Below are positions 1 through 64,000 of a DNA stretch of 64,000 nt, one piece after another (within the stretch, counting starts at the first letter, position 1; every line of letters begins with the position of its first letter). A model generated the notes under the pieces. The model had not been told where the DNA came from, ran no database searches, and was given only the letters and a program-made list of their open reading frames with translations. The position numbers and the translations under genes were made by a program. The DNA lies in IMG/VR virus record IMGVR_UViG_3300020577_013187, positions 8,233 through 72,232 of that record; one strand, 5' to 3'. The DNA comes from a virus (lineage: Duplodnaviria > Caudoviricetes).

Positions 1-3000
1 CCAAAAATAATATCATTAAGAGCAATTCTAGCAATTTCATTATCAGCAATAGCTATATTTGCACTAGGAGATAAAAATTGAACATCAACTACTCCATCAA
101 CTTCCATAATTAGATCGACTATTTCATTTAATATCACATCTTCACCAACACCCAAGCTATTAATGTAATCGCTAGTAAGGTCTGAAGCTTTATCTTGAAT
201 AAAAAGCCTATTATTCTCTTCTTGTAGAATCAATTTCATTTTTAATATCAAAGTTTTTACAATAGGAGGCAAAACTTCAATTTGAACACCAGCTGCCTTT
301 AGACCTGGATAATTTTCAAAATCACTATCAAGTCCATCTACTGTCCATTGAACTTTCTGAAGAAGTCCGGTATAGTATTCATAGCCATCTCTTCCTTCAG
401 CTTGCGCAGTAGAAAATTGCAACTCTAGATTAGCCAAACCATCAGTTACTTGAATTGATCCATCTGTGCCAGTCATTTTTGACGACATCTGAACTAAGGT
501 TCCTGAATTAGATAAAGCAATATCAGCCTTAGTTGTTAAAGAACTAACAACATCGCTATTAAGATAAGTAACAACATTCTTTGACGTTACTGGTATAATA
601 TAAAACTGATCTCCTGGAGAAATAGCATTTGATAAACCCGCTACTAAAACCATTTGACCAGTAGTTGCATTATAAGTTGAAACAAAAGAAGGCGTAAAAC
701 CTACGTTTGCTCCGCTAGTCCAAATAATTTTAAAATCTTTAAGATCATTATTGTTTGTAAATTTAAGATTGAAATTTTGACTGATTGAATCTATATTTGC
801 TATAAAAGTAGTATAAGGAGCAACCATATCTCCAGTTGTTACAACCCCTTTTAAACCAAAAGTAACTATAAAAGTATTATCAGTAGGATTTTTATCAACA
901 ACTACTGTTAAAGTATCTGTCTGAATAAAATTATAAGATCCAGGATCTCCTGAAACAATATAGGCAGTATGGCTATCATAGTTTATCGATTTACTACCAT
1001 TAGCAAATCCTATATTGTTAGCTGTACCAGTAAATCCTATTATTTCGATACTACCTGAATCGCCCCAAGTATTAGTTTGAATAATAACCTTATTTCCTGC
1101 TACTGAAGCTTTTCCACCAATTATTTGTTTATTAATGGCTATCACTACCTCTAAAGCTGTAGCAGCAGCAATGCTGATAAAGTCGCCAGTATTAAAAGTT
1201 AAAATTTGATTTGATCCACCATCAAGCTTAATAGTTAAAGTATCGCCATTTGTTAAGGCAAATGGTTGTGAATTAGAAGATACTAAATAAGCTCTAGAAT
1301 TAAAAGTACCTACCTCATACTTATCACCTGCAATAGCTGAAGAAGCTAATTCAATCTGTCCATTAAATCTATTCAAAGAAAAATCTTTATTGGCACCAAT
1401 GACTTCAATTGTATTAAAATTTAAAATAGCATTAGCTGACCCACCTGTAATGTGAATCTTTGAAGCAGCACTATTTTTAGTATTAGATATAATAATAATT
1501 TGATTTTGATCTGGATTAACCAGTGCTGAAGCACCTGATAAATCTAGATTAATTCTAACTGCTATTTCTTCAGCAGTAGCAGCCCCAGGAATCACAAAAT
1601 CAGTAATTTGAAATGTGATTGTTTGAGGATTGACTGTTTTTCCATCTACTATAACAGTCAAGGTTTCTCCACCAATCAAATTAAAAGGTTCAGCACCAAC
1701 AGATTGAACAGAAGCTGTTTGACCATCTTTATTAAGTAAAGTGATAGCACTATTTCGTGTTCTATAAAGATTAATAGTGTCAATTAGCTTTAAAGAAAAA
1801 TTTAATTTATTGGCTACATTGGCACTTCCACCAAGTACCGTAATATTTTCATTGGCATCAATCTTAGGACGCAAAACAACTCTTGTTCCACCTTCTTGAG
1901 TCCTTGCTTCAACTAGATCAGACTTTTGATTGATAGCTCTTGCGACCTCGTACCCTGTAACCTGACCAGTTTGTTTAAAATCATCAGAATTAAAAAGAAT
2001 AGTTTCAAAAGAATTTCCTACAGCAACACTAAGGTCATCACCATCAATAATTTTAAAAGGCCCAACATTCTGAGAGATGACTTGACTTTTGACAACAGGA
2101 AAATTATCTAATTGTAAAAATTGTTCTCCACCTGTAGCAGAATTTAGAATAATTTCATTTCCTACCCCATCACTAGAAGGTTCAAGGCCAGTTCCATCAT
2201 CAATAAAAAGATAAGCAATATCATCTAATGTGACTGCATCTATGATATTTGATGAAACCACTCTTTTATTATCATCAGCTGACTCAATTCCAATAACACC
2301 ACTACTTATGGCTTGTTTTGTTCCTCGACTTAAAGATTGAATCCAATTTCTAATTCTAGTTCTTAATTCTTCATCAGTTTCTCGATCTGTTCCATTGACA
2401 ATAGCATAGACATTGGAAACTTTAGCAGTAGAAAAAGGCAACGTATCAAATTGACTAATTGAACCAGCCGATACGTTTGAGTCAGCTCCAGCTAGAGTAG
2501 CAATAATAGGAACACCATCAATTTGGAGCTCTCCATCAAGAATAGTAGCTGCTTGAGTTGTTAAAAAAGTAATTTCATCAGAAACATCTGAAGCAGGCAC
2601 TTTAACAACAGTGCCTAAAGGAATCAGCCTATCTCCACCTTGAGATAAAACTACTATCTCATCAGTTCCATGATCATTAATCAATGATGAAGTAAGATTT
2701 ATTCTTGCAAAGCTGTTAAAATTAGTTATACTAGAGTAAGCTCTTGTCTCAACATTAGAAGTTCCTCGACCAATAATAACAGTACCAGTACTAGGGAATC
2801 CTGAAGAACTGTCTACATCAACATAATTCTGACCAGCAACAGGTCCTCTAGATATATTATAAATTTTTGTCTTGACTGGTATAATTCCATTATTAAAAAA
2901 ACTAACAGTACCCGTTGCTTTCTTAGAATCTAATCGAGTAAGACCAAATTCTTTTGCTCTATTGTCAAGATCGGTGCCTTCAGTAGTATCCAAAATATAA

Positions 3001-3176
3001 TTTCTTATAATTTGATACATTTGAAAATATTGTTGAGCATCCTCTTGAGAGGCAGTTTCTAAGAACGTAGTTACAACAGAACCAGGATTAATGTCATTAA
3101 CCCCAGTTTCTGCTAAAAACTTAGAAACCATATCAGCTAAAATTTGCTGAAAACTTTTTAATGTAAAACCAGCCAT
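1..3176 (-). CDS. Baseplate J-like wedge protein, at least 1058 aa, runs off the left edge (missing from the ORF track)
   Basis: ATG at 3176 gives MAGFTLKSFQQILADMVSKFLAETGVNDINPGSVVTTFLETASQE...DTTEGTDLDNRAKEFGLTRLDSKKATGTVSF; internal NGTDRETDEELRTRI; ends ...IADNEIARIALNDIIF at the edge. These are typical baseplate J motifs. Confidence 0.85.
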   Translation of the reverse strand, partial: MAGFTLKSFQQILADMVSKFLAETGVNDINPGSVVTTFLETASQEDAQQYFQMYQIIRNYILDTTEGTDLDNRAKEFGLTRLDSKKATGTVSFFNNGIIPVKTKIYNISRGPVAGQNYVDVDSSSGFPSTGTVIIGRGTSNVETRAYSSITNFNSFARINLTSSLINDHGTDEIVVLSQGGDRLIPLGTVVKVPASDVSDEITFLTTQAATILDGELQIDGVPIIATLAGADSNVSAGSISQFDTLPFSTAKVSNVYAIVNGTDRETDEELRTRIRNWIQSLSRGTKQAISSGVIGIESADDNKRVVSSNIIDAVTLDDIAYLFIDDGTGLEPSSDGVGNEIILNSATGGEQFLQLDNFPVVKSQVISQNVGPFKIIDGDDLSVAVGNSFETILFNSDDFKQTGQVTGYEVARAINQKSDLVEARTQEGGTRVVLRPKIDANENITVLGGSANVANKLNFSLKLIDTINLYRTRNSAITLLNKDGQTASVQSVGAEPFNLIGGETLTVIVDGKTVNPQTITFQITDFVIPGAATAEEIAVRINLDLSGASALVNPDQNQIIIISNTKNSAASKIHITGGSANAILNFNTIEVIGANKDFSLNRFNGQIELASSAIAGDKYEVGTFNSRAYLVSSNSQPFALTNGDTLTIKLDGGSNQILTFNTGDFISIAAATALEVVIAINKQIIGGKASVAGNKVIIQTNTWGDSGSIEIIGFTGTANNIGFANGSKSINYDSHTAYIVSGDPGSYNFIQTDTLTVVVDKNPTDNTFIVTFGLKGVVTTGDMVAPYTTFIANIDSISQNFNLKFTNNNDLKDFKIIWTSGANVGFTPSFVSTYNATTGQMVLVAGLSNAISPGDQFYIIPVTSKNVVTYLNSDVVSSLTTKADIALSNSGTLVQMSSKMTGTDGSIQVTDGLANLELQFSTAQAEGRDGYEYYTGLLQKVQWTVDGLDSDFENYPGLKAAGVQIEVLPPIVKTLILKMKLILQEENNRLFIQDKASDLTSDYINSLGVGEDVILNEIVDLIMEVDGVVDVQFLSPSANIAIADNEIARIALNDIIF

Positions 3177-3179
3177 ATT

Positions 3180-5222
3180 TTAAACTCGAATCGTTAAAGG
3201 TACAGGAATTAATAAATGTTTAATAATCAAATTCAAATCAATATAGATAGCACTGCCCTCTACTTTAAAGGAAAGATCTTTTATACCAGAAAATCTTGCA
3301 TCTGCTAAAATAGAATTAACTAGGTCATCTCTTATATCCAAACCATCTCTTAGCTTATTTCCAATATTTAATCCTACACCAATTTGAGGATGATATTTTA
3401 AAGAACCTTTTTCATATGCAATCTTTAAGATAACAGCTTGACCAGCATTATCGCCACCTGCTATTAATTTAAAATCATTTGTGTTGGTAATAATAAAGTC
3501 AAAATCTTTTGTGACTTTTATGTCAACACCTAGATTTCTTTCAATTTCAGTAAAATTATTAGTTATAGCTAATTCCCTAGTAAAAGGAATATTGCTTAAT
3601 TCAGGAGTATTCTCCCTTGGAATTAAGATTTTGTCACCATTTCTTTTTACATCTGTCAAGCTAAGATCATCAGAAATATAAGGAGCCTTTAAATGATTTA
3701 AGACAGCAATATCAATCCATCGCTGGGCGTCCCCTAAATATTCAGCTGCTAATGATTCTAAAGTCTGGCCATTTTGTAACAAAACTTCATCAACTGATTG
3801 AGGAAATGGAATTAAGCTAGAATCATTATATTTTGTTTGAACATCATTGACATAATCATTTAAGGTTTCACCAAATAGCTCATTAGCTGATAATATATAT
3901 TGACAAGCTCTATGGGCTAACTCTAGCCCCATAAAAGCATCTAGCTCATCAGGTCGAGCTGTTCTATTTGTTCTATTGGGGCTAAATTCAGGTGTGCGAC
4001 CTACAAAAATATCATAATCTGAATCTCCACCACCAGTTTTATCTGCTAAATTATCTCGACACTCTTTTAAATTAATTACTAAATCACCATAAAAACTCTT
4101 TGGCTTTAAAACAGAATCTCTAATAGCTATATTAAATAGAATTTTTTCATCATTAGTCAATTGACTTACAGTCAAAGCTTCTTTTGCTTCTGTTGTAAGA
4201 ATACTAAACGCTTTATACTTATTGGTTTGAGATTCTTTAAGAGTGTCAACAGGAAATTTTATTTCAGCAAAGCGAACATCACCTTGTCTTTTAAGTTGTT
4301 TTCCATTATCTAAAAAAGCCTTAACTGTTCTGTCTGACAACTCAAATAAAACACTCCTGGGTAGATCTATTAAGGTATATGTAAAACCTCTTAAAGATTT
4401 AAAAGCAAGACTAGCGGTCTCAATAGGCTCTAAAATAGTTTCAACAAAATCTCTTTTAACATTTTGAAGTAATTGAGTTGAACTTAAAATTAAAACTCTA
4501 GCTCTTTGAATATAGTCAGTTACTCTATTAATTACATTGTCAATTTTATTAAATAATTCACCCAATAAACCACCTGCAGGAGCAGGCTTCTTCATTCCTA
4601 AAACTCTTAAAGCAATCTTATAATTATAAAGAAAGGGTCCTGAAGAACTTCTATCCATTGAAAATCTTACAGGTTCAACTATAAGATATTCGTTGTCTTT
4701 TCTATTAATAAAGTAAAGTTGAGTATTTCTTTGATTGGGATCTTTTTTTATTTCAGCATAAGATCTAAGATAATTCCTCAATTGCTGAAAATATTCATAC
4801 CCTGAGACACTATTATTAGGTCTCATACCAGTTGTACCACTGATATTTAAATCTTTAAAAATTACACCATTATGTTCTGCTATTACACCTCTTTGAGTAG
4901 GGGTAACAACAATTGAAAAAATTTCATCTTGAGTTATATTTGAAGGATTAATAGGGAGTTGAAATTCATCAAATAAACCACCACCTGAAGGAGTGCCAAC
5001 AAGTTTAAAAATACCACTTAAAGGACTATTTGATCCAAATAAAGGAGAAGAAACGCCTACTACCTTAAAACTGTAGGGAAGATTGAGCTTCCAGTTTCCA
5101 GGAATAATTCTATTGGTTACATTTTCAAATTGAGTGTAAGGGCCAGTTCTCCCCTGGCCCAAGACTCCCTCGAAAGTACCAACTACATCACTTATTGCTG
5201 ATATTATTTTTCCTAATCCCAT
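3180..5222 (-). CDS. Baseplate protein: tube-initiator-like N-terminus, LysM/tail-X-like segment and C-terminal gp25/GPW-like wedge domain
   Basis: GQTLESLAAEYLGDAQRWIDIAVLN (LysM/gpX-like); C-terminal LKYHPQIGVGL...ILADARFSGIKDLSFKVEGSAIYIDL (gp25-like); position in the baseplate cluster. Confidence 0.6.
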   Translation of the reverse strand: MGLGKIISAISDVVGTFEGVLGQGRTGPYTQFENVTNRIIPGNWKLNLPYSFKVVGVSSPLFGSNSPLSGIFKLVGTPSGGGLFDEFQLPINPSNITQDEIFSIVVTPTQRGVIAEHNGVIFKDLNISGTTGMRPNNSVSGYEYFQQLRNYLRSYAEIKKDPNQRNTQLYFINRKDNEYLIVEPVRFSMDRSSSGPFLYNYKIALRVLGMKKPAPAGGLLGELFNKIDNVINRVTDYIQRARVLILSSTQLLQNVKRDFVETILEPIETASLAFKSLRGFTYTLIDLPRSVLFELSDRTVKAFLDNGKQLKRQGDVRFAEIKFPVDTLKESQTNKYKAFSILTTEAKEALTVSQLTNDEKILFNIAIRDSVLKPKSFYGDLVINLKECRDNLADKTGGGDSDYDIFVGRTPEFSPNRTNRTARPDELDAFMGLELAHRACQYILSANELFGETLNDYVNDVQTKYNDSSLIPFPQSVDEVLLQNGQTLESLAAEYLGDAQRWIDIAVLNHLKAPYISDDLSLTDVKRNGDKILIPRENTPELSNIPFTRELAITNNFTEIERNLGVDIKVTKDFDFIITNTNDFKLIAGGDNAGQAVILKIAYEKGSLKYHPQIGVGLNIGNKLRDGLDIRDDLVNSILADARFSGIKDLSFKVEGSAIYIDLNLIIKHLLIPVPLTIRV

Positions 5223-5223
5223 A

Positions 5224-6114
5224 TTAAGCAGCTGTCACAACACTAGTCAAAGAACTAAAAGTTTGACTAGGTGGTGTATTATCACTAGAATGAGTATGAC
5301 TGTTTAAATAATTGACTAAATCATTACCTAAAGGTAAGGGCTGACCCCCACTACCCAAAGATACACTTGGCCCAGTGACGGAAACACCACTACCACCTGA
5401 AACAGTAGTAGCAGCAGCAGAACTTATAGTTGTTGGTCCACTTGCATTAATAGCCATAGTTCCAGTACTATTAATTGTTGAATTTCCATCTGTACTAATA
5501 GAAGTATTGCCTTTTGTATTGATAGTTGTGTCTTTCGTTGCATTAATTGTTAAATTCCCAGTTGGGCCATCAAATTCAATTTTATTGTCTTTAAAAATTA
5601 AAGTTAACTTTCCAGTTTTATCAATATTCCAAGCTAACCCTTGAAACTGACCCTTTAGTCTAGTTCCATCATCTTCAGTTGCACCATATTCTTGATTATT
5701 AGGCTGAGGCCAAGCTCCTGTAATTATTGGAAAATTATAGTTACCATTCAAAAACTGAACCATGATATGGCTACTATCAGTATCTTCTGGAGGAGTTCTA
5801 TCTCCTAAATCTTTTCCTTTTAAAACTTGAGTTTTAGGTTGATAGACAACTTCATTAAAATTTTTATCTCCACCAAAACCACACATAGGAGTAATATTAG
5901 TTATAATCTCACCCTTTCTTACCCCTGAAGTTACAATAGCATCATATTCAACCCATCTTTTACTTCTATTCTTGGGATCTCCTTTAGGATAAGATCTTAA
6001 AATAGCAGCTTTAAAAATACCATGATTCTTATACTTACTTGATGGCGTCGGCCTTTGATTCAATCTAGTATTTGAATTAAAAACATGGCCGTCTTTATAA
6101 GTTAGAGAGGACAT
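5224..6114 (-). CDS. Baseplate central spike (gp5/gpV-like)
   Basis: OB-fold-like N-terminus with VQFLNGNYNFPIITG, Thr/Ser-rich beta-helix repeats, C-terminal NSHTHS (HxH metal-binding tip). Confidence 0.7.
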   Translation of the reverse strand: MSSLTYKDGHVFNSNTRLNQRPTPSSKYKNHGIFKAAILRSYPKGDPKNRSKRWVEYDAIVTSGVRKGEIITNITPMCGFGGDKNFNEVVYQPKTQVLKGKDLGDRTPPEDTDSSHIMVQFLNGNYNFPIITGAWPQPNNQEYGATEDDGTRLKGQFQGLAWNIDKTGKLTLIFKDNKIEFDGPTGNLTINATKDTTINTKGNTSISTDGNSTINSTGTMAINASGPTTISSAAATTVSGGSGVSVTGPSVSLGSGGQPLPLGNDLVNYLNSHTHSSDNTPPSQTFSSLTSVVTAA

Positions 6115-7606
6115 TTCTTAATCCTTTCGCTCCCTGAGCAAGCTTATCTAGCCCTAAATTCGAACTTGTTGAGTCAAAATTTTTATCGTTTGGTCTTATA
6201 TAAGAAGTAATTGGCAAACCATTTTTTTCAGTAACTTGAGTGGTAGCTGTAGAATCTACAAATTCACCTTCTTTAGTCAAACCATGAGTTACACTTAAAG
6301 TCACAACAATAGAGCTACCAAATGACCAGTCATATTGTACACCTTCTACCATAAAAATTTTATTTAATTCTGGGACTAGATAAAAATTTCCTATTTCAAA
6401 ATCATATTTTCCTCGTAATTCAATAGTCCCATTCTCCAATCTATAATAATTAAACCAATATTCAGCAAGCTCATCAACCCAAGTATATAAAATTTCACCC
6501 AATGTATTCGATTGATCGAATGCAAACTCAGTATTTCTTTCAAATCTTCTTAGTCCAAATCTTTTTATAAGCTCTCTATTTACTCTAGGAAAATCTGCCG
6601 AACCCTTTCCTGCTAAAGCAAAAACTTTATCTTCAATTAAATCATTTGTAGGCCATAGAGCTATAAAATTAAAAACCTCATGATCACTCGTACCTAAATT
6701 GAGATTGACCACCTTATCTAAAGATACTTGATACTTTGGATTATTTATTGTTTCATTTGCTCTTTCTAATAATTTTTCTTTTCTTAATGGTTGCTTTCTT
6801 AATATTAGAGTTGGCTTGCCATCTCTTAAATCAAGATAAAGTTCGTTAACAACAGCATTGCATCCTTGTTGAAGAGTATTCCAAAGGCTACCACTCATAA
6901 CTCTTGAGATATCTCTAGTAAAAGAATAACCTTCTTTTACATCATCATTTAATTTTTGTACCAATATGTCATAAAAGGAAACAGCCACCTGCTTTTCTCG
7001 ATCTTCACCTTGTAAATCTTTATAAAGATCATAGGGGACAAAAAGACTATAAAGAAGATCTTCTAACCCTTGTTTTTTAGCATCCCCTAAAAATAAATTT
7101 AAATAACCTACAATAAAATCATAAGGAGTACCTTGAATTGCATAGCCTGCAGTCAAATGATAAAGTTGTTGAACTGACTGATCAGCATAAGGGTTATAAT
7201 ACATTTCTGTTTGATTAAGAACTTTTCCTATTCCACCCCCACTTACAACATATGTTCGAGTAACTGAACCATCTTCATTTGTAGAAGTATTTAAGGCAAC
7301 TCGATCAATATTTCCTATACAACGCAAACCAGTTCTATCTTTTAGGTTAATATTTTTTTCATCATCAAGATAAATCATTACCCAGTCACCTGGCTTAATT
7401 ACATCAGGATAATTCATTTTAGGTTTTAAAACCATTTGAAATGTTTCAAATGGTGAACCTTTTTCTCTTCCTATGGCACATTGAATTATAGCATCATCTT
7501 CAATAAAAGATGCTGTTTTTGAACTACCTGTAAAACTAGATCTTTCTTCGTAATTATAAAATTTAGCAACACACCGGTTTCTTGTATTTATTATTTTATC
7601 TGCCAT
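6095..7606 (-). CDS. Baseplate hub protein (gp27/gpD-like)
   Basis: 503 aa between tape measure and spike; LIKRFGLRRFE and GTIELRG motifs typical of hub proteins. Confidence 0.6.
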   Translation of the reverse strand: MADKIINTRNRCVAKFYNYEERSSFTGSSKTASFIEDDAIIQCAIGREKGSPFETFQMVLKPKMNYPDVIKPGDWVMIYLDDEKNINLKDRTGLRCIGNIDRVALNTSTNEDGSVTRTYVVSGGGIGKVLNQTEMYYNPYADQSVQQLYHLTAGYAIQGTPYDFIVGYLNLFLGDAKKQGLEDLLYSLFVPYDLYKDLQGEDREKQVAVSFYDILVQKLNDDVKEGYSFTRDISRVMSGSLWNTLQQGCNAVVNELYLDLRDGKPTLILRKQPLRKEKLLERANETINNPKYQVSLDKVVNLNLGTSDHEVFNFIALWPTNDLIEDKVFALAGKGSADFPRVNRELIKRFGLRRFERNTEFAFDQSNTLGEILYTWVDELAEYWFNYYRLENGTIELRGKYDFEIGNFYLVPELNKIFMVEGVQYDWSFGSSIVVTLSVTHGLTKEGEFVDSTATTQVTEKNGLPITSYIRPNDKNFDSTSSNLGLDKLAQGAKGLRNVLSNL

Positions 7607-7607
7607 A

Positions 7608-10166
7608 TTAAACTACCGTCTCAGAATGATTTAAAGCATATTGATTAATCTGAGAAATTTGACTACTAATTACAGGTTTTTTCTTTTGTTTTTCTTGCAT
7701 CATTTTTAATGTTTTGTTAAGCTCTTTTATATCAGCACCTGACATATTCATATTGTATTTATCTGAATCGTTGTTTTCAACCTTAGATTGCTCTTTTATC
7801 TTTTGATCTTTAAACATTTCATAAGCATTTTGTAAACTTTCAACAACAGTCGTCTGCTCCTTATTGCTCTTACTTTGAATATTTGCAAATTGATTAGCTT
7901 TATTGACAATATTTCTATCATGCCAACCAACGTCTTTAGGGTCAATATATCCTTTAATTGCTTCAGAAAAATTTCCATGACGTCTTTTTAATAAATCTTT
8001 TACATATCTTGCAGCAGCATCCGATGACTTAACAGGATCTAATCTGTCAGCCTCATCCTTTAGGCCATACATCTTACCAGTTCCTGTAGTAAATTGAAAT
8101 AAACCTTGTCCACCTGGTAAATTAACATTTTTATTCCAAGCTTTTGCACCAGCTTTCCAAGAAGATTCTTGAGTTATAATACCTCTTAAATAGTTAGGAT
8201 CGATTCCATGTCTTAAAGCAGCATCAACAACAATAGGGTCATATTTTCTAAAATTCTCTATACTCTGTTTATTAAAATTTAATTTTTTTAAATCTTCATC
8301 TGATATTGGTTTAAAATTTTTATTATATGTTGCAGTAGACGGTAAATTACTAAAATCAGTATTAGAATAACTACCAGAGCGCCCCCCCATAGTTTTACCA
8401 GCATTATATTTTGTAGGTTGAGTTCCTTTATCTAAATCATTAATAGCTCTAGAAGCAGGATCATTCCCACCCATATAGCTAGGCATTCCACCCCCATTAC
8501 CACTACTGCCCATCTGAGCTTTTTTCATTGCCTCAGCAACATCATTGCTCACAGTACCAAAAACATCATTTAATATACCTTTACCACTGCCAAGTCCAAG
8601 AAAATCTAAAATCTTATTTAATCCAGCTACAAGACCATCAGCGATTTCTAGCTTAATATCTTGCAATAAAGAATTCATTTTTAAAAGCGTATTGTCACTG
8701 CTTTGAAGATAATCTAAGCTTGTCTTTTGTTGTTCTTGAACAACTTTTGCTTGCTCTTGTAAAAATTTTTGCCTATCAGCTTCTGTCTTTGTTAAAAAAC
8801 CTTTAAACAAAGCCATAGAAGTATCATCAGATATATTTCCACCTGATTTTTTAACAAGATTAGTAAAAGCCATTGTAACTTGCTTTAACTGATCACCAGA
8901 AAGTTGGTCTAAACCACCACCAGCTTTTATTTTAGAATGTGTAGCTTGATCTAAAAAATTAGAAAGATATTGTTCAACTCTTTGAGGAGCATCTTGACTA
9001 TTAAATAATCCTTGTCTTGATTGATATAAAAGATCTGTGGTACTTCTCCCCTGACCTTTATATAATTGAGCTAAAGATTGAACTGCTAAACCTGTTCCAG
9101 TACCTCCACCAGTAAATAAGCTATCTAGGCCACCAATTGCACCCATGGTTCTACCACTATTTTGCTGAAAATAGGAAGAACCTGACATAGTTCTCATAAC
9201 TAGATCAGAAATAACTTTAGGATCAACATTGCGTGTTTGAGCTAATGTTTCTGTTTTATCTGCTATTGACTGTAGAATTTCAATACTTCTAGATTGATCA
9301 AATCCAGCAGCAACAGCACCAGCTAAAGTATCTTTGATTAATTTAAAAGATTCTTTATTTGAGCTACCTGATTGTCGAAAACTACCTGCAGCACCAAAGA
9401 GTTGACTAGGATCTTGTCCGGTCGTCCTACTTAAAAGTTGAAAAGAATTCAAACGATCTGTACTTCCTGTAGCCCGTAGTAATTCTTCAGCATGACCTCT
9501 TGATTCATCTTTAGAAAAACCAAATTGAGATCCAGTAGCTTCAACTTCATCTAATCTCTTTTGACTTAGTCCCAAACCTCTTAAACGAATTCTACCCGAA
9601 GCAGCTTCAATAGCAGGGGCTATTAAACTAGACATTACTCGAATAGCAACACCAGTTGCCAACAACCCAGCTGTTGCTACAGTAGCTACTTTACCAAAAC
9701 TACTATTTAAAAATCCACCGCCTGAATCACCACCCGAAACACTATTATTTTTGTTCTGATCTTTTACAACCTTACTTAAATCATTTAGTCTTCTTTTTTC
9801 TTGATTATAATCTTTGACAGCAGCTTCAAGTTGACTCTTTCTAGCTTGTATATCAGTATCGCTAATTGAACTGCCAACGCCACCTTTATTGCTAGCAGTT
9901 AATCTTCTACCACTATTTATTTCTGCATTTAATTTTTTAACAAGATCAGCTTGATTTTTTAAAACATCTTGTTGAAACTTAATCTCTTTAGATAATTTTT
10001 GAGCTTCTTGAGTAGTCTTTTGAAACTCTTGAGACGCACCTTTGCCACCAACCTTAAGAGTATCTTTTGTAAGATCATTAAAGGCAGACTTCAATTGCTT
10101 GAAGCCAGACATGGCACTGCCAACATCACTAGATATTCTAATTTGGTGATCTGCCATTATTCCCAC
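7608..10166 (-). CDS. Tape measure protein with C-terminal SLT-like lytic transglycosylase domain
   Basis: Helical Ala/Gly-rich N-terminus; AALRHGIDPNYLRGIITQESSW...GQGLFQF catalytic motif; lies downstream of tube and chaperones. Confidence 0.85.
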   Translation of the reverse strand: MGIMADHQIRISSDVGSAMSGFKQLKSAFNDLTKDTLKVGGKGASQEFQKTTQEAQKLSKEIKFQQDVLKNQADLVKKLNAEINSGRRLTASNKGGVGSSISDTDIQARKSQLEAAVKDYNQEKRRLNDLSKVVKDQNKNNSVSGGDSGGGFLNSSFGKVATVATAGLLATGVAIRVMSSLIAPAIEAASGRIRLRGLGLSQKRLDEVEATGSQFGFSKDESRGHAEELLRATGSTDRLNSFQLLSRTTGQDPSQLFGAAGSFRQSGSSNKESFKLIKDTLAGAVAAGFDQSRSIEILQSIADKTETLAQTRNVDPKVISDLVMRTMSGSSYFQQNSGRTMGAIGGLDSLFTGGGTGTGLAVQSLAQLYKGQGRSTTDLLYQSRQGLFNSQDAPQRVEQYLSNFLDQATHSKIKAGGGLDQLSGDQLKQVTMAFTNLVKKSGGNISDDTSMALFKGFLTKTEADRQKFLQEQAKVVQEQQKTSLDYLQSSDNTLLKMNSLLQDIKLEIADGLVAGLNKILDFLGLGSGKGILNDVFGTVSNDVAEAMKKAQMGSSGNGGGMPSYMGGNDPASRAINDLDKGTQPTKYNAGKTMGGRSGSYSNTDFSNLPSTATYNKNFKPISDEDLKKLNFNKQSIENFRKYDPIVVDAALRHGIDPNYLRGIITQESSWKAGAKAWNKNVNLPGGQGLFQFTTGTGKMYGLKDEADRLDPVKSSDAAARYVKDLLKRRHGNFSEAIKGYIDPKDVGWHDRNIVNKANQFANIQSKSNKEQTTVVESLQNAYEMFKDQKIKEQSKVENNDSDKYNMNMSGADIKELNKTLKMMQEKQKKKPVISSQISQINQYALNHSETVV

Positions 10167-10542
10167 CTAAGACTTGAAATTCATCATCAAAGACAACTTC
10201 TTTTCCACTATCTTTAGAAAATTCTTCACTAAAAGCATGTTCAGGAGTATAATCTTCTCCCATAATTTGCTTAAACCATTCTTCATCTGAAGAACTATCA
10301 ATTAAGTTATTTTTTATCTCAAAGTTATTAAGTTCTTGAGGATTAGCCCTATAATAATCAGTATAGTATTCAACAATCAATTCTTCTAGAGTTTTATCTA
10401 ACAATAATGGATGATTATCTGGTAGTTTGTATTTTTCTGACCACCACTGTTTTAAAAAATCCTTAAACTCTTCTAAATCAGATACAGAATTTCTTCTGAT
10501 TCTGTATCTGGCTATAGACTTTAAATTATTATAGGAAAACAT
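10138..10542 (-). CDS. Tail assembly chaperone (second)
   Basis: Position between the first chaperone and tape measure; TAATG coupling; WWSEKYKLP motif. Confidence 0.55.
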   Translation of the reverse strand: MFSYNNLKSIARYRIRRNSVSDLEEFKDFLKQWWSEKYKLPDNHPLLLDKTLEELIVEYYTDYYRANPQELNNFEIKNNLIDSSSDEEWFKQIMGEDYTPEHAFSEEFSKDSGKEVVFDDEFQVLGGNNGRSPN

Positions 10543-10916
10543 TACTCTTTTATAACATCTTTGGGGTTATCACCAAAAACTTTTTTTTCAAATTGATCAT
10601 CAAATTCTTTACATTTATTATATATTTGAATAACAACCGATGCATCATAAAGATCTTGACCATTATTAGAGTTCTTCCACCAGTCAGGAGCTGAGATAAC
10701 ACAGTGTTGAAGAAAAGCTATAATAAAAAACATTCCTTTAACTTCAGAAGAAAGACCTTGAACATCTCCTATTGAACGTGCTACTGTAGTTTGAATGGCC
10801 AATTCTTTTCCTAAAGAAGGTCTCTTATAGGTAAAATTTCCTTCTAATTTTTGTTTAGTGCTTGGATCTTCAACTGAAATAAAAAAGGTTGTTTCGTTTG
10901 AAGGTAATTGGAGCAT
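10542..10916 (-). CDS. Tail assembly chaperone
   Basis: Directly after tail tube; FTYKRPSL...APDWW pattern typical of myovirus chaperones. Confidence 0.6.
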   Translation of the reverse strand: MLQLPSNETTFFISVEDPSTKQKLEGNFTYKRPSLGKELAIQTTVARSIGDVQGLSSEVKGMFFIIAFLQHCVISAPDWWKNSNNGQDLYDASVVIQIYNKCKEFDDQFEKKVFGDNPKDVIKE

Positions 10917-11029
10917 ATTTTTTTATCCTTTAGTTTAATATGTTTTTTCTATTATAGCATATTTTTAGATTGACATATAAGATAAAAGTGATATTGGTAT
11001 TGTTATATTTTGCCAGATACAATTTAGCC

Positions 11030-11082
11030 TTGGCCAAACACCGGGTTTTGTTTGGAGGGCGGGGCAACCCGCCTTCTTTCGT
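11030..11082 (+). ncRNA. Candidate small structured RNA, antisense to the structural operon
   Basis: GC-rich island: hairpin ccaaaca/tgtttgg (11034-11055) followed by gagggcggg-GCAA-cccgccttc (11055-11076, GNRA loop) and tttc; TTGACA at 10970-10975 upstream. Confidence 0.4.
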
Positions 11083-11106
11083 TATGCAGAAACTTTATCA
11101 AAAATA

Positions 11107-11140
11107 AAATAGCCCAAAGTTAAAAAACCTTGGGCTATTT
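11107..11140 (-). terminator. Intrinsic terminator after the tail tube gene (possibly bidirectional)
   Basis: aaatagcccaa / ttgggctattt, 11-bp stem with A/T-rich flanks. Confidence 0.7.
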
Positions 11141-11170
11141 ATCAATAATATAAAAAATATGAAACTATTA

Positions 11171-11584
11171 TTAAGCAGCAGATTCGTCAGAAGCTTTCAA
11201 TCCAACAAAATTCCAAGTTTCAGTTGCTACGCCACGAGCATCAACAGTACCAGTACGACCGGTATTTTTGACACCAACTATACGAACAATAGTGACACCA
11301 GCAATGCGATCTTGAAGTTCAACAGTAAGCTCAGGCTGTGTTAAAATATCTTCTAGACGTGGAATAATTCCTAATTGAATAGCTGATTTATTTGCTACTC
11401 TAAAAGTATTACAACTAAAATCAACCTTATATCCTACTTCAGCATATTCAACAGCTGCTAGATTATCAAGAACATCAATAGGTTGATGATCATGAGAAAT
11501 ATTATAATTAACACTTGAAGCATAAGCTACTTGAACACCCTGAATTTTAAATATAGCTCGGGCTCCGGTAAACGTTTGTGACAT
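11171..11584 (-). CDS. Tail tube protein
   Basis: MSQTFTGARAIFKIQGVQVAYASSVNY...GTVDARGVATETWNF; 137 aa directly after the sheath. Confidence 0.85.
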   Translation of the reverse strand: MSQTFTGARAIFKIQGVQVAYASSVNYNISHDHQPIDVLDNLAAVEYAEVGYKVDFSCNTFRVANKSAIQLGIIPRLEDILTQPELTVELQDRIAGVTIVRIVGVKNTGRTGTVDARGVATETWNFVGLKASDESAA

Positions 11585-11636
11585 ATTAACTCCTTAATGT
11601 TTTTTAGTATCTTAAGATTCTATGATCTTAATATCT

Positions 11637-13886
11637 TTAAGCTGTTTGACGAATAGTGTCTAAAACGATCCTAGCAAGAACAAATTCAACACCTTGAACT
11701 GGAGTGATAGTAATATCAATATTCGCAACGTTTCCAATAACATTGACTGAAAGATTTTTCCAACCAAGACCTTTGTTAGTATCATCACCAATTATGATAT
11801 CAGCATCTAAGAATTGTTTCATGATACCAATTACAGCATTTCTAATTGTTTCAGCTGTACCAGTACGAACCTTGTCGCCAACAAAAAGAGTTTCTAATTG
11901 CTGTCTAAGGTTATAGGCCACATAATGAGCAGCACTCAAAACATTGACACGATTTAAAACAAAGTTTGCATCATTTTGATAAGTAGTATTATGAAGAACA
12001 ATTCTAATACCACCAGCACTAGGAGCTTCAATAATTGTAAGACCATTTTCAATAGCAATATTCTGATGACCAAGATTATTGGCATCAAATAATTCAGTAG
12101 AGCTATTAGGAGCTACACCTTGTTTTTTGACATGTTTAGCACCATTAACAGCAATGTATTTATGAGTCATAGGCAGGCCAATCTCACCACCTGCCTGCAT
12201 ACCTGCAACAATTGCAGCAAGCATATGAGGTTGACGCCAAACCAATGAACCATTGGTTGCTAAAATCTGAACATCTTGAAAAACTAATGAGGAAAATTCG
12301 CTATTAATTGCTTTAGCTTCATTTTGATTTTCGAGAAAAGTACCTCTATAGCCAATATAACAATTTCTTTCATTACGATTAACAGTACTACTCATCTTTT
12401 TACAATGCTCACGAGCTTGAGTATGAATAGACTCAACATCATAATTTGATGAGTTATCAGTATATCCAGGAATTTCAGCAAGATCATCACTAGCATCTTG
12501 AGAAACAAGAGGAACAATGATATTAATTCTTTTTCCTTCAAATGCTACAAATCCAAGGTTAAAAGAAGAAGTTGAAGAAGAACCTCTGGTACCGCCAGTT
12601 AAATAAGTACGAACAACAATATCAGGTAGTCCAATAAATAAAGTTCTTGAGATTTTAACTAATTGACTATTTTGATCAAACCACTTTTGAATTTCATACG
12701 AATCAGTTTTTACCTGACCAACTTTTAAACTTGTAGTAGTAGAACAAATACCAACAGCAGATACTCTATCTAAAACACTAGGAGGCAAACCGCCATTAGC
12801 AGTCACAGGTAATGAACATTTATAGCCAGTTTGAGAATCAATAAACTGAGCTAAATCTGCCAAAGTAGCAAAATTAGCTAGAGTTAGATTAAGATTAGAT
12901 CCAGAACCACCTGTCACAGTAGTGGTCAAAGTCGTTGCAGTAATAGTCAAAGTTCCAGTTGTTCCAGTATATCCAATTTGTAAAGCAATTCGACCACCAA
13001 TTTCACCAGTCGTATCTGCAGTTGATTCATTGATTTGATCTTGCTGACGATTGATTACAATAGTTCGAGTAGCATTAGTAGCAGTCAACCCAACAACAGT
13101 AGATCCTGCAATGATAGCAGCACCCTGTTGAGGAACACTGACACCCACAAGAGTCCAATTTGCACTAGCAATAAATTCTAAACTAATACCCATACCTTCA
13201 CGGTGAGTACCAGTTCCAGTAATTGCTAAATTCAAACTAATTCTATTAACAACAGTTGAAGCATAGGCAATGGCTACAGTACCCAAAGCAGTATTAATTT
13301 TTGAATTCAATTCAGTAACAGTAGCAGCTGCACTAGTACAGTTTGCAGCTGTGATAGTCACAAGAGCACCACCATTAATCCTTAGAGTCATATCAGCACC
13401 AGGAGTATTTGTCCAATCAGCACCGAATTGAAGATTAAAGGTTTCTGCAGTGTCTTGACTAATAGTGGTATTGATAAGATTCTCATCAATACCAAAATTT
13501 TGAGAAGTGATAGTAGCCCAAGGATTAACACTATTCTGATTAATAATCAAACTAGCTTGAGTTGAATTATTAGTTTTATAAACTAAAATTTTACTAGCAC
13601 CTTGAGCAACTCTAGCATCATTTGAAGCATTAACTAAACTTCGAGCAGCATCAACAATAGGTCCGCTACCATAGTATTCAATCAAATTAGCAAGAGTCGT
13701 ACTATCATAAGTTCTAATACCACCCTCAGCTAAATTAGAACCAGGAGCACCTTTTGCAGACTCACCAATAATACCAACAATACCAGTCTCAGCAAGAGGA
13801 AGAGCACCAATCAAATTCGTTCTCAAAGAAGAATAAGCACCAGGTATTTTTAAGCTTGCACCATTAAAAGGAATTGTAATTGCCAT
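11637..13886 (-). CDS. Tail sheath protein
   Basis: IPGAYS N-terminal motif, GIIGESAKG, C-terminal RVNVLSAAHYVAYNLRQQLETLFVG...ITPVQGVEFV. Confidence 0.92.
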   Translation of the reverse strand: MAITIPFNGASLKIPGAYSSLRTNLIGALPLAETGIVGIIGESAKGAPGSNLAEGGIRTYDSTTLANLIEYYGSGPIVDAARSLVNASNDARVAQGASKILVYKTNNSTQASLIINQNSVNPWATITSQNFGIDENLINTTISQDTAETFNLQFGADWTNTPGADMTLRINGGALVTITAANCTSAAATVTELNSKINTALGTVAIAYASTVVNRISLNLAITGTGTHREGMGISLEFIASANWTLVGVSVPQQGAAIIAGSTVVGLTATNATRTIVINRQQDQINESTADTTGEIGGRIALQIGYTGTTGTLTITATTLTTTVTGGSGSNLNLTLANFATLADLAQFIDSQTGYKCSLPVTANGGLPPSVLDRVSAVGICSTTTSLKVGQVKTDSYEIQKWFDQNSQLVKISRTLFIGLPDIVVRTYLTGGTRGSSSTSSFNLGFVAFEGKRINIIVPLVSQDASDDLAEIPGYTDNSSNYDVESIHTQAREHCKKMSSTVNRNERNCYIGYRGTFLENQNEAKAINSEFSSLVFQDVQILATNGSLVWRQPHMLAAIVAGMQAGGEIGLPMTHKYIAVNGAKHVKKQGVAPNSSTELFDANNLGHQNIAIENGLTIIEAPSAGGIRIVLHNTTYQNDANFVLNRVNVLSAAHYVAYNLRQQLETLFVGDKVRTGTAETIRNAVIGIMKQFLDADIIIGDDTNKGLGWKNLSVNVIGNVANIDITITPVQGVEFVLARIVLDTIRQTA

Positions 13887-13923
13887 AAATCTCCCTATTA
13901 TCTACGATAAAATTTTTATAATC

Positions 13924-14202
13924 TTAATATGACTTTAAAACATCAAACCATTTGTCCAAACTAGCTTCAAGTCCATCAATTCTTTTCTTACAAAAGACTT
14001 GAACTGCTTCAATTGTCCAAAGCTTGGCTTGAGGAAATTCTTTTAAAAATAGCCTATATGCTTGGTCAAAACCATAAACGACTTCTTCTTTTACAGTCTC
14101 AACAATATCTTCAAGAACTTCTTCGATCATATCTTTAACCCCTTTGCTTTCATTATTTTCTTGACTCATTATATCATTTTTTGAATCATATTTTTTAGCC
14201 AT
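13924..14202 (-). CDS. Hypothetical protein (structural module)
   Basis: Co-oriented ORF between sheath and tail-completion genes. Confidence 0.5.
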   Translation of the reverse strand: MAKKYDSKNDIMSQENNESKGVKDMIEEVLEDIVETVKEEVVYGFDQAYRLFLKEFPQAKLWTIEAVQVFCKKRIDGLEASLDKWFDVLKSY

Positions 14203-14235
14203 ATATCAAAAACCTCACTTTTTTTTAATTATTTT

Positions 14236-15183
14236 CTAATAATCTAAAGTTGTTTGAATAGTTAAAGTATTCTCATCCTCTCTTTTATAAAGATCACGAG
14301 GAACTTTAATAACACCATATGTTTCACCAAGAACTGGAAGATCTTCAGCTGTCCATTGTTGTTCAATAAATTTAATTTTTAAATTAAGATCTCTTGTAAA
14401 GAGATTTTCTGGTAGATAATTTCCTCTATCAAAATCAGTTCCATAGTATGTTGAAAGTTCTACACCCCTTAAAATAAGACTCTTCTTATAAGATAAAATA
14501 ATATACTTTATTATAGTGTAGAGATACTTTGTTAAAAGTGCATCTTCAGTGATAATCTTTATTTGGATATCTTCTGATTCTCTAGTTGCCTTAGACTTTG
14601 CACTTGTATAGCTAACATTTGATATAACATTACAATTGGTTAGGTTTACTGATGGAAACCCTGATAGGATAAGAAAATGCTTATCACCTACTTCATCCGT
14701 TATTCCACCTGTGATAGGATAATTATCTCCATTGCCATCAACAAAAATACTATTTAATGTTATACCATTTAAATTTGATAGAACCCCTGTTACATCTATC
14801 ATTCCACTAGTAAGATCATAAGATAGAGGCGTAAAGTTTGCTTTAATAACTTGAGGTGTAATATCTGTACTTATAGTATCTTGGTAATCTTCAAATGAAG
14901 CATAACTTTCTAACTCTTGATTATTTATCAAGTTAATTGCAATCGTAGGCTCTTTTAAATCAGTCAATGGGTAGCCTTGAACAATACTGATAGGCTTATT
15001 CAGAATAGCATCTTTAATTCTATCAATTTCAGCTTGACCAAAATAAGTGGCCAACCAAGGATCTTTTAATGAGCCAAAGATATCTTCTATCTTATCTGTA
15101 GAAGTATTGATTGAGCTTTTTATCATTGATAGGCCATCTCTCAATGTAGCTTCTAAAATTAATTCTGAAAGTTTGAATGACAT
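14236..15183 (-). CDS. Tail terminator/completion protein
   Basis: Position upstream of sheath; PISIVQGYPL...PTIAINL and ENLFTRDLNL motifs. Confidence 0.55.
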   Translation of the reverse strand: MSFKLSELILEATLRDGLSMIKSSINTSTDKIEDIFGSLKDPWLATYFGQAEIDRIKDAILNKPISIVQGYPLTDLKEPTIAINLINNQELESYASFEDYQDTISTDITPQVIKANFTPLSYDLTSGMIDVTGVLSNLNGITLNSIFVDGNGDNYPITGGITDEVGDKHFLILSGFPSVNLTNCNVISNVSYTSAKSKATRESEDIQIKIITEDALLTKYLYTIIKYIILSYKKSLILRGVELSTYYGTDFDRGNYLPENLFTRDLNLKIKFIEQQWTAEDLPVLGETYGVIKVPRDLYKREDENTLTIQTTLDY

Positions 15184-15184
15184 A

Positions 15185-15898
15185 TTATAATATTGTGTTT
15201 AAGATTTTATCAACTTGCTCACTGATATAGTTTTCAAGATCAGGAAAGATTTTAGCTCCTCCAAATCCTGGATGATTCCATTTTGATCTATCTGTATTTT
15301 CAGAAACTCTTCGAAAGGTCATATAAGTGCTTTGAGTAGCTTTATCATAAGTTTTTTGATATTTTACTAATCCATTTAGCTCTTTGATGCCTGTATTGAG
15401 TAGAGTAGCTACCTTACCTTGAAGAGGTGTGCCATCAGGTCCTTTAAGAATTTTATCTAAGCCACTTTGCTGTAAAACCTGCTTAACTGCATCTCTTAAT
15501 TGAGTTGATTTTTGATTTAAGGGTGCTTTAGAATACGGTCTATAGCTAAAGGGTATTGTGTTATAGATTGTACCTTTTTTTGTGACTTTTGCTTTAGGTC
15601 CATTTAAAAAACCATCTATCATATTAAATGGAGCCCAACCATCTTCAATCGAATTTGCATGATCTCCAGTTAAACTAATAACATAAATTCCATCACCCAA
15701 CCCATAAAGATTAAAAGAATTAAGATAATCTTGCTTAGTAGTTTTTAACCTCTGTTGAGCTAATCTTACACCCTCTGAATAAGTTGCTTGAGCTATTTGA
15801 CCTATTGCACCTTCTAAAATTTCTTTAGTCTGATCTGCAAGATTGTCTAATGTCTTACCTAATTCCTCAGCTCTTATTTTTAGGTTAATATCAAACAT
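15185..15898 (-). CDS. Neck/tail completion protein (HK97 gp10-like)
   Basis: TKQDYLNSF...IEDGWAPFNM...YMTFRRVSENT...WNHPG, a pattern seen in large-myovirus neck proteins. Confidence 0.6.
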   Translation of the reverse strand: MFDINLKIRAEELGKTLDNLADQTKEILEGAIGQIAQATYSEGVRLAQQRLKTTKQDYLNSFNLYGLGDGIYVISLTGDHANSIEDGWAPFNMIDGFLNGPKAKVTKKGTIYNTIPFSYRPYSKAPLNQKSTQLRDAVKQVLQQSGLDKILKGPDGTPLQGKVATLLNTGIKELNGLVKYQKTYDKATQSTYMTFRRVSENTDRSKWNHPGFGGAKIFPDLENYISEQVDKILNTIL

Positions 15899-16671
15899 TA
15901 TTGTTCTAGAGTATTGGTTACCACTGTTATCTTATTAGGAGCTACCGGTGCCCCCAATAGATCTTCTTTAGTTATTAGATAATCTCTTTTTATGATCCAT
16001 TGTTGAGAATGTTCAACCGGATCTACTTCTACTGAAGCTGAAGTTCCAAATTGAGAAAATCTATTGACATGTAATGCTTTTAATGATCTAAAAGTTAAAA
16101 GATATTCATAGTGGACACTATAAGTATTATTGACCGCTGGTCTAGTAACTCCAAGCCATTGAATATCTCTAGTATCAGTTGTTAAAGTAAAATGAACGTT
16201 TTCTTGATACTCAGTGCCATTTTGATCAATTATATAGTTGACTTTTAAAGCCTTATATTTTAGTCTATCAATATCGCCTGTTTGTCTTTGAATAAGTTCA
16301 TAAAAAGTAGTCGTAAAATCTAATACTTCAATTTTGGCAAAATACTGTAAATAAAGACCTCTGACAAAACTAGCTAAAACACTTTGATCATCAAAAACGC
16401 CCTCTACATTGAACATCTTTTCAATCTTTTGAGATTGTAGATAGGCATATCCTTCTAATGGGAGACGATCTATAAAAAGGTTTCCATTGCACAAAGTACA
16501 GTCTATTTGATGCTCATAAGTATCTATCTTTTTGACATTAGGGCAAAGAGTAGTTTTGTATACCCTTACTCTTACACCATGAGTTTCAATCAATTTGTCA
16601 AAAGCAATAGGATCAAGGTTTACACGAACATCAAAACCTTTTCTTGGAATTTTAGCATTGACTATTGACAT
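15898..16671 (-). CDS. Head closure/neck protein
   Basis: FDKLIETHGVRVRVYKTTLCPN...CTLCNGN Cys motif typical of Twort-like neck proteins. Confidence 0.6.
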   Translation of the reverse strand: MSIVNAKIPRKGFDVRVNLDPIAFDKLIETHGVRVRVYKTTLCPNVKKIDTYEHQIDCTLCNGNLFIDRLPLEGYAYLQSQKIEKMFNVEGVFDDQSVLASFVRGLYLQYFAKIEVLDFTTTFYELIQRQTGDIDRLKYKALKVNYIIDQNGTEYQENVHFTLTTDTRDIQWLGVTRPAVNNTYSVHYEYLLTFRSLKALHVNRFSQFGTSASVEVDPVEHSQQWIIKRDYLITKEDLLGAPVAPNKITVVTNTLEQ

Positions 16672-16672
16672 A

Positions 16673-17479
16673 TTACTCTAAAAAACCAACTTCAGGATCA
16701 GAAAACATAGTAGCAAGATTAAGAGCCTGAAGAACTTGACTTTTAGAAAGATAGTCAAATTTACTAAACTGTTGCTCTACTATCTCGTCAGATTTAGATT
16801 TTTGAAGACTATCTCCAAAATCAAGATTAGTAGATTTTTCTAAGCGCTCTTTCTCACTTTTAAAAAAATCTTCTACTTGAGGATCTAAATCATTTTTCAT
16901 TTGCCATAGTGTAAAATTATCTTCCATTGAATTCTCCGACTTTATTAGTTTTATTTGAACTTGATCAGGATCATTTTGAATAATCATTGCTTTAGGATCG
17001 ATTGCATCAATATAGCTTACAACTTCACAAGCCATTGTTGTCTTACGTCTTTCATTTTCAAGATCTATCTCACTAATAGGAGGTGAAGTAGCAATATCAG
17101 GAGACATCTCATCAATCGTTTTATCAATATCATTGACCATCTGTTGATTGTAAAGGCTATCTCCAACCATATTGACAATCCAAATATGGTCTTCATAGGC
17201 CTGGGCAACAATATCTTTTAGAGTAAAATTTCTAAAAGCTAGTACAGGAATCTCGCCATTTTGAAGATAGATCCATCCAGTATAATGATTATCATCAACT
17301 CGAATCAAAAAGACACAATATTGATCATCAATTTCGATATGCTTTGAGTCATTGACATTCAGATTCTGAGCCTGAGATATCAAATGACTCAAGTATTTAT
17401 CGTTTTCCGAAACAGGAAAATCTGACTTAAGCATCTTTTGGCCAGCTTTATTTAAAATTTCAAAAATAACTTGATTCAT
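16673..17479 (-). CDS. Putative internal head protein with repeated KS motifs
   Basis: MLKS, LIKS, FFKS, LEKS, LQKSKS, LSKSQVL, the same pattern as the scaffold. Confidence 0.4.
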   Translation of the reverse strand: MNQVIFEILNKAGQKMLKSDFPVSENDKYLSHLISQAQNLNVNDSKHIEIDDQYCVFLIRVDDNHYTGWIYLQNGEIPVLAFRNFTLKDIVAQAYEDHIWIVNMVGDSLYNQQMVNDIDKTIDEMSPDIATSPPISEIDLENERRKTTMACEVVSYIDAIDPKAMIIQNDPDQVQIKLIKSENSMEDNFTLWQMKNDLDPQVEDFFKSEKERLEKSTNLDFGDSLQKSKSDEIVEQQFSKFDYLSKSQVLQALNLATMFSDPEVGFLE

Positions 17480-18279
17480 TAAGTCACCATAAGATTAAAG
17501 CCGCCACCATAATATCTTTTTGCTAATTCAAGCATACTGCCAATTAGATCTTGATATGATTGAATTCTAGCCCCATAAAGTCCTCTAGGATTATTAAATA
17601 GATTAGTTGATTGACTCAATCCATCAAGTGTGATACTTGCTCCAGAGATACCAACACCTAAAGTTGAGGTACCTAAGCTAATTAATAGAGGAATTGCACC
17701 ATACATTCCAACAATCTGATTTATAAAGTAAGGTATCTTATCTTGTTCAAATCCAGCTACATATTCAATCTCAAACAATTGAGGATACTGAGAGGCTACC
17801 CCAAGTAATTGAGGGAGATATCCTGAATTATCTAAATTAAAATAATTCAAAGCTCCACTTGTAGGAGTAACCTGAATTTGACCAATCTCACTATAAACTC
17901 TAAGCCATTCTAAAGGATACTGAATTAAAGTTTGATTCGCTTGATACTTGACTTTTACTGAATTAACCTTTATAATTGGTTTGTGGTATAAATCAATAAA
18001 ACCATAATTATAATAATTATTTACAGAATAGTCTCTTTTTTCAGTATAAGTTGTTGGTGTCAAAGTAATATTTAAAGCGTGCTCAATATAAGAAACACCT
18101 ATCAAAATATAATTCTTAATTGTCTCATCATCAACTAATAAGTTTCCGTTAGAGTCAGTAAGAGGAACACCAACTAAGAATCTTTTTTTGAAATCTTCTA
18201 CAGTCAAAAAAGTTTCAAACCTGTTGTACCCAGGATTACTAACTGAATTTGGAGGAAAAACTATATTAGTTGATATCAT
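17479..18279 (-). CDS. Head-tail adaptor/neck protein
   Basis: YIEHALNITLTP...RDY...FIDLYHKPIIKVNSVK...YVAGFE; position in the neck cluster. Confidence 0.65.
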   Translation of the reverse strand: MISTNIVFPPNSVSNPGYNRFETFLTVEDFKKRFLVGVPLTDSNGNLLVDDETIKNYILIGVSYIEHALNITLTPTTYTEKRDYSVNNYYNYGFIDLYHKPIIKVNSVKVKYQANQTLIQYPLEWLRVYSEIGQIQVTPTSGALNYFNLDNSGYLPQLLGVASQYPQLFEIEYVAGFEQDKIPYFINQIVGMYGAIPLLISLGTSTLGVGISGASITLDGLSQSTNLFNNPRGLYGARIQSYQDLIGSMLELAKRYYGGGFNLMVT

Positions 18280-18650
18280 TAGACAGCCACATTAAGTTTT
18301 CGAATAGCTCCAATAAGATAAGCTATTCTTATATTGCCACCTGTATCGGTCAAAACTAATCTTAAATCTCCACTAATCATTGCAGCAGTTTGAACTTTAC
18401 TCAAATTAACTGTAAAGATACTAGGATCTTCAGTACTTTGAATTATATCAGCATCAGCAATAACTAAATCAGTAGGAGTAGCCGGTATATATAAAGTTTT
18501 AGTGGTAGTATTAGGAACAGAATAAGGACATTTTCCTGTATCTCCTAATACTTGAAATTTAAGAATTCTATCTTCACCAGCATAGAATTCAAAAATATCA
18601 ACACCACCAATGGCACAACTACCTAAAATCCTTAATCTATAAGATAACAT
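18279..18650 (-). CDS. Hypothetical virion protein (BppU-N-like beta sandwich)
   Basis: FYAGEDRILKFQV...FTVNLSKVQT pattern; weak similarity. Confidence 0.35.
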   Translation of the reverse strand: MLSYRLRILGSCAIGGVDIFEFYAGEDRILKFQVLGDTGKCPYSVPNTTTKTLYIPATPTDLVIADADIIQSTEDPSIFTVNLSKVQTAAMISGDLRLVLTDTGGNIRIAYLIGAIRKLNVAV

Positions 18651-18653
18651 AAA

Positions 18654-18923
18654 TTAATAGTTTCGATTATAAGAGTAAGATCTTTTCCTGTTTTTTTCAA
18701 TTAACGATCTAAAATGAGACAGAGCGTCTTTAAACTTCTTTTCATTAGATTGAAGCCACTCTTCTTCCAACTTAGCGATTTGATTCTTAATATTTTGAAA
18801 TACAAAAACGCATTTAAAAGAGTTGTCATCAACAATCCTGCACTCAATAAACTTTACTCCCCGAACAAACAAAAATGTAGCAATATTCAAATTATCTGTT
18901 TCATATTCGTTTTGCACACTCAT
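18654..18923 (-). CDS. DUF5659-like small protein
   Basis: YETDNLNIATFLFVRGVKFIECR...CVFVF. Confidence 0.5.
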   Translation of the reverse strand: MSVQNEYETDNLNIATFLFVRGVKFIECRIVDDNSFKCVFVFQNIKNQIAKLEEEWLQSNEKKFKDALSHFRSLIEKNRKRSYSYNRNY

Positions 18924-19004
18924 TACTATCTCCTTTTTTATATTAGTATTCTTATTAAAATTATTATATCCTATTTTTAATATTTTTTTTATAGTTTTTT
19001 AAAA

Positions 19005-19037
19005 TAAAAAAAGGCCACTTATAAAAAATAAGTGGCC
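19005..19037 (-). terminator. Intrinsic terminator after the M10 peptidase gene
   Basis: ggccacttat/ataagtggcc 10-bp stem plus A-run (U-tract on the minus strand). Confidence 0.7.
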
Positions 19038-19063
19038 AATAACTACAGAATAAGAATTTTTTA

Positions 19064-19837
19064 TTATTTTATTTGAAGAAGATTTTTTATCATATCAACT
19101 GTTTTTTGACTGATATATTGATCGACATTAATAGAAGAATACATGATAGAATTTACGTCATCAGAATGGTTTAGATCTAAACAATGTCCAAGTTCATGAG
19201 CATACATAGTCCACATATATTTAGTTGATTCACTCACGTCAATTTTACATTGCATTTTGTCATTTTTAAATCTCACATTTGAATAGGCGCCAAAATAACC
19301 TGATTCATCTTCTTTGGGTATAACTAAAGCTTTTCTCATACAAAAAGCTATATTAATTTCTTTTTCATTATCAATAACAAATATTTCTTTGCCTAAAGCA
19401 AAGTTCCAATAAGAAATTGCCTTTTTTATTTCTTCAATAACACGCTCATCATCAATATTTTTAGTCTGAAGAGTAATTTGAGAAAGATTAGAATAAAGTC
19501 TTTTAGAAGCAGCTGCGTCCTGAAAAGCTGTATAGCTTAAATGTTCATTTTCAAAATTAATTACTTCCATCTTAAGCGGTTCAGCAGTCACTTTATCATA
19601 TCGATCATAGTCGATTTTAACAGTTTGTTTTTGCACTGTACAAAAATTAAGATAATCCGCTTCATCACAAGTAAAAAAAGTTTCATCGTTATCAACTAAA
19701 GGCATTTCTTTAGGATCAACTTTAGGCTCTTCACATTGAATTTTTAAATCTAAATTAGAAGATTGTTTACGCTCGTCTTGAGTACAAGCACCAATGGAGA
19801 TGAGTAGAAGAGAAGCTAAAAGAATTTTTGTTTTCAT
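19064..19837 (-). CDS. Lipoprotein with matrixin-like (M10) zinc metallopeptidase domain
   Basis: Signal peptide with lipobox ISIGA-C; HELGHCLDLNH (HExxHxxxxxH) and Met-turn SIMY. Confidence 0.85.
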   Translation of the reverse strand: MKTKILLASLLLISIGACTQDERKQSSNLDLKIQCEEPKVDPKEMPLVDNDETFFTCDEADYLNFCTVQKQTVKIDYDRYDKVTAEPLKMEVINFENEHLSYTAFQDAAASKRLYSNLSQITLQTKNIDDERVIEEIKKAISYWNFALGKEIFVIDNEKEINIAFCMRKALVIPKEDESGYFGAYSNVRFKNDKMQCKIDVSESTKYMWTMYAHELGHCLDLNHSDDVNSIMYSSINVDQYISQKTVDMIKNLLQIK

Positions 19838-20024
19838 ATTTTAAAATTATTAATAAATGTGTTTATAAAAGTAAAGAAAAAGTCAGTTATAAAATAAAAT
19901 AGTTTCACCGTACTTTATGTTCTATAACCGTGTTTTTCTTTACAACCATTCTTTATTTATTGCAATAAAAAGATCTTTTGTCAATTTATATTTTAAAATT
20001 GTTTTAAAATATAAATATTCAAAC

Positions 20025-20055
20025 AACAAAAAACCCCATAACTTTTGTTATGGGG
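20025..20055 (-). terminator. Intrinsic terminator after the major capsid gene
   Basis: ccccataac-tttt-gttatgggg plus A-run. Confidence 0.75.
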
Positions 20056-20082
20056 CAGAGTAGATCTTTCTTATATTATAGA

Positions 20083-21549
20083 TTAAGAGTTTCTTCCAAT
20101 ATTTTCCATAATGACATTCTTTGTAGGAGTATAGACAATAGGAGTTCCATACAACATTTGCATCCAACGATAAGCAGCTCCAGTAATGGCTAAATCCATT
20201 TTGAACAAAGGAGAAAGTTGTTTCCAATTTAAGTTATCAGACTCAACTTGCAAAAGATATCCAGTAGCTAATCCAGGCCCTTTACGACCAGCATCTCTAA
20301 AGTTAGCACCACCACCACCGACAGTAGCATTCGTATCTTTCACATACCCAATAAACAAATGACCACTACCAGTAACACTTGAACGATAAACTGCATAATA
20401 AAGAGCACCAGCAACACCAGTAATTGTAATATTGGTACGTTGACCAGCAGCAATAGCTTGTGAAGATTCAGCAGTAGCCAATGATTCACCATCATTATTT
20501 AAAGCTGAAACTCTGTAATAATAAGTACCAGCAGCTAAAGCAGAAGTCGTATCAGCTTCAGCGGCAATAGCACCAATCGCAGGAGTGGCAGGAGCACCAG
20601 CTAAAGCAGCAGTCAAAGGACTTTGTTTGGGGTTTAAAAACTTATCACCGACTAAACCAATTTCACCAGCTGAGCTTACAAAACTCGTTAGAACGAATCC
20701 AGCCTTACCATTGGGAATACCCATAGGATTGACACGTTCTTTATTGTAAAAAATAACACTCAAATCTTTGTGAACTCGGTGAGGAATAAAAAAATGAGTA
20801 GGATTTCCAAAATTTTCCAAAGAACGTAAACACATCTCTTCAATGTCGTCCTCAATAGGAACAGCACCATTAAGGTTATAAACTACTGAAGTTGTTCCGC
20901 CGTACCCTTCCCAACCAGTATACTGAGCTTTAGTATCAACATTACCAGCACGAATCTGTTGCTCTAAACCATTAAATTTTAGTGAAACAGCATGAACATC
21001 AGCAGGATCACCAGTGAAGTTACCACTAGCACCATTTTGAAAAAAACCGTTTGCTTCAAACAATTGACGTTCTAAATGCTGAAGAATCCAAAGAGTACCA
21101 CGTTTAATCTGATCAGCTATTACTGGACCATGAGCAGAACGAACTAAGGTCATTGGATGAGAAACAACCCGAGTCGTACCGATATATCTTACTAATTGAC
21201 CAGCTCGGTTATACTGAGCAGTCTCTTCAAGAGGAGCAGCACCAGCATCAGCATTAAAAAAACCACCATTCTGACTTTCACCATGACTTGTAACTCGATT
21301 ATACTCTTCATAAGTATTGTAAGCCTTATCTTTAGGAATCATAGGCCACAATTTTAAACTTTTTTCTGAAAAGGTAACTGATTTTAAACTTGCATCTAGA
21401 GATTCAACCTGAAGAGCAGTACCATTGGTTAACGTACTGGGTTGTTGATTATAGTTTCCAGCTTGTAAAGATTTTAACAATCCATCAAGCTCCTGAGGGC
21501 TGACAGAGCCGAACCCTGAAAAGTTATTAACTTTATTAAGATCAAACAT
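20083..21549 (-). CDS. Major capsid protein (Herelleviridae/Twort-like, with Ig/FN3-like insertion domain)
   Basis: LLKSLQAG...ALQVESLDASLKSVTF...STYEEYNR-type N-terminal motifs, LEQQLFE-like segment, GTYYYRVSALN insertion, C-terminal RWMQMLYGTP...KNVIMENI. Confidence 0.92.
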   Translation of the reverse strand: MFDLNKVNNFSGFGSVSPQELDGLLKSLQAGNYNQQPSTLTNGTALQVESLDASLKSVTFSEKSLKLWPMIPKDKAYNTYEEYNRVTSHGESQNGGFFNADAGAAPLEETAQYNRAGQLVRYIGTTRVVSHPMTLVRSAHGPVIADQIKRGTLWILQHLERQLFEANGFFQNGASGNFTGDPADVHAVSLKFNGLEQQIRAGNVDTKAQYTGWEGYGGTTSVVYNLNGAVPIEDDIEEMCLRSLENFGNPTHFFIPHRVHKDLSVIFYNKERVNPMGIPNGKAGFVLTSFVSSAGEIGLVGDKFLNPKQSPLTAALAGAPATPAIGAIAAEADTTSALAAGTYYYRVSALNNDGESLATAESSQAIAAGQRTNITITGVAGALYYAVYRSSVTGSGHLFIGYVKDTNATVGGGGANFRDAGRKGPGLATGYLLQVESDNLNWKQLSPLFKMDLAITGAAYRWMQMLYGTPIVYTPTKNVIMENIGRNS

Positions 21550-21587
21550 TTTTATTCTCCCTTTCTCTCAAAACATTAAAAAATAAA

Positions 21588-22418
21588 TTATTTACCACCA
21601 AAACGCTTATTTAATTCACCATTAACAATATCTCTTACACTAGGATTGCTGATTTTATTGGTTGCTTCATATTCCATAACAATTAGGCCATCAATAGTAT
21701 TAGATTTTTGAAGATCTAAAAGAACATCGAGCACTTGAGATTTTCTTAAACCTTCAACTTTACCACCTGAAGTTGTACTATTTTCAGATTTCTCAATAAC
21801 TTCAGTTTGATTTAAAAGTGCCTTAGGATCTCTAGCAGGGCTTTTTCGAAGAGTCCCAATATCACCTTTAAGTTGAACAATTTCAGCACTAAGTCCTTTA
21901 ACTACATCAACAAGACTAGAGACTGACTTATAGAGAGGGTTAGCCTGAGCTTTTTTAAGCTCTTCTTTTTCTTGAGCTTCTTTTTTAGCTTTAACAAGAA
22001 TCTCATAATCTTCCTGAGAAACTTCAAATGACTTTTTCATATCATCTTTACCATTCTTTTTATCATCTTCTTTATCATCATCATCATCATCTTCTTTATC
22101 TTTTTTATCTTTAGCTTTTTTGGCCTTAGATTTATCATCTTCATCTTCGTCACCATCTTCAGATTTACAATCTTTCTTCTTCTTCATACTTTCCATGTCT
22201 TGATCTTTCTTATCTTTATTTTTAATAACATCACCACCACCATTAGACTCTAAGCTAATATCAGCTCCAGCACTGGCAGCAGTGCCAATTTCATCAAAAG
22301 ATTTCTTCATATCATCTTGACTTTCATTTGATTTTTGCATACTATTTTTAACCTCTTTAAAAGCATTAGTAATTAGATTATCGACTTCTTCATAAAGTTT
22401 TAAATTTTCAGTTGACAT
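21588..22418 (-). CDS. Capsid scaffold protein
   Basis: Highly charged D/E/K low-complexity protein with repeated KS sites, directly upstream of the capsid gene. Confidence 0.7.
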   Translation of the reverse strand: MSTENLKLYEEVDNLITNAFKEVKNSMQKSNESQDDMKKSFDEIGTAASAGADISLESNGGGDVIKNKDKKDQDMESMKKKKDCKSEDGDEDEDDKSKAKKAKDKKDKEDDDDDDKEDDKKNGKDDMKKSFEVSQEDYEILVKAKKEAQEKEELKKAQANPLYKSVSSLVDVVKGLSAEIVQLKGDIGTLRKSPARDPKALLNQTEVIEKSENSTTSGGKVEGLRKSQVLDVLLDLQKSNTIDGLIVMEYEATNKISNPSVRDIVNGELNKRFGGK

Positions 22419-22434
22419 TTTATGCTCCTTTATC

Positions 22435-22941
22435 TTACAGTAAACTTATGGGTAGATTTAAATATGAAAGTCTAACATAGAGGTCGCTATCACCAGCTGC
22501 ACCATAAATTTCACCAGTAAGAATATGAGCAACAATGGGTGCATTTTCAACAGGAACAATAGCTGTAGAAAAATTTGAAGTTGCAAATCTAACTTGACCT
22601 GAAGTTTGATCTAAAAAACCAGTAGTTTCAACAGTGATAAGAGCAGAACCACCAGCATTAGTATATTTAAAGGTTAGATCATCATTTGCACCAACAGCAT
22701 CATATGCAGCACTTCCATATTTCATTTGTACATAAGCTGATAATGGAATATTAGTATATCCAATACCAGGAGCAGGAAGAACAATAAAAGGTGTAGCATT
22801 TAAAGTTCTAACATTCGCAAAAGGAATTTGTATCGTAGTACTTAAAGGTGCAATTCCATCAAAAAGATTAGCCAACTCAGTTCCAATTTTTCGATCACCA
22901 AGTGCATCTTTGAAAACATTTTTTTGTCTGTTTGATAACAT
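22435..22941 (-). CDS. Putative head decoration protein
   Basis: Ala/Thr-rich beta protein within the head module; no strong motif. Confidence 0.35.
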   Translation of the reverse strand: MLSNRQKNVFKDALGDRKIGTELANLFDGIAPLSTTIQIPFANVRTLNATPFIVLPAPGIGYTNIPLSAYVQMKYGSAAYDAVGANDDLTFKYTNAGGSALITVETTGFLDQTSGQVRFATSNFSTAIVPVENAPIVAHILTGEIYGAAGDSDLYVRLSYLNLPISLL

Positions 22942-23012
22942 TTTAGTAACTCCTTGTAAGAATTATAACATTATTTTAAATCTTTTTTTATAAATATTTT
23001 GATAACATTTTA

Positions 23013-23327
23013 TTATTTTTGCATCATAGAAATGGCCACTTTAGCAAAAGTACTGATAAACGTGCCACCCGATAAAACCAATAAAGCCCAAAAAATCTTT
23101 TTTAACCAAGTAATATCATTAACACATTGATGCAAAAGAAGCTTACTTTCATTTAAATCTTCTGTATGAGTTTTCTGTACATCTCTAACATCAGATATTT
23201 CCTTATTGACAGAAACCAATTGACCAGTGATCGAAATTAATTGGCCATTATTAGCATCTGATTGATTTTTAAGATTTTTTAAGAAATCTTCATCAAAATA
23301 AAGTGATTCTTTTTTTGGTGATTGCAT
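23013..23327 (-). CDS. Membrane protein with coiled coil and C-terminal TM (holin/XhlA-like)
   Basis: Coiled coil followed by WLKKIFWALLVLSGGTFISTFAKVAISM. Confidence 0.45.
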   Translation of the reverse strand: MQSPKKESLYFDEDFLKNLKNQSDANNGQLISITGQLVSVNKEISDVRDVQKTHTEDLNESKLLLHQCVNDITWLKKIFWALLVLSGGTFISTFAKVAISMMQK

Positions 23328-23336
23328 AATGTCCTG

Positions 23337-24815
23337 TTAGAATGCTTTATATCTTAAAGTTCCTCTAATGCTTCTACCAGTTTGATTTTGATTAGCAGCA
23401 TTCATAGCAGTTTCATTATTAGGAACTGCACTCATATAATAGAAATTGACATTTCTACTATTAGAGGCTATCAATGGAGTAACAACAGTACTAATATCGC
23501 CTGTATTAGCAGCTTCACCTGAACCATAAAAACCAGTAGCAGTAGCGGCTGTTTTTGAATAAGGTGTTACTAAAGCAAGTCCAACAGCACCAGCACCAGC
23601 AGTGCCACCAGCAACATTAACAAAATTCCAGTTAAGAGTTACAAAACCAGCTAAATCAACCATATATTCAAAAACATTAATAGAAGTATATGTAGGAGCA
23701 GTACCACCAGAAGCTACAAAAAATGAACCAGCAGTTGCACCATTTTGACCAGTAGCCATATTATACGTACGACTACCAAAAATATCATGACATGCTTGAT
23801 TTCCTATGCCACCTAAAAAAGCAAAGGTCCAGTCATCAGCTGCAGTTTTATTTAATCTAATAGCTCCAATGGTAAAACATGAGCTATTGGCAAATGTTGC
23901 TATTTGATTTGTAGTTGTCCAAAGAATAACATTACTTTGACTTTGAGAACTTGGAGGAACATCTTTATAGCCAATATTAGTACTAGCTCCAGTTGTAGTC
24001 GCAGCAGGATCTCGTGATAGACCTAAAATAGGGGTAGAGCCATTATAAATTAACTTAATAGCAAAAGGTAAATCATTCCAAGCAACTCCAGTACCTGTAG
24101 CAACACCAAAACTAGTACCGCCACCACCATTAAACCAACTATCAGCACTGGTCGAATCTTGAATAACACAATTCGTAGCAGCAGTAAAAGTAGCACTTAA
24201 ATATCCACCACCTGAAGGATTTGGCCATCTAAACCAAACAGGATTGGTAGATGATGGAGTATTTCCATTATGATCTTTTAAAGAAAGAACACCTGAAGAT
24301 AGGGTGAGGGTACCATTAGTAGAAAAATTTGCAGCTTGAGTAGGAGAATATAATCCAGTTACACTGACACCATTTTGATCATTTAGAATAACACCACTAG
24401 AATCTGGAAAAGTATAATTTCTATTTCCAGTTAATCCAGGAGTGGTAAAACTAGCAGAATTTCCACCTGTACTATTAAGAAGAAGCGTACCAAAAACACT
24501 AGCTCCATTGGTATCAACTTGAAATTTATTACTGCTTGCAATAAAATTTCTTATATAGGTAGAGCCATCACTTATAAGATAAGTAGTACCACCAGTATCA
24601 AAATTTAACTTATTTGTTCCAACAACTAAAGGAGTGCTATTTAATACAAGACCGCCAGTTTGATCTAAAGTAATAACATCATTGCCACCCACTTGAAAAA
24701 TCATTTTACCAGTAGATTCTCTTAAGCTAGTGGTCTGTCCATCATTCAAACTAATTTTTTTAGTAGTAGGAACTCTAACCGTTCCTTGTAATCTTGCATC
24801 ACCATTAATATCCAT
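23337..24815 (-). CDS. Fibre/appendage protein
   Basis: Gly/Thr/Ser-rich beta repeats; RNYTFPDSSG motif shared with the neighbouring fibre. Confidence 0.6.
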   Translation of the reverse strand: MDINGDARLQGTVRVPTTKKISLNDGQTTSLRESTGKMIFQVGGNDVITLDQTGGLVLNSTPLVVGTNKLNFDTGGTTYLISDGSTYIRNFIASSNKFQVDTNGASVFGTLLLNSTGGNSASFTTPGLTGNRNYTFPDSSGVILNDQNGVSVTGLYSPTQAANFSTNGTLTLSSGVLSLKDHNGNTPSSTNPVWFRWPNPSGGGYLSATFTAATNCVIQDSTSADSWFNGGGGTSFGVATGTGVAWNDLPFAIKLIYNGSTPILGLSRDPAATTTGASTNIGYKDVPPSSQSQSNVILWTTTNQIATFANSSCFTIGAIRLNKTAADDWTFAFLGGIGNQACHDIFGSRTYNMATGQNGATAGSFFVASGGTAPTYTSINVFEYMVDLAGFVTLNWNFVNVAGGTAGAGAVGLALVTPYSKTAATATGFYGSGEAANTGDISTVVTPLIASNSRNVNFYYMSAVPNNETAMNAANQNQTGRSIRGTLRYKAF

Positions 24816-24927
24816 AATTTTTTCCTTTACATTTTATAATGAATATTTTATCATACTTTTTAATGTCTTTTTTATAAAAAACCTCTTTTATACTTTTTAT
24901 TTCTTAGCATAGAATGATTATATTAAA

Positions 24928-25158
24928 TTATTTTCCTAATTCGATATTTTGGTTTCTAATCTTTATCCAATCAAGCACCTCTTGAATTTTTTTCAAAATC
25001 ATTGCATTTTCTTTTTTTTCATTACTTAAATTTTCTTTAGCAATCTGTTGAGAACACCAAATAAACACTTCATCAATACAACAACCATTAATGCCGTTTT
25101 TTTCAGGATCCCCTTCTTGTAATTTGATATTTATAAAATCTTCCATTTTATCCCCCAT
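24928..25158 (-). CDS. Tad1-like anti-defence signalling-molecule sponge (C-terminally short)
   Basis: IKLQEGDPEKNGINGC...KENAMILKKIQEVLDWIKIR matches the recalled Tad1-family pattern (IKFQxGP.KE.GVNG...RENA.AL..lEEAL.W...R). Confidence 0.55.
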   Translation of the reverse strand: MGDKMEDFINIKLQEGDPEKNGINGCCIDEVFIWCSQQIAKENLSNEKKENAMILKKIQEVLDWIKIRNQNIELGK

Positions 25159-28100
25159 TAAAAATATGTGATCACCAAAACCATACCATCTCCACCCTTA
25201 CCACCTGCCCCACTTATGATTTTAGTATTATTAGCAGATCCACCACCTCCACCACCACCGCCATATAACCCACCAGCTCCACCATTCCCACCTGCAGAAG
25301 TTGTGTGGCCATAGGCACCACCTCCACCGCCACCACCGTTTGTATAAGTTGTTGCACCTGCAGTATAACCAGCACCACCAGCAACACCGGGACCGGAACC
25401 TCCAGTAGCCCCAGAGTTATCTCCATAATAGCTTAATGTCCCACCTGCACCGCCTAGATAGCTAACACTTGATCCATCAGTACTACCACCCCCTCCACCC
25501 CCTGAACCACCTAAAACAGCTGTGCCCCCTGGTTGACCAGCAAATGGTCCTGATAATCCACCATCTCCACCATTATATTGTCCAGCCCCTCCAGTAGGCG
25601 TTGCTGGACTTCCCATGTTACCCCCTGCTCCTGCAGGGCCACCATTTGCTTTTAGATAGCTACCAAAACTGGAAACCCCTCCTGACACACCTGGGTTTCC
25701 ATCTGTAAATGTTGTAGTCTGACCAGCTCCCCCTGCTCCCCCAACTCCTACCGTAACAGTCACTGTTGAAGTTAGCCCAGCTGCATTAAAAACTTCTTCT
25801 GAGCTAGCACCGCCAGCGCCCCCACTACCTCCTGAATAAGTTGGCGTACCTCCTAAACGACCGCTACCACCTCCACCACCACCGCCTATAGCTCTTACTC
25901 TAACTAATTTTGCACCAGCTGGTTTTGTCCAGGTACCGCTTGAAGTAAAGGCTTGCACATCTACCGATATTCCTAAAGTTCCAGAAACATCAGGTAGTGT
26001 ATAGGTTCTGGTAGTAGCTGTAGAGATACCAGATAACTGAAATTTTGCCTGCTTTGTATTATCACCATCATCCTGAAGAGTAAGATTAGTATCTTGAATA
26101 GTGATGATGTTTGTATTATTGAGTGTTTTATTAGTTAAAGTCTGGGTATTCGTATCTAAAACAACAACACCAGAAGCATTAGGGATGGTTAAAGTTCTGG
26201 TAGTAGCTGTAGAGATACCAGATAACTGAAACTGTAATTGTTTAGTAGCATCGCCGTCGTCTTGAAGTGTAAAAAGATTATCAGCTGTTGTAATAGTGGC
26301 TTTATACGTTCCAACAGTAACAGTACCCAATCGAGTAATATTGTCTTGAATGGTATTGGGTAGGGTGGTTAAAACTTCAACATTTCCTGTACCAGCTGTA
26401 TTTCTACCTAAAACTGAAGCAGTAGCAATAGTTTGAAATTTGGCCAATGTAACCACATTATTAGCAATAGTAGTTGACAATGAGCTACCAGCTGTGGTTA
26501 CATCACCAGTCAAAGCAGGAAATTGACCAGCTTGAAGAGTACCAGTAACACCATTAGTTAAATTAACTTGGGCCCAAACAGGATTGTTATTTGTTCCTGT
26601 ATTAGATAAATATCTTGTAGCATTAGTATCTTTTGTTAAGGCTGATATGGTATTGGTAGCAGAACCATAGAGTAAATCACCTTGGGCAATAGAAGTTAGA
26701 CCAGTTCCCCCTTTAGTAACTGCTATTGTTGTAGCATTCCAAGTTCCTGTTCCAATAGTTCCTAAAGTAGTGATATTGGCAGAGCCTGCCCAAGTACTTA
26801 AAGCAGTATTTTCAACATTATCTAAAGATAATAGAGTTTTTACAGCACTAGGAGTTAAAACTTCTACTGAACCAGTTCCAGCTGTAGTTCTTCCTAGTAT
26901 ACTATTAGTTGTAATATTTTGAATTTTAGCAAAAGTGACTGCTTGATTAGCTATAGTAGCAGCAAAAGATCCAGTTCCTGAACCAGTAACATCACCAGTC
27001 AAAGTAATAGTTTGATCACCAGTATTTGTTCCTGAACTAGTTCCTGAAAATGTACCATTTTGAGTTGCTAAAGTACCTAAACCTAAAGTTGTTCTAGCTG
27101 TAGTATTATCAGGATCATCAATTAAAGATCTACCAAAACTAGTCAAGGTTGTAGTAGAAGCAGTTCCTGCACCTGTGTAATAAGGTAAAGCATCAGCAGC
27201 TGAAGTAGTAGTAGCTAAAGCTGATAACTCAGTATCTAAAGGCTGATATCCTGATAAATCAGAAGTTAAAGCTATCGTACCATTTGCATTAGGTAAAGTA
27301 TAAGTTCTAGTGGTAGCTGTACTAATTCCAGAAGCCTGGAACTTAGCCTGTTTAGTGTTATCTCCATCATCTTGAATGGTGAAATTAGTATCGAGTAAGG
27401 TAACATTATTAGTATTTCCTATTGTCTTATTCGTTAAAGTTTGAGCACCTGTTAAGGTTGTAACAATACTCGTGTCAATTGATAGAGTATTACCAGTTTT
27501 TAATATACCCGTACCAGCAACAATTGACCCAGCTCCTGAAAATTGAGTAAAAGTAAGATTAGTTGAACCTAAATTAATAGGATCAGGAGTAATAAGAACA
27601 TAGCCATTATTTAAATTAGTACTACCCTCTTCGATAAAAGTATATAAACCAGAAGTTACTTTAAAAGAAGCATCTGCATCTGTAGCTCTAGTCCAAGAAC
27701 CAGTTGAAACAACATAAATACCATTTTGGCTCGCAGTGCTTTGATCTTTGACTAAGACTCTATTTCCTGTAACTGTAGCTACACCATCAATGGTTTGTTC
27801 GCCTGATAGAGTAATATTAGCAGTAGTAGCAGCTCTACATGAATTTTTAAAATCTAATCCTAAAGCAAAAGCATCAACATAAGCTTTATTAGCTGCATCA
27901 CTGGAACCAGTAGGATTTGACAATCCTGTTATTGTTCCACCTGTGATATTGACATTGTTTGCATTTTGTGTTGCAATAGTTCCTAAGCCAAGGTTTGTTC
28001 TAGCACCTGAAGCAGTAGTAGAACCTGTTCCACCTTTATTCAAAGCTAAAGCTGAACCACCTAAGTTATTGATATCAATACCTGATTCAATAACATCGGC

Positions 28101-29147
28101 AATGATAGTATTGGCAACATCATTATAGGTAAAATTGATAGTAGCAGTATCAGTTAAAATACTGCCTACGGCATCTTGAGCTTCTTCATCAGTATAAGTA
28201 GAAGTATTAACCCAAGAAGGATTAGTTCCATCAGTTCCTAAAACTCTTCCATTATTTCCTGTTTGACTAGGTAAAAGATTATTTAAGGCAGCACTAGCTG
28301 TAGTAGCATTAGTACCACCTTTATTTACAGGTAGAGTACCAGTGACATTTGTACCAGATAAAGTTATAGGATTGGCTGTAATTTGTTGACCAGCTAGAGA
28401 AAGATAATTCTCACCTACTAAAGTAACAGGATTATGAAGATCAGAAGTTAAGGCTATAGTTCCTGAAGAATCTTGAAAGGTAAAAGTTCTACTAGTTCCA
28501 GTAGAGATACCTGAAACTTGAAAGAAAATTTGCTTAGTGGGGTCACCATTATCTTGAATAGTAAAACTATTGTCTAAAATAGCAATAGAGCCACCAGTAA
28601 TGGCGACATTGCTCCCATTTTGGACAGCCATAGTTCCTAAACCAAGAGTAGTCCTTTGGGCTGCATTATCAACATCATCTAAAATAGCTCGACCTGCAGC
28701 AGTACAAACTATTTCTTCAACAGGACCAGCACCAGCTGTCACTCGACCTAAAATTCTATCAGTAGCTGAGACATTCTGAATTTTAGAATAAGTTATTGAA
28801 CTATTTTTTACATCAGCAGTTATGGCAGGAGTGGCATCATCATAGGTGAAATCTATAGTTGCTGTATCTACTAAAATACTTCCTACAGCATCTTGGGCCT
28901 CTTCATCAGTATATCCACCACCTGACCCAGTCACCCAACTAACATTAGTACCATCTGTACTAAGATATTTTCCACTATTGCCCATTTGACTAGGCAATAA
29001 GTTATTTCTAGCACTTTGAGCCGTTGTTGCACTAGTCCCTCCTTTATCTGTTGTTAAAGGAGTACCGGCTAATGAATTAATATCAATCGTAGTAGGATCT
29101 ACTGATCCCCCCCCACTACCATGACCAGAAGTCTTTCCATCACTCAT
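25158..29147 (-). CDS. Long fibre protein with internal repeats and C-terminal glycine-rich domain
   Basis: Four copies of QDxGDxTKQxxFQxSGISTxTxRTxT; two copies of TDEEAQDAVGSILxDTATIxFTY; C-terminal VQAFTSSGTWTKP...GGGGGGG domain. Confidence 0.75.
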   Translation of the reverse strand: MSDGKTSGHGSGGGSVDPTTIDINSLAGTPLTTDKGGTSATTAQSARNNLLPSQMGNSGKYLSTDGTNVSWVTGSGGGYTDEEAQDAVGSILVDTATIDFTYDDATPAITADVKNSSITYSKIQNVSATDRILGRVTAGAGPVEEIVCTAAGRAILDDVDNAAQRTTLGLGTMAVQNGSNVAITGGSIAILDNSFTIQDNGDPTKQIFFQVSGISTGTSRTFTFQDSSGTIALTSDLHNPVTLVGENYLSLAGQQITANPITLSGTNVTGTLPVNKGGTNATTASAALNNLLPSQTGNNGRVLGTDGTNPSWVNTSTYTDEEAQDAVGSILTDTATINFTYNDVANTIIADVIESGIDINNLGGSALALNKGGTGSTTASGARTNLGLGTIATQNANNVNITGGTITGLSNPTGSSDAANKAYVDAFALGLDFKNSCRAATTANITLSGEQTIDGVATVTGNRVLVKDQSTASQNGIYVVSTGSWTRATDADASFKVTSGLYTFIEEGSTNLNNGYVLITPDPINLGSTNLTFTQFSGAGSIVAGTGILKTGNTLSIDTSIVTTLTGAQTLTNKTIGNTNNVTLLDTNFTIQDDGDNTKQAKFQASGISTATTRTYTLPNANGTIALTSDLSGYQPLDTELSALATTTSAADALPYYTGAGTASTTTLTSFGRSLIDDPDNTTARTTLGLGTLATQNGTFSGTSSGTNTGDQTITLTGDVTGSGTGSFAATIANQAVTFAKIQNITTNSILGRTTAGTGSVEVLTPSAVKTLLSLDNVENTALSTWAGSANITTLGTIGTGTWNATTIAVTKGGTGLTSIAQGDLLYGSATNTISALTKDTNATRYLSNTGTNNNPVWAQVNLTNGVTGTLQAGQFPALTGDVTTAGSSLSTTIANNVVTLAKFQTIATASVLGRNTAGTGNVEVLTTLPNTIQDNITRLGTVTVGTYKATITTADNLFTLQDDGDATKQLQFQLSGISTATTRTLTIPNASGVVVLDTNTQTLTNKTLNNTNIITIQDTNLTLQDDGDNTKQAKFQLSGISTATTRTYTLPDVSGTLGISVDVQAFTSSGTWTKPAGAKLVRVRAIGGGGGGGSGRLGGTPTYSGGSGGAGGASSEEVFNAAGLTSTVTVTVGVGGAGGAGQTTTFTDGNPGVSGGVSSFGSYLKANGGPAGAGGNMGSPATPTGGAGQYNGGDGGLSGPFAGQPGGTAVLGGSGGGGGGSTDGSSVSYLGGAGGTLSYYGDNSGATGGSGPGVAGGAGYTAGATTYTNGGGGGGGAYGHTTSAGGNGGAGGLYGGGGGGGGSANNTKIISGAGGKGGDGMVLVITYF
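26005..26231. repeat. About 38-bp exact direct repeat inside the fibre gene
   Basis: gttctggtagtagctgtagagataccagataactgaaa at 26005-26042 and 26194-26231. Confidence 0.85.
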
Positions 29148-29277
29148 AGTTAATCCACAATAAAAAGGTGAGTATATTATTCTCTTATCTTTTTATTATA
29201 GATTACTAATTGAATTTAAGATGGATTTAGAACTATATAAGTAGTCTTTCCATCTTTTGAAGTAATAGAATCAGCCA

Positions 29278-29952
29278 TTATCTGCCTCTCGTTAAAAAGA
29301 TTTTACAAGAGTTAGTGGCATTGGTAGTTAATTTTTTTATTCTTACTCTATAGGGAATAATACTAGTGTCAATAAACCAAACTCCTGAACTAGTATGAGT
29401 AGCAGCTGAAGTCAAAATAGCTGTTACATCTCTCCATAGAGTTGATGGGGGATCTAAGGTAAGTCTTCCACCACTAGGCATAGGAGTATCTATAATTTGA
29501 TATTTTGTTGAAGTACTTGTAGCCCCCGCTAAACCACCTACAAAAGTCATAGTTCCAGTTGCCTGGCTATAAGCAGTAATAATTCTAGTTTGACCAATAT
29601 TTCCAGGAACAACGTCATCAACAATCTTTACATGAGCACCAATCAAATCACCATCAGTATTATATCCTAAAACTGTATTTAAACCAGCATCAATAATAGT
29701 TGTGGTTGATCCAGCTCCTGAAGCAGTTCTATCTAAAACTACATCACTATAAACTTGTTGATTAGTTGCCTCAATAGTCAAAGTAGTATTCGAAATTAAA
29801 TGTTCAACTGAAAAATGTCGAAACCCATCCGCTCCTACATTAAAGTAAGTATAGCTAAAAGTAGCATCAGGAGCATTAGTTTGATCAGCAATCTTACCAT
29901 CAAAAATCACTGAATCTCTAGCATGTTTTTGTCTAACAGGAATTCTAGCCAT
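29278..29952 (-). CDS. Hypothetical virion protein
   Basis: Thr/Gly-rich beta protein (GQTRIITAYSQATGTMTF) in the head/fibre cluster. Confidence 0.45.
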   Translation of the reverse strand: MARIPVRQKHARDSVIFDGKIADQTNAPDATFSYTYFNVGADGFRHFSVEHLISNTTLTIEATNQQVYSDVVLDRTASGAGSTTTIIDAGLNTVLGYNTDGDLIGAHVKIVDDVVPGNIGQTRIITAYSQATGTMTFVGGLAGATSTSTKYQIIDTPMPSGGRLTLDPPSTLWRDVTAILTSAATHTSSGVWFIDTSIIPYRVRIKKLTTNATNSCKIFLTRGR

Positions 29953-29962
29953 TTAAAACCTC

Positions 29963-31225
29963 TTAATCTTTTTTAGAATCTTCTTTTTTCTTCTTTTTCT
30001 TAGACTCTAAAGATTCACTTTGCATTGAAGCTCCACCAGTTAATTGACTAGGAGCTTGATTATAATTTCCAGCCTCTAAGGCCTTTTTAACACTTAAACA
30101 TTCATCAATCTCATCATAGATGCTCATGACATTGTCATAAATTAGATGAATAGCTACAGTTTCAAAAAAGTTTTGAATCTTTTCTAAGTTAACTCTTATT
30201 TGCTCTTCGTTATTTGCTTCTAATGAAATCTTTAAAGCATGGCCTAGTTGAGCTAGATAGAGATAGTTTGAGTCATCATTATAGACTCTTATGATAAAAT
30301 CAACCACTCTATAACCAACTGACTTCATACTAGAATATGATTTTAAAATCTTTTCACAGTTATTTAGAGTTAAAAGACTTCTTTTCCCTAATGCCCTAGC
30401 TTCATTTGCATTTAAAGGAATGGACTCACCCCATGATTTAGCTATTTTAGCATAAGCTGTAGGGGTACCATCTGAATTAAATAACACAGGAATATGATCT
30501 CTATTAAAATATTTTACTAAAACTTTTGCTTTTCTTAAAATAGGCTTTAAGCTATTAATTTTATTTGCTTCTTCTTCTCTAGATTTTTTATAAGAGGAAG
30601 TAAGACTCAATGAAGCAGAAAAGTTTTTAGCTTGCTTAGACAGATCAAGAGCTTTTTGAACAGATTGATTGACAATATTCATCACCTGATCTTTTGTATA
30701 AGAATCTTGTTTCAATACTTCATTCTCAGCTGTTAAAGATTTTACTAGTTCAGCATAAGTATGGGGATTGACTGGATCTACTGTTACAGCTACTTTTTCA
30801 ACTCTAGCTCCAACAATTTCTCTTCCATTAACACCACATCTTTTTAAGACTTTTCCTTCAATGCTAAAACCCACTCTTCTTTTATCTTCGTTCTTTAATG
30901 AAGTTAAAATATTGTAAATTCCCTTAGCCTTATCAGTATTTTTAAACAGATATCCTTCGACAAAAAGACCATCTTCATTGATTGAAGCATTATCAATTTT
31001 ACCAATAATGTTTTCTGGTCCTGGTTTATGATCCCAATTAAAGAGACCTCGACCATCAGTCAAAGGCGTAATATCTAGACTATCCTGACGAATAATTTCT
31101 CCCTGTAGATCCATATGATCAGTAGACGCAATACCCTTAATACGCCACTCATCATTCTTTGCTTTTTCTAAATCTACAGGGACAAAGAAAGAAAAATTCT
31201 TTAAATTTTCTACTTGCTCAGTCAT
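29963..31225 (-). CDS. Prohead protease (HK97-family fold) with long C-terminal extension
   Basis: WRIKGIASTDHMDLQGEII...LFNWDH...GFSIEG...AVTVDPVNPHT. Confidence 0.88.
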   Translation of the reverse strand: MTEQVENLKNFSFFVPVDLEKAKNDEWRIKGIASTDHMDLQGEIIRQDSLDITPLTDGRGLFNWDHKPGPENIIGKIDNASINEDGLFVEGYLFKNTDKAKGIYNILTSLKNEDKRRVGFSIEGKVLKRCGVNGREIVGARVEKVAVTVDPVNPHTYAELVKSLTAENEVLKQDSYTKDQVMNIVNQSVQKALDLSKQAKNFSASLSLTSSYKKSREEEANKINSLKPILRKAKVLVKYFNRDHIPVLFNSDGTPTAYAKIAKSWGESIPLNANEARALGKRSLLTLNNCEKILKSYSSMKSVGYRVVDFIIRVYNDDSNYLYLAQLGHALKISLEANNEEQIRVNLEKIQNFFETVAIHLIYDNVMSIYDEIDECLSVKKALEAGNYNQAPSQLTGGASMQSESLESKKKKKKEDSKKD

Positions 31226-31304
31226 GTTAAAATCCTCTTGAATGTCATTTTAACACAAGAATACTATTTTTTTTATATTTTTTTGATTTGATAAAACTAG
31301 GTAA

Positions 31305-31334
31305 ATAAAAAGCTCCAACTTTTATTGGAGCTTT
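31305..31334 (-). terminator. Intrinsic terminator
   Basis: aaagctccaa/ttggagcttt stem plus A-run. Confidence 0.65.
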
Positions 31335-31394
31335 CTTGACTACTCTATAACCTAGTGGACAACCAAGGTAATAGCTAGACTTCGCATCTGACTC

Positions 31395-31868
31395 TTAAAA
31401 AAAGTTTTCTTTGATGCCTTTACTTATAAACTTTTTTCTTACTTTACGCAAGGAATTTCTAAAATAAAGATTTGTCAAACTTAAAGTAGACACTAATAGT
31501 TCAGATATTTCTTCTAAAGTATGAGATCCATTAAGGAACAACTTTGAATAAACAAAAAAACAATAATTACTATAACTATCTAAAACATGCCAATCACATT
31601 TAGGTGCATTAGGCTGTTCATAGATAGCATTTAAAGCTAACTCACAGGGTTTCTCTGGAAAATGAGACAATTGCCGAGGACACCTAGAATCTAATTTTAA
31701 ATGTTTAAAATAATTATTTTTTATTGATTCAATCTTTTTACTTAAATCACCTAATTCTTGGTAAAGATCATTAAGCTCTAAATCAAAATAAAATATATTA
31801 GTATCTAAATTTTCTATTGTAGAAACTTCTTTTAACATAGTAATATTAGGACTTATAAATTTTTTCAA
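31395..31868 (-). CDS. Sigma-70 region-4-like HTH protein with Cys-rich N-terminal part
   Basis: C-terminal HTLEEISELL...FRNSLRKVRK; CPRQ, KPCEL, KCDW and NYCF Cys motifs. Confidence 0.5.
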   Translation of the reverse strand: MKKFISPNITMLKEVSTIENLDTNIFYFDLELNDLYQELGDLSKKIESIKNNYFKHLKLDSRCPRQLSHFPEKPCELALNAIYEQPNAPKCDWHVLDSYSNYCFFVYSKLFLNGSHTLEEISELLVSTLSLTNLYFRNSLRKVRKKFISKGIKENFF

Positions 31869-32169
31869 CTAAAGTCCCAGCAGCTTCATTTAACTTTTTA
31901 TTAAGATCAGCTTTTAGGCCATCTTTTACTAAATCAAAAGATTGAAATGCCTGATCGATCTTATCACAAAATTGTTTATAGGCAATATTCAAAGAAGTTA
32001 GAATTTGATTTTTATAGTTTTCTTTATCGACTAGAGCAATAGGACTATTAGGATCTGGATTCTTTTGGGGTTCTAGTTGAGGACTAGGTATTGAGTTTTC
32101 AGGTACTTGTTGCTCTAACTCAGTTTTTTCTTGTAATGGTTCTTGAACTACTCGAAGTTTTTTTGCCAT
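31846..32169 (-). CDS. Hypothetical protein
   Basis: Co-oriented ORF with overlapping start/stop codons. Confidence 0.5.
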   Translation of the reverse strand: MAKKLRVVQEPLQEKTELEQQVPENSIPSPQLEPQKNPDPNSPIALVDKENYKNQILTSLNIAYKQFCDKIDQAFQSFDLVKDGLKADLNKKLNEAAGTLVEKIYKS

Positions 32170-32172
32170 ATC

Positions 32173-32877
32173 TTATCCTTTAAAAAATATACTATTCGTT
32201 GCATGAATTAAAAGATACTCTTGTTCGTAAGCATCTTCATTATATCGAATATTATTATAGTATCTTTTAAGGATGTCAACTATTTTTTTATAAAATAAAT
32301 GATTATCTTTGCTTTCTTTGTAGAATGCAGGATAAAATAAAATACCAATCTCTTTTATTTTTTTGTAACTTTCTTCTGTAAGACATTCAATAATTTCAAC
32401 TTCGCTTCCTCCAGCATCTATTAAAAGCTTATTAACTTTTAAAGATTGAATCATATCATTAATACAAACACAGTTAACAGGTCGATTGTGTCGACGCTTT
32501 TTTACATTGAATGAATGAAGACTTTTATCACTCTTAGTATTGATATAAAAATCTCGTGTCTTAGTATTATCATTAATAACGGCATAAATATAGATATCTA
32601 CATTATGGAGAAGATGAAACTCCTTATTCGCACTTAAAACTTCATAATTATCAAGATCTGCTTCAAAAGAATAAATATGTTCAACTTGAGAACTCGTAGT
32701 AACAACAAATCCTCCAATGAACCCACCTATCTCAAGCCACCTGTCATCTGAACTTAAATTAAGTTTTAGTTTTTTTAATCTACTGAGGATAATAGAAAGA
32801 GCTTTTTCATCATGCTCATCTCTAACAAGGAATTCTTGACGCTTTACTTCAGCGATATAAAGCTTTTTTTTTCTCAT
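32173..32877 (-). CDS. FkbM-family SAM methyltransferase-like protein
   Basis: WLEIGGFIGGF (motif I), IYSFEADLDNYEVL, KLLIDAGGSEVEII (degenerate KIDVEGAE). Confidence 0.7.
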   Translation of the reverse strand: MRKKKLYIAEVKRQEFLVRDEHDEKALSIILSRLKKLKLNLSSDDRWLEIGGFIGGFVVTTSSQVEHIYSFEADLDNYEVLSANKEFHLLHNVDIYIYAVINDNTKTRDFYINTKSDKSLHSFNVKKRRHNRPVNCVCINDMIQSLKVNKLLIDAGGSEVEIIECLTEESYKKIKEIGILFYPAFYKESKDNHLFYKKIVDILKRYYNNIRYNEDAYEQEYLLIHATNSIFFKG

Positions 32878-33334
32878 GGGTATTCAATTTTCTATTTATT
32901 GAATTTAGACTCTCTATGTAAAACTTATCTTCATCAAAAAAACGCTTTACGTAATGATAGCTATGGATAGACTCAAACCACCCTATATTACGCATACTGT
33001 CTTTAATTTTTAAAAGATATTTTGAAGCACGCCGACCTAAAGAGACTATAATTCGAGGATTAATGTTTTCTATTTCTGTTTTAAGGGCTTCTAGATGTTC
33101 ATCTTCTGTAATCATCCATGACTTATAAGCACAAGTAAGGTAAAAATTATCCAACTCTATTTCAGTTCTCTTTAGGTAATAATTGATAAAGAAATCAATC
33201 ATTTCTCTTGTTTGTTGATTTTCTTTAGCATTTACGTATTGAGGCCAAATATCATCAACTAAAAATATTTGCCCTTCAGTATTTCCATAACCTAAGGATT
33301 CAATAGAATTAAGAATTATCTCTACTTTATTCAT
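32849..33334 (-). CDS. Uracil-DNA glycosylase superfamily (family 4-like) protein
   Basis: FYLTCAYKS...LKTEIENINPRIIVSLGRRASKYLL; the catalytic N-terminal motifs appear degenerate. Confidence 0.6.
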   Translation of the reverse strand: MNKVEIILNSIESLGYGNTEGQIFLVDDIWPQYVNAKENQQTREMIDFFINYYLKRTEIELDNFYLTCAYKSWMITEDEHLEALKTEIENINPRIIVSLGRRASKYLLKIKDSMRNIGWFESIHSYHYVKRFFDEDKFYIESLNSINRKLNTHEKKKALYR

Positions 33335-33914
33335 TGCTTTGCATTTCGTTATAGACCCATTGAAAATAAAATTTATCTCTGTCTGACTGCTTCAAAACTA
33401 ATTCTATGGTGTTTTTTACTATTTCTAGACCATCTACTACCCATGTAATAGAAGAAGATTGATTGGCAAAAATTGACAAACTAGAAATAGTTTTATTAAT
33501 ATTAATTAAAGATTCTTCCCAATTTGGTTGAAAATAAAAGTTACCAATAATCTTTTCTAAAGAGTATCCAAATATCTCTTCTAAAGTTTTTTGTCTAAAT
33601 TCTGATAGGATAATATTTATCCCATTTTCTGCATTAGTGCTATAAAAGCTTCCAATATTAAAAGGATGTTCTGTAAATAAACTATCTCTTTTAACAACAA
33701 AAATCTTTCTATCTGAAATTCCCGCTACATTTAAATTCAATCTTAAAGCACAATCAAAAATTTGTTCTTCAATTTCAATAGCCTGTTGTTCTGGACTAAT
33801 AAGTTCATTTGCCTTAACTTGTTGATACAAACTAGTAACAAAAGCTTTATATTGATCTTCTAGCTCTAATTCTTTTTTTAGATTTTCACATTTTAGAAGG
33901 GTAATATTTAACAT
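33327..33914 (-). CDS. Hypothetical protein
   Basis: First ORF of the minus-strand unit after the AT-rich gap. Confidence 0.5.
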   Translation of the reverse strand: MLNITLLKCENLKKELELEDQYKAFVTSLYQQVKANELISPEQQAIEIEEQIFDCALRLNLNVAGISDRKIFVVKRDSLFTEHPFNIGSFYSTNAENGINIILSEFRQKTLEEIFGYSLEKIIGNFYFQPNWEESLININKTISSLSIFANQSSSITWVVDGLEIVKNTIELVLKQSDRDKFYFQWVYNEMQSNE

Positions 33915-34305
33915 CCTTTTTTCTCCTTTTCTATATTTTAAAACGTTTTATAAAAAAACAATAACTATTTTAAAATATAAAGTAAAGGAAAAAAATACTC
34001 CACTATTATAGTTGTCAATAAAAAATTAAACAAAATGTTAAAAAAATAAGTATTATTAATCAGATACAATAATATGATTTTTTAAAATTTTTAAAATAAC
34101 TTATTTAATTTTAAAAGTCAAACGAAAACACGGTGAAAAACACTCAGTATATCCTAAGCAAATTGCTTTAACTATTTAGCACTCAGATATTTTCAATTTA
34201 CCTATCATAAATAGTATTTATATTTTTCTAATATATCTAATCTTCCATTAATAGAGTAGTATTTTTTTATTGATTTATTTTTAAGTATGGTGTATATATA
34301 AAAGT

Positions 34306-34524
34306 ATGACTATTTACGAAATTAAATTAAATAAGAGAAAGAATAAGCCACATACTAGACCAAATAGAAAGCCTGTTCTACCAGGTGGTCATCATCGAGT
34401 CGATATTTATTTAGATGAAAATTGTGTAAAGATAGCTAAAGAATTAGGGGAAGGTAATATGAGCGCTGGGGTAAGGCGTGCTATTTATTTAGCACAAATA
34501 GAGCTAAAAACTACTGTTGCATAA
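34306..34524 (+). CDS. Small ribbon-helix-helix/CopG-like DNA-binding protein
   Basis: RVDIYLDENCVKIAKELGEGNMSAGVRRAI; preceded by a plus-strand TTGATT...GGTGTATATA promoter-like sequence (about 34271-34300). Confidence 0.6.
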   Translation: MTIYEIKLNKRKNKPHTRPNRKPVLPGGHHRVDIYLDENCVKIAKELGEGNMSAGVRRAIYLAQIELKTTVA

Positions 34525-34900
34525 AGGTAAGATAAGCAGCTTCACAGCGTTGCCTTGCTGTAGCGTGAGAGGCTAAAGAAGCTAAAGTATTGTTTCCTAG
34601 TTCTATTTCACAAGCCTCTTTTATAAGCTTTATAAGATTATCATAAAATAGAAAGTTTGCTCTTTTTTGAAAAATCCTCTTCTCCATCAAATACGCATGA
34701 TTAAGATCTTCGGCAGGATTAAAAAAGTTACCAGAACTTTCTGGATCGTAACCAAAGTTAACACGTTCTAAAGAATATGGATCCATACCAGGACATGAAA
34801 TAACCCAATTATTAAATTGTATGTCTTTTTGCCACCTCATCACATTGATGGCAATCCACTCATTCAGTTCTTGATCTGTCATTTCTAAAACTGGTTTCAT
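34511..34900 (-). CDS. Phage ABA-sandwich domain protein
   Basis: ELNEWIAINVMRW...FNPAEDLNHAY...ATARQRCEAAY. Confidence 0.6.
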   Translation of the reverse strand: MKPVLEMTDQELNEWIAINVMRWQKDIQFNNWVISCPGMDPYSLERVNFGYDPESSGNFFNPAEDLNHAYLMEKRIFQKRANFLFYDNLIKLIKEACEIELGNNTLASLASHATARQRCEAAYLTFMQQ

Positions 34901-35169
34901 TCTTTCAATCTCCTTTTCTTCTGCTCTTCAATTAGCTTTTGTTGCTCACGGTAGGCTTGGATGAGGAGAGGGAGAGCATTGCGGGATTGATTAATAAAAG
35001 CAGCATCTACTTGGGTCAAATACTCCCCATTGCCTAAATAGATTTCTGGATCAAAGACCTCACTTCCATCAGCATAGGATTTGTCTTCTATAAGCTCAAT
35101 ATCCCACGGTCCAGGTGTTGCCTTCTTCTCTGTGTCTTCCCACTCTTTAAGCTGTTCTTCAGTGATCAT
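34897..35169 (-). CDS. Ead/Ea22-like protein (start revised to MITEEQ, GGAG RBS)
   Basis: KATPGPW...DAAFINQSRNALPLLI. Confidence 0.6.
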   Translation of the reverse strand: MITEEQLKEWEDTEKKATPGPWDIELIEDKSYADGSEVFDPEIYLGNGEYLTQVDAAFINQSRNALPLLIQAYREQQKLIEEQKKRRLKE

Positions 35170-35310
35170 TTTTATTCTCCAAATCTCGTTTTCCGCTTCC
35201 GCCACATTCTTTGCAAGCGGTGTATTCAATAAAGAAAAGCGGTAAACCATCTCTGAATCATTTTAGTCATAAAAATATCTTATTTGAGGATTTTAAGCCC
35301 TAAACATGGA

Positions 35311-36474
35311 CTAACCTTTTACGCATAGAATTTGCTTTAATTCAACAACTATTTCAACTAAATCATTCTGATTCTTCATTACTTGATCAATGTCTTTATA
35401 AGCTCCTGGAATTTCATCTAAAACATCCAAATCCTTTCTACACTCAACACCTAGAGTTTGATTTTCTAAGTCAAGTAATGAAAAATGTTTTTTAGCTTTG
35501 CTCCTACTCATTCTTCGACCTGCCCCATGAGAAGCACTATTAAAAGATTCAGGATTTTCCAAACCTTTTACAATATAGGATTTCGTTCCCATTGACCCAG
35601 GAATAATTCCAAACTCACCTTTTTTAGCACTAATAGCTCCTTTACGAGTAACTATTACATCTTCACCAAAATGAGTTTCCTCAGAAACATAATTATGATG
35701 GCAAGTAATCATAAAAGAAGTGGTAAGCTGAGGAAAGAATTGCTTTAAAGTTTTTATATAGAGCTCAAGCATAACTTCTCTATTTAAAAAAGCATACCTT
35801 TGAGCCCAAAAAAGATCTTTTTTATATTCAAACATTTCATAAGTTTTGGCTAAAAAAACAGCTAAATCAGGGTCAGGAAGATCTTTATTATAAATTAAAT
35901 TTTTAGCTCTATTAATATGAAATTCGGCCAATGTTTTACCTATATGTCTTGATCCTGAATGTAACATTAGCCATATGATATTATTAGCATCTAGACAAAG
36001 TTCAATAAAATGATTCCCATTACCTAATGTGCCAACTTGTTTTAAAGCTTTTTCTAATAATAGCTGTACAGGAGCATTGAGCTCTTTAAATTCACTAAAT
36101 AGATCAGCTACGCCTTTAGACTGAACCATTTTCTCATGTTGATTAAAGCCAACTGGAATATTCTTTTCAATTTCACTTCTTATTGTTTTGAGATTATCAG
36201 GTAGATCTTTAGCATTTAAATTCGTTTTAATAGCTGTCATTCCACAGCCTATATCTACCCCCACAGCTGCAGGAGAAACAGCTTGTTTCATAGCTATAAC
36301 TGATCCTACAGTAGCCCCTTTGCCATAATGAACATCAGGCATAACAGCTACATGATGAAAAACCCAAGGCAATGATGATATATTCTTAAGTTGATTAAGG
36401 GCTTCAGACTCTACTTCATTAATATCTGTCCAAAGTTTAATGGGAATTCCATCATATTCTATTTTAGAGATCAT
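35311..36474 (-). CDS. rtcB: RtcB RNA ligase (3'-phosphate/2',3'-cyclic phosphate to 5'-OH)
   Basis: VMPDVHYGKGATVG, GVDIGCGM, GTLGNGNHFIE, HSGSR, CHHNY, IIPGSMG, HGAGR, DEIPGAYK. Confidence 0.96.
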   Translation of the reverse strand: MISKIEYDGIPIKLWTDINEVESEALNQLKNISSLPWVFHHVAVMPDVHYGKGATVGSVIAMKQAVSPAAVGVDIGCGMTAIKTNLNAKDLPDNLKTIRSEIEKNIPVGFNQHEKMVQSKGVADLFSEFKELNAPVQLLLEKALKQVGTLGNGNHFIELCLDANNIIWLMLHSGSRHIGKTLAEFHINRAKNLIYNKDLPDPDLAVFLAKTYEMFEYKKDLFWAQRYAFLNREVMLELYIKTLKQFFPQLTTSFMITCHHNYVSEETHFGEDVIVTRKGAISAKKGEFGIIPGSMGTKSYIVKGLENPESFNSASHGAGRRMSRSKAKKHFSLLDLENQTLGVECRKDLDVLDEIPGAYKDIDQVMKNQNDLVEIVVELKQILCVKG

Positions 36475-36838
36475 AAATGCCTTTATTCTATTTTACTTTT
36501 TATCCATAACAACTTCTACACCAACCAAACTAGTAGCATCATAGGTGTTTTCTCCATAGCCACCCATTGTTAAAACTCTTTCTAAAGCTTCAAGGTCATT
36601 GTCAATTGTAAAAAAGTCAGCTTCAACATAGCCAGAATCATACTTTCTTGATCTTTTTAAGATAAATCGTATCATTCCTCCTCCTTATTAATTTCTAAAT
36701 CTTGATGCCCACTACCACCGCATTCATCACAAGCGGTGAAGAAACTATCTGAAGAATCAAAATTAAATCTATAAGAAAATTTATATAGATCTTTGCCACT
36801 ACCGCAGCAATTTTCACATAGTAGATCTTTTTTAGTTT

Positions 36839-37261
36839 TCACTCCTTCACCTCCACCAAATACTGAATCGGATCGCCGTTCCTGTCGAGGGCTGGCCATT
36901 GAATTTGACCACGATCTCGGATATAATATGTTTCAGCATCCTCTTTCGATTCAAAAAGGCCGTCTGGAACGTAAACAATTTCACTATGAATTTTTATAGC
37001 AGGACTCATCACCTTGTACTTCTTGCCATCTTTAAGGATGATGTTTGGGGGAAGAGGATCTTCGTAAAGAGACCAAAACTCACCTGACCCATCTACATTA
37101 AAAACATAGGTCTCATCTCCATTTTCTTTATGCGTACCAAACATAAAGGCATAGCCAACATATCTTACCAAAAACCACTCATCTTTATCCCAGTTGCTTA
37201 AGCGTATCTTAGAACCAGCTAAGCTCTGATCCCAAGGCTTAATTTTTATTTTATTACTCAT
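36839..37261 (-). CDS. Hypothetical protein, paralog of the upstream gene (start revised)
   Basis: MSNKIKIKPWDQSLAGSKIRLSNW; GGGAG RBS. Confidence 0.55.
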   Translation of the reverse strand: MSNKIKIKPWDQSLAGSKIRLSNWDKDEWFLVRYVGYAFMFGTHKENGDETYVFNVDGSGEFWSLYEDPLPPNIILKDGKKYKVMSPAIKIHSEIVYVPDGLFESKEDAETYYIRDRGQIQWPALDRNGDPIQYLVEVKE

Positions 37262-37484
37262 AAATCTCCCAATATCCACTCCATTCACGTGGATTAATAT
37301 AAGTACTATCCTCAATTAATTTAATTTCACCTGTCACATCTCTTGTCCTAACTTCTTGTAAAAAAAGCTTTGTTTCTCCAACAAAAGCAACTTTAGCAAA
37401 ATAACCATCGGGCCAACGACTAAGACGTACCTTTTTACCAACAAGTGATTGATCATTCGGTTTAATTATAATTTTTTTAGACAT
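37254..37484 (-). CDS. Hypothetical protein, paralog of the downstream gene
   Basis: MSKKIIIKPNDQSLVGKKVRLSRW. Confidence 0.55.
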   Translation of the reverse strand: MSKKIIIKPNDQSLVGKKVRLSRWPDGYFAKVAFVGETKLFLQEVRTRDVTGEIKLIEDSTYINPREWSGYWEIYE

Positions 37485-37878
37485 TTGTATCCTCAACTTG
37501 CCATAGTTAAAATAATTTTAATCTATGCTCATTTATTCGCTATATTTTTTTCTATATTCTAAAGCTTTAGTATTAGACCACTCATGGTCACTAATAAATT
37601 TGCTCGACATTATGACATCATCAGCATCTTCAAGTCTACTCAAAAGATATTTTATTGAACTTAAAAAATCAAAAGTAAAAAGAGTGTACGAATAAGATGG
37701 TCCTTTAAATGATTTAAAAGAAAGATCATCAAACTCACCAATAAATTTTATTTCTAATTCAGAGTTTTCATTTTTTTCATGATTGAGTTGGACATTGATA
37801 AGACCACTATGACCTGAAGATTCAATTTCTTTTATGGATTTTTTTATTTGATTTAATTGTATTTTCATATTTTCTGTT

Positions 37879-37906
37879 TTTATACACTACTTTATTTTAT
37901 AGTCAA
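37879..37906 (-). promoter_or_regulatory. Repeated early promoter TTGACT-N16-TATAAA
   Basis: tttatacactactttattttatagtcaa on the plus strand. Confidence 0.65.
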
Positions 37907-38649
37907 GTTTTATTGAACCACTTATTTAAAATCTCTACTGAAAGATTGTTAATTTTGTCATAATCTACTTGTAGAGGTAAAGATGATTTATTATAGGCAA
38001 TCTCAGCTATAGTAAATAATGCAAGAGCTTCTTTTTTTACTTGATTAAGGGTTAAACTACCCTTTTTTATAGCTAAAAGATCTAAGACATCTTTGGTTCG
38101 AAAAACCTCTAATTGCCCTTCTCTTAAAAATTCAATAGCCATTCTCATTAATCTAATAAGATGAGCTGCATTTTTAGTATCATAGCCAAATTTTTCAACT
38201 AACTTTTTTCTCTTGTCTCCCATATAGCCTTTAAAAGCTAAATGGTTCATCTTATAAAATTGACTTTTGGCATACCCAATAAAACTATGATAGACATGTT
38301 TTCCAACAAATAAGCTTCTATTTTCTAAAAGGATTTTTGCCTCATCAGATAGATAAAGATAATGCTCGGGCCTAAGCCAGAGCATTGATAAAACATTGGG
38401 ATTACCTTTTGCTAAAAGACTTATGAATTTTTTAAACTCATAAACTACTATATCCAACTCCCCTTTTTTAATTTCTTGGGTTCCTCTAGAGCCAAATTCT
38501 TTTAAACCATAATAGTACTCTTGACCTGGAATAACAATATTCATCAAGTCTTTATCATCAATAGAATTTGGATCTGAATTGGGAACATACATATTGTGGG
38601 CAATAGAACCACGATATCCAATTAAAAAACTAGTTAAATTAATATTCAT
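37903..38649 (-). CDS. RlaP-type (DNA pol beta superfamily) nucleotidyltransferase linked to RNA repair
   Basis: GYRGSIAHNMY...DDKD, KGNPNVLSMLW, YDTKNAAHLIRLM. Confidence 0.85.
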   Translation of the reverse strand: MNINLTSFLIGYRGSIAHNMYVPNSDPNSIDDKDLMNIVIPGQEYYYGLKEFGSRGTQEIKKGELDIVVYEFKKFISLLAKGNPNVLSMLWLRPEHYLYLSDEAKILLENRSLFVGKHVYHSFIGYAKSQFYKMNHLAFKGYMGDKRKKLVEKFGYDTKNAAHLIRLMRMAIEFLREGQLEVFRTKDVLDLLAIKKGSLTLNQVKKEALALFTIAEIAYNKSSLPLQVDYDKINNLSVEILNKWFNKT

Positions 38650-39679
38650 ATTTTTACTATTTACTCTAAATCATATTTAAGGCCGAGTGCATTCTCTATT
38701 TCATCAATCATAAATTCAGTACTATCGTTTATTTTCCAAAAATCTTTCATTTGGTCAGGAGTATATCCTTTAATATTATCATTTAAAGGGCCACCTACAC
38801 AAACAATACTAAGATTAATAGATTGGCACTCAATTAAAATTTTTTCTAAACACTTTTTTAAAAGATAATTCTCAGTGAATAAGTCTGCTAAATCTTCTTT
38901 TGATAATAATCTATCTTCCATGTGCTACCCCACATTTTTTAATTCTTGATCTAAATTAAAACCATCTGTCATCTTATCCTTTAATTTTTTAGCTTGATAT
39001 TCTAAAAGAGCTTCTTGGCATTTGATAAAATCTTGTTCTGATTCAACTACATACTGCTTTTTTCTATCAATACCAACAAGTGAAAATTCAATACCATTAT
39101 ATTGATGATCAAGAGAAGACATTAACTCATAACGTTCTACTGATAAATTTATTGTAAGTTCTCCCTTAGCTAAGATAAAAAATATATTGTCTCTATAAAA
39201 ATTATTTTCATAACTTATTTCCCATCCACGTTTTCTTAATTCATAGAGATTAGAATGAAAACCATTAAAATGAATAGAAGCATTAGGAGATCTAATTAAA
39301 TGGTCTAAATTATAATTTTGAAATGATCGATAATGCTGAAAGTAATCAGGCAAGCTCATTTTCTATCTCTTTTTTAAGAAGCTCATATTCATTTTTTAAA
39401 TTAGCTAAAACTTTTTCAGCATTCTTAATCTGAATAATTTTTTCCTTAATCTTTGCTTTAGCCTTATCTGCGTTCTCTTTTCTAATTTCATTTTCTGCTT
39501 CTAAAAAAATAGTATTACCGATCTTAGCTACTGTCATATTTTATCCTTTTTTGTTATTGTAATTTTCCAAGGGAGAAGCCGTCTCCAAAAAGATAGCTTT
39601 TTTTGTGAACGAATCTTTTCCTTGATTTTATTAATTTGCTCTCTTTTGTTTTCTTGTTCAATTTCTATTTGAGCTTGCT

Positions 39680-40420
39680 CTATGATTCTGTGTAAAGTGC
39701 ACATTTATTATTTATCCTATTGGTCAATAAACCAAATTGTTTTATACCCCATGCTATTGCATAACAACACCAAGTATAAGGGTAGGTATATTCATAAGTA
39801 GAACTTTCTTCAAAATAAGATCTTAAACTAAATCCACTACTATGCTCAAAATCAATAGCTGCCCGCCTTAAATCTTCATCAGGATGATCGCCATCTTCAT
39901 ATATGGCTATATCAATAAGATCTTTTAGCTTGTTGAAACAATCTTGAGACTCCTCTTTACTTTTAAACTCATACTCTCCAAATATCTCAATAATCGTTTT
40001 TACAAAAAGATCAACTGAAAATTCATGCTCATTATAACCTTTGGCTACTAATTTTTGAGCCCAATAGCTTAGATTAACTCCTAAAGTATCTGAAGGTTTT
40101 TCTTGTGAATCTGTCTTAAAAAAGTCAAACATATCATGAAGACGCTTGAAAACATATGTATCCATATCTCCAGTAATACACAGGTGACCAGGCCAAGTAA
40201 TAAGATCAAAATAATAATTTAAGGTACCTTCTTTTTTAAATCGAATATGACGATTAACATCATCAACTCGAATTATTTCCATTTTATGATCTTTAACGTC
40301 ATTGAGAAAAGCAGATTCTACACATTTTTTTGACTTTAATGATTTAAAAAGTTCATCTGTAGCTATGATCTCTTCTTCTACTTCCCCTTTTTCATTCCAA
40401 TATTTAGTTTTATAATTCAT
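39680..40420 (-). CDS. Conserved phage hypothetical protein
   Basis: DHKMEII...RHIRF...FDLITWPGHLCITGDM...DMFDFF, a widespread phage family. Confidence 0.6.
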   Translation of the reverse strand: MNYKTKYWNEKGEVEEEIIATDELFKSLKSKKCVESAFLNDVKDHKMEIIRVDDVNRHIRFKKEGTLNYYFDLITWPGHLCITGDMDTYVFKRLHDMFDFFKTDSQEKPSDTLGVNLSYWAQKLVAKGYNEHEFSVDLFVKTIIEIFGEYEFKSKEESQDCFNKLKDLIDIAIYEDGDHPDEDLRRAAIDFEHSSGFSLRSYFEESSTYEYTYPYTWCCYAIAWGIKQFGLLTNRINNKCALYTES

Positions 40421-40902
40421 TTTTATTTTCCTATTTTAAATATTTTATTCCACCATCTTATCTTTTTCTTTTCTAATTTCCATGTTTTTTGACAACTCCA
40501 ACAAGGATAAAAAACATAAGTGTCTAAATGAAGAACAGCTTTTTTCTTTAAACAAATAGCGCATGGCATATTATGCATTGCCCAAGGTCCACCATCAGAA
40601 ACAATATTTACTTCTAACAATTTCATTCTATTCTATCCAATACGGTTTGAGTTCCCCTACCCCTACATTTTTTGCATGGAATAGTGAAAAAAGGTTTCTC
40701 AAGAGCTCCCGATTCATACATTATTGCTATTTTCCATAGTTCCATTGAACTACCTCTAAAAACTACTTGTCCAGATTCTCCACAAGCTTTACATGGGATT
40801 TGCTTATAATGTCTTTTACGACACACATAAACCATAAAAATAATTTGAATACAAAGAATGGGAAGACCACCTAAGAAAATAGCTAAGACGTGATTAAGCA
40901 TT

Positions 40903-41145
40903 TTAAAACCTTACAGTATATCCTTTTAATGGTGCTCCGCACACTACACCTTCAACCATTTGACCTTTAATATTTTTAGCTTTAAACTTAGTAGAGTAAA
41001 AATCATCTTTACCACAAGATAAAGGAGCAAATCCACCTGTCTCAATATCACTATATCCTGAATTTTCTAAAGTTCTTCGAGACTCTAAAGGATTAGCGCA
41101 AGAACATAACCCAATAATAATTGTAATCAATAAAAATTTTTTCAT
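40903..41145 (-). CDS. Small phage lipoprotein
   Basis: Lipobox GLCS-C; LENSGY...CGKDDFYSTKF...GVVCG. Confidence 0.65.
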   Translation of the reverse strand: MKKFLLITIIIGLCSCANPLESRRTLENSGYSDIETGGFAPLSCGKDDFYSTKFKAKNIKGQMVEGVVCGAPLKGYTVRF

Positions 41146-41471
41146 TTATCCATCCTTTCTTCAAAAAAATGCCAAACAAAATCACCCTGAAAAAGAGTAT
41201 CTATAAATTTTAATTTCTCTATAGGCTGTAGAATGGTCATACCCGTTCCGTAGATTCTTAAAATTTTATTCTCCATCTCAAATTCACTAGTATCTATGAG
41301 AACCCAAACTTGAGGAATTGTTTCATTATTCTGAAAACCTACTTTTAATATGGTAGAATTTTTAGGCAAAGAGATATTGACTAGATCAGATAAGAAAAAA
41401 CTATATTTATAAATAGCTTTCATTTTGCTATTCCCAATCTCTTTTACAACCTTCAAAAGAAGGATAGCCAA
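41142..41471 (-). CDS. Conserved phage hypothetical protein (DUF7352-like)
   Basis: IYKY...LPKNSTILKVG...VWVLID...IYGTG...FVWHFFE. Confidence 0.55.
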   Translation of the reverse strand: MAILLLKVVKEIGNSKMKAIYKYSFFLSDLVNISLPKNSTILKVGFQNNETIPQVWVLIDTSEFEMENKILRIYGTGMTILQPIEKLKFIDTLFQGDFVWHFFEERMDK

Positions 41472-42106
41472 AATCTCTTACATGAGTGATAGTTTTTATT
41501 TCACCACAAACATCACACTTGCCTTCATGGCAAGTACAAATACGGTTTCCTTTACCATTAGCTACCTTATTTCCACAATCAAAACAAACCCACTTAGGAT
41601 AAGGTTTAAGATCGCTCATAACTTTCTCCTATAATCTTTTTGTCCCATTGAGAAAGATGATTCATCTGACCCCTTTTTCTTAACCAAGCTTCGACTTCTA
41701 GAACAGCTCTTTCTAAATCAAAATAATAACGAGGCCAGCCGTCTTGATAGTCAACGAAAAGTTTTATTCCATCAGTAAAAACTTTAGCCAAATAATTGCC
41801 TCTATCACAATATTTTTGCCTCATTTCTATTGTAATTAAACAGTTTTTTCCATTAATAGAAAGGTATTCATTATGGTAATCTAAGGCTAATGACTTAAAA
41901 TTATGGACACATTTATTCATTTTATCTTCATCATGCGATTCGATAACAACAGGTTGTTGGCCCTTTTCTAAAAATTTTAAAATACTTTTTATACTCATAT
42001 ACTTCCTTTATTATTATATTTTTAACTATTTTCTATTACTCACTTATATATTTGACTAACCCAACTATTTAATTCATTATGTAATACCAACTAAAAACAC
42101 TCCAAT

Positions 42107-42631
42107 TTACCTCATATTATTTTTAACTCTAGATAGAAAATCAGATAAAATGCTTACTTGATTTTTACAATCATCTAGTGCTGTATGAGTGTTACTTTTG
42201 CCTGATTTACCATTTTTTAAATCTATCATCATTCGACACAATTCAGTTACACTTCTCATATCTCTACAATCCCAATACTTATGAGGAAATTCTATCCTCA
42301 ATCGATTAAAATTAGACTGTAAAATCATAAAATCAAAATAACCCTTACTCCAAACACACTTGGCCTGCTTAGCAAACTCAGTATATTTTAGGATAGCCTC
42401 TCTAGCTTCAATAGGATTATTCATTACATTAGATCGAGCCTGCTCTGCTTGTTTAAACCACCAAGCAATAGTTGAATATGACACATGAGCTTCAGGATCT
42501 GGGATTAAACAAACCTCAAAAGTATTTCCTATTTGACCTGTAAAAAGTTCAAAATAACAAGCTCCTATTTGAATGATAGCTGCATTGGGGTCTGTAGATA
42601 GTGTCTCTAAGTCAATCATTATATTATTCAT
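42107..42631 (-). CDS. 3'-5' exonuclease, DEDDh Rv2179c-like
   Basis: IMIDLETL...IIQIGAC, VWSKGYFDF, RDMRS, HTALDDC. Confidence 0.88.
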   Translation of the reverse strand: MNNIMIDLETLSTDPNAAIIQIGACYFELFTGQIGNTFEVCLIPDPEAHVSYSTIAWWFKQAEQARSNVMNNPIEAREAILKYTEFAKQAKCVWSKGYFDFMILQSNFNRLRIEFPHKYWDCRDMRSVTELCRMMIDLKNGKSGKSNTHTALDDCKNQVSILSDFLSRVKNNMR

Positions 42632-42648
42632 TTTCTTATCCTATAAAG

Positions 42649-42704
42649 TATAATAGCCAGTATTTTTACTGGCTATTATAGTCGAAAGAATATTTTATTG
42701 GCAA
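42649..42704 (-). promoter_or_regulatory. TTGCCA-N18-TATAAT promoter with a perfect 14-bp inverted repeat over the -10/+1 region
   Basis: tataatagccagta-tttt-tactggctattata (42649-42680); -35 at 42699-42704. Confidence 0.5.
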
Positions 42705-43606
42705 GTAAAAAAAACTAACACCACCAACGATTTATACACTTAGAAAAAATATCTAAGCCAAATAGAATGCCAAAAAGCATTATGTTTCCCTTTCCTCTCC
42801 CCTATTTGTTTACTATAAAGTATTGCTAAATTATTATTCTAACGAATAAACAAAATAATCACCCTTAATCACTACAGGCTCTTTAATCCAACTAGTTTTA
42901 TAGCCTAACCAATCATCATTCATTTTATCCATCAATTGGGCTAATTGATGATTATCAAATTCACTATTTTCATTGGAAAACATAATCAATCGATCGCAAT
43001 TATTAAGCAATGCGGCATCTTCATCAGATATATCATCTAATGGAAGCAAAAACATTTCTGGCTCATATTTTGAATCAGAAATAAAAATTAATAAAGCATG
43101 TTCTTTCATTTTATATTCTCCTATTTATTTCTTGATCAGACCATGACATTCTGATAGGTTTTTTATTTGTTTTAATAGTTTTCTCATCGATTTCAGTTAA
43201 TCTTAAAAGACCTTTTTTCATTTTAGACAATGTATTAACATATAACTCACTAGCTTTAATATAATTAGTTATAGTAAAGAGTAGCTTCCAAGAATAATGG
43301 CCTTGAATAAAATAAGATTTTTCTATTTGGTAATATATCATATTTTAATCTTCAACTTCAATTGTAATGTGAATAAGTGGTATAGATAAGCCTAGTGTAA
43401 AAGCTGATTCATGAATTTCTTGTTTGAATCTTTTAGCCTCTTCATAAGATTCAAACTTTTTATTACCAGATATACTATAATTTGATATCCATCTTACTAT
43501 AAAATTCATAATGCTTCCTTTTTTCTATTAATAAATTTAGATTTAGTAAATAAAAGAAAAACAAAAAAGTAGAATAGAGAAAAAGATAAGAGTAACTAGA
43601 ATTGTT

Positions 43607-44170
43607 TTAATTATTTTGAAGGTCATTATCACCCGCCCCTACAAGTCTTTTTCTTATTTTTTTTATCGTATTTTGACTTTTATCTTCTTTGTTAATTATC
43701 CATAAATGATTGTCAAATTGTTTTTGATAAGTATCAACAATTTTGGGGTCATCTAAAAAAACACAATTTTCTTCATTAAAAATTTGAGCTGCATCAGTCC
43801 AATTAAAAGATCCTGTCATTACTTCTTTTTGATCTGAAACTGCAAATTTATTATGTTGAATCTTATTTACACTATGAATTTTTATATTTAATTTTGAGTC
43901 TATTAAGTCAATAGTCTCATCAGTATTATTATAAGCCTGCCCTCTATCAAGAAGAATTCTTACTGCCACACCTCTAGATTGGGCTTGTTTTAATGATACT
44001 ATAATATTAGTATTGTTCAACGAATACATTGCTATATCTAATTGCTTATTTGATTTATTAATTAAATCAATAGCACTCTTTTCACATTCACCATTGGGTG
44101 AAAAATAAACTTTAGTTTCAGCTAAAGCTGAAGAAGATATTAAAGATAATAAAAGCAGTTTTTTAATCAT
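43607..44170 (-). CDS. Secreted phospholipase D-family (Nuc-like) endonuclease
   Basis: Signal peptide MIKKLLLLSLISSSALA; single HKD motif HNKFAVSD followed by TGSFNWT. Confidence 0.85.
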   Translation of the reverse strand: MIKKLLLLSLISSSALAETKVYFSPNGECEKSAIDLINKSNKQLDIAMYSLNNTNIIVSLKQAQSRGVAVRILLDRGQAYNNTDETIDLIDSKLNIKIHSVNKIQHNKFAVSDQKEVMTGSFNWTDAAQIFNEENCVFLDDPKIVDTYQKQFDNHLWIINKEDKSQNTIKKIRKRLVGAGDNDLQNN

Positions 44171-44174
44171 AAAA

Positions 44175-44495
44175 TTAGAAACCTTCAGCTATCTTAATTA
44201 ATTCCCAAACATTAACATCAAGAGCTGAAGCAATTTTTCTTAAAATCAATATAGACGGATTAGCCTTACCATCTAAAATTTTGTAAAAATAAGTTTTAGA
44301 AACTTCAGCTTCGTAAGCTAATTTTTCAAAGCTTTTATTATTTTCAGTTGCTAACTTCATTAAGAGCTTGCCTAAGTTAATAAAAAAATCTTTTTCTTTA
44401 TCAAAATTAGCTCTTTCTTCAAGATATCCTTTTTTGAGTTCAGGATCTCTTTCAGCACGTAACCTTAAAATCTCAACTGCATTCTTGGTTTTCAT
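44175..44495 (-). CDS. XRE-family HTH regulator
   Basis: SFEKLAYEAEVSKTYFYKILDGKANPSILILRKIASALDV. Confidence 0.85.
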   Translation of the reverse strand: MKTKNAVEILRLRAERDPELKKGYLEERANFDKEKDFFINLGKLLMKLATENNKSFEKLAYEAEVSKTYFYKILDGKANPSILILRKIASALDVNVWELIKIAEGF

Positions 44496-44638
44496 GCTCT
44501 AATCCTTCTGATAACATTTTTCTAAGATCTTCTAGAGATTTATTGATCTTTACTTGTGTTTCCTCAAGCTTAGCTAAATAATAAGTAGGTTCTTTCAAAG
44601 ACTCTTCATCAACTAGTTCTTTCTTTTTTCTAGATATA

Positions 44639-45373
44639 TTATTTTACTATTTTAACCAACTTTGTTTTAACTAAAGTACCGCTCTCTTTGAATGAATCAT
44701 CAGGCAATTCAATGGTATTACTATCTAAATCATTTAAAAGATGTCTAAAATTTACTGATTTAGAATTCTCTCTAAAAAATGGTCCTACACTCATCACACT
44801 CACTAGTGTACCGCCTGGCTTTAAAAAACTTAAAGCATGAACTACATGATCAATCTCTTGTTGTTTTGAAAATGGTGGATTCATAACAACTTTATCCACA
44901 GGAATGTCAACATTTATTTTTAAAAAATCACCCACAATTGGACAATAACCCTTATCTTTTAATTTTTTGGCATTATTTTCGTTCAATTCAATCACAACTT
45001 TTTTATTATCTAAGGGTAGTAGATCAAGAATAGCGCCCTGTCCAGCTGAAGGCTCAAGAATAGTATCAGTAGGCCTAATATCAGCTAGCTCTATCATTTG
45101 TTCTACAATCTTTTTAGGAGTAGGGAAAAATTGATAATCTTTGGCAATATTTATAAACTCCCCTATTGTAATCATATCATTAAATAAATCTTCAGGAGAG
45201 GATTCAAAGATATGAGCTTTAGTCTTTCTATTCCATTTGCCTCCAATTGACTCTAAGCATTCATTGACTTTAATATAGAGCTTTCTATCAAGTGGCTTAT
45301 TTGGTAAATAGACCTTATTATCTTCAATAATACACAAGTCTAATATTTGTAAAACATCAGCTGCAATCTTCAC
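44639..45373 (-). CDS. Orphan SAM-dependent amino (probably N6-adenine) DNA methyltransferase
   Basis: FFPTP, ILEPSAGQGAI (motif I), VVMNPPF (motif IV). Confidence 0.8.
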   Translation of the reverse strand: MKIAADVLQILDLCIIEDNKVYLPNKPLDRKLYIKVNECLESIGGKWNRKTKAHIFESSPEDLFNDMITIGEFINIAKDYQFFPTPKKIVEQMIELADIRPTDTILEPSAGQGAILDLLPLDNKKVVIELNENNAKKLKDKGYCPIVGDFLKINVDIPVDKVVMNPPFSKQQEIDHVVHALSFLKPGGTLVSVMSVGPFFRENSKSVNFRHLLNDLDSNTIELPDDSFKESGTLVKTKLVKIVK

Positions 45374-47209
45374 TATCTCATCTCCTATATTACAAAAATA
45401 TCTTCATGAATGTTAAAATTTTGTACTAAAGTATTATCTTGTACTGAAAAAATACTGTCTACAAAAGTAATAGGCAATTTTAAACCCAATATATAAAAAA
45501 CAAAACAAGTAAATCCAATTTTATTCTCTTCAAATGAAAATTCATCAAGTATAGTTTCTCTATACTTTTGGAGCATAAAAATTCTTTTGGGAGTTTTATC
45601 GTAAGCTATATAATGTGCAACTATATTTTCTACTTTAGAATATAGGCTCATTGTGTTGTCTCAGAAGGTCTATAAGGTAAAAATATCAATTTTTTCAATA
45701 CTAAATCATCAAAATTAGGTAAACTATAAAACTCATCTTTTGATAGTTGAGAAATCCATCGATTATTAGGTTGATCACTTATCGAGCTTCTAGCAAGTTT
45801 CTCATTATAAGCAACTACTAGTTCATATTTATTATTGGGGAAAATAAAAAAATATGCCTTACATTCTTTAAGACTTTCAACATAAGGTCGTAATCTACTA
45901 TTTTCTTTATTCATATTAAAAAGCTAGCAGACTTAAAAAACACAGTCTGCTAGCTCCATAGGAGTCTTATTGAATAACTTTTGCATTAGGCAATGGTACA
46001 TTTTTAATTATACCATTTTTAATAAGAAAAGCAACTAGAGTTTCAGCAATATACTCTTTCTTATTAGAAGGAATTTTTTTCTTATTGCATCCAAAACCAA
46101 TCGCTAGATCATCTGCAATGGTCAAAAGATGATAAAACAAGCTGCAATATTTTTTATACTTACTTAAGTCTCTTGCAATACTAATTGATTGATAATTCCC
46201 ATCAAATCCTTTTACTAGTAAAGAAAGATTAGATTCAAGAATTTGAAAATCTTTTTTACCTAAAAAAGAAAAGGTTTTATTAAAATCCTTATCAAGTTTA
46301 TTTTTTTTAATTTTTGGCTGAGGAATAAGCTTAACTTTTAAAACCTTATAACTCATTGCAGTTTTCTTTTCAGCATCTTGCTTTTTCATATTCATCCTTT
46401 TTTTTATACAATAAGATATTTTATTGTATTTTTTTATTATTACTCATCTCCATTATCTCGCTTTTCAATGCCTAGAACTACAGCATTAAAAAATTTTGTA
46501 TTCCCACAATTAATACAAATAATCATTGCTTTAGGATAAAGACTGCCGATTAAAGCATTATTCCTTTATGATCCAATCAATATGATTTTTTAACTCGTGA
46601 TTAGCTTCGAGTTTAAAAATTCTTACATAAGATCCCTTACCAGAAAAATCTTTTATTCTATGAACCATAATTTTATCTTTATAGATATAGATAGTAAGTT
46701 TGTGAGAACTAGAGGGGCCCTTAGCTGTAACAATCAATTCAGAGTTGTCGCTAGAGTCAAGCAAAGCAAAATTTATAAGATCAGTTTGATATCTTCCATT
46801 ATTATCTTCAATCAGCTGATCAAACTTTGCTTTTAGTTTTTTATTAAACATAACCTGGCACGCCTCCAATGACTACCCTATCACCTGATTGAGAAAAAAA
46901 CCTATTGACTATCTGACCACGACAATCATCATAGATTTTTTTAGCTTTAATTCTATCCATTGGCTTACTATGTGAAATAATAAACTTACTCTTACTAAAA
47001 AACTTTTTATTCCCCGTAATGACAAAATAGAATTCACTACGAGGAGACTTCTTAAGAACAATAAATCCATCTTTAAAAATATCAAATGAAACTACATCTT
47101 TATCAACAAAATCAAAAATTAGTTCAATTGATGATTCTTCTTCCATAAAACCTCCTATGTTTTATTTTAAAATAGTTATAAAAAATTTTAATAACGTTTT
47201 AAAATAGTG

Positions 47210-47237
47210 TTGACTATTTTTTAGAATACAGTATAGT
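47210..47237 (+). promoter_or_regulatory. Copy of the repeated promoter in opposite orientation, facing the RNA ligase 3' end
   Basis: ttttaaaatagtg-TTGACT-N16-TATAGT-taatctataag, with the same upstream and downstream context as the minus-strand copies. Confidence 0.65.
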
Positions 47238-47257
47238 TAATCTATAAGCTGAGGGGT

Positions 47258-48334
47258 TTAATGAAAATCAGATTGTTCCTTCAAAAGATAATCATCATTA
47301 ATTAGTTTAACAAGCTTATGGCCTTCAGGAGAACGAATAACAACACCTTCTTTTACCTTTTGAGCAGAAGAAAGAACAGAATCACCTGTAGCTAATTTTT
47401 TAGCATGGGCTTCATTAAAAGGTCCCTTGTATAAAATAGGAACTAAAGGAAGGTCTCTCTCTTTACAAAATTTTTCTAAGGTTTCATGATCTTGATAAAC
47501 ACCATTAATCTTTAAATCAAAGATAACAAGTTTTTTTTCAAGAGTCTCACAACCATAATCATAGTTTTTTTGAACTCCTGAACCATAGACTTCACCATAA
47601 ATAATTTCACCATGTTTTAACTTTTTTTCAATATCATATTTTTCAACCATTTGATTATAAATATCTTGCCTATAAAAACCTTTTTTGCCACCACCATTTT
47701 GCAGTTGAACATTATGAGAACCATAGCAAAATTGAGTTTTAGGAGCAAGACCAAAAAACTTTTTAATCTTCTTCCAAATAGTATCAGCATTATAATCGAG
47801 AATACCAGCACGCCAATTAGAACCATGGATTTTTTCAGTAATTACACATGATTCACCACTAGTAAAAAAGTTGTTAAAATTCTTATAGTTTTCAATACTA
47901 GTATATTTACTAAAATCAGGATGAACTTGTTTTTTACTGGCTTGCCTTAGATTAGATTGAGGACCTAAATCAACAGGCGGCTCATATTTTGTAATACCTA
48001 ATCTTTCTGTAACATCAGCACCTTCTTTAAATCCAATTAAATCAAGCTCTTGAAGGCTAGTAACTAATCCTTGAGATACTAATCCTCTAATTCTTATAGT
48101 TCTAATTCTTGATTTTGATAGTTTAATTTTTGAATCAGGAGGAAAGATCTTATTCTCAAGATCTTTTGGAAGAACTGAATCAATAGGAATATAACAACAT
48201 AGATCTCCTGTCTTGTAAAGATCTTTTTGAACTACACAGTTCCAACCTTTGATAACCGCTATCTCTAATTTTTGAGCATTGGGATGCTCAATTATATTAT
48301 CTATCTTTAATACTTCAACTTTTAGTGTACTCAT
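47258..48334 (-). CDS. ATP-dependent RNA ligase, DRB0094/Rnl5 family, with N-terminal OB/tRNA-binding domain
   Basis: IIEHPNAQKLEIA, YIPIDSVLP, RIRGLVSQGL, TEKIHGSN (motif I), YGEVYG, KEGVVIR, KLINDDYL. Confidence 0.92.
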   Translation of the reverse strand: MSTLKVEVLKIDNIIEHPNAQKLEIAVIKGWNCVVQKDLYKTGDLCCYIPIDSVLPKDLENKIFPPDSKIKLSKSRIRTIRIRGLVSQGLVTSLQELDLIGFKEGADVTERLGITKYEPPVDLGPQSNLRQASKKQVHPDFSKYTSIENYKNFNNFFTSGESCVITEKIHGSNWRAGILDYNADTIWKKIKKFFGLAPKTQFCYGSHNVQLQNGGGKKGFYRQDIYNQMVEKYDIEKKLKHGEIIYGEVYGSGVQKNYDYGCETLEKKLVIFDLKINGVYQDHETLEKFCKERDLPLVPILYKGPFNEAHAKKLATGDSVLSSAQKVKEGVVIRSPEGHKLVKLINDDYLLKEQSDFH

Positions 48335-48410
48335 GATCTTTCCTATAAGATTAGAATGTTTTTATTATATGAAAGATCGTGTGATATTAAATATCTTATT
48401 TTGCTGTCAA

Positions 48411-48443
48411 TAAAAAACCCAATAATTTAAAAAATTATTGGGT
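48411..48443 (-). terminator. Intrinsic terminator
   Basis: acccaataattt/aaattattgggt 12-bp stem plus A-run. Confidence 0.65.
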
Positions 48444-49694
48444 CAGTATCTTATTTTGAGTTGTACGAAATAATCGTACAACTAATTATTCTGCATCACT
48501 CATACTATCTCATATATTTTACTAAGACAAATACCACTTAAAGCTTTATTAGACTGAATCTTATACTTTTGCCATTTTCCAGCATCCTTAGTCATATCTA
48601 AGGTAATATCACTCCAAAATTTGTTCCAATTCAAACATTCTTTATTAAACCTAGATATAATGCAAAGAAGATCTTTAGTTTTTTGCTCATGCCTTTCTTG
48701 TTTTAAAACATAAGATCCATTACATTTATTCAAAATATCTAATTCTGAAACATTTACTATATCTAAAGGAATCAAAAAAAGTTCTATTCCTCCATATCCA
48801 GGATCTACGCTGTCATAAGTAATTAGAATATGTTCTCTCATATTTTATCCACTAACAATATAATTTATATATAGACCCAAAAGCTTCTGTAACTTCTGGA
48901 TCATCAATATATTCTAACAAAAGACCATCAGCTTCTTCATGATTTAACTCAACATCTCCCCCTTCTGTGGTAGAGTCAGCTATATCTTTTAGTTTTTTGA
49001 TAAGATCTTCTTTAGTCATTTTTGTTGATTGATTCATAATCTCCTATTCCTTGTTTTATACAAGCTTTAACTAATTCTAGTAAATTGTCAGCATCTATTA
49101 AATCAAGAGCTAGTAGGGGCTCCCTCTCATCAAAATCTTGATCTATAATCTTTTTTCTCATGTCTTAAAATATCTTGAATTGTAAATTGTAATAATATGC
49201 TCCCTACGCATCTTAGCTCTTTCTTTGATCCAAAACTTAAGTGACTTCTTAATGGCCCATCTTTCACAATCTTTTAAATCTAGTTGATCCCAAGCCAAAC
49301 GAGCATTATTAATTAAAACAGAATAATCCTTTTCCTGAAGCTCAAATTGTTCTTCATTAGAATTCATTTGATCCCCTTTAGATTATAATTTAATTATACA
49401 CTAGTCTATCTAACATTTCAAGTTTTTTATCAGTCCCAAGAAAAATATCTAAAATAAATAATGCCAATGACTCTTTCTTCTTCTTGAATAGAAGGAGTGA
49501 GGTCACTCATTCTTTTAGTGATAGAGTCATAGTTAAGAATTAAAACAAAACAGAGAAATAACAGGATGAGCGGAGCAATGGGGCTCTTCATAAAATCCTC
49601 AAATTAAATGGGGTTAAAAAACTAGGTAACGATATATTTCGGTGTACCACTCCAAAAAAAAATATAATTTTTACTGTACAAATATTTTTAAGAC

Positions 49695-49835
49695 TTAAAT
49701 GCTTTTGTCGTGATTTGCAAGGTTATTCAGAGCTTTAATTCTGCCCTCTTGCATCTCTTTACCTATCTCATCCAAAGTCTTTTTCTTCTTAACTTTCTCT
49801 TTGGGTTTAGGTTTAGAGTTTTCTTTCTTTTTCAT
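49695..49835 (-). CDS. 46-aa Lys-rich passenger ORF (not in the ORF track)
   Basis: MKKKENSKPKPKEKVKKKKTLDEIGKEMQEGRIKALNNLANHDKSI; TAATG coupling to the upstream ORF. Confidence 0.5.
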   Translation of the reverse strand: MKKKENSKPKPKEKVKKKKTLDEIGKEMQEGRIKALNNLANHDKSI

Positions 49836-49969
49836 TAGTTAGGTAGTTTGGGCTTCTTCAATAAAGGTTTTAGCATCTTTTTAAGGTCAATGTTTTTGCC
49901 CTGCTCATACTTTGCTATAAGTTCTTTATCTGTTAGCCCTTTTACTGGCTTTGGCTGCTTTGCTTTCAT
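49835..49969 (-). CDS. 44-aa Lys/Pro-rich passenger ORF (not in the ORF track)
   Basis: MKAKQPKPVKGLTDKELIAKYEQGKNIDLKKMLKPLLKKPKLPN; starts 1 nt after the HNH stop. Confidence 0.55.
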   Translation of the reverse strand: MKAKQPKPVKGLTDKELIAKYEQGKNIDLKKMLKPLLKKPKLPN

Positions 49970-49970
49970 C

Positions 49971-51089
49971 TTAAATGTAGTAACCTTTAAGTTTGTCAAA
50001 AGTTAATTCCAGTCCGCATTTTTTCAATGCGTCTTTTTTCTTTTCATATAGGATTTTTAACCTCTTTATTTTTTCTTCCTCCCTGCCAAGATGAACTGCT
50101 CTGTGGCAAGTAGGGCAAAGTGAAGTTATATTTTCCTCTCTGTCAATATTTGTTGGCAGTAAAGTATCTTGAAAAGCCATTGGTATTAAATGATGGCTTT
50201 CTGAAAAGTTAATTCCTCTTTTTGTAAAGAAAGTCATGTGTCCTGCATCAATTTCACAGGCATAATCTACCTTAGAAAGAGCAGTTTTAGCTAATCTCGA
50301 ATTAGTTTTGAATGACTTTCTTCCTGCTCCTAAAACCAATACTGGTACTCTATTGTTTTGCTTATCCAATTCACTTGCAGCAAGTGGTTTTACATTTTGA
50401 ATTTTAAGTTGGTCGGTCAAATCAAAATCGTCTGCGTGTTTCTTTTGAGTGAGTAGAAATTCCTCAACTATGGATTTAGGCACAACTCTTACAGCAGTCT
50501 TTTCAAGAAAATGAACCTCTAAAAAATAGTACCTACCAAAACAAATATCCGATAGATATTGGATAGTACTTTGATTCTTTAATTGATATACATATTTTCC
50601 AATAAAATCACTTTCTGTACTGTAATATTTTAAGGCTTTATTTTTTGTAATAGAATGCGCTGCTTGTCTTGACCTCATAAAGTTATATTCCTTTACAAAG
50701 AATAGAACTAATGATATGTAAAAATATTCAGGATTTATATTATCCGAAAAAGTGAGAGTATTTACATCATCAAAAATCATTTCAAGGCAGGTTTTTCTAT
50801 AAGCCTTGTTGTTTTTGAACTTCACCAATGAATCTACCTGAGATGAAATATAACTCATTATTCCATCGCTTTCTTTGCCATCCGAATATTTAAAATGCTC
50901 CCCAACGAAAGTCATTACCTCTTTCTTAAATGAGGGTGTATCTGTTAGCATAGATGAACCCGCATTATGAACAGCTTGATTGCCTATTCCTAATGGATTG
51001 AAGTCTTTGAATGCCATGAAACTACCTATGTTCATTCTTTGGGGTTCTACTATTTCTAATTCTTTAGAGGGGAAGAGATGCTCTATCAT
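49971..51089 (-). CDS. HNH endonuclease (McrA-like C-terminal domain), putative restriction enzyme
   Basis: YACEID...ESHHLIPM...NITSLCPTCHRAVH. Confidence 0.85.
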   Translation of the reverse strand: MIEHLFPSKELEIVEPQRMNIGSFMAFKDFNPLGIGNQAVHNAGSSMLTDTPSFKKEVMTFVGEHFKYSDGKESDGIMSYISSQVDSLVKFKNNKAYRKTCLEMIFDDVNTLTFSDNINPEYFYISLVLFFVKEYNFMRSRQAAHSITKNKALKYYSTESDFIGKYVYQLKNQSTIQYLSDICFGRYYFLEVHFLEKTAVRVVPKSIVEEFLLTQKKHADDFDLTDQLKIQNVKPLAASELDKQNNRVPVLVLGAGRKSFKTNSRLAKTALSKVDYACEIDAGHMTFFTKRGINFSESHHLIPMAFQDTLLPTNIDREENITSLCPTCHRAVHLGREEEKIKRLKILYEKKKDALKKCGLELTFDKLKGYYI

Positions 51090-52216
51090 AGATTCAAATA
51101 CTCAATATTATTTGGCGAATATGCAAATAAATTGGTATTCTTTTCTTTAGATAGGTTTTCTATTCTTTTCTTCATTATTTTGTAAGGCTCATCATATTTT
51201 TCCACGATATAGCAACTTCTGTTTTTCTTCATTGCAACTGCAAGGGTAGTTCCACTACCTCCAAACAGGTCAATTACTAAATCATTTTCTTTTGTAGCTA
51301 TATCAATAAGCCATGCTATAAGCCTTTCAGGTTTTTTAGAATCTTTAAAATCACAACCATCACCACCCTCTTTGTGTGTATTGGTTACTTCATCTGTAAA
51401 GTCTAAATCATTGCAGGGTAAAATAGGTCTGCCTGCTCCATAACTGGATTGATAATATACTCCACTTTGTCTTTTATCATTTTGAGTTTGGAACCATCTG
51501 TAACCGTTACCACCATTTTCCAAACCATTAACCTTGATTAATTTGTCGTCACCAAGTTTGCGTAAATGAGTTTCAAACCATTCTCCTGACCAATTTGCAG
51601 TCTTAATTTTACCTGCAATTATATACCTTCTTAAATCTTCTTTTGTACCCGTACCCTTTACAATTTCATACTGCTCCTTATCGTAAATTTCTACCTCTTT
51701 ACCATTCAGGATTTTTTTCACAGGGTTCTTATCCTTAATCTTTATTTTGTAGTTGAACTTCTCAATTTTAGGGTCTTTGTAATCACAATAGAAACGAGTA
51801 GTTTTTGTTTTTCTGTAAATAAGGATATATTCATAAACATCGTGGTATGTAGCATTAATCATTAGCTGCCTATCCTTGTGCCTTATTTTTATAGGGAATA
51901 ATCCAACAAAATTTGCCTCTGTAAAAAAGGTATCAATTATGTTTTTAAGATTGAACAATTTCATTTGATTAATCGAAACAGCAAGGAATCCATCATTGTC
52001 AAGCATTTCATAGCAGTCATTAATTACTTGCTCAATAAATAATGACCACAATACGTTACTGTCATTGTAATATTTTCTTGCCCCTCTATTTCTTCGTGAA
52101 TTATAAGGTGGGTCAAGGTAAATCAACTTAGCTTTTTTTTCTAAGTCTTTTTTATGGGTTTTATAGAGATTGCGGGAATCTCCTAAAATAACTTTGTATT
52201 TGTTTTTACTTTTCAT
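51086..52216 (-). CDS. Beta-class amino DNA methyltransferase (N6_N4_Mtase, Mod-like)
   Basis: LIYLDPPYN (motif IV) precedes KKPERLI...VIDLFGGSGTT (motif I). Confidence 0.92.
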   Translation of the reverse strand: MKSKNKYKVILGDSRNLYKTHKKDLEKKAKLIYLDPPYNSRRNRGARKYYNDSNVLWSLFIEQVINDCYEMLDNDGFLAVSINQMKLFNLKNIIDTFFTEANFVGLFPIKIRHKDRQLMINATYHDVYEYILIYRKTKTTRFYCDYKDPKIEKFNYKIKIKDKNPVKKILNGKEVEIYDKEQYEIVKGTGTKEDLRRYIIAGKIKTANWSGEWFETHLRKLGDDKLIKVNGLENGGNGYRWFQTQNDKRQSGVYYQSSYGAGRPILPCNDLDFTDEVTNTHKEGGDGCDFKDSKKPERLIAWLIDIATKENDLVIDLFGGSGTTLAVAMKKNRSCYIVEKYDEPYKIMKKRIENLSKEKNTNLFAYSPNNIEYLNL

Positions 52217-53166
52217 TTTTGGATTAATTCTTTGTAGGTCAACCTATCTTCTGCATTAAGCAGGGATAAAGAAAACCTGTTACCGTCTGTCGTTTTACGA
52301 GTATTGTATCTGTATGCAAACTCATCACAGTATTTATTCAGGTGTTTTGCGCTTGCAGAATGATAGATTCCAAAGATTCCTCTTTTCATCAAACTCCAAA
52401 AGCCTTCGATACCGTTGGTATGGAAATTATTGTCATTAATAAATTGCCCTTCGTTGTGTTTCAAAACTTCGTGTTGGTAGTCCTTGTTCAATCCGTTGTA
52501 AGCTGTCCATTCATCCGTTACCATAATTGCGCCTTTTTCTACCATAGATGCAATGATAGGCTTTAAAGTCTTTGATTTTGTATCAGGCACAACAGAAATA
52601 TTAACTAAACCGCTGTTTAAAAGACCAAACACGGGAGTTTTATCTTTTGTGCTGCGCCCCTGTGATTCTTTAACCTTTTTTGAAGCGTGACGATTTTTGT
52701 TTTTCCCTCCAAAATAACTTTCATCTGCCTGTGTCGGTGTGCTACCAAATTTCACTTTAGTTTTTACCTTAAATGAATTTCTTAACCGACCTAAAACAAA
52801 CCATGCAGTTTTTTGAGTAATCCCCAAATCCCTTGCAAGTTGGTGTGAAGAAATACCTTTTTTGTGTGAAGCGAAAATGTAGGTAGCAATAAACCACTTT
52901 CTAAGTGGCAAGTGCGAACCTTCAAACATAGTTCCAACGGTTACAGTAAATCGCTCCCTGCAATCCTTGCATTTTCTTAAACCCTTAAACTCACCTTTTG
53001 TTTTCAATTCGTAGTGTGCTTTGTTTTTGCTTCCGCAATGAGGACAAACTGGCTCCCCGTTCCATCTTAACTGCTCTAAAAATAATCTGCATTCTGTTTC
53101 AGTATTAAGTACTGATAACATTTCTGTGAAAGACTTGAATGCTGTGGGTTGTACTGACTTTTTCAT
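52213..53166 (-). CDS. IS1595-family DDE transposase
   Basis: RWNGEPVCPHCG...KCKDC zinc ribbon, GTMFEGSHLPLRKW, QADESYFGG, VTDEW, HTNGIEGFWS...YCDEFAYRYN. Confidence 0.95.
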   Translation of the reverse strand: MKKSVQPTAFKSFTEMLSVLNTETECRLFLEQLRWNGEPVCPHCGSKNKAHYELKTKGEFKGLRKCKDCRERFTVTVGTMFEGSHLPLRKWFIATYIFASHKKGISSHQLARDLGITQKTAWFVLGRLRNSFKVKTKVKFGSTPTQADESYFGGKNKNRHASKKVKESQGRSTKDKTPVFGLLNSGLVNISVVPDTKSKTLKPIIASMVEKGAIMVTDEWTAYNGLNKDYQHEVLKHNEGQFINDNNFHTNGIEGFWSLMKRGIFGIYHSASAKHLNKYCDEFAYRYNTRKTTDGNRFSLSLLNAEDRLTYKELIQK

Positions 53167-53189
53167 ATATTCGTGCTTTAATTACAGTA

Positions 53190-53221
53190 CAAATATAAGT
53201 CAAATAATTGGTACATCCAAA
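53190..53221 (-). promoter_or_regulatory. Bacteroidota-type promoter TTTG-N20-TATATTTG upstream of transposase 1
   Basis: caaatata at 53190-53197 and caaa at 53218-53221 on the plus strand; no SD before the ATG. Confidence 0.6.
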
Positions 53222-53273
53222 TATATCGTTACCAAAAACTATATCAGATTTTAAGATTTTTTCAAGAAGAAAA

Positions 53274-53305
53274 AGTGTCCCACTATTTAAACTTTATGGG
53301 ACACT
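53274..53305 (-). terminator. Probable terminator hairpin just outside element 1
   Basis: agtgtccca/tgggacact 9-bp stem. Confidence 0.5.
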
Positions 53306-54418
53306 AGATAGGCTAGTGTATGGTGAGCAGGACACTATCTCTCTATAGCTTTACTAAAAACCATTATCAGAGCATGATTCATAATGGAAGCCTTATGACA
53401 CAAAATCCAGCCCTCAGTTTGTAAAGATTTTTTAAAATCATGAGCTAGATCAATAAACTTTTCATTAATGACAGTTATCTCACAAACATAGTGAGTTCTT
53501 GAGACATTAACATTCAGAATAATATCGTCTCGATAACTCTGAGCTCTTAATAACTCTAACATAGCCTTTATTTTGACAGGTAAAATAGAAGTATTCATAT
53601 AGATGAGCTATTCACAAACTCTTGTTTCTAGCAAGAAAAAATCACCTAAAATGCCACCCTCAATTTTTTTATTAGGATAAAGTCTAAATTCATAAAAATA
53701 ATTATCAGCTATCTCTTCTTTTAATTGTGACTCCTCATCTGTAAGCTCTTCATCTTTATAAATCTTTTTAAGAAGATCGAGCTCGTCCTTATTCATTTCA
53801 TTTTTAGGAATAAGATAATAATGACTTCTTAAACCATTGTCTCGTTCAACTGTCTCTCTGATTTCTAAAAAAATGTATTCTTTCATATTTTATCCTTTTT
53901 GGCAAAACCTCTTTTTATTAAATCTTCTTCTGTTTGACTAAGACTATTAAACCATTCATCTTCTTGAATACTGCCATCGCTCATAGTCCAGATATGCCTC
54001 TGAAGAGGCAATCTGGGTTGAGTCATATCAACTTCTATTCTATAGCTTTTAAAACTATAATGAGGAAATAGGATTTGTGGAGAAGTAAAAATCATTGTTT
54101 TCTTTAATCAATATTGTTTTTAACTAATTCTCTAGTCCAATCAAAAGATCTTACTGGTCTTAAGATACAAGCATTATATTGAGTATAGGATGGTTCCCAA
54201 CCAAGGATTGAATTAATTTCATTCGCTAATTCATCAGTAGCTTTTGAGTCACAATTGCCATATCCATTATTCTCATAATATCCAACACAAATTTTTACTT
54301 GATCACGACTAATTTCAATTGTTTGATTAATATTGAAACCTGATTTTTCCAGTAACTTTTGAATTTGTCTTGAAGTCATTTTGATATCTCCTATTTGTTG
54401 TGTTCAACTTATAAATTA

Positions 54419-54446
54419 AATATACACTATCTTAAAAATAAGTCAA
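54419..54446 (-). promoter_or_regulatory. Repeated early promoter TTGACT-N16-TATATT
   Basis: aatatacactatcttaaaaataagtcaa. Confidence 0.7.
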
Positions 54447-54989
54447 CACTATTTTAAAATAAAAGATACTATTTTTTATTTTTAGCAAAATTATTACAAA
54501 TGGCAATTGCCCTATCTAATACAAAAGAAAATCCAACTTCAATAGAATGAGTGACTTCACATTTATAAATTTTATACCCAGGGAAAGAAAACTTATTACC
54601 TTTTTGGATGCCTTTTACTTTATCAGCACAGACCCAATAATCACCATTTTGATGCAAGATATCTGATTCTTTCATATTAGTTATTAGCTTTAAAGTTTGT
54701 AATTTCAAAGCTACCATTATGAAAAACTTTAATTACTTTGCCTCTTGCATGCTCTTTTAAAAAACTATCCCATAGTCTAAAAATTATACCATCATTTGTA
54801 GAATCATAATGCCCAAACGATCCTTCTAAAGTTATATCAAAAGTACTATCATTATATTTAAAACCTTTTTTAATCAATTTATGAATTGCATTTGATAATT
54901 CTAAATTCTGACCTAATTTCTTATAAAGATAAATAATCATTTTCTTATCCTTTTTTTGAGTTGCTTGATTGCCTCTCAATTATATATTA

Positions 54990-55017
54990 ACTATACACTA
55001 CTTTAAAAAATAGTCAA
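54990..55017 (-). promoter_or_regulatory. Repeated early promoter TTGACT-N16-TATAGT
   Basis: actatacactactttaaaaaatagtcaa. Confidence 0.7.
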
Positions 55018-55042
55018 TACATTATTTAATAAAAAGGTAAAA

Positions 55043-55609
55043 TTATTTCTTTTTTCTCCATAGAATCTCTTCATGGGCATCATATCTTTCCCAATGTACT
55101 TGTTCCCAACCATCTTTTGATAAATCTGGACTACCATCCCACATTTTTCGAGGGCCCTCAGTAATCTTATATTTATATTCATACTCATCTTGAATTTTAA
55201 TATCTTTACTTTTAAGATAATCAAGCTGACATCTTATAGAATCTAAAGCCATTTTATGAGAGTATAGGTTACTTATTTGATCTCTTAGCCTTTCAATCTC
55301 ATTTTCTTGTTTTTTTATTTTTTCTTTTAGAGCTTCTTGAACCTCCATTGCAGTAGTATGAAGATTTTGCCAATGCTCTACTTCTTCTATAAGACCAGAA
55401 ATTATTTGAGGGGACTCGGTAATAAGACGAGTATTTGAAAAATACTGTTTATCGGTAATTGGTAAACTTGTAATAACAGATTCGATTATAGGAACATCAT
55501 CATTTGAAATAATAGTAAAGAACTTATGAGAAGGAAGTTTAAACATATCCCAAGGCCATGGGCTAATTTCTTGTAGTATCTTTTTAATTTTTTCAATTGG
55601 ATAGATCAT
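55043..55609 (-). CDS. Ead/Ea22-like protein with coiled coil (start revised to MIYPIEK)
   Basis: ISPWPW...NTRLITESPQIISGLIEEVE. Confidence 0.5.
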   Translation of the reverse strand: MIYPIEKIKKILQEISPWPWDMFKLPSHKFFTIISNDDVPIIESVITSLPITDKQYFSNTRLITESPQIISGLIEEVEHWQNLHTTAMEVQEALKEKIKKQENEIERLRDQISNLYSHKMALDSIRCQLDYLKSKDIKIQDEYEYKYKITEGPRKMWDGSPDLSKDGWEQVHWERYDAHEEILWRKKK

Positions 55610-56562
55610 AGAATTTCTTTTATTTTTTTTGAGTTTTCTTAGATAAGCCGATGACTGAGTATTTAAAACTACTGCCACCCAAATAGTGGGGCTCATATCC
55701 TGCATCATTAATAGCGTGCCAAATATATTTTGGCAGATTATAAACTCTACCAACATATCTAAATTTAAAAACTCTTTCAGACCGTGTTATTGCTGCTTTT
55801 ATATTTTGATTGTCTTGAAAGGGATAATCTACATTTTTTAGAGTTTCTGTTTCTATATCAAAAGTTTTCATCATTATTTTTCCTTAAGCAAATGAATGAG
55901 CTCTTTTGATATAGAAAACCTTTCGCTACATTCTGGACACTCCAAACCTATGTGGTCTCCGCCACAATCAGAACAATAATAATTATTCTCATTCCACTCA
56001 TTAATAGAACTTACTTCCTTACATTTCAAACAAGATATCTCTAATTTTTTAGAGTATAGAGTGTCTAGCATATTTCGAAAAAACTGATTCAAAGCTTCAA
56101 GTTGACCTCTATGATATGCTATTACAGAATGAACTTTATTAAATTTATCTAAGATCAAATCTTGTTCTTTAGTAATTTTCATATTTTATTCTATAAGTTT
56201 GCTGCTAACTTGACCCAATTTTTATTTTTGCTAATCTTTTTGGTTTTATTGATTATCTAATTGATCTAAAAGATGCAAACATGATTGTACAAATAAAGGA
56301 AGTTCAGTTTCTTTGAATTTTTCAATTATATAGTTAATTTCTGATCTGTCTTTTGTTTTTAGTAAATTTAAAATTAAATCTCTATTAGGTTGACTATTTT
56401 TGCCCTGATTCCAAACATAATGTGAAATCAATTCTGCAACTGAAATATTTTCAACATCTGATAAATCATATATTACGAATTCTTCATCTTCTGCATCAAT
56501 AAATTTTTTCATTGTCTTATTCCTTTTTTTTATTTGTTATTGTTTAACCAACTTATAAATAA

Positions 56563-56590
56563 AGTATACACCATCTTATTTAAGAGTCAA
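56563..56590 (-). promoter_or_regulatory. Repeated early promoter TTGACT-N16-TATACT
   Basis: agtatacaccatcttatttaagagtcaa. Confidence 0.7.
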
Positions 56591-56693
56591 TAGATATTTT
56601 AAAATATTATTTCAAATAAGAGATAATTGCGCCCTTATGTATCAAATACACCTTAGATTGACATATTCAAAAAGTTTTTATAAAAACTAACTT

Positions 56694-56945
56694 ATGAATA
56701 TTAAAGAAATTATTTCATCTGCAGGACGCAATAAACATACAATTATATTAACCGCTAGAGAAGAAGATGGAACTATTGAAACAAGAGAAGCAGAGCCCTA
56801 TAGCTACCGAGTAAAGAATAATCATGAGCTATTCTATTGTTATGATATTTTAAAACAAGGTACGAGAACTTTCATTGTAACAAGTATTATATCTGTCAAA
56901 GAAACTGATAATACATTTGTTCCAAGATGGCCAATTGAGGTTTAA
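56694..56945 (+). CDS. Stand-alone WYL-domain protein
   Basis: ETREAEPYSYR...LFYCYD...GTRTFIVTSIISVKET, matching the WYL pattern R.vEPY.l...l.ayc..r...RtF....I..v..t. Confidence 0.8.
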   Translation: MNIKEIISSAGRNKHTIILTAREEDGTIETREAEPYSYRVKNNHELFYCYDILKQGTRTFIVTSIISVKETDNTFVPRWPIEV

Positions 56946-57127
56946 TAATAGTTTTCATCAACTGCTCTTTCCAATCCAGCTTCTATTCTTGTAGTAATTG
57001 CATCGAGTCTATCAGCTGCTGCAGCTAAATTTAAGCAGGCATTGATCCAAATAGCATTATGTCCTTTTATACCAGCTTCAAGTGTTGCCCTTTTACGAAT
57101 TTCAATTAATTCATCTCTTGTCCACAT
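56942..57127 (-). CDS. 61-aa passenger ORF
   Basis: AAGGAG RBS and ATG supplied by the left 38-bp inverted repeat. Confidence 0.7.
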   Translation of the reverse strand: MWTRDELIEIRKRATLEAGIKGHNAIWINACLNLAAAADRLDAITTRIEAGLERAVDENYY

Positions 57128-57162
57128 GATATAATTCTCCTTTATTTGGTTTAATTATATCA
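57125..57162 (-). repeat. Left copy of the 38-bp promoter-RBS-ATG inverted repeat
   Basis: Reverse complement is tgatataattaaaccaaataaaggagaattatatcatg, identical to 58540-58577. Confidence 0.95.
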
Positions 57163-57180
57163 CATTTATCTCACCTATTT

Positions 57181-57402
57181 TTAATCAATTTTTAAATTTT
57201 CACAGCCAATAGCCTTTAAACATTGAATCAAAAAGATAGCACTAAAAGTGCCTCGATTGATCTTATTGTTTACATTTTCAGGCTTCTCATTGACTCCAAT
57301 TACCTCCAATTTTTTACAAAGCTCCTCATAGCTCATTTCCCTTCGAGCTAACTCTGATTTTAAAATTCCCTTCACATCTCTTTCCCAATCTATCTTTTCC
57401 AT
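57181..57402 (-). CDS. DUF6471-like HTH protein, divergent from the transposase
   Basis: WERDVKGILKSELARREMSYEEL...NKINRGTFSAIFLIQCLKAIG. Confidence 0.8.
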   Translation of the reverse strand: MEKIDWERDVKGILKSELARREMSYEELCKKLEVIGVNEKPENVNNKINRGTFSAIFLIQCLKAIGCENLKID

Positions 57403-57526
57403 AATGTAATTATACCATGTTTTTAAACTTTATTTCAATTTAATATATCAAATATAGTTTATTTAATTGACCATAATATCAAATATGATACTTTAAAATC
57501 AGATACAATTTTTAAGGTTCATTTTT

Positions 57527-58516
57527 ATGGCACAACATTTCCTACTATCTTCCAAAGCTAAAACACTTTCCCTTAAAAAGGTCTTCACCATGACTGATGA
57601 TGAAGCTTTTAACTATTTCAAAAGCATCCGCTGGTCTGAAAACAATGGTGATCCTATTTGTTCCAAATGTGGCAATTATGAAAAATTTTGGTTTATCTCA
57701 ACTCGTAAAAATTGGAAATGTGCTTATTGTAAATCTACTTTTACTGTGACCAGTGGAACCTTATTCGCTTACCATAAATTGCCCCTGAAAGATTATCTGG
57801 CTGCTATTGCTATATTTACCAATGGAGCCAAAGGAATTAATGCTCTTCATCTTTCAAGAGATCTTCAAGTCCAATACAAGACAGCTTTTGTTTTAACCCA
57901 TAAATTAAGAGAAGCTCTTCAACAGCAAATTCCATCCAAGCTCAAAGGAGAAGTTGAAATTGATGGGGCTTATTTTGGTGGATCAATTAAACCTAAAAAT
58001 ATCAAAGCTGAAAGAATTGATCGAAGATTAGCTGAAAATAAAAATGATAAAAAGCAGTGTGTGGTTGCTTTACGATTAAGAGGAAAAGATCAAGGAGCCA
58101 TTGAAACCAGGACAGCCATTATCAAACAAGAAAATTATCAGGACATGAAATCGATCCTTGAAGCTCATGTTGATCAATCTTCAGTAATTTATTCTGATGA
58201 GCATCCTAGCTATGGAGGCTTGGCTTCTAGCTATACTCTCAAACAAGTAAACCATGGGATTCAATATTTTGATCATGAAACAGGGGCTTGTATCAACCAA
58301 GCTGAAAGCTTTTTCTCAAGAATCAGAAGAGCTGAAGTAGGGATCAATCATCATTTTGCTGGCAAGTATTTACACTCTTACGCCAATGAAATGTCTTATC
58401 GAGAAGACAACAGAAGAAAAGACAATGGCTGGATTTATCAAGACATCCTCACCAAAGCTTTACACAAATCTGAAAGCAATTTATGGAAAGGTTATTGGCA
58501 AAGAAATATGAATTAA
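57527..58516 (+). CDS. IS1595-family DDE transposase
   Basis: MAQHFLLSSKAKTLSL, ICSKC...CAYC zinc ribbon, SGTLF, VEIDGAYFGG, IYSDE, CINQAESFFSRIRR...YANEMSYRED. Confidence 0.95.
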   Translation: MAQHFLLSSKAKTLSLKKVFTMTDDEAFNYFKSIRWSENNGDPICSKCGNYEKFWFISTRKNWKCAYCKSTFTVTSGTLFAYHKLPLKDYLAAIAIFTNGAKGINALHLSRDLQVQYKTAFVLTHKLREALQQQIPSKLKGEVEIDGAYFGGSIKPKNIKAERIDRRLAENKNDKKQCVVALRLRGKDQGAIETRTAIIKQENYQDMKSILEAHVDQSSVIYSDEHPSYGGLASSYTLKQVNHGIQYFDHETGACINQAESFFSRIRRAEVGINHHFAGKYLHSYANEMSYREDNRRKDNGWIYQDILTKALHKSESNLWKGYWQRNMN

Positions 58517-58539
58517 TCTGAAAAAAGATAAGTGAAATA

Positions 58540-58577
58540 TGATATAATTAAACCAAATAAAGGAGAATTATATCATG
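58540..58577 (+). repeat. Right copy of the 38-bp promoter-RBS-ATG inverted repeat
   Basis: tgatataattaaaccaaataaaggagaattatatcatg. Confidence 0.95.
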
Positions 58578-58751
58578 GAAGAAAATAATGTAATTAAATT
58601 TAAAGCAAATGAAAAAGTAGTTAATTCTTTTTTAGCAATTCTTAATGCATGGAAAGATTTTAAAAAGCTTTTAGACGATGATGGTAGAGTCTGGTGGGTT
58701 GAAGCCAACGGTGAAAAAAATGTATTTCTAAAGTTTGAATTTGATAGATAA
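58575..58751 (+). CDS. 58-aa passenger ORF (not in the ORF track)
   Basis: MEENNVIKFKANEKVVNSFLAILNAWKDFKKLLDDDGRVWWVEANGEKNVFLKFEFDR; AAGGAG RBS. Confidence 0.7.
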   Translation: MEENNVIKFKANEKVVNSFLAILNAWKDFKKLLDDDGRVWWVEANGEKNVFLKFEFDR

Positions 58752-58952
58752 GTTGCCTAATTCTTTCTCAAATTTCCTACTCAACTCATTCTCAGATCGA
58801 TTAAAATCAGTCCCATCAAGCTGAATTCCATCATGACAAAAGGGACAGGTAACTTTAGCTGAGGTTCTAATTTCATTTGAAGATATTTGGAGAGTTTTCT
58901 GGCAATTTGGACATTTAATACCTTCTTTAAAATTCATAGATTTAAAGTTCAT
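58728..58952 (-). CDS. Zinc-ribbon passenger protein
   Basis: CPNC...CPFC; TTGACA adjacent to the right TIR (tgtcaa at about 59002) and GAGG RBS. Confidence 0.7.
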   Translation of the reverse strand: MNFKSMNFKEGIKCPNCQKTLQISSNEIRTSAKVTCPFCHDGIQLDGTDFNRSENELSRKFEKELGNLSIKFKL

Positions 58953-59010
58953 TATTTTAACCTCTCTTAAGTAAAAAGAAGCTAAATTAACCTTTAATAT
59001 CTGTCAATTT

Positions 59011-59403
59011 TTAAGGTGTATTTGATACATAAGGGCGGATAATTGGCTTTTGACTAGTAGAGTTTAGAGCTTTTGTCATATACTCAGGGCTAAAGGATAA
59101 TAATGAACTCTTAAAGCCGTCACTATAATTTTTAACAAACATTTCAGTATCTAGGTCAACATAACCTTCAAAAATCATAAATTGTTGATAATCACCATGG
59201 AGTCTTACACCAGTAGCTTTTCTTTTACCCTTAGGAACAAACATTAAAACAACAGAGTCTTTATATTGAGCATAAGGACCTACCTTTACACTCTTTAAAG
59301 TAATCTTCCAAGAGATAGGAAAACCAAAATCACCCATTTTACAAATAGTATATTTTTGTTCTGGAATTAAGTTTAATAGCTGATTGATGATTTCCTGATT
59401 CAT
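59011..59403 (-). CDS. Hypothetical phage protein whose C-terminus is now supplied by the IS TIR
   Basis: Ends ...SQKPIIRPYVSNTP, with RPYVSNTP* encoded by the right TIR. Confidence 0.75.
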   Translation of the reverse strand: MNQEIINQLLNLIPEQKYTICKMGDFGFPISWKITLKSVKVGPYAQYKDSVVLMFVPKGKRKATGVRLHGDYQQFMIFEGYVDLDTEMFVKNYSDGFKSSLLSFSPEYMTKALNSTSQKPIIRPYVSNTP

Positions 59404-59450
59404 TTTCTTATCCTTTTATTTTTTAGTGAGCCGCATTGACTTATGAATTA

Positions 59451-59478
59451 ACTATACACTAGTTTAATTTTAAGTCAA
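59451..59478 (-). promoter_or_regulatory. Repeated early promoter TTGACT-N16-TATAGT
   Basis: actatacactagtttaattttaagtcaa. Confidence 0.7.
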
Positions 59479-59509
59479 CACTATTTTAAAAATAAAAGGA
59501 TAAAATAAT

Positions 59510-59989
59510 TTATTGCTTGAATATAAGATAAATCATTCCACCAGTATCTTTAAAATAGATATTGGGATAGGTTAGTTGTTTGTTGATAATTTCATGAGTT
59601 AATTCAATACCTATCTTTATTTTAGATCTTCCGATAGCGTCAATGATATCAGTTGCTCTAATATATTTATAAAAAATACCAGGACTCCTGGAATCACAAG
59701 GAAATTTCCAAATAGCAAAAAGAAAAAGCTCATCTTCTACATGTTTATTTTTAGCTTTCTCAATAATTTCATCAATATCAACTTCGATCATTTCAGAAAT
59801 TTTTAAAAGAGTAAGAAAAGATGGATTAGCATTGCCATTTAAGAGAGTTTCAAGATATTTAAAGGAATATTGACTTTCATCAACTATATTTTGAATAGAA
59901 ATAGATTTTTTATTCAAATAGCATTGAATAGCTTTACCAATATTTTTTAATATATTGCGTTCATTTGATGAGATTTTGTATTGATCCAT
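59510..59989 (-). CDS. XRE-family HTH domain fused to an unknown C-terminal domain
   Basis: SIQNIVDESQYSFKYLETLLNGNANPSFLTLLKISEMIEV. Confidence 0.6.
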   Translation of the reverse strand: MDQYKISSNERNILKNIGKAIQCYLNKKSISIQNIVDESQYSFKYLETLLNGNANPSFLTLLKISEMIEVDIDEIIEKAKNKHVEDELFLFAIWKFPCDSRSPGIFYKYIRATDIIDAIGRSKIKIGIELTHEIINKQLTYPNIYFKDTGGMIYLIFKQ

Positions 59990-60767
59990 CTTATTCTCCT
60001 ATTTACTTTATTAAATTAATTTGATAATTCTTCTATTTTTTTTAAAATGACTTCATTAAAATATTCATCATAGACTATTTCACCTAAACGTCTAAGATCA
60101 AAATTATTGCTTACACCAAAAGTTTCATTAAGATTTTTACATTGATAGGCTATTTCCATATAGAAGCCTTCCTCTAATCCTAAAAGCATAGCAGATTTTT
60201 CCCAACTAAAATCATCAAACTCTCTATCTAGAATATCTTGAGCTTTATTATTTTCTTCAACTAAAATTGTTATTTTATCAGCTAATTTTTGATTAAATTT
60301 TTTCATTCTCTATCCCTATGTTTAGTTAAATAATTGTCTACCTTATCCTCTCTAAAAGAGTTGTTATTTCAATATCTTTCTTCATGAGTTCTTTTTTGAG
60401 TTCTCTATTAAGTAAATCTTGTTTGTCATACCAATTAATAATTTTCTGTTTCATATCTTGTTTAAATTGCTCTAATCTTTCTTGGCTATTCATATATTAT
60501 TTCCCTTTGTTATGAATTGGCAATATATCCAGCTTCTCTTGGATAATAACAAGTTACAAATTTAGAGGCCTCTTTTTCTTCCCATCCCCATTTATCAATT
60601 AAAACATTTTTAACATTCTGTAGCCACATAGCTACACTAACTGTCATTATTCCTTCACTGACTTTATTCATGGCTTTAATTAAACTTGATTGTCTTTTAT
60701 AGTTCATTGGATTTTTCATTATTTTATCTCTTATTCGTTTTATTTTGTTTAACCAACTTATGAATTA

Positions 60768-60795
60768 ACTATACACTACTTTAAAAAATAGTCAA
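60768..60795 (-). promoter_or_regulatory. Repeated early promoter TTGACT-N16-TATAGT
   Basis: actatacactactttaaaaaatagtcaa (identical to 54990-55017). Confidence 0.7.
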
Positions 60796-60831
60796 TATAT
60801 TATTTTAAAATAAAAAGATATTAATTAAATA

Positions 60832-61143
60832 CTATCTTCTTTTTGAAAAACTTAAATATAAGCCAGTAGTTTCTTCAAAGATTTTTACTAAATCTTCACA
60901 ATAGGCATCATTAAAAGATTCAACTGTCTTATATTCTAACCATTTTGGGCTAAATTGAGAAAATGTAACTGAGTAGGTATCAGAAGGCATTAATTTTATT
61001 GTACAGGTATTAACTCTTTTACTACCTTTGAACTTAAAAGTTAATGAATCTTCAGTGTAAGTAAAGCTATGAGCTGCAACAAACATTTTCAATGCTGTAA
61101 AACCATTTAATTGTTCGATGATTGTTTGAGCTACTTGATTCAT
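60832..61143 (-). CDS. Conserved phage early hypothetical protein
   Basis: VAQTIIEQLNG...LTFKFKG...DTYSVTF...YCEDLVKIFEETTGLYL. Confidence 0.6.
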   Translation of the reverse strand: MNQVAQTIIEQLNGFTALKMFVAAHSFTYTEDSLTFKFKGSKRVNTCTIKLMPSDTYSVTFSQFSPKWLEYKTVESFNDAYCEDLVKIFEETTGLYLSFSKRR

Positions 61144-61190
61144 TTTCTTATCTCCTGATTAATTGTTTTGTCTCAACTGATTATGAATTA

Positions 61191-61218
61191 AGTATACACT
61201 AGTTTAATTTAAAGTCAA
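61191..61218 (-). promoter_or_regulatory. Repeated early promoter TTGACT-N16-TATACT
   Basis: agtatacactagtttaatttaaagtcaa. Confidence 0.7.
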
Positions 61219-61219
61219 T

Positions 61220-61263
61220 ATAAAAAAATACCCTAATATCTTTTTTTTTGATATTAGGGTATT
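61220..61263 (-). terminator. Intrinsic terminator immediately upstream of a repeated promoter
   Basis: aataccctaatatc/gatattagggtatt 14-bp stem plus A-run. Confidence 0.75.
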
Positions 61264-61317
61264 AAATGTATAAAAAAGTTAAATCTTTACACACATTAGA
61301 CACAATATACTTAAATT

Positions 61318-61568
61318 TTAAGGTTTTCTATATATATCATTTTCCTCAGCATCGGGAGCTAATAAAGCTTTTTGGACAAAATTTAATTGATTCATTATCT
61401 CTTCAGCTACTTTGTTTTCCTCTCTTTCCCAAAGATAGGCAGGAAAAGCTTTTTTAAAGCCATCTGTTTCTGCAACTTGTTTAAAAAAATCTTTAATTGT
61501 TCCAGTATGGGCTTACCGTCATATTAACCTGAAACTCTATCTCCTACTTTTATTTGTTCAATATCCAT
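61318..61568 (-). pseudogene. Probable disrupted gene (in-frame TAA plus 1-nt frameshift)
   Basis: AAAGGA RBS, MDIEQIKVGDRVSG*YDGKP, then continues in another frame TGTIKDFFKQVAET...DIYRKP*. Confidence 0.45.
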
Positions 61569-62006
61569 ATGTTATCCTTTAAAATAATAGGCATACCCTC
61601 CCCCCAAATCTTGAGAATATGCCTATTAATAACAACTTATGCAATTTATTGCTAATTATTTTTATTAATATACTATAACTTATTATAACATTAATATTTT
61701 CAATAAGTTACAATTTTAGTAAAAATAGTTTCACCGTGTTTTTTTGTATTTTAAAATAGATCAGAGGCTTTATAGTTACTTCCTCTATTATAAGTAGGCT
61801 TTTTAAATAATTTGCTCAAAGATTTATCCTCTACAATTCTAACTATTTGATCATTATCTTTTAACACAAATTGAGCAATTTTTTCAGCTTGTTTGATAAG
61901 AGAATTAAATTCTGTATTAGTAGAAAAGGATTGGTTCTCTAAAAGCATTTTAAAAATTTCCATTCTTATATTAATTAAATTTATATTTTTATTCATAACT
62001 TTTCTT

Positions 62007-62037
62007 GTAAAAAACCTTAACTGACGAAGTTAAGGTT
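62007..62037 (-). terminator. Terminator-like hairpin just upstream of gene 61751-61996
   Basis: aaccttaac-tgacgaa-gttaaggtt; U-run follows on the minus strand. Confidence 0.6.
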
Positions 62038-62137
62038 AGTCGTAATACATCTAAGTAAATAAGTAAAACGGAAGATGCCATGAGAAGATTATAGCACCAT
62101 TGTAGGTGCGGCCTAATGGTAACACGACCACATCTTT

Positions 62138-62180
62138 TACATAAAAAGATGTTAGCGCATCTTTTTATGTATTTTTTATT
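62138..62180. terminator. 14-bp hairpin with a mutually exclusive alternative 9-bp hairpin
   Basis: tacataaaaagatg-ttagcg-catctttttatgta followed by ttttttatt; the alternative is acatctttt/aaaagatgt (62130-62152). Confidence 0.55.
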
Positions 62181-62682
62181 ATATAGACGATTAATCTTTA
62201 AAAATCAACTACTTTTATGCAAAAAAAGCCAAAGATGGTTATTTGAATGACAAACTTAACCAATTTTCGCACATCAATGAATTGCTAAAAGTAATATTAA
62301 TTTCAAATAGTTGTGAGATAAATAATGCTTCAACAGATTCGTCTCTTATAGATACTGTAAACCTAGCTGTTGAAAAATTTTTCTTATCAGAGCAGCCGAG
62401 AATTTATTATAAAACTTTTAATATTCTCTCAACTAATTTTTTTAACTCTTGAATATCATTTTGTTCAGTAAAGCCAAATAATAACCTTTCAGAATCAGCA
62501 AATAGTCCTAATTGTTTATCCCAAGAAGAAAAACCAGTTGATATTTCTACTTCTTGAATTTTAAGTTTTTCTATATCAATATTATTTTGCTTAATCCTAA
62601 GAACAAATTTAACTAATTCTATTAATTGCTTTTCATCTAATTTTAAAAGTTCTATTGACATAATAATCCTTTATTAATAATA

Positions 62683-62767
62683 TGGAAGTAGGTGGGATTC
62701 GAACCCCCGAAGGTCTATGACCACTTGATTTACAGTCAAGCTCCTTTGGCCTCTTGGATATATTTCC
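62683..62767 (-). tRNA. trnY: tRNA-Tyr (GTA), type II with long variable arm; A5.C68 mismatch and bulged T-stem
   Basis: cttga-ctGTAaa-tcaag anticodon arm, ggtc-ata-gacc variable arm, TTCGAAT T-loop, A73 discriminator; CCA not encoded. Confidence 0.85.
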
Positions 62768-63524
62768 TTTTATTTTTTTAGTTTTCTTCGGGGTATCTTT
62801 CTTCATATGCCTTCCAAGCTTCTTCATACCAATCCCAATTATCTACCCCTGCATTTTTTAAACAATCTAAAAAACGACTGTCTTGTAAAAGTCTTTTGTA
62901 TTCGTCTTCTGAAATTGTAATAGTTTTTTCTTTATTTTTTTTGTCACTCATAACATATCCTTATTTTATAATATTAATTAATCTTCTATATAAAGAGGTA
63001 TGCTCACAAAATAATCTTTAGAATATTCATAATCAAATTCTTCATGTGATAAAATAAAACGACGCCTTTCAAAAACAAAATTTTCAGGATCAGGGATTCC
63101 ACAAAACAATCTAGCTTTTTCATTTAAAGGTACAATAATTTCAAAAGGTAGATTGTTTTGTGGTAAAGGCATAATTTTATAGCATCCACATCTAGTCATT
63201 AAAGCAACACGAAGTTTTTTAGACATAAAATATTAACAATTTTCAGATTCTATTTCAAGGATAGATGGATCATACTTTTCTAAGTATTCTCTTATATTTA
63301 AAAATTTATCAGAACCACTTTTATTGACATCATTTATTATTTTTTCTGCTTCCATTAAACGATTAATTAAAGAATTGATTTCTATTACTAATTCAGCATT
63401 TATAGCCACTAATCTTCTATAATTATTTACTGAAGAAATTTCAATTTGTCCCACTTCTTTAAATGATTGAATAACCCATTTCTTAGTTTCTTTTAAACTC
63501 ATAAAATTTTTTAATTAATAAAAA

Positions 63525-63627
63525 CAGGCCTTGCAGGAATCGAACCTGCTTTTGCTTGCAAGCATGCCTTTAACAAAAAAGGACGTATGTAGTACTCAAG
63601 CAAGTTTTACCAATAAACTATAGGCCC
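63525..63627 (-). ncRNA. tRNA-like RNA (103 nt) with a 40-nt insert in place of the anticodon loop
   Basis: GGGCCTA/AAGGCCT acceptor (G.U and A.A pairs), GTTT-attggta-AAAC D arm, TGCTT/AAGCA stem enclosing 40 nt, GCAGG-TTCGATT-CCTGC T arm. Confidence 0.75.
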
Positions 63628-63636
63628 TTAAATTAA

Positions 63637-63773
63637 TAGAGCAGGTTGGAGTCGAACCAACTGGCCATTCACTCCACCGACGTTCCCAGCTAATATCTAG
63701 CTGTACAGGCAACGGTTTACCGATAGCCAAGTTATTGCCTCTCTTTGCGTGTCACCGTCCACGCCGCTGCTCT
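63637..63773 (-). ncRNA. tRNA-like RNA (137 nt) with a multi-hairpin domain in place of the anticodon/variable arms
   Basis: Perfect AGAGCAG/CTGCTCT acceptor, GCGTG-gacggtga-CACGC D arm, GTTGG-TTCGACT-CCAAC T arm; internal aggcaa/ttgcct, cgg-taaa-ccg and cagcta-gatat-tagctg stems. Confidence 0.8.
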
Positions 63774-64000
63774 AACCTAAATTTAAACCTACTACTACAC
63801 TATAGACCTTAGATTTTACCATTCAGTATCTTCATCCCAAGGAGATCTCATTCTCTTAACTCTATAATCAGACCTTCTTTCAATCGGGATCTCATCTTGA
63901 TGATATGAATTAGCTTCTTGAAAAGAATAAAATTCTTTTTCATAACTCTCATCATCACTAAAAGAATCATACTTATTCTTTTTTTCAACTTTATGCATAA

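Follow-up and report, generated by a model that had tools for sequence, protein, structure and literature searches.

A compact IS1595-family transporter insertion sequence carrying two convergent gene pairs in an AT-rich phage genome

The DNA analysed here (the window, a stretch of 64 kb) belongs to a phage genome and contains, at positions 56630-59037, a complete element of 2408 bp (Table 1). As the preliminary description had stated, this element is bounded by perfect 26-bp terminal inverted repeats (TIRs) and by an 8-bp GATAATTG duplication, holds six open reading frames with 3′ overlaps of 4 and 24 bp at its two ends, and displays an inward TTGACA hexamer beside each TIR. With a TIR matrix derived from 124 ends of the family, the left TIR scores 23.8, with no comparable score elsewhere in the window. 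The first letters of the element end are CGCCCTTATG; it starts with CGCCC, whereas relatives start with CGG. Insertion has exchanged the last residues of a phage gene (from ...KPIISYLK to ...KPIIRPYVSNTP), the stop codon of which now lies inside the TIR. No empty site was recovered and, since the relatives of this target gene reach only 34-38%, an uninterrupted version of the site cannot be demonstrated. The GC content of the element (about 0.29-0.30) equals that of the surrounding phage. A second IS1595 cargo element is found about 3.4 kb away.

Table 1. Position of the element's ends, genes and candidate regulatory sequences within the window.
Feature	Position	Strand	Remarks
Left target-site duplication copy, 8 bp, GATAATTG	56622..56629	.	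Identical to 59038-59045
Left TIR, 26 bp	56630..56655	+	Inverted-repeat pair, 26/26 complementary (100%)
TTGACA hexamer, inward, candidate -35 for the WYL gene	56658..56663	+	2 nt inside left TIR
WYL83, 83 aa, stand-alone WYL-domain protein (predicted), outer gene of left pair	56694..56945	+	Pfam, structure, PADLOC
orf61, 61 aa, inner gene of left pair	56942..57127	-	Start codon (ATG) closes the left cassette
Left outward cassette (inner inverted-repeat arm)	57125..57181	-	Extended -10-like TGATATAAT, Shine-Dalgarno AAAGGAG, ATG
DUF6471 protein, 73 aa	57181..57402	-	Pfam 1.2e-29
Divergent control region, DUF6471/transposase spacer	57403..57526	.	Conserved with L008, partly with L017
IS1595-family DDE transposase, 329 aa, intact	57527..58516	+	Pfam and invariant columns
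Right outward cassette (inner inverted-repeat arm)	58521..58577	+	Same promoter-like, ribosome-site and ATG elements, before orf58
orf58, 58 aa, inner gene of right pair	58575..58751	+	78% identical homologue in L151
Zn74, 74 aa, four-cysteine zinc-ribbon protein, outer gene of right pair	58728..58952	-	Sub-threshold Pfam zinc-ribbon matches
TTGACA hexamer, inward, candidate -35 for Zn74	59002..59007	-	4 nt inside right TIR
Phage target gene, 130 aa	59011..59403	-	Translated with and without element
Right TIR, 26 bp	59012..59037	-	26/26 complementary to left TIR
Right target-site duplication copy, 8 bp, GATAATTG	59038..59045	.	Identical to 56622-56629

The transposase keeps all the invariant columns of a 27-sequence alignment and evolves under a dN/dS of 0.07 when compared with locus L008, a copy of the closest relative. 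Specifically, Pfam detects a DDE_Tnp_IS1595 domain covering the whole profile (PF12762, 3.4e-40, residues 138-294) and an N-terminal Zn_ribbon_IS1595 domain (PF12760, 1.8e-12, residues 23-70), the latter being a trait of every group of the IS1595 family but IS1016 (PMC8101967). Besides these domains, the TIRs and the 8-bp duplication, the element possesses four conserved coding genes, unrelated to transposition, between its TIRs and its core, and homologues of these passengers were also found in contigs that match none of the transposases tested. The element, already proposed to be an IS1595 cargo element, is in other words a transporter IS (tIS) of this family, a known kind: IS1595 elements with cargo form a recognized category (Siguier et al. 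2009, as quoted in PMC11891212 and PMC3129680), and the passenger-carrying ISfinder groups named there are ISNha5, ISNwi1+ and ISPna2+ (Siguier, Gagnevin and Chandler 2009, as quoted in PMC11891212, PMC3129680 and PMC8101967). With these groups the window element has in common a DDE_Tnp_IS1595 transposase with an N-terminal zinc ribbon, an 8-bp duplication, TIRs and non-transposition genes within its ends; it differs from them in residing in a phage genome. The end consensus is CGGnnTT in ISNha5 and ggnnatTAT in ISNwi1, and the sizes range from 3.45 to 7.9 kb in ISNha5 and from 1.75 to 4.75 kb in ISNwi1+. We take the ends of 65 relatives (CGGyATTATG...) to agree with these consensus sequences, and the 2408 bp of the window element presumably lie within the ISNwi1+ range and below that of ISNha5.

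These 65 relatives derive from a survey of 126 related loci, in which 78 elements were delimited by the consensus CGGyATTATGTAGCAAAC.CACC; perfect 8-bp duplications were found in 65 of the 78. Their sizes go from 1667 to 5876 bp, and all but three of them (62/65) carry over 400 bp of additional DNA on each side. The cargo of the wider family includes BstA, ShosA, PDC-S13, restriction-modification genes, SieB, Panacea, PIN, Gp49 and parts of toxin-antitoxin systems. A 143-aa protein (F1), encoded at the right end of 58 of the 65 bounded relatives, is absent from the window element; that orf61 is a fragment of it was considered and rejected (hhalign probability 6.8%).

DUF6471 is usual in the 65 bounded relatives, and among the 126 related loci it precedes the transposase gene in divergent orientation in 91. 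A role as passenger is therefore ruled out, and the protein is regarded as a core partner of the transposase. It is strongly conserved (dN/dS 0.05 vs L008), and its AlphaFold model is formed by four helices (pLDDT 91). The top Foldseek matches of this model of about 70 residues are all Cro/C1-type helix-turn-helix (HTH) proteins, the best being C.BclI (2b5a), C.Esp1396I (3clc) and HipB (4yg1); these matches are weak, with E-values of at least 0.66, TM-scores of 0.57-0.67 and probabilities up to 0.93. At the level of sequence or profile, no similarity was detected between DUF6471 and Cro/C1-type HTH regulators, C proteins included, and a sequence search of solved structures returned nothing. 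In six sister elements the slot of DUF6471 is occupied by an XRE-type HTH gene, with which homology was rejected (hhalign probability 0.8%). Judging from the model, DUF6471 is probably a small HTH DNA-binding regulator. The control region between this gene and the transposase contains, on the minus strand, the promoter-like sequence TTGAAA-18-TATAAT preceded by a TG (57438-57409, 11/12 matches). A search of this spacer for TIR-like transposase sites with the 15-mer core of the TIR yielded no internal match better than 3 mismatches.

At each edge of the core lies one arm of an inner inverted repeat. The arms are 57 nt long and 89% identical, and the 38-nt core TGATATAATT...CATG, as noted in the preliminary description, is the same in both. 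Each arm resembles an outward expression cassette, in which an extended -10 box and a ribosome site are followed by the start codon of the inner cargo gene. In the left cassette, the upstream part of which includes the stop codon of DUF6471, a dyad TGATATAATT-N16-AATTATATCA can be recognized. Within the window the cassette pattern occurs at these two places only, against a chance expectation of 0.01. Six copies are known, in four elements or fragments of a single AT-rich sublineage, partly on phage-like contigs. Among the five complete copies, variation is confined to 5 nt following the -10 box, against a divergence of about 21% in the core DNA. The expectation that the inner repeat is conserved across homologues was borne out in the closest relative and failed for the remaining 32 of the 34 elements tested. 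Searches for the exact cassette pattern in viral contigs and for the TIR pattern in viral and JGI metagenome contigs, as well as single-protein scans for the transposase and blastn against deposited phages, gave no further members of the sublineage. Contigs with transposases at 54-60% identity were dropped, being too short or devoid of cassettes.

The RNA of each cassette is predicted to fold into a hairpin, of -11.3 kcal/mol (z -4.0) on the left and -10.4 kcal/mol (z -4.4) on the right, with z values from -4.0 to -4.8 over the cassettes as a whole; RNA beginning after the cassette's own -10 box is unstructured. As the stems never vary among the copies, covariation lends no support to the hairpin, and the dyad may alternatively serve as an operator for a protein, or simply reflect two -10 boxes placed back to back. 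A generic scan for sigma-70-like promoters found 9 sites in this AT-rich stretch, where 13.1 were expected, for a promoter type that may not be that of the host; it also marked an inward promoter-like site at 58594-58567. Since the scan gives no excess, the earlier statement that the passengers are independently promoted finds no support in the sequence alone.

The left cargo pair is formed by WYL83 and orf61, which overlap by 4 bp at their 3′ ends. The Pfam WYL profile (PF13280) gives WYL83 17.3 bits, under the cut-off of 21.8, and assigns 29.4 bits to a 69% identical homologue in L148, a comparison in which dS is saturated. Structures of the Atlas place WYL83 at TM 0.80-0.95 from WYL domains, and PADLOC matches it to the C-terminal region of AbiEii (6e-8) and to WYL (6e-7). 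On the basis of these models WYL83 is assigned a WYL fold, which it shares with stand-alone phage WYL proteins and with defence sensors such as BrxR, CapW and AbiEii-WYL fusions; unlike the latter three, it has neither an HTH nor an effector domain and is accompanied by a fixed 61-aa partner. Clusters of WYL83-like proteins, of 84-100 aa, are mostly viral. No family match was obtained for orf61, and each of its three homologues (67-71% identity) faces a WYL-type gene of 83-87 aa in convergent orientation. Other settings of this pair are a sister element, the neighbourhood of an IS1-family transposase, and a contig in which no transposase match was obtained; in L148 and L157 the pair is found with neither TIR nor cassette. 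The TTGACA next to the left TIR is retained in the left arm of a sister (L156); its -10 is weak (TAAAAA) and the leader would measure about 8 nt.

In the right pair, orf58 and Zn74 overlap by 24 bp at their 3′ ends. In locus L151 the pair recurs with its cassette and TIR, with the same partner, the same 24-bp overlap and the right TTGACA. The L151 homologues give a dN/dS of 0.38 for orf58 and 0.30 for Zn74, the latter at 52% identity. The Atlas model of Zn74 is of low confidence. When the four passengers were compared with Pfam, PHROGs and PADLOC, no toxin, antitoxin, defence or anti-defence family was found above threshold, the WYL domain being the only assignment. By analogy with the cargo of the wider family, the role in defence or counter-defence that had been suggested for them is plausible.

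The closest relative of the window element (L007-L016), with a transposase 83% identical, retains TIRs, inner cassettes and the DUF6471-transposase core, while the DNA between each TIR and its cassette is unrelated to the window arms. Specifically, blastn aligns window 57125-58560 with L008 3109-4546 at 79%, as well as the TIRs, and returns no alignment in the arms. In other words, homology to the closest sister is limited to the TIRs and to the core, from cassette to cassette. The L008-type element occurs in at least two different flanks. Passengers do vary between homologous elements, and of the modular platform envisaged earlier a part stands: core, cassettes and TIRs are kept around unrelated arms, which together with the conserved pairs supports a modular cargo platform in part and gives no support to its four-slot version. 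Likewise, the mirror symmetry seen in the window copy is absent from the L008-type sister, in which the left arm holds three genes and the right arm a single one. Contigs with a sister element have a few genes distantly similar to genes of this phage.

The locus is, in our opinion, probably best explained as a compact IS1595-family transporter IS, with a conserved core and two cargo arms each made of a convergent pair, inserted in an AT-rich phage genome. The whole unit would be moved by its transposase through DDE transposition, and DUF6471, as a small HTH protein, might regulate the divergent promoters. The near-invariant cassette at each edge of the core would act as an outward extended -10 promoter with ribosome site, expressing the inner cargo gene. 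In read-through RNA coming out of the DUF6471 or transposase gene, the start codon, together with part of the Shine-Dalgarno sequence, would be masked by the hairpin, so that cargo translation would be insulated from core transcription. Fold-back protection against read-through transcripts is known for IS10; in both cases the hairpin would form over the start codon in read-through RNA only, and unlike in IS10 it would shield the cargo genes rather than the transposase gene. In ISEcp1 and ISAba1, neighbouring or captured genes are expressed from promoters that face outwards. The cassettes would similarly direct transcription from the edge of a transposition core into adjacent genes, with the difference that they are internal to the mobile unit, are present as two inverted copies and include a full ribosome site and start codon. 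Arms might be exchanged between elements by recombination, with one breakpoint at the cassette or core and the other at the TIR, a mechanism that we infer from the homology breakpoints only. The cargo pairs themselves may be phage accessory or conflict modules.

A different origin of the inner repeats can be imagined, in which they descend from the ends, now degenerate, of a smaller IS of about 1.45 kb (DUF6471 and transposase only) that grew by acquiring new outer ends and flanking genes, the old ends being reused as outward promoters. Such promoters are common in IS ends, and the inner repeats are oriented like the TIRs and coincide precisely with the core edges. With its 1453 bp (57125-58577), the core by itself approaches the smallest family members (about 1.5-1.7 kb), and L151 has a 17-nt TIR-like fragment about 25 nt upstream of its cassette (p ~3e-4). 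However, the inner repeats score at background level with the ungapped family matrix, and gapped cassette-TIR alignments compared with random window 34-mers give p values of 0.1-0.9 for the window and L008, the single p of 0.007 (L151) having arisen among 15 tests. Moreover, the cassettes lack the terminal CGG..TTATG block, and it is the outer TIRs that match the family consensus. With no significant similarity by matrix or gapped alignment, a relic TIR survives only as an improbable origin. Even less credible, and in our view very improbable, is the earlier proposal of four standard slots, each independently promoted (two from the TIRs, two from the inner repeats) and loaded with single small genes. 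The symmetric layout of the window copy, the TTGACA adjoining both TIRs and the differing arms of sister elements would fit such a scheme. The passengers, however, are two conserved convergent pairs that move as units: both were found again elsewhere with their two genes together and the convergent overlap maintained, the left one in L148 and L157 even lacking TIR and cassette. In addition, the distribution of genes in the L008-type sister is uneven, the inner repeat is absent in L017 as well as in 32 other relatives, and the putative promoters beside the TIRs show weak -10 boxes and do not exceed chance.

The nature of the pairs raises the question of whether each functions in addiction or conflict, in a toxin-antitoxin-like or anti-defence manner, with a selfish or protective effect that retains the IS in the phage, with overlapping transcription providing mutual antisense control. 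Pairs are kept as units in an IS1595 element, an IS1-family element and a transposase-free contig, and the 3′ overlap is retained, the two copies of the right pair each having 24 bp. WYL domains are frequent sensor parts of defence systems, as the PADLOC matches illustrate, and the cargo of the family is rich in toxin-antitoxin and defence genes. Against this stand the lack of above-threshold family assignments for the four proteins and the fact that small phage accessory genes without assigned role are very common, so that co-occurrence alone is weak evidence; we consider a conflict module possible, though on balance doubtful.

Returning to the transporter IS with its cassette-flanked core, a bolder and rather unlikely extension is that an IS1595 sublineage, phage-borne copies included, has evolved a portable core for expression and exchange. 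Its identical outward promoter/ribosome-site/ATG cassettes would perhaps be gated by DUF6471 or by the hairpin, and phages would swap two-gene accessory modules by recombination at fixed joints, formed by the cassettes together with the TIRs.

Phage genomes seldom carry insertion sequences; the window element is intact and, with a base composition like that of its surroundings, apparently at home in one. The layout had been presented as undescribed; cargo-carrying IS1595 elements are known as tIS, and what sets this one apart from its tIS relatives are the duplicated cassettes, not seen in 32 others. On sequence grounds, the unusual trait here is the combination of a near-invariant cassette at each core edge with cargo organized as two conserved pairs. 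For the clade at large, the survey reveals DUF6471 and the unnamed 143-aa protein as near-constant partners of the transposase and, consequently, as candidate transposition regulators, while the cargo is highly diverse and comprises many known defence genes. If a cassette-flanked core indeed expresses and exchanges two-gene modules, it would offer phages a simple natural route for the trade of accessory genes, based on a short promoter/ribosome-site unit whose action is directly testable. If cassettes and TIRs do serve as joints for swapping modules, the IS would represent a vehicle that shuffles accessory genes among virulent phages.

The 2408-bp element inserted in this phage is a transporter IS of the IS1595 family and thus of a known kind, as transporter IS are an established category of this family (PMC11891212 and PMC3129680, both citing Siguier et al. 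2009; the features of the family are given in PMC8101967). The layout observed in the preliminary description was confirmed, namely perfect 26-bp terminal inverted repeats (TIRs), the direct repeat GATAATTG immediately outside them, and six ORFs whose order and orientation agree. In particular, the transposase matches the Pfam IS1595 DDE domain (3.4e-40) and a zinc ribbon (1.8e-12), and its neighbor the DUF6471 family (1.2e-29). The GC content of the element is low and equal to that of the surrounding phage DNA; the IMG/VR virus record from which the window is taken spans 72 kb. By inserting into a 130-aa phage ORF at its 3′ end, the element exchanged just the last few residues. A second IS1595-family cargo element, unrelated to this one, is located in the same phage at a distance of about 3.4 kb. 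Its TIRs measure 25 nt (92%), and it encodes on the minus strand a transposase of 317 aa, a methyltransferase-like ORF of 376 aa and an ORF of 372 aa whose C-terminus is HNH-like; it shares no DNA similarity with the studied element.

Relatives of the transposase number in the thousands, and 126 related loci were sampled out of viral and genome collections, the elements being delimited by their ends. The end consensus CGGyATTATGTAGCAAAC.CACC is common to 78 elements, and a matrix derived from the ends scores the two window TIRs far higher than the rest of the window. A perfect 8-bp duplication is found in 65 relatives of 1667-5876 bp (median 3862 bp), 62 of which carry more than 400 bp of extra DNA on each side of the core. 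Clustering by blastp left 181 of 239 non-core ORFs as singletons; among 100 sampled, the cargo includes BstA, ShosA, PDC-S13, restriction-modification enzymes and SieB, as well as Panacea antitoxin, PIN, Gp49 and Bro-N. The core of this IS clade likely has a third component, a conserved gene of about 143 aa (F1): it occurs in 58 of the 65 cleanly bounded relatives, is nearly always directed inward, starts about 68 bp inside the right end, has no match in Pfam and is not present in the window element. At one locus (L145), two family-type ends in direct orientation, 1.9 kb apart, flank a 54% relative, which may reflect two neighboring elements or the duplication of an end.

DUF6471 belongs to the core and not to the cargo: of the 126 loci, 91 have it upstream of the transposase and divergent from it, and six elements carry an XRE-type HTH gene in its slot. 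The AlphaFold model (30 sequences) is confident (pLDDT 91) and has four helices. All of its best PDB matches are to small HTH proteins of the Cro/C1 type, among them HipB and controller proteins of restriction-modification systems, with TM-scores of 0.57-0.67 and weak E-values. On the basis of these predicted fold matches and of the XRE gene that takes its place in sister elements, DUF6471 is most likely a small DNA-binding regulator.

The two core genes are enclosed by a second inverted repeat (57 nt, 89%), whose two arms share an identical 38-nt core. In the 64-kb window the cassette motif is confined to these two arms (0.01 expected by chance) and, among 34 elements tested, only the window element and the L008 type, a sister with an 83% identical transposase, have their core bordered by an inverted repeat. 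Each arm reads as a cassette composed of an extended -10 TGATATAAT, a variable stretch of 5 nt, AAATAAAGGAG, AATTATATC and ATG. Six copies were found in four elements, namely two each in the window and L008 elements and one each in L151 and L156. Five copies are full and vary solely within the 5-nt stretch, with the surrounding core about 21% diverged; in the right L008 copy the promoter part is retained and an ATG follows directly, 6 nt past the -10 box. The cassette would provide an outward promoter and ribosome site. In a general scan, promoter-like sites were not in excess.

The cassette also holds a 10-bp dyad. RNA including the upstream dyad arm forms a 12-bp hairpin (-10.4 to -14.8 kcal/mol; z -4.0 to -4.8) that occludes part of the Shine-Dalgarno as well as the AU of the start codon, and RNA starting past the -10 box is unstructured. 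Such a hairpin might shield translation from core-gene read-through. No covariation was found in the hairpin, as its stems are invariant, and the dyad could equally be an operator. The other half of the dyad forms an inward extended -10 site flagged by the scan (ATTACA-16-TATAAT with TG) which, if active, would produce RNA antisense to the transposase gene 3′ end. The inner repeats were also considered as relic ends, and showed no significant TIR similarity by ungapped matrix or gapped alignment. On L151, 16 of the 17 nt of a short fragment agree with the family TIR in its inner half (p ~3e-4). The fragment is oriented like a right end and is situated after a non-transposase 138-aa ORF, some 25 nt upstream of the cassette; it has no inverted partner on the 3-kb contig, and may mark a deletion or arm-joining event.

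All four passengers are real genes and form two units, WYL83 with orf61 (83 and 61 aa) on the left and orf58 with Zn74 (58 and 74 aa) on the right. The four separate slots initially proposed thus reduce to two modules, the homologues of orf61 and orf58 recurring with their partners. Specifically, each orf61 homologue (67-71% identity) faces, in convergent orientation, a WYL-type gene 83-87 aa in length. The pair is found in L156, the left arm of a sister element with an 88% identical DUF6471, cassette, TTGACA and family-type TIR; immediately behind an IS1-family transposase on a GC-richer contig of 103 kb (L148); and behind a different ORF in L157, where neither an IS1595 nor an IS1-family transposase matched and the ORF looks, by eye, like a phage head-morphogenesis gene. 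The topology of the L148 pair relative to its transposase (PF03400, 29.6 bits) corresponds to the one seen in the window; no inverted repeat reached the seed length, which leaves the limits of the L148 element undefined. The orf58 homologue (78%) in L151 has the same zinc-ribbon partner, 24-bp overlap, cassette and TIR, and the two right arms share 76% DNA identity over 541 bp. Substitution patterns indicate coding constraint, as judged from dN/dS of 0.30-0.38 for orf58 and Zn74, and dN of 0.22-0.27 with saturated dS for WYL83 and orf61. WYL83 is a genuine WYL domain, its Pfam match lying below threshold; orf61, orf58 and Zn74 match no known family.

Table. Coordinates of the features described (window positions unless a locus is named)
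Feature	Position	Remark
Direct repeat	56622-56629; 59038-59045	
Left TIR	56630-56655	26 bp, inverted match to right TIR
Right TIR	59012-59037	26 bp, inverted match to left TIR
Inner inverted repeat	57125-57181; 58521-58577	
DNA aligned with L008 type	57125-58560	79%
Inward extended -10 site	58594-58567	
Second IS1595-family element	49625-53233	
F1 examples	L089:1548-1979; L028:6644-7087	
L008-type copies	L009:2354-5243; L011:142-3031	
SieB superinfection-exclusion gene	L017:554-1111	abuts DUF6471 gene (1111/1112, zero intergenic gap)
Direct family-type ends	L145:370; L145:2241	
IS1-family transposase locus	L148:3119-4430	
TIR-like fragment	L151:529-545	

The L008-type sister measures 2890 bp and resides in phage-like contigs of 77-101 kb; its flanks give a few weak translated matches to the window phage. 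DNA alignment with the window extends only from cassette to cassette and over the TIRs; the arms are unrelated. The left L008 arm contains ORFs of 71 and 64 aa together with a KTSC protein, and the right arm encodes a protein of 198 aa. This element has at least two different flanks. The L009 and L011 copies, with flanks unlike those of L007, lack a matching 8-bp duplication, which suggests recombination between two copies rather than simple insertion. A 66% relative with SieB cargo (L017) has no inner repeat; its contig also holds copper-oxidase genes. The mirror layout is peculiar to the window copy.

Three aspects are new: an almost invariant outward cassette that borders the core on either side, in a sublineage that is AT-rich and resides partly on phage-like contigs; arms that are cleanly replaced between sister elements; and cargo pairs found outside IS1595 elements as well.

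What the first reader, a model, noticed from the sequence alone, without database searches (positions are those of the whole stretch)
63637..63773. 137-nt tRNA-like RNA with perfect acceptor, D and T arms but a multi-hairpin domain instead of an anticodon arm
Seen in sequence: a perfect 7-bp acceptor, 5-bp D stem and canonical TTCGACT T-loop enclose about 85 nt folding into extra stems (aggcaa/ttgcct with nested cgg-taaa-ccg, and cagcta-gatat-tagctg). No 7-nt anticodon loop is identifiable. Established: T4 encodes two stable RNAs of unknown function (species 1 and 2) in its tRNA cluster, and tRNA introns have been reported in huge phages. Inference: the intact tRNA elbow and acceptor suggest selection for RNase P/CCA processing and tRNA mimicry, for example a decoy for anticodon nucleases or tRNA-sensing defences, or a spliced precursor.
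Basis: partly seen in the sequence, partly recalled or inferred. Interest (0 to 1): 0.75.

Follow-up and report, generated by a model that had tools for sequence, protein, structure and literature searches.

The report
Phage tRNA-shaped RNA with swappable middle
This is a real phage gene for a small RNA that keeps the ends and elbow of a tRNA but has a lineage-specific folded insert where the anticodon arm should be. It belongs to a large uncatalogued family related to the long-known, still unexplained "RNA2" of phage T5.

Summary
On the minus strand, 63773..63637 has a perfect 7-bp acceptor, C8-G9, a 5-bp D stem with an 8-nt loop, a 5-bp T stem with loop UUCGACU, and 85 nt in place of the anticodon and variable arms.

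It is not a decoding tRNA, an intron-bearing tRNA, a tmRNA or a tRNA-Sec. Rfam and ARAGORN do not call it, and no single deletion gives a convincing cloverleaf.

A near-identical relative phage keeps the arms, with one base changed, but carries a completely unrelated 99-nt centre.

The D-arm 19/20-mer retrieved 150 complete elements (122 unique). They came from metagenomes, IMG/VR phages and MAGs of many phyla:
- There are 80 different acceptor strands, all paired, with all four Watson-Crick types at six of the seven pairs.
- An eighth pair (-1/73) is present in 70%.
- Centres run from 23 to about 300 nt and fall into 103 unrelated clusters.

A covariance model of the family also hits a second paralog in this phage and phage T5 RNA2, which is annotated "tRNA-like stable RNA with unknown functions".

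Most likely this is a non-decoding tRNA-chassis RNA cut out by tRNA-processing enzymes, with an exchangeable payload domain. Its function is unknown. This scan has already found analogous Leu-type chassis families on other DNA.

The parts
63767..63773 (-). Acceptor stem, 5' strand (AGAGCAG). U at 63774 can add an eighth pair with the discriminator.
   Evidence: In the family this strand takes 80 different sequences, always complementary to the 3' strand.
63765..63766 (-). Linker C8 G9 (C instead of the near-universal U8 of tRNAs).
   Evidence: Invariant in alignment A1. Also present in T5 RNA2 and in the second paralog of this phage.
63747..63764 (-). D arm: 5-bp stem GCGUG/CACGC with the 8-nt loop GACGGUGA. 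This is the signature of the family.
   Evidence: The exact 19/20-mer was found in at least 120 metagenome loci, 41 IMG/VR loci and MAGs. The stem is kept through changes on both sides in the paralog (GUGUU/AACAC) and in T5 RNA2 (UGGUU/AACCA).
63662..63746 (-). Hypervariable centre (85 nt) in place of the anticodon and variable arms. About 50% G+C in a roughly 30% G+C phage. It ends in the conserved A before the T stem.
   Evidence: It is replaced by an unrelated 99 nt in the near-identical relative L003. Family centres fall into 103 clusters out of 122. The last base is A in 111 of 122.
63645..63661 (-). T arm GUUGG-UUCGACU-CCAAC.
   Evidence: Four of its five pairs covary in the family.
63637..63644 (-). 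Acceptor stem 3' strand (CUGCUCU) plus discriminator A. No CCA is encoded; UUAA follows.
63813..63840 (-). Promoter-like site TTGGGA-16-(TG)TAAAAT, about 40 nt upstream of the RNA. It is a candidate promoter of the small-RNA cluster.
   Evidence: a consensus match only. The same stretch precedes the tRNA-Pro gene in L003.
63525..63627 (-). Neighbouring second tRNA-like gene, 9 nt downstream, with a 31-nt insert in the anticodon region. It is probably co-transcribed.
   Evidence: Rfam tRNA scores 33.6 bits. The relative keeps the stem through a compensatory change, UGCUU/AAGCA to UGUUU/AAACA.

Best explanation
The element is a gene for a non-decoding 'tRNA-chassis' RNA of the same architectural class as phage T5 RNA2.

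Shown here:
- It has a tRNA-type acceptor/T minihelix, a linker and a D arm.
- The chassis is conserved and covaries across at least 122 distinct phage-borne copies.
- The region that would hold the anticodon and variable arms is a lineage-specific domain of 23 to about 300 nt with no common motif.
- That domain is exchanged as a cassette between near-identical phages. Where it is shared, it is better conserved than the flanking DNA.

Inferred:
- The RNA is transcribed with the adjacent tRNA-like genes and released by the host's tRNA-processing enzymes: RNase P at the 5' end, RNase Z or exonucleases at the 3' end, with CCA added afterwards.
- It then accumulates as a stable small RNA.
- It stays out of translation because it lacks an anticodon loop. 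In most members the acceptor/T branch has 13 pairs, as in bacterial tRNA-Sec.
- The chassis provides processing, stability and possibly recognition by a conserved partner. The variable centre is the working payload, binding a protein or an RNA and adapted to the particular host or conflict.

What the payload binds is unknown.
For: - Anatomy of the element.
- The relative L003/L004 has identical arms (one change, C27 to U) and an unrelated centre, while its flanks are about 95% identical.
This gives 150 complete and 122 unique elements.
- Covariation: 99.7% of cells paired, score 0.61 against 0.12 in shuffles, 0 of 500 shuffles as high, slid controls 33-48%. A shifted 5' strand closes in 1 of 148 cases.
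- The eighth pair (-1/73) is formed in 70%, with all four Watson-Crick types.
- Model R1 finds a second paralog in this phage, with compensatory changes in the acceptor and D stems and a U-run after it.
- R1 also finds T5 RNA2 at 36 bits, E about 1e-6. Its annotated 5' end lies at -1.
- Non-decoding.
- The centre is under selection. Shared centres are 84-97% identical where the flanks are about 70-85% and only partly alignable. Compensatory changes are seen in L030/L200 and L005/L114. The centre is 51% G+C in a 29% G+C locus.
- Phage origin: IMG/VR genomes and a CRISPR spacer in a Verrucomicrobiaceae MAG that covers the acceptor and D arm of one such element.
- 9 of 14 complete carrier phages have no canonical tRNA, so the RNA is not a by-product of tRNA clusters.
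Against: - There is no expression, end-mapping or aminoacylation data for this RNA or any metagenomic member.
- The family was collected with an exact D-arm word and a closure rule. The invariance of the D arm and part of the pairing percentage are therefore due to ascertainment.
- Centres fold only modestly better than shuffles (median z -1.3) and share no motif.
- The window's centre has no significant antisense target in its own genome.
- A centre that only needs to be some stable fold would also give compensatory changes and a high G+C content.
- The near-invariant D arm suggests that the chassis itself is recognised by something. That fits a chassis-centred function at least as well as a payload-centred one.
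- The eighth pair is not kept in the closest relative (C opposite A in L003).
Confidence: 0.5

Rival explanations
1. Chassis-only mimic. The RNA works through its tRNA-like top half and D arm. It would titrate or block a factor that recognises the tRNA body, such as a tRNA-directed defence nuclease or toxin, a processing or modification enzyme, or an SmpB-like binder. The centre only has to be a stable fold that cannot be decoded or cleaved.
For: - The D arm, T arm, C8-G9 and the A before the T stem are strongly conserved, across phages from 29% to 71% G+C and hosts of several phyla.
- The acceptor sequence is free to vary, so there is no aminoacylation identity in it.
- Centres share no motif.
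- The minimal member, L020, has only a 17-nt hairpin.
- Precedent from the literature: a TLD-only tmRNA in phage DS6A, and TLD-like RNAs that inhibit tmRNA whether or not they can be charged (PMC4131195, PMC11915505).
Against: - Most centres are long (the median element is 135 nt) although phage genomes are compact.
- Shared centres are conserved better than their flanks.
- T5-like phages keep the whole RNA2, centre included.
- There is no sequence similarity to the tmRNA TLD: A3-U70 instead of G3.U70, and no RF00023 match, whereas the DS6A control scores 43 bits.
Confidence: 0.25
2. Cis-acting processing or stability element ('tRNA punctuation'). The tRNA-like fold is there to have RNase P and RNase Z cut the early polycistronic transcript, or to terminate or stabilise it. 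The released RNA would have no role of its own.
For: - In 87 of 99 unique members an ORF on the same strand starts within 300 nt downstream (median about 40 nt), often with a ribosome-binding site.
- The downstream genes are early, replication or recombination genes: RecT, a PDDEXK exonuclease, DnaN, an AAA ATPase.
- The paralog in this phage is followed by a U-run.
Against: - A minihelix would suffice for RNase P and RNase Z. This reading explains neither the near-invariant D arm nor the long conserved centres.
- Short intergenic distances are the rule in phages anyway.
- By its GenBank annotation, T5 RNA2 accumulates as a stable RNA.
Confidence: 0.1
3. Interrupted or unconventional true tRNA. 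The centre holds an anticodon arm plus an intron or insert that is removed, or tolerated, to give a decoding or suppressor tRNA.
For: - 'Enigmatic introns' are reported in the tRNAs of Lak megaphages (PMC6784885).
- The neighbouring gene B looks like a tRNA with a 31-nt insert.
- This phage encodes RtcB.
- ARAGORN at a lowered threshold proposes Asn(AUU) with a 46-nt intron.
Against: - Single-deletion scans give only marginal scores: at most 111.6 in the window and at most 111.0 in L003. The proposed identities differ (Asn/Tyr against Thr/Asp).
- ARAGORN of 122 members. With introns allowed it of 122 marginally, with unrelated anticodons.
- The insert-free 75-nt member lacks U33 and a normal loop.
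- No EndA is encoded.
- RtcB is absent from 29 of 30 carrier phages.
Confidence: 0.05
4. Selfish or decaying sequence. This would be a mobile tRNA-derived cassette, or a pseudogene, that persists by hitch-hiking and recombination at its conserved arms, with no benefit to the phage.
For: - The gene appears in unrelated genomic contexts, with no conserved neighbour.
- The centre is exchanged between near-identical phages.
- Some phages carry 2-3 copies.
Against: - Stems are almost perfectly maintained through compensatory change in more than 100 lineages.
- The RNA is retained in compact, complete 32-75 kb phage genomes.
- RNA2 is conserved across 436 T5-like records.
Confidence: 0.07

Closest known systems
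Phage T5 RNA2 (AY543070, 32959-33083; annotated 'tRNA-like stable RNA with unknown functions')
   Same: - The order of parts and several details are the same: a 7-bp acceptor, C8-G9, a 5-bp D stem, an 8-nt D loop that begins GA and ends GA, a centre of about 66 nt without an anticodon loop, an A before the T stem, a 5-bp T stem with a UUCGAAU loop, and no encoded CCA.
- The base at -1 pairs with base 73, and the annotated 5' end includes it.
- It lies in a tRNA cluster.
- It matches my family model R1 at 36.0 bits, E about 1e-6.
   Different: - The D-stem sequence differs (UGGUU/AACCA) and the D loop is GAUGGGGA.
- The centre is unrelated.
- The host is enterobacterial and the phage is 120 kb with a full tRNA set.
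- Within T5-like phages the centre is conserved. In the metagenomic family it is hypervariable.
- The function of RNA2 is itself unknown, so membership explains the architecture and not the role.
Phage T4 species 1 and 2 RNAs (rnaC, rnaD) and T5 RNA1
   Same: They are small stable RNAs in phage tRNA clusters with tRNA-like 3' parts and unknown function. T5 RNA1 has a Leu-tRNA-like D arm with a long insert.
   Different: - R1 gives only 18 bits for rnaC, with broken acceptor and D pairs, and no hit for rnaD or T5 RNA1.
- rnaC has about 30 extra 5' nucleotides.
- T5 RNA1 belongs to a different, Leu-type chassis. That type is the one reported earlier by this scan on other DNA.
Bacterial tRNA-Sec (Rfam RF01852) and allo-tRNAs
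   Same: - It is the best sub-threshold Rfam match for short family members, at 23.8 and 27.3 bits.
- In 70% of members the acceptor/T branch has 8+5 pairs.
- The UUCGACU T loop and an extended D stem with a G-rich loop are also shared.
   Different: - The scores are below the gathering score of 47.
- The window's own copy gets no match.
- There is no UCA anticodon arm and no regular long variable arm.
- The discriminator is not G.
- No Sec machinery is implied.
tmRNA tRNA-like domain, including the TLD-only form of mycobacteriophage DS6A
   Same: The design is a tRNA-like top half with the anticodon arm replaced by other RNA. The phage-encoded minimal form is thought to act by titrating a tRNA-domain binder (PMC4131195).
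   Different: - There is no G3.U70 (A3-U70 here, and variable across the family).
- A true D stem is present.
- There is no RF00023 match, whereas DS6A scores 43 bits.
- ARAGORN finds no tmRNA in 122 members.
YrlA / bacterial Y RNAs
   Same: They are non-coding RNAs with a tRNA-like elbow that do not decode.
   Different: - As I recall, the tRNA-like module of YrlA is permuted relative to a tRNA: the ends lie in the Ro-binding stem, and the T arm comes before the D arm.
- Here the order is that of a tRNA, with the ends in the acceptor.
- There is no Rfam match.

Membership tests
Canonical tRNA (RF00005) | Cloverleaf with a 5-bp anticodon stem and a 7-nt loop (U33, purine 37), detected by tRNA models. 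| tested here: not met
   No RF00005 match at the gathering threshold or up to E = 10. ARAGORN at default settings finds nothing. 0 of 122 family members are called.
Intron-containing tRNA (BHB or other spliced) | Removing one insert restores a good cloverleaf with the same identity in homologues. | tested here: not met
   All single deletions were scanned. The best scores are 111.6 (Asn AUU) in the window and 111.0 (Thr UGU) in L003. Neither exceeds the 109-116 of the real tRNAs in the locus, and the proposed identities disagree.
Intron-containing tRNA (BHB or other spliced) | A splicing endonuclease or ligase is available, or co-occurs with the element. | tested here: not met
   PF01974 is absent from the phage. 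RtcB is present here but in only 1 of 30 carrier phages. Host enzymes could not be tested.
tmRNA / TLD-only tmRNA | G3.U70 alanine identity, a tmRNA-type D loop without a stem, and a match to RF00023. | tested here: not met
   The third pair is A3-U70, and it takes any Watson-Crick type in the family. There is no RF00023 match. The positive control, DS6A, scores 43.2 bits.
tRNA-Sec (RF01852) | 8/5 acceptor/T branch. | tested here: inconclusive
   The -1/73 pair is formed in 70% of members and in the window (U-A), but not in L003. The real 5' end is unknown.
tRNA-Sec (RF01852) | UCA anticodon arm, long variable arm, and a model score over the cut-off. | tested here: not met
   There is no match for the window. 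L020 and L013 score 23.8 and 27.3 bits against a cut-off of 47.
T5 RNA2-type tRNA-like stable RNA | The shared architecture: acceptor, C8-G9, a 5-bp D stem with an 8-nt loop (GA...GA), a centre without an anticodon loop, an A before the T stem, then T arm and acceptor. Also a cross-match by covariance model. | tested here: met
   R1, built without T5, matches T5 RNA2 end to end at 36.0 bits, E about 1e-6 in 8.5 kb.
T5 RNA2-type tRNA-like stable RNA | Accumulates as a discrete stable RNA in infected cells. | not testable with these tools
   No RNA run holding this stretch was listed. Only the GenBank annotation of T5 speaks to this.
T4 species 1 RNA (rnaC) | Sequence and structure homology to rnaC. 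| tested here: inconclusive
   R1 gives 18.1 bits, E 0.008, with mismatched acceptor and D pairs. Only the T arm and an AGCG...GACGG stretch resemble it.
YrlA (Y RNA-like) | Permuted tRNA-like module with a Ro-binding closing helix. | tested here: not met
   The order here is acceptor, D, centre, T, acceptor. There is no Rfam match. The description of the YrlA layout is from my own knowledge.

The most novel reading that the evidence does not exclude
Phages of many bacterial phyla carry a common, modular RNA platform. It consists of a translation-inert tRNA chassis that the host's own tRNA enzymes excise and stabilise, and into it lineage-specific payload domains are swapped by recombination at the conserved D and T arms. 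The payloads would be host-specific effectors in phage-host conflict, for example RNA sponges or aptamers against defence proteins or their signals, or mimics of host RNAs. This would give the 50-year-old orphan RNAs of T5 (and perhaps T4) a function, and it would reveal a new class of RNA-based counter-defence.
Probability: 0.2. Interest if true: 0.85.

Novelty: new member of a known kind. Interest (0 to 1): 0.58.

Why it matters
Stable tRNA-like RNAs in the tRNA clusters of T4 and T5 have been known for decades, as their GenBank annotations record, and they remain without a function.

This window links an uncultured AT-rich wastewater phage to T5 RNA2. It also shows that the architecture is a widespread phage family and not a curiosity of one lineage:
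- It occurs in IMG/VR genomes, metagenomes and MAGs across many phyla.
- It has a near-invariant elbow, a free but always paired acceptor, and a centre that differs in almost every lineage.
- The family is absent from Rfam 15 and invisible to tRNA finders, so these genes go unannotated.

T5 is culturable, so the question becomes testable: delete RNA2 or swap its centre, then look for host-dependent phenotypes and binding partners.

If the centre is a payload, this is also a natural version of the 'tRNA scaffold' that laboratories use to express recombinant RNAs.

Tried and rejected
- **Intron search.** I deleted every possible single segment and scored the products with ARAGORN, in the window and in L003. 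This gave only marginal, mutually inconsistent calls.
- **Splicing enzymes.** No EndA is encoded. RtcB does not co-occur with the element.
- **tmRNA reading.** There is no RF00023 match and ARAGORN finds no tmRNA. R1 gave 29 bits on DS6A by pairing the tmRNA-like 3' end with a stretch inside the gp33 coding region. I read this as chance in G+C-rich DNA, because the D loop there is unlike the family's.
- **Conserved partner protein next to the RNA.** I compared ORFs within 4 kb of the 104 elements then in hand, all against all. No family was shared by more than 6 loci.
- **Relatives through neighbouring proteins.** Two related-loci scans found nothing. A third gave two loci without the element. 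The 60-aa neighbour has no homologues beyond itself.
- **GenBank phages.** Searching with the 301-nt region and then with the 30-nt 5' part gave only short matches inside protein genes.
- **Antisense target of the centre in its own genome.** The longest match is 12 nt, within the range of shuffled centres.
- **Common motif in the centres.** None was found. AGGC[AG] near the 5' end is about two-fold enriched, which is weak.
- **Expression.** No RNA holder was listed for this stretch. The runs I laid were DNA contigs.
- **Literature.** Searches for tRNA-like phage decoys, tRNA-Sec-like phage RNAs and T5 stable RNAs found no description of this family.
- **Chance matches.** Many exact D-arm matches in G+C-rich bacterial genomes are chance matches inside coding sequence and have no T arm or closure.

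Full report
**Where the window comes from.** The window is bases 8233-72232 of a 72.2-kb IMG/VR virus record that is about 31% G+C and estimated 62% complete. The finding lies 228 nt from the contig end.

**The observation.**
- On the minus strand, 63773..63637 reads: acceptor AGAGCAG, C8 G9, D arm GCGUG-GACGGUGA-CACGC, 85 nt of centre, T arm GUUGG-UUCGACU-CCAAC, 3' acceptor CUGCUCU, discriminator A.
- The thermodynamic fold is only mildly better than shuffles (z -2.07) and prefers partly different pairings.

**What it is not.**
- Rfam 15 gives no match to the element, either at gathering thresholds or up to E = 10. It does call the neighbouring gene (63627..63525) and tRNA-Tyr (62767..62684) as tRNAs.
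- ARAGORN finds only tRNA-Tyr at default settings. With introns allowed it adds the neighbour. Only at a lowered threshold does it propose a poor Asn(AUU) with a 46-nt intron for the element.
- I deleted every possible single segment and rescored. The best is 111.6 (Asn AUU). For the relative's copy the best is 111.0 (Thr UGU), built from an arbitrary junction. The solutions are marginal and disagree with each other.
- The phage has no tRNA-splicing endonuclease domain.

**A close relative.**
- Laying public contigs on the region showed a 56.9-kb relative. It aligns to the 3' and 5' arms of the element but has 100 other letters in place of the central 86.
- I fetched this contig as L003 through the identical 60-aa neighbouring protein; a second copy is L004.
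- Its element (L003:10311-10461) has the same acceptor, D and T arms, with a single change (C27 to U, which keeps a G.U pair).
- Its 99-nt centre shares nothing with the window's centre beyond two 7-mers. The flanks are about 95% identical.
- In L003 a canonical tRNA-Pro(UGG) precedes the element. In the window it is deleted down to a 5' remnant.

**A large family.**
- The 19-mer occurs in 41 IMG/VR contigs and 49 genome contigs.
- I accepted an element only if a T arm was followed directly by a strand complementary to the 7 nt upstream of the D-arm word. This gives 150 complete elements, 122 of them unique, of 75 to 352 nt (median 135).
- Most unclosed matches in G+C-rich genomes lie in coding sequence and are chance.
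- The acceptor 5' strand takes 80 different sequences. Six of the seven acceptor pairs show all four Watson-Crick types with almost no mismatches; the seventh is G-C in nearly all, which the search word imposes. A 5' strand shifted by 5 nt closes in 1 of 148 cases.
- On a 43-member alignment, 99.7% of cells pair, against 33-48% for slid partners. The covariation score is 0.61 against 0.12 in shuffles, and 0 of 500 shuffles are as high.
- Two caveats apply. The closure rule inflates the pairing percentage. The D-arm word makes that arm invariant by construction.

**Further family features.**
- The base before the T stem is A in 111 of 122.
- T loops are UUCGACU or UUCAAUU.
- No CCA is encoded, and position 75 is U in 84 of 122.
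- The -1/73 position is paired in 70%: G-C 41, U-A 30, A-U 8, C-G 5. Further out the background is about 40%. Most members can therefore form an 8+5 branch, as in bacterial tRNA-Sec.
- Accordingly, the only Rfam model that comes near short members is tRNA-Sec, at 24-27 bits against a cut-off of 47.
- ARAGORN calls none of the 122 as tRNA or tmRNA. With introns allowed it makes 9 marginal calls with unrelated anticodons.
- The 75-nt member L020 is exactly tRNA-sized. Its 'anticodon' hairpin has the loop GCUUGGC, with no U33.

**A covariance model.**
- R1, built from the 43-member alignment, scores the window element at 72.6 bits. That match is by construction, since the element was in the alignment.
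- R1 finds one to three copies in each of 14 near-complete carrier phages.
- It reveals a second, divergent paralog in this same phage outside the window, at G000:C1:2311-2439. This copy sits 12 nt after a tRNA-Ser(UGA) and is followed by a U-run.
- The paralog's acceptor (AGAAUAG) and D stem (GUGUU/AACAC) differ from the window copy by changes on both sides of the pairs. This confirms the 5-bp D stem, which the word-based collection could not test.

**Context.**
- The carriers are phages of 32-75 kb, several with terminal repeats.
- 9 of 14 near-complete ones have no canonical tRNA.
- No protein family recurs next to the element.
- The next gene downstream is usually close and on the same strand. 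Where recognisable, it is an early, replication or recombination gene.
- A 16-repeat CRISPR array in a Verrucomicrobiaceae MAG holds a spacer covering the upstream flank, acceptor and D arm of an element like L045.
- A promoter-like site with an extended -10 lies about 40 nt upstream of the window element.

**The centre.**
- The 122 centres fall into 103 similarity clusters, 90 of them singletons.
- They share no motif and fold only modestly better than shuffles.
- The centre is nevertheless not junk. Where two loci share a centre type, the centre is 84-97% identical over its full length, while the flanking 250 nt are about 70-85% identical and only partly alignable. Sometimes the acceptors differ too, as in L005/L114, or the two loci come from MAGs of different phyla, as in L140/L141.
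- Stems inside centres change by compensation: L030/L200 has GGCGG/CCGCU against GGUGG/CCACU.
- Centres are about 50% G+C even in a 29% G+C phage.
- Some centres contain T-arm-like hairpins, and so does T5 RNA2.
- The window's centre has no significant antisense match in its own genome.

**Known relatives.**
- Earlier notes of this scan describe analogous 'anticodon-less' families built on a Leu-tRNA chassis, and they pointed to T4 rnaC/rnaD and T5 RNA1/RNA2. I tested these.
- R1 matches T5 RNA2 end to end at 36.0 bits (E about 1e-6). The shared features are C8-G9, a 5-bp D stem, an 8-nt GA...GA loop, an A before the T stem and a -1/73 pair. The GenBank feature starts at -1.
- T5 RNA1 is not matched and has a Leu-like D arm.
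- T4 rnaC reaches only 18 bits, with broken stems.
- RNA2 is conserved over its full length in 436 T5-like records.
- The TLD-only tmRNA of phage DS6A (PMC4131195, PMC11915505) scores 43 bits on the tmRNA model, whereas no member of this family does. The family is therefore not tmRNA-derived.

**Reading.**
- Shown: a real, selected, phage-borne RNA gene with a tRNA chassis and no decoding arm. It is a distant member of the T5 RNA2 kind, and its centre is exchangeable yet selected.
- Inferred: maturation by RNase P, RNase Z and the CCA-adding enzyme; exclusion from translation; and a payload role for the centre (about 0.5 for the whole reading).
- Main rival: the chassis itself is the active part, as a mimic or titrator (0.25).
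- Lesser rivals: a cis processing signal (0.1), selfish DNA (0.07) and a spliced true tRNA (0.05).
- This scan has found the same kind of thing before on other DNA, though with a different chassis.

Noticed in passing
window 63525-63627 (-): A second tRNA-like gene lies 9 nt downstream. Rfam tRNA gives 33.6 bits, with 48 nt where 17 are expected. In the relative L003 its anticodon-type stem is kept by a compensatory change and the acceptor changes G.U/G-C to G-C/U.G. No consistent 7-nt anticodon loop can be derived from the two versions.
   Followed up: partly
window about 63790-63808 (-): This is a remnant (the first 17 nt or so) of a tRNA-Pro(UGG) gene. The gene is intact in the relative (L003:10198-10268, 60 bits), and here its 3' two thirds are deleted.
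   Followed up: partly
G000:C1:2213-2439 (+), outside the window (locus L215:64-290): tRNA-Ser(UGA) is followed after 12 nt by a 129-nt paralog of the finding (R1 39 bits). The paralog has compensatory changes in the acceptor and D stems, a different centre and a trailing U-run.
   Followed up: partly
L129:1-1040: A 16-repeat CRISPR array in a Verrucomicrobiaceae MAG. The spacer at about 500-533 covers the upstream flank, acceptor and D arm of a family member like L045. This gives a host for that lineage.
   Followed up: partly
window 62933-63593 compared with L003:10560-10820: The two small ORFs at 62978-63502 are replaced in the relative by other sequence that includes a 54-aa ORF with a T7 Gp5.9 (RecBCD inhibitor) Pfam hit. 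Early-gene cassettes therefore differ between near-identical phages.
   Followed up: no
L011/L126, L080, L120, L179, L021; T5 RNA2 (L225:3520-3540): Several centres contain an extra T-arm-like hairpin (GGUUCGAUUCC-type), that is, a second elbow-like module nested in the chassis.
   Followed up: no
L224:28478-28560 (JN698994): The TLD-only tmRNA of mycobacteriophage DS6A, known from the tmRNA literature, is not annotated in the GenBank record. It lies just upstream of the dnaN-like gp34. Family members L034 and L050 also lie upstream of a dnaN-like gene.
   Followed up: partly
G002, G014, G015, G018 (IMG/VR carrier phages): Some phages carry two or three family copies within 0.1-2 kb. The extra copies have variant D loops or D-arm insertions (R1 26-44 bits).
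   Followed up: partly
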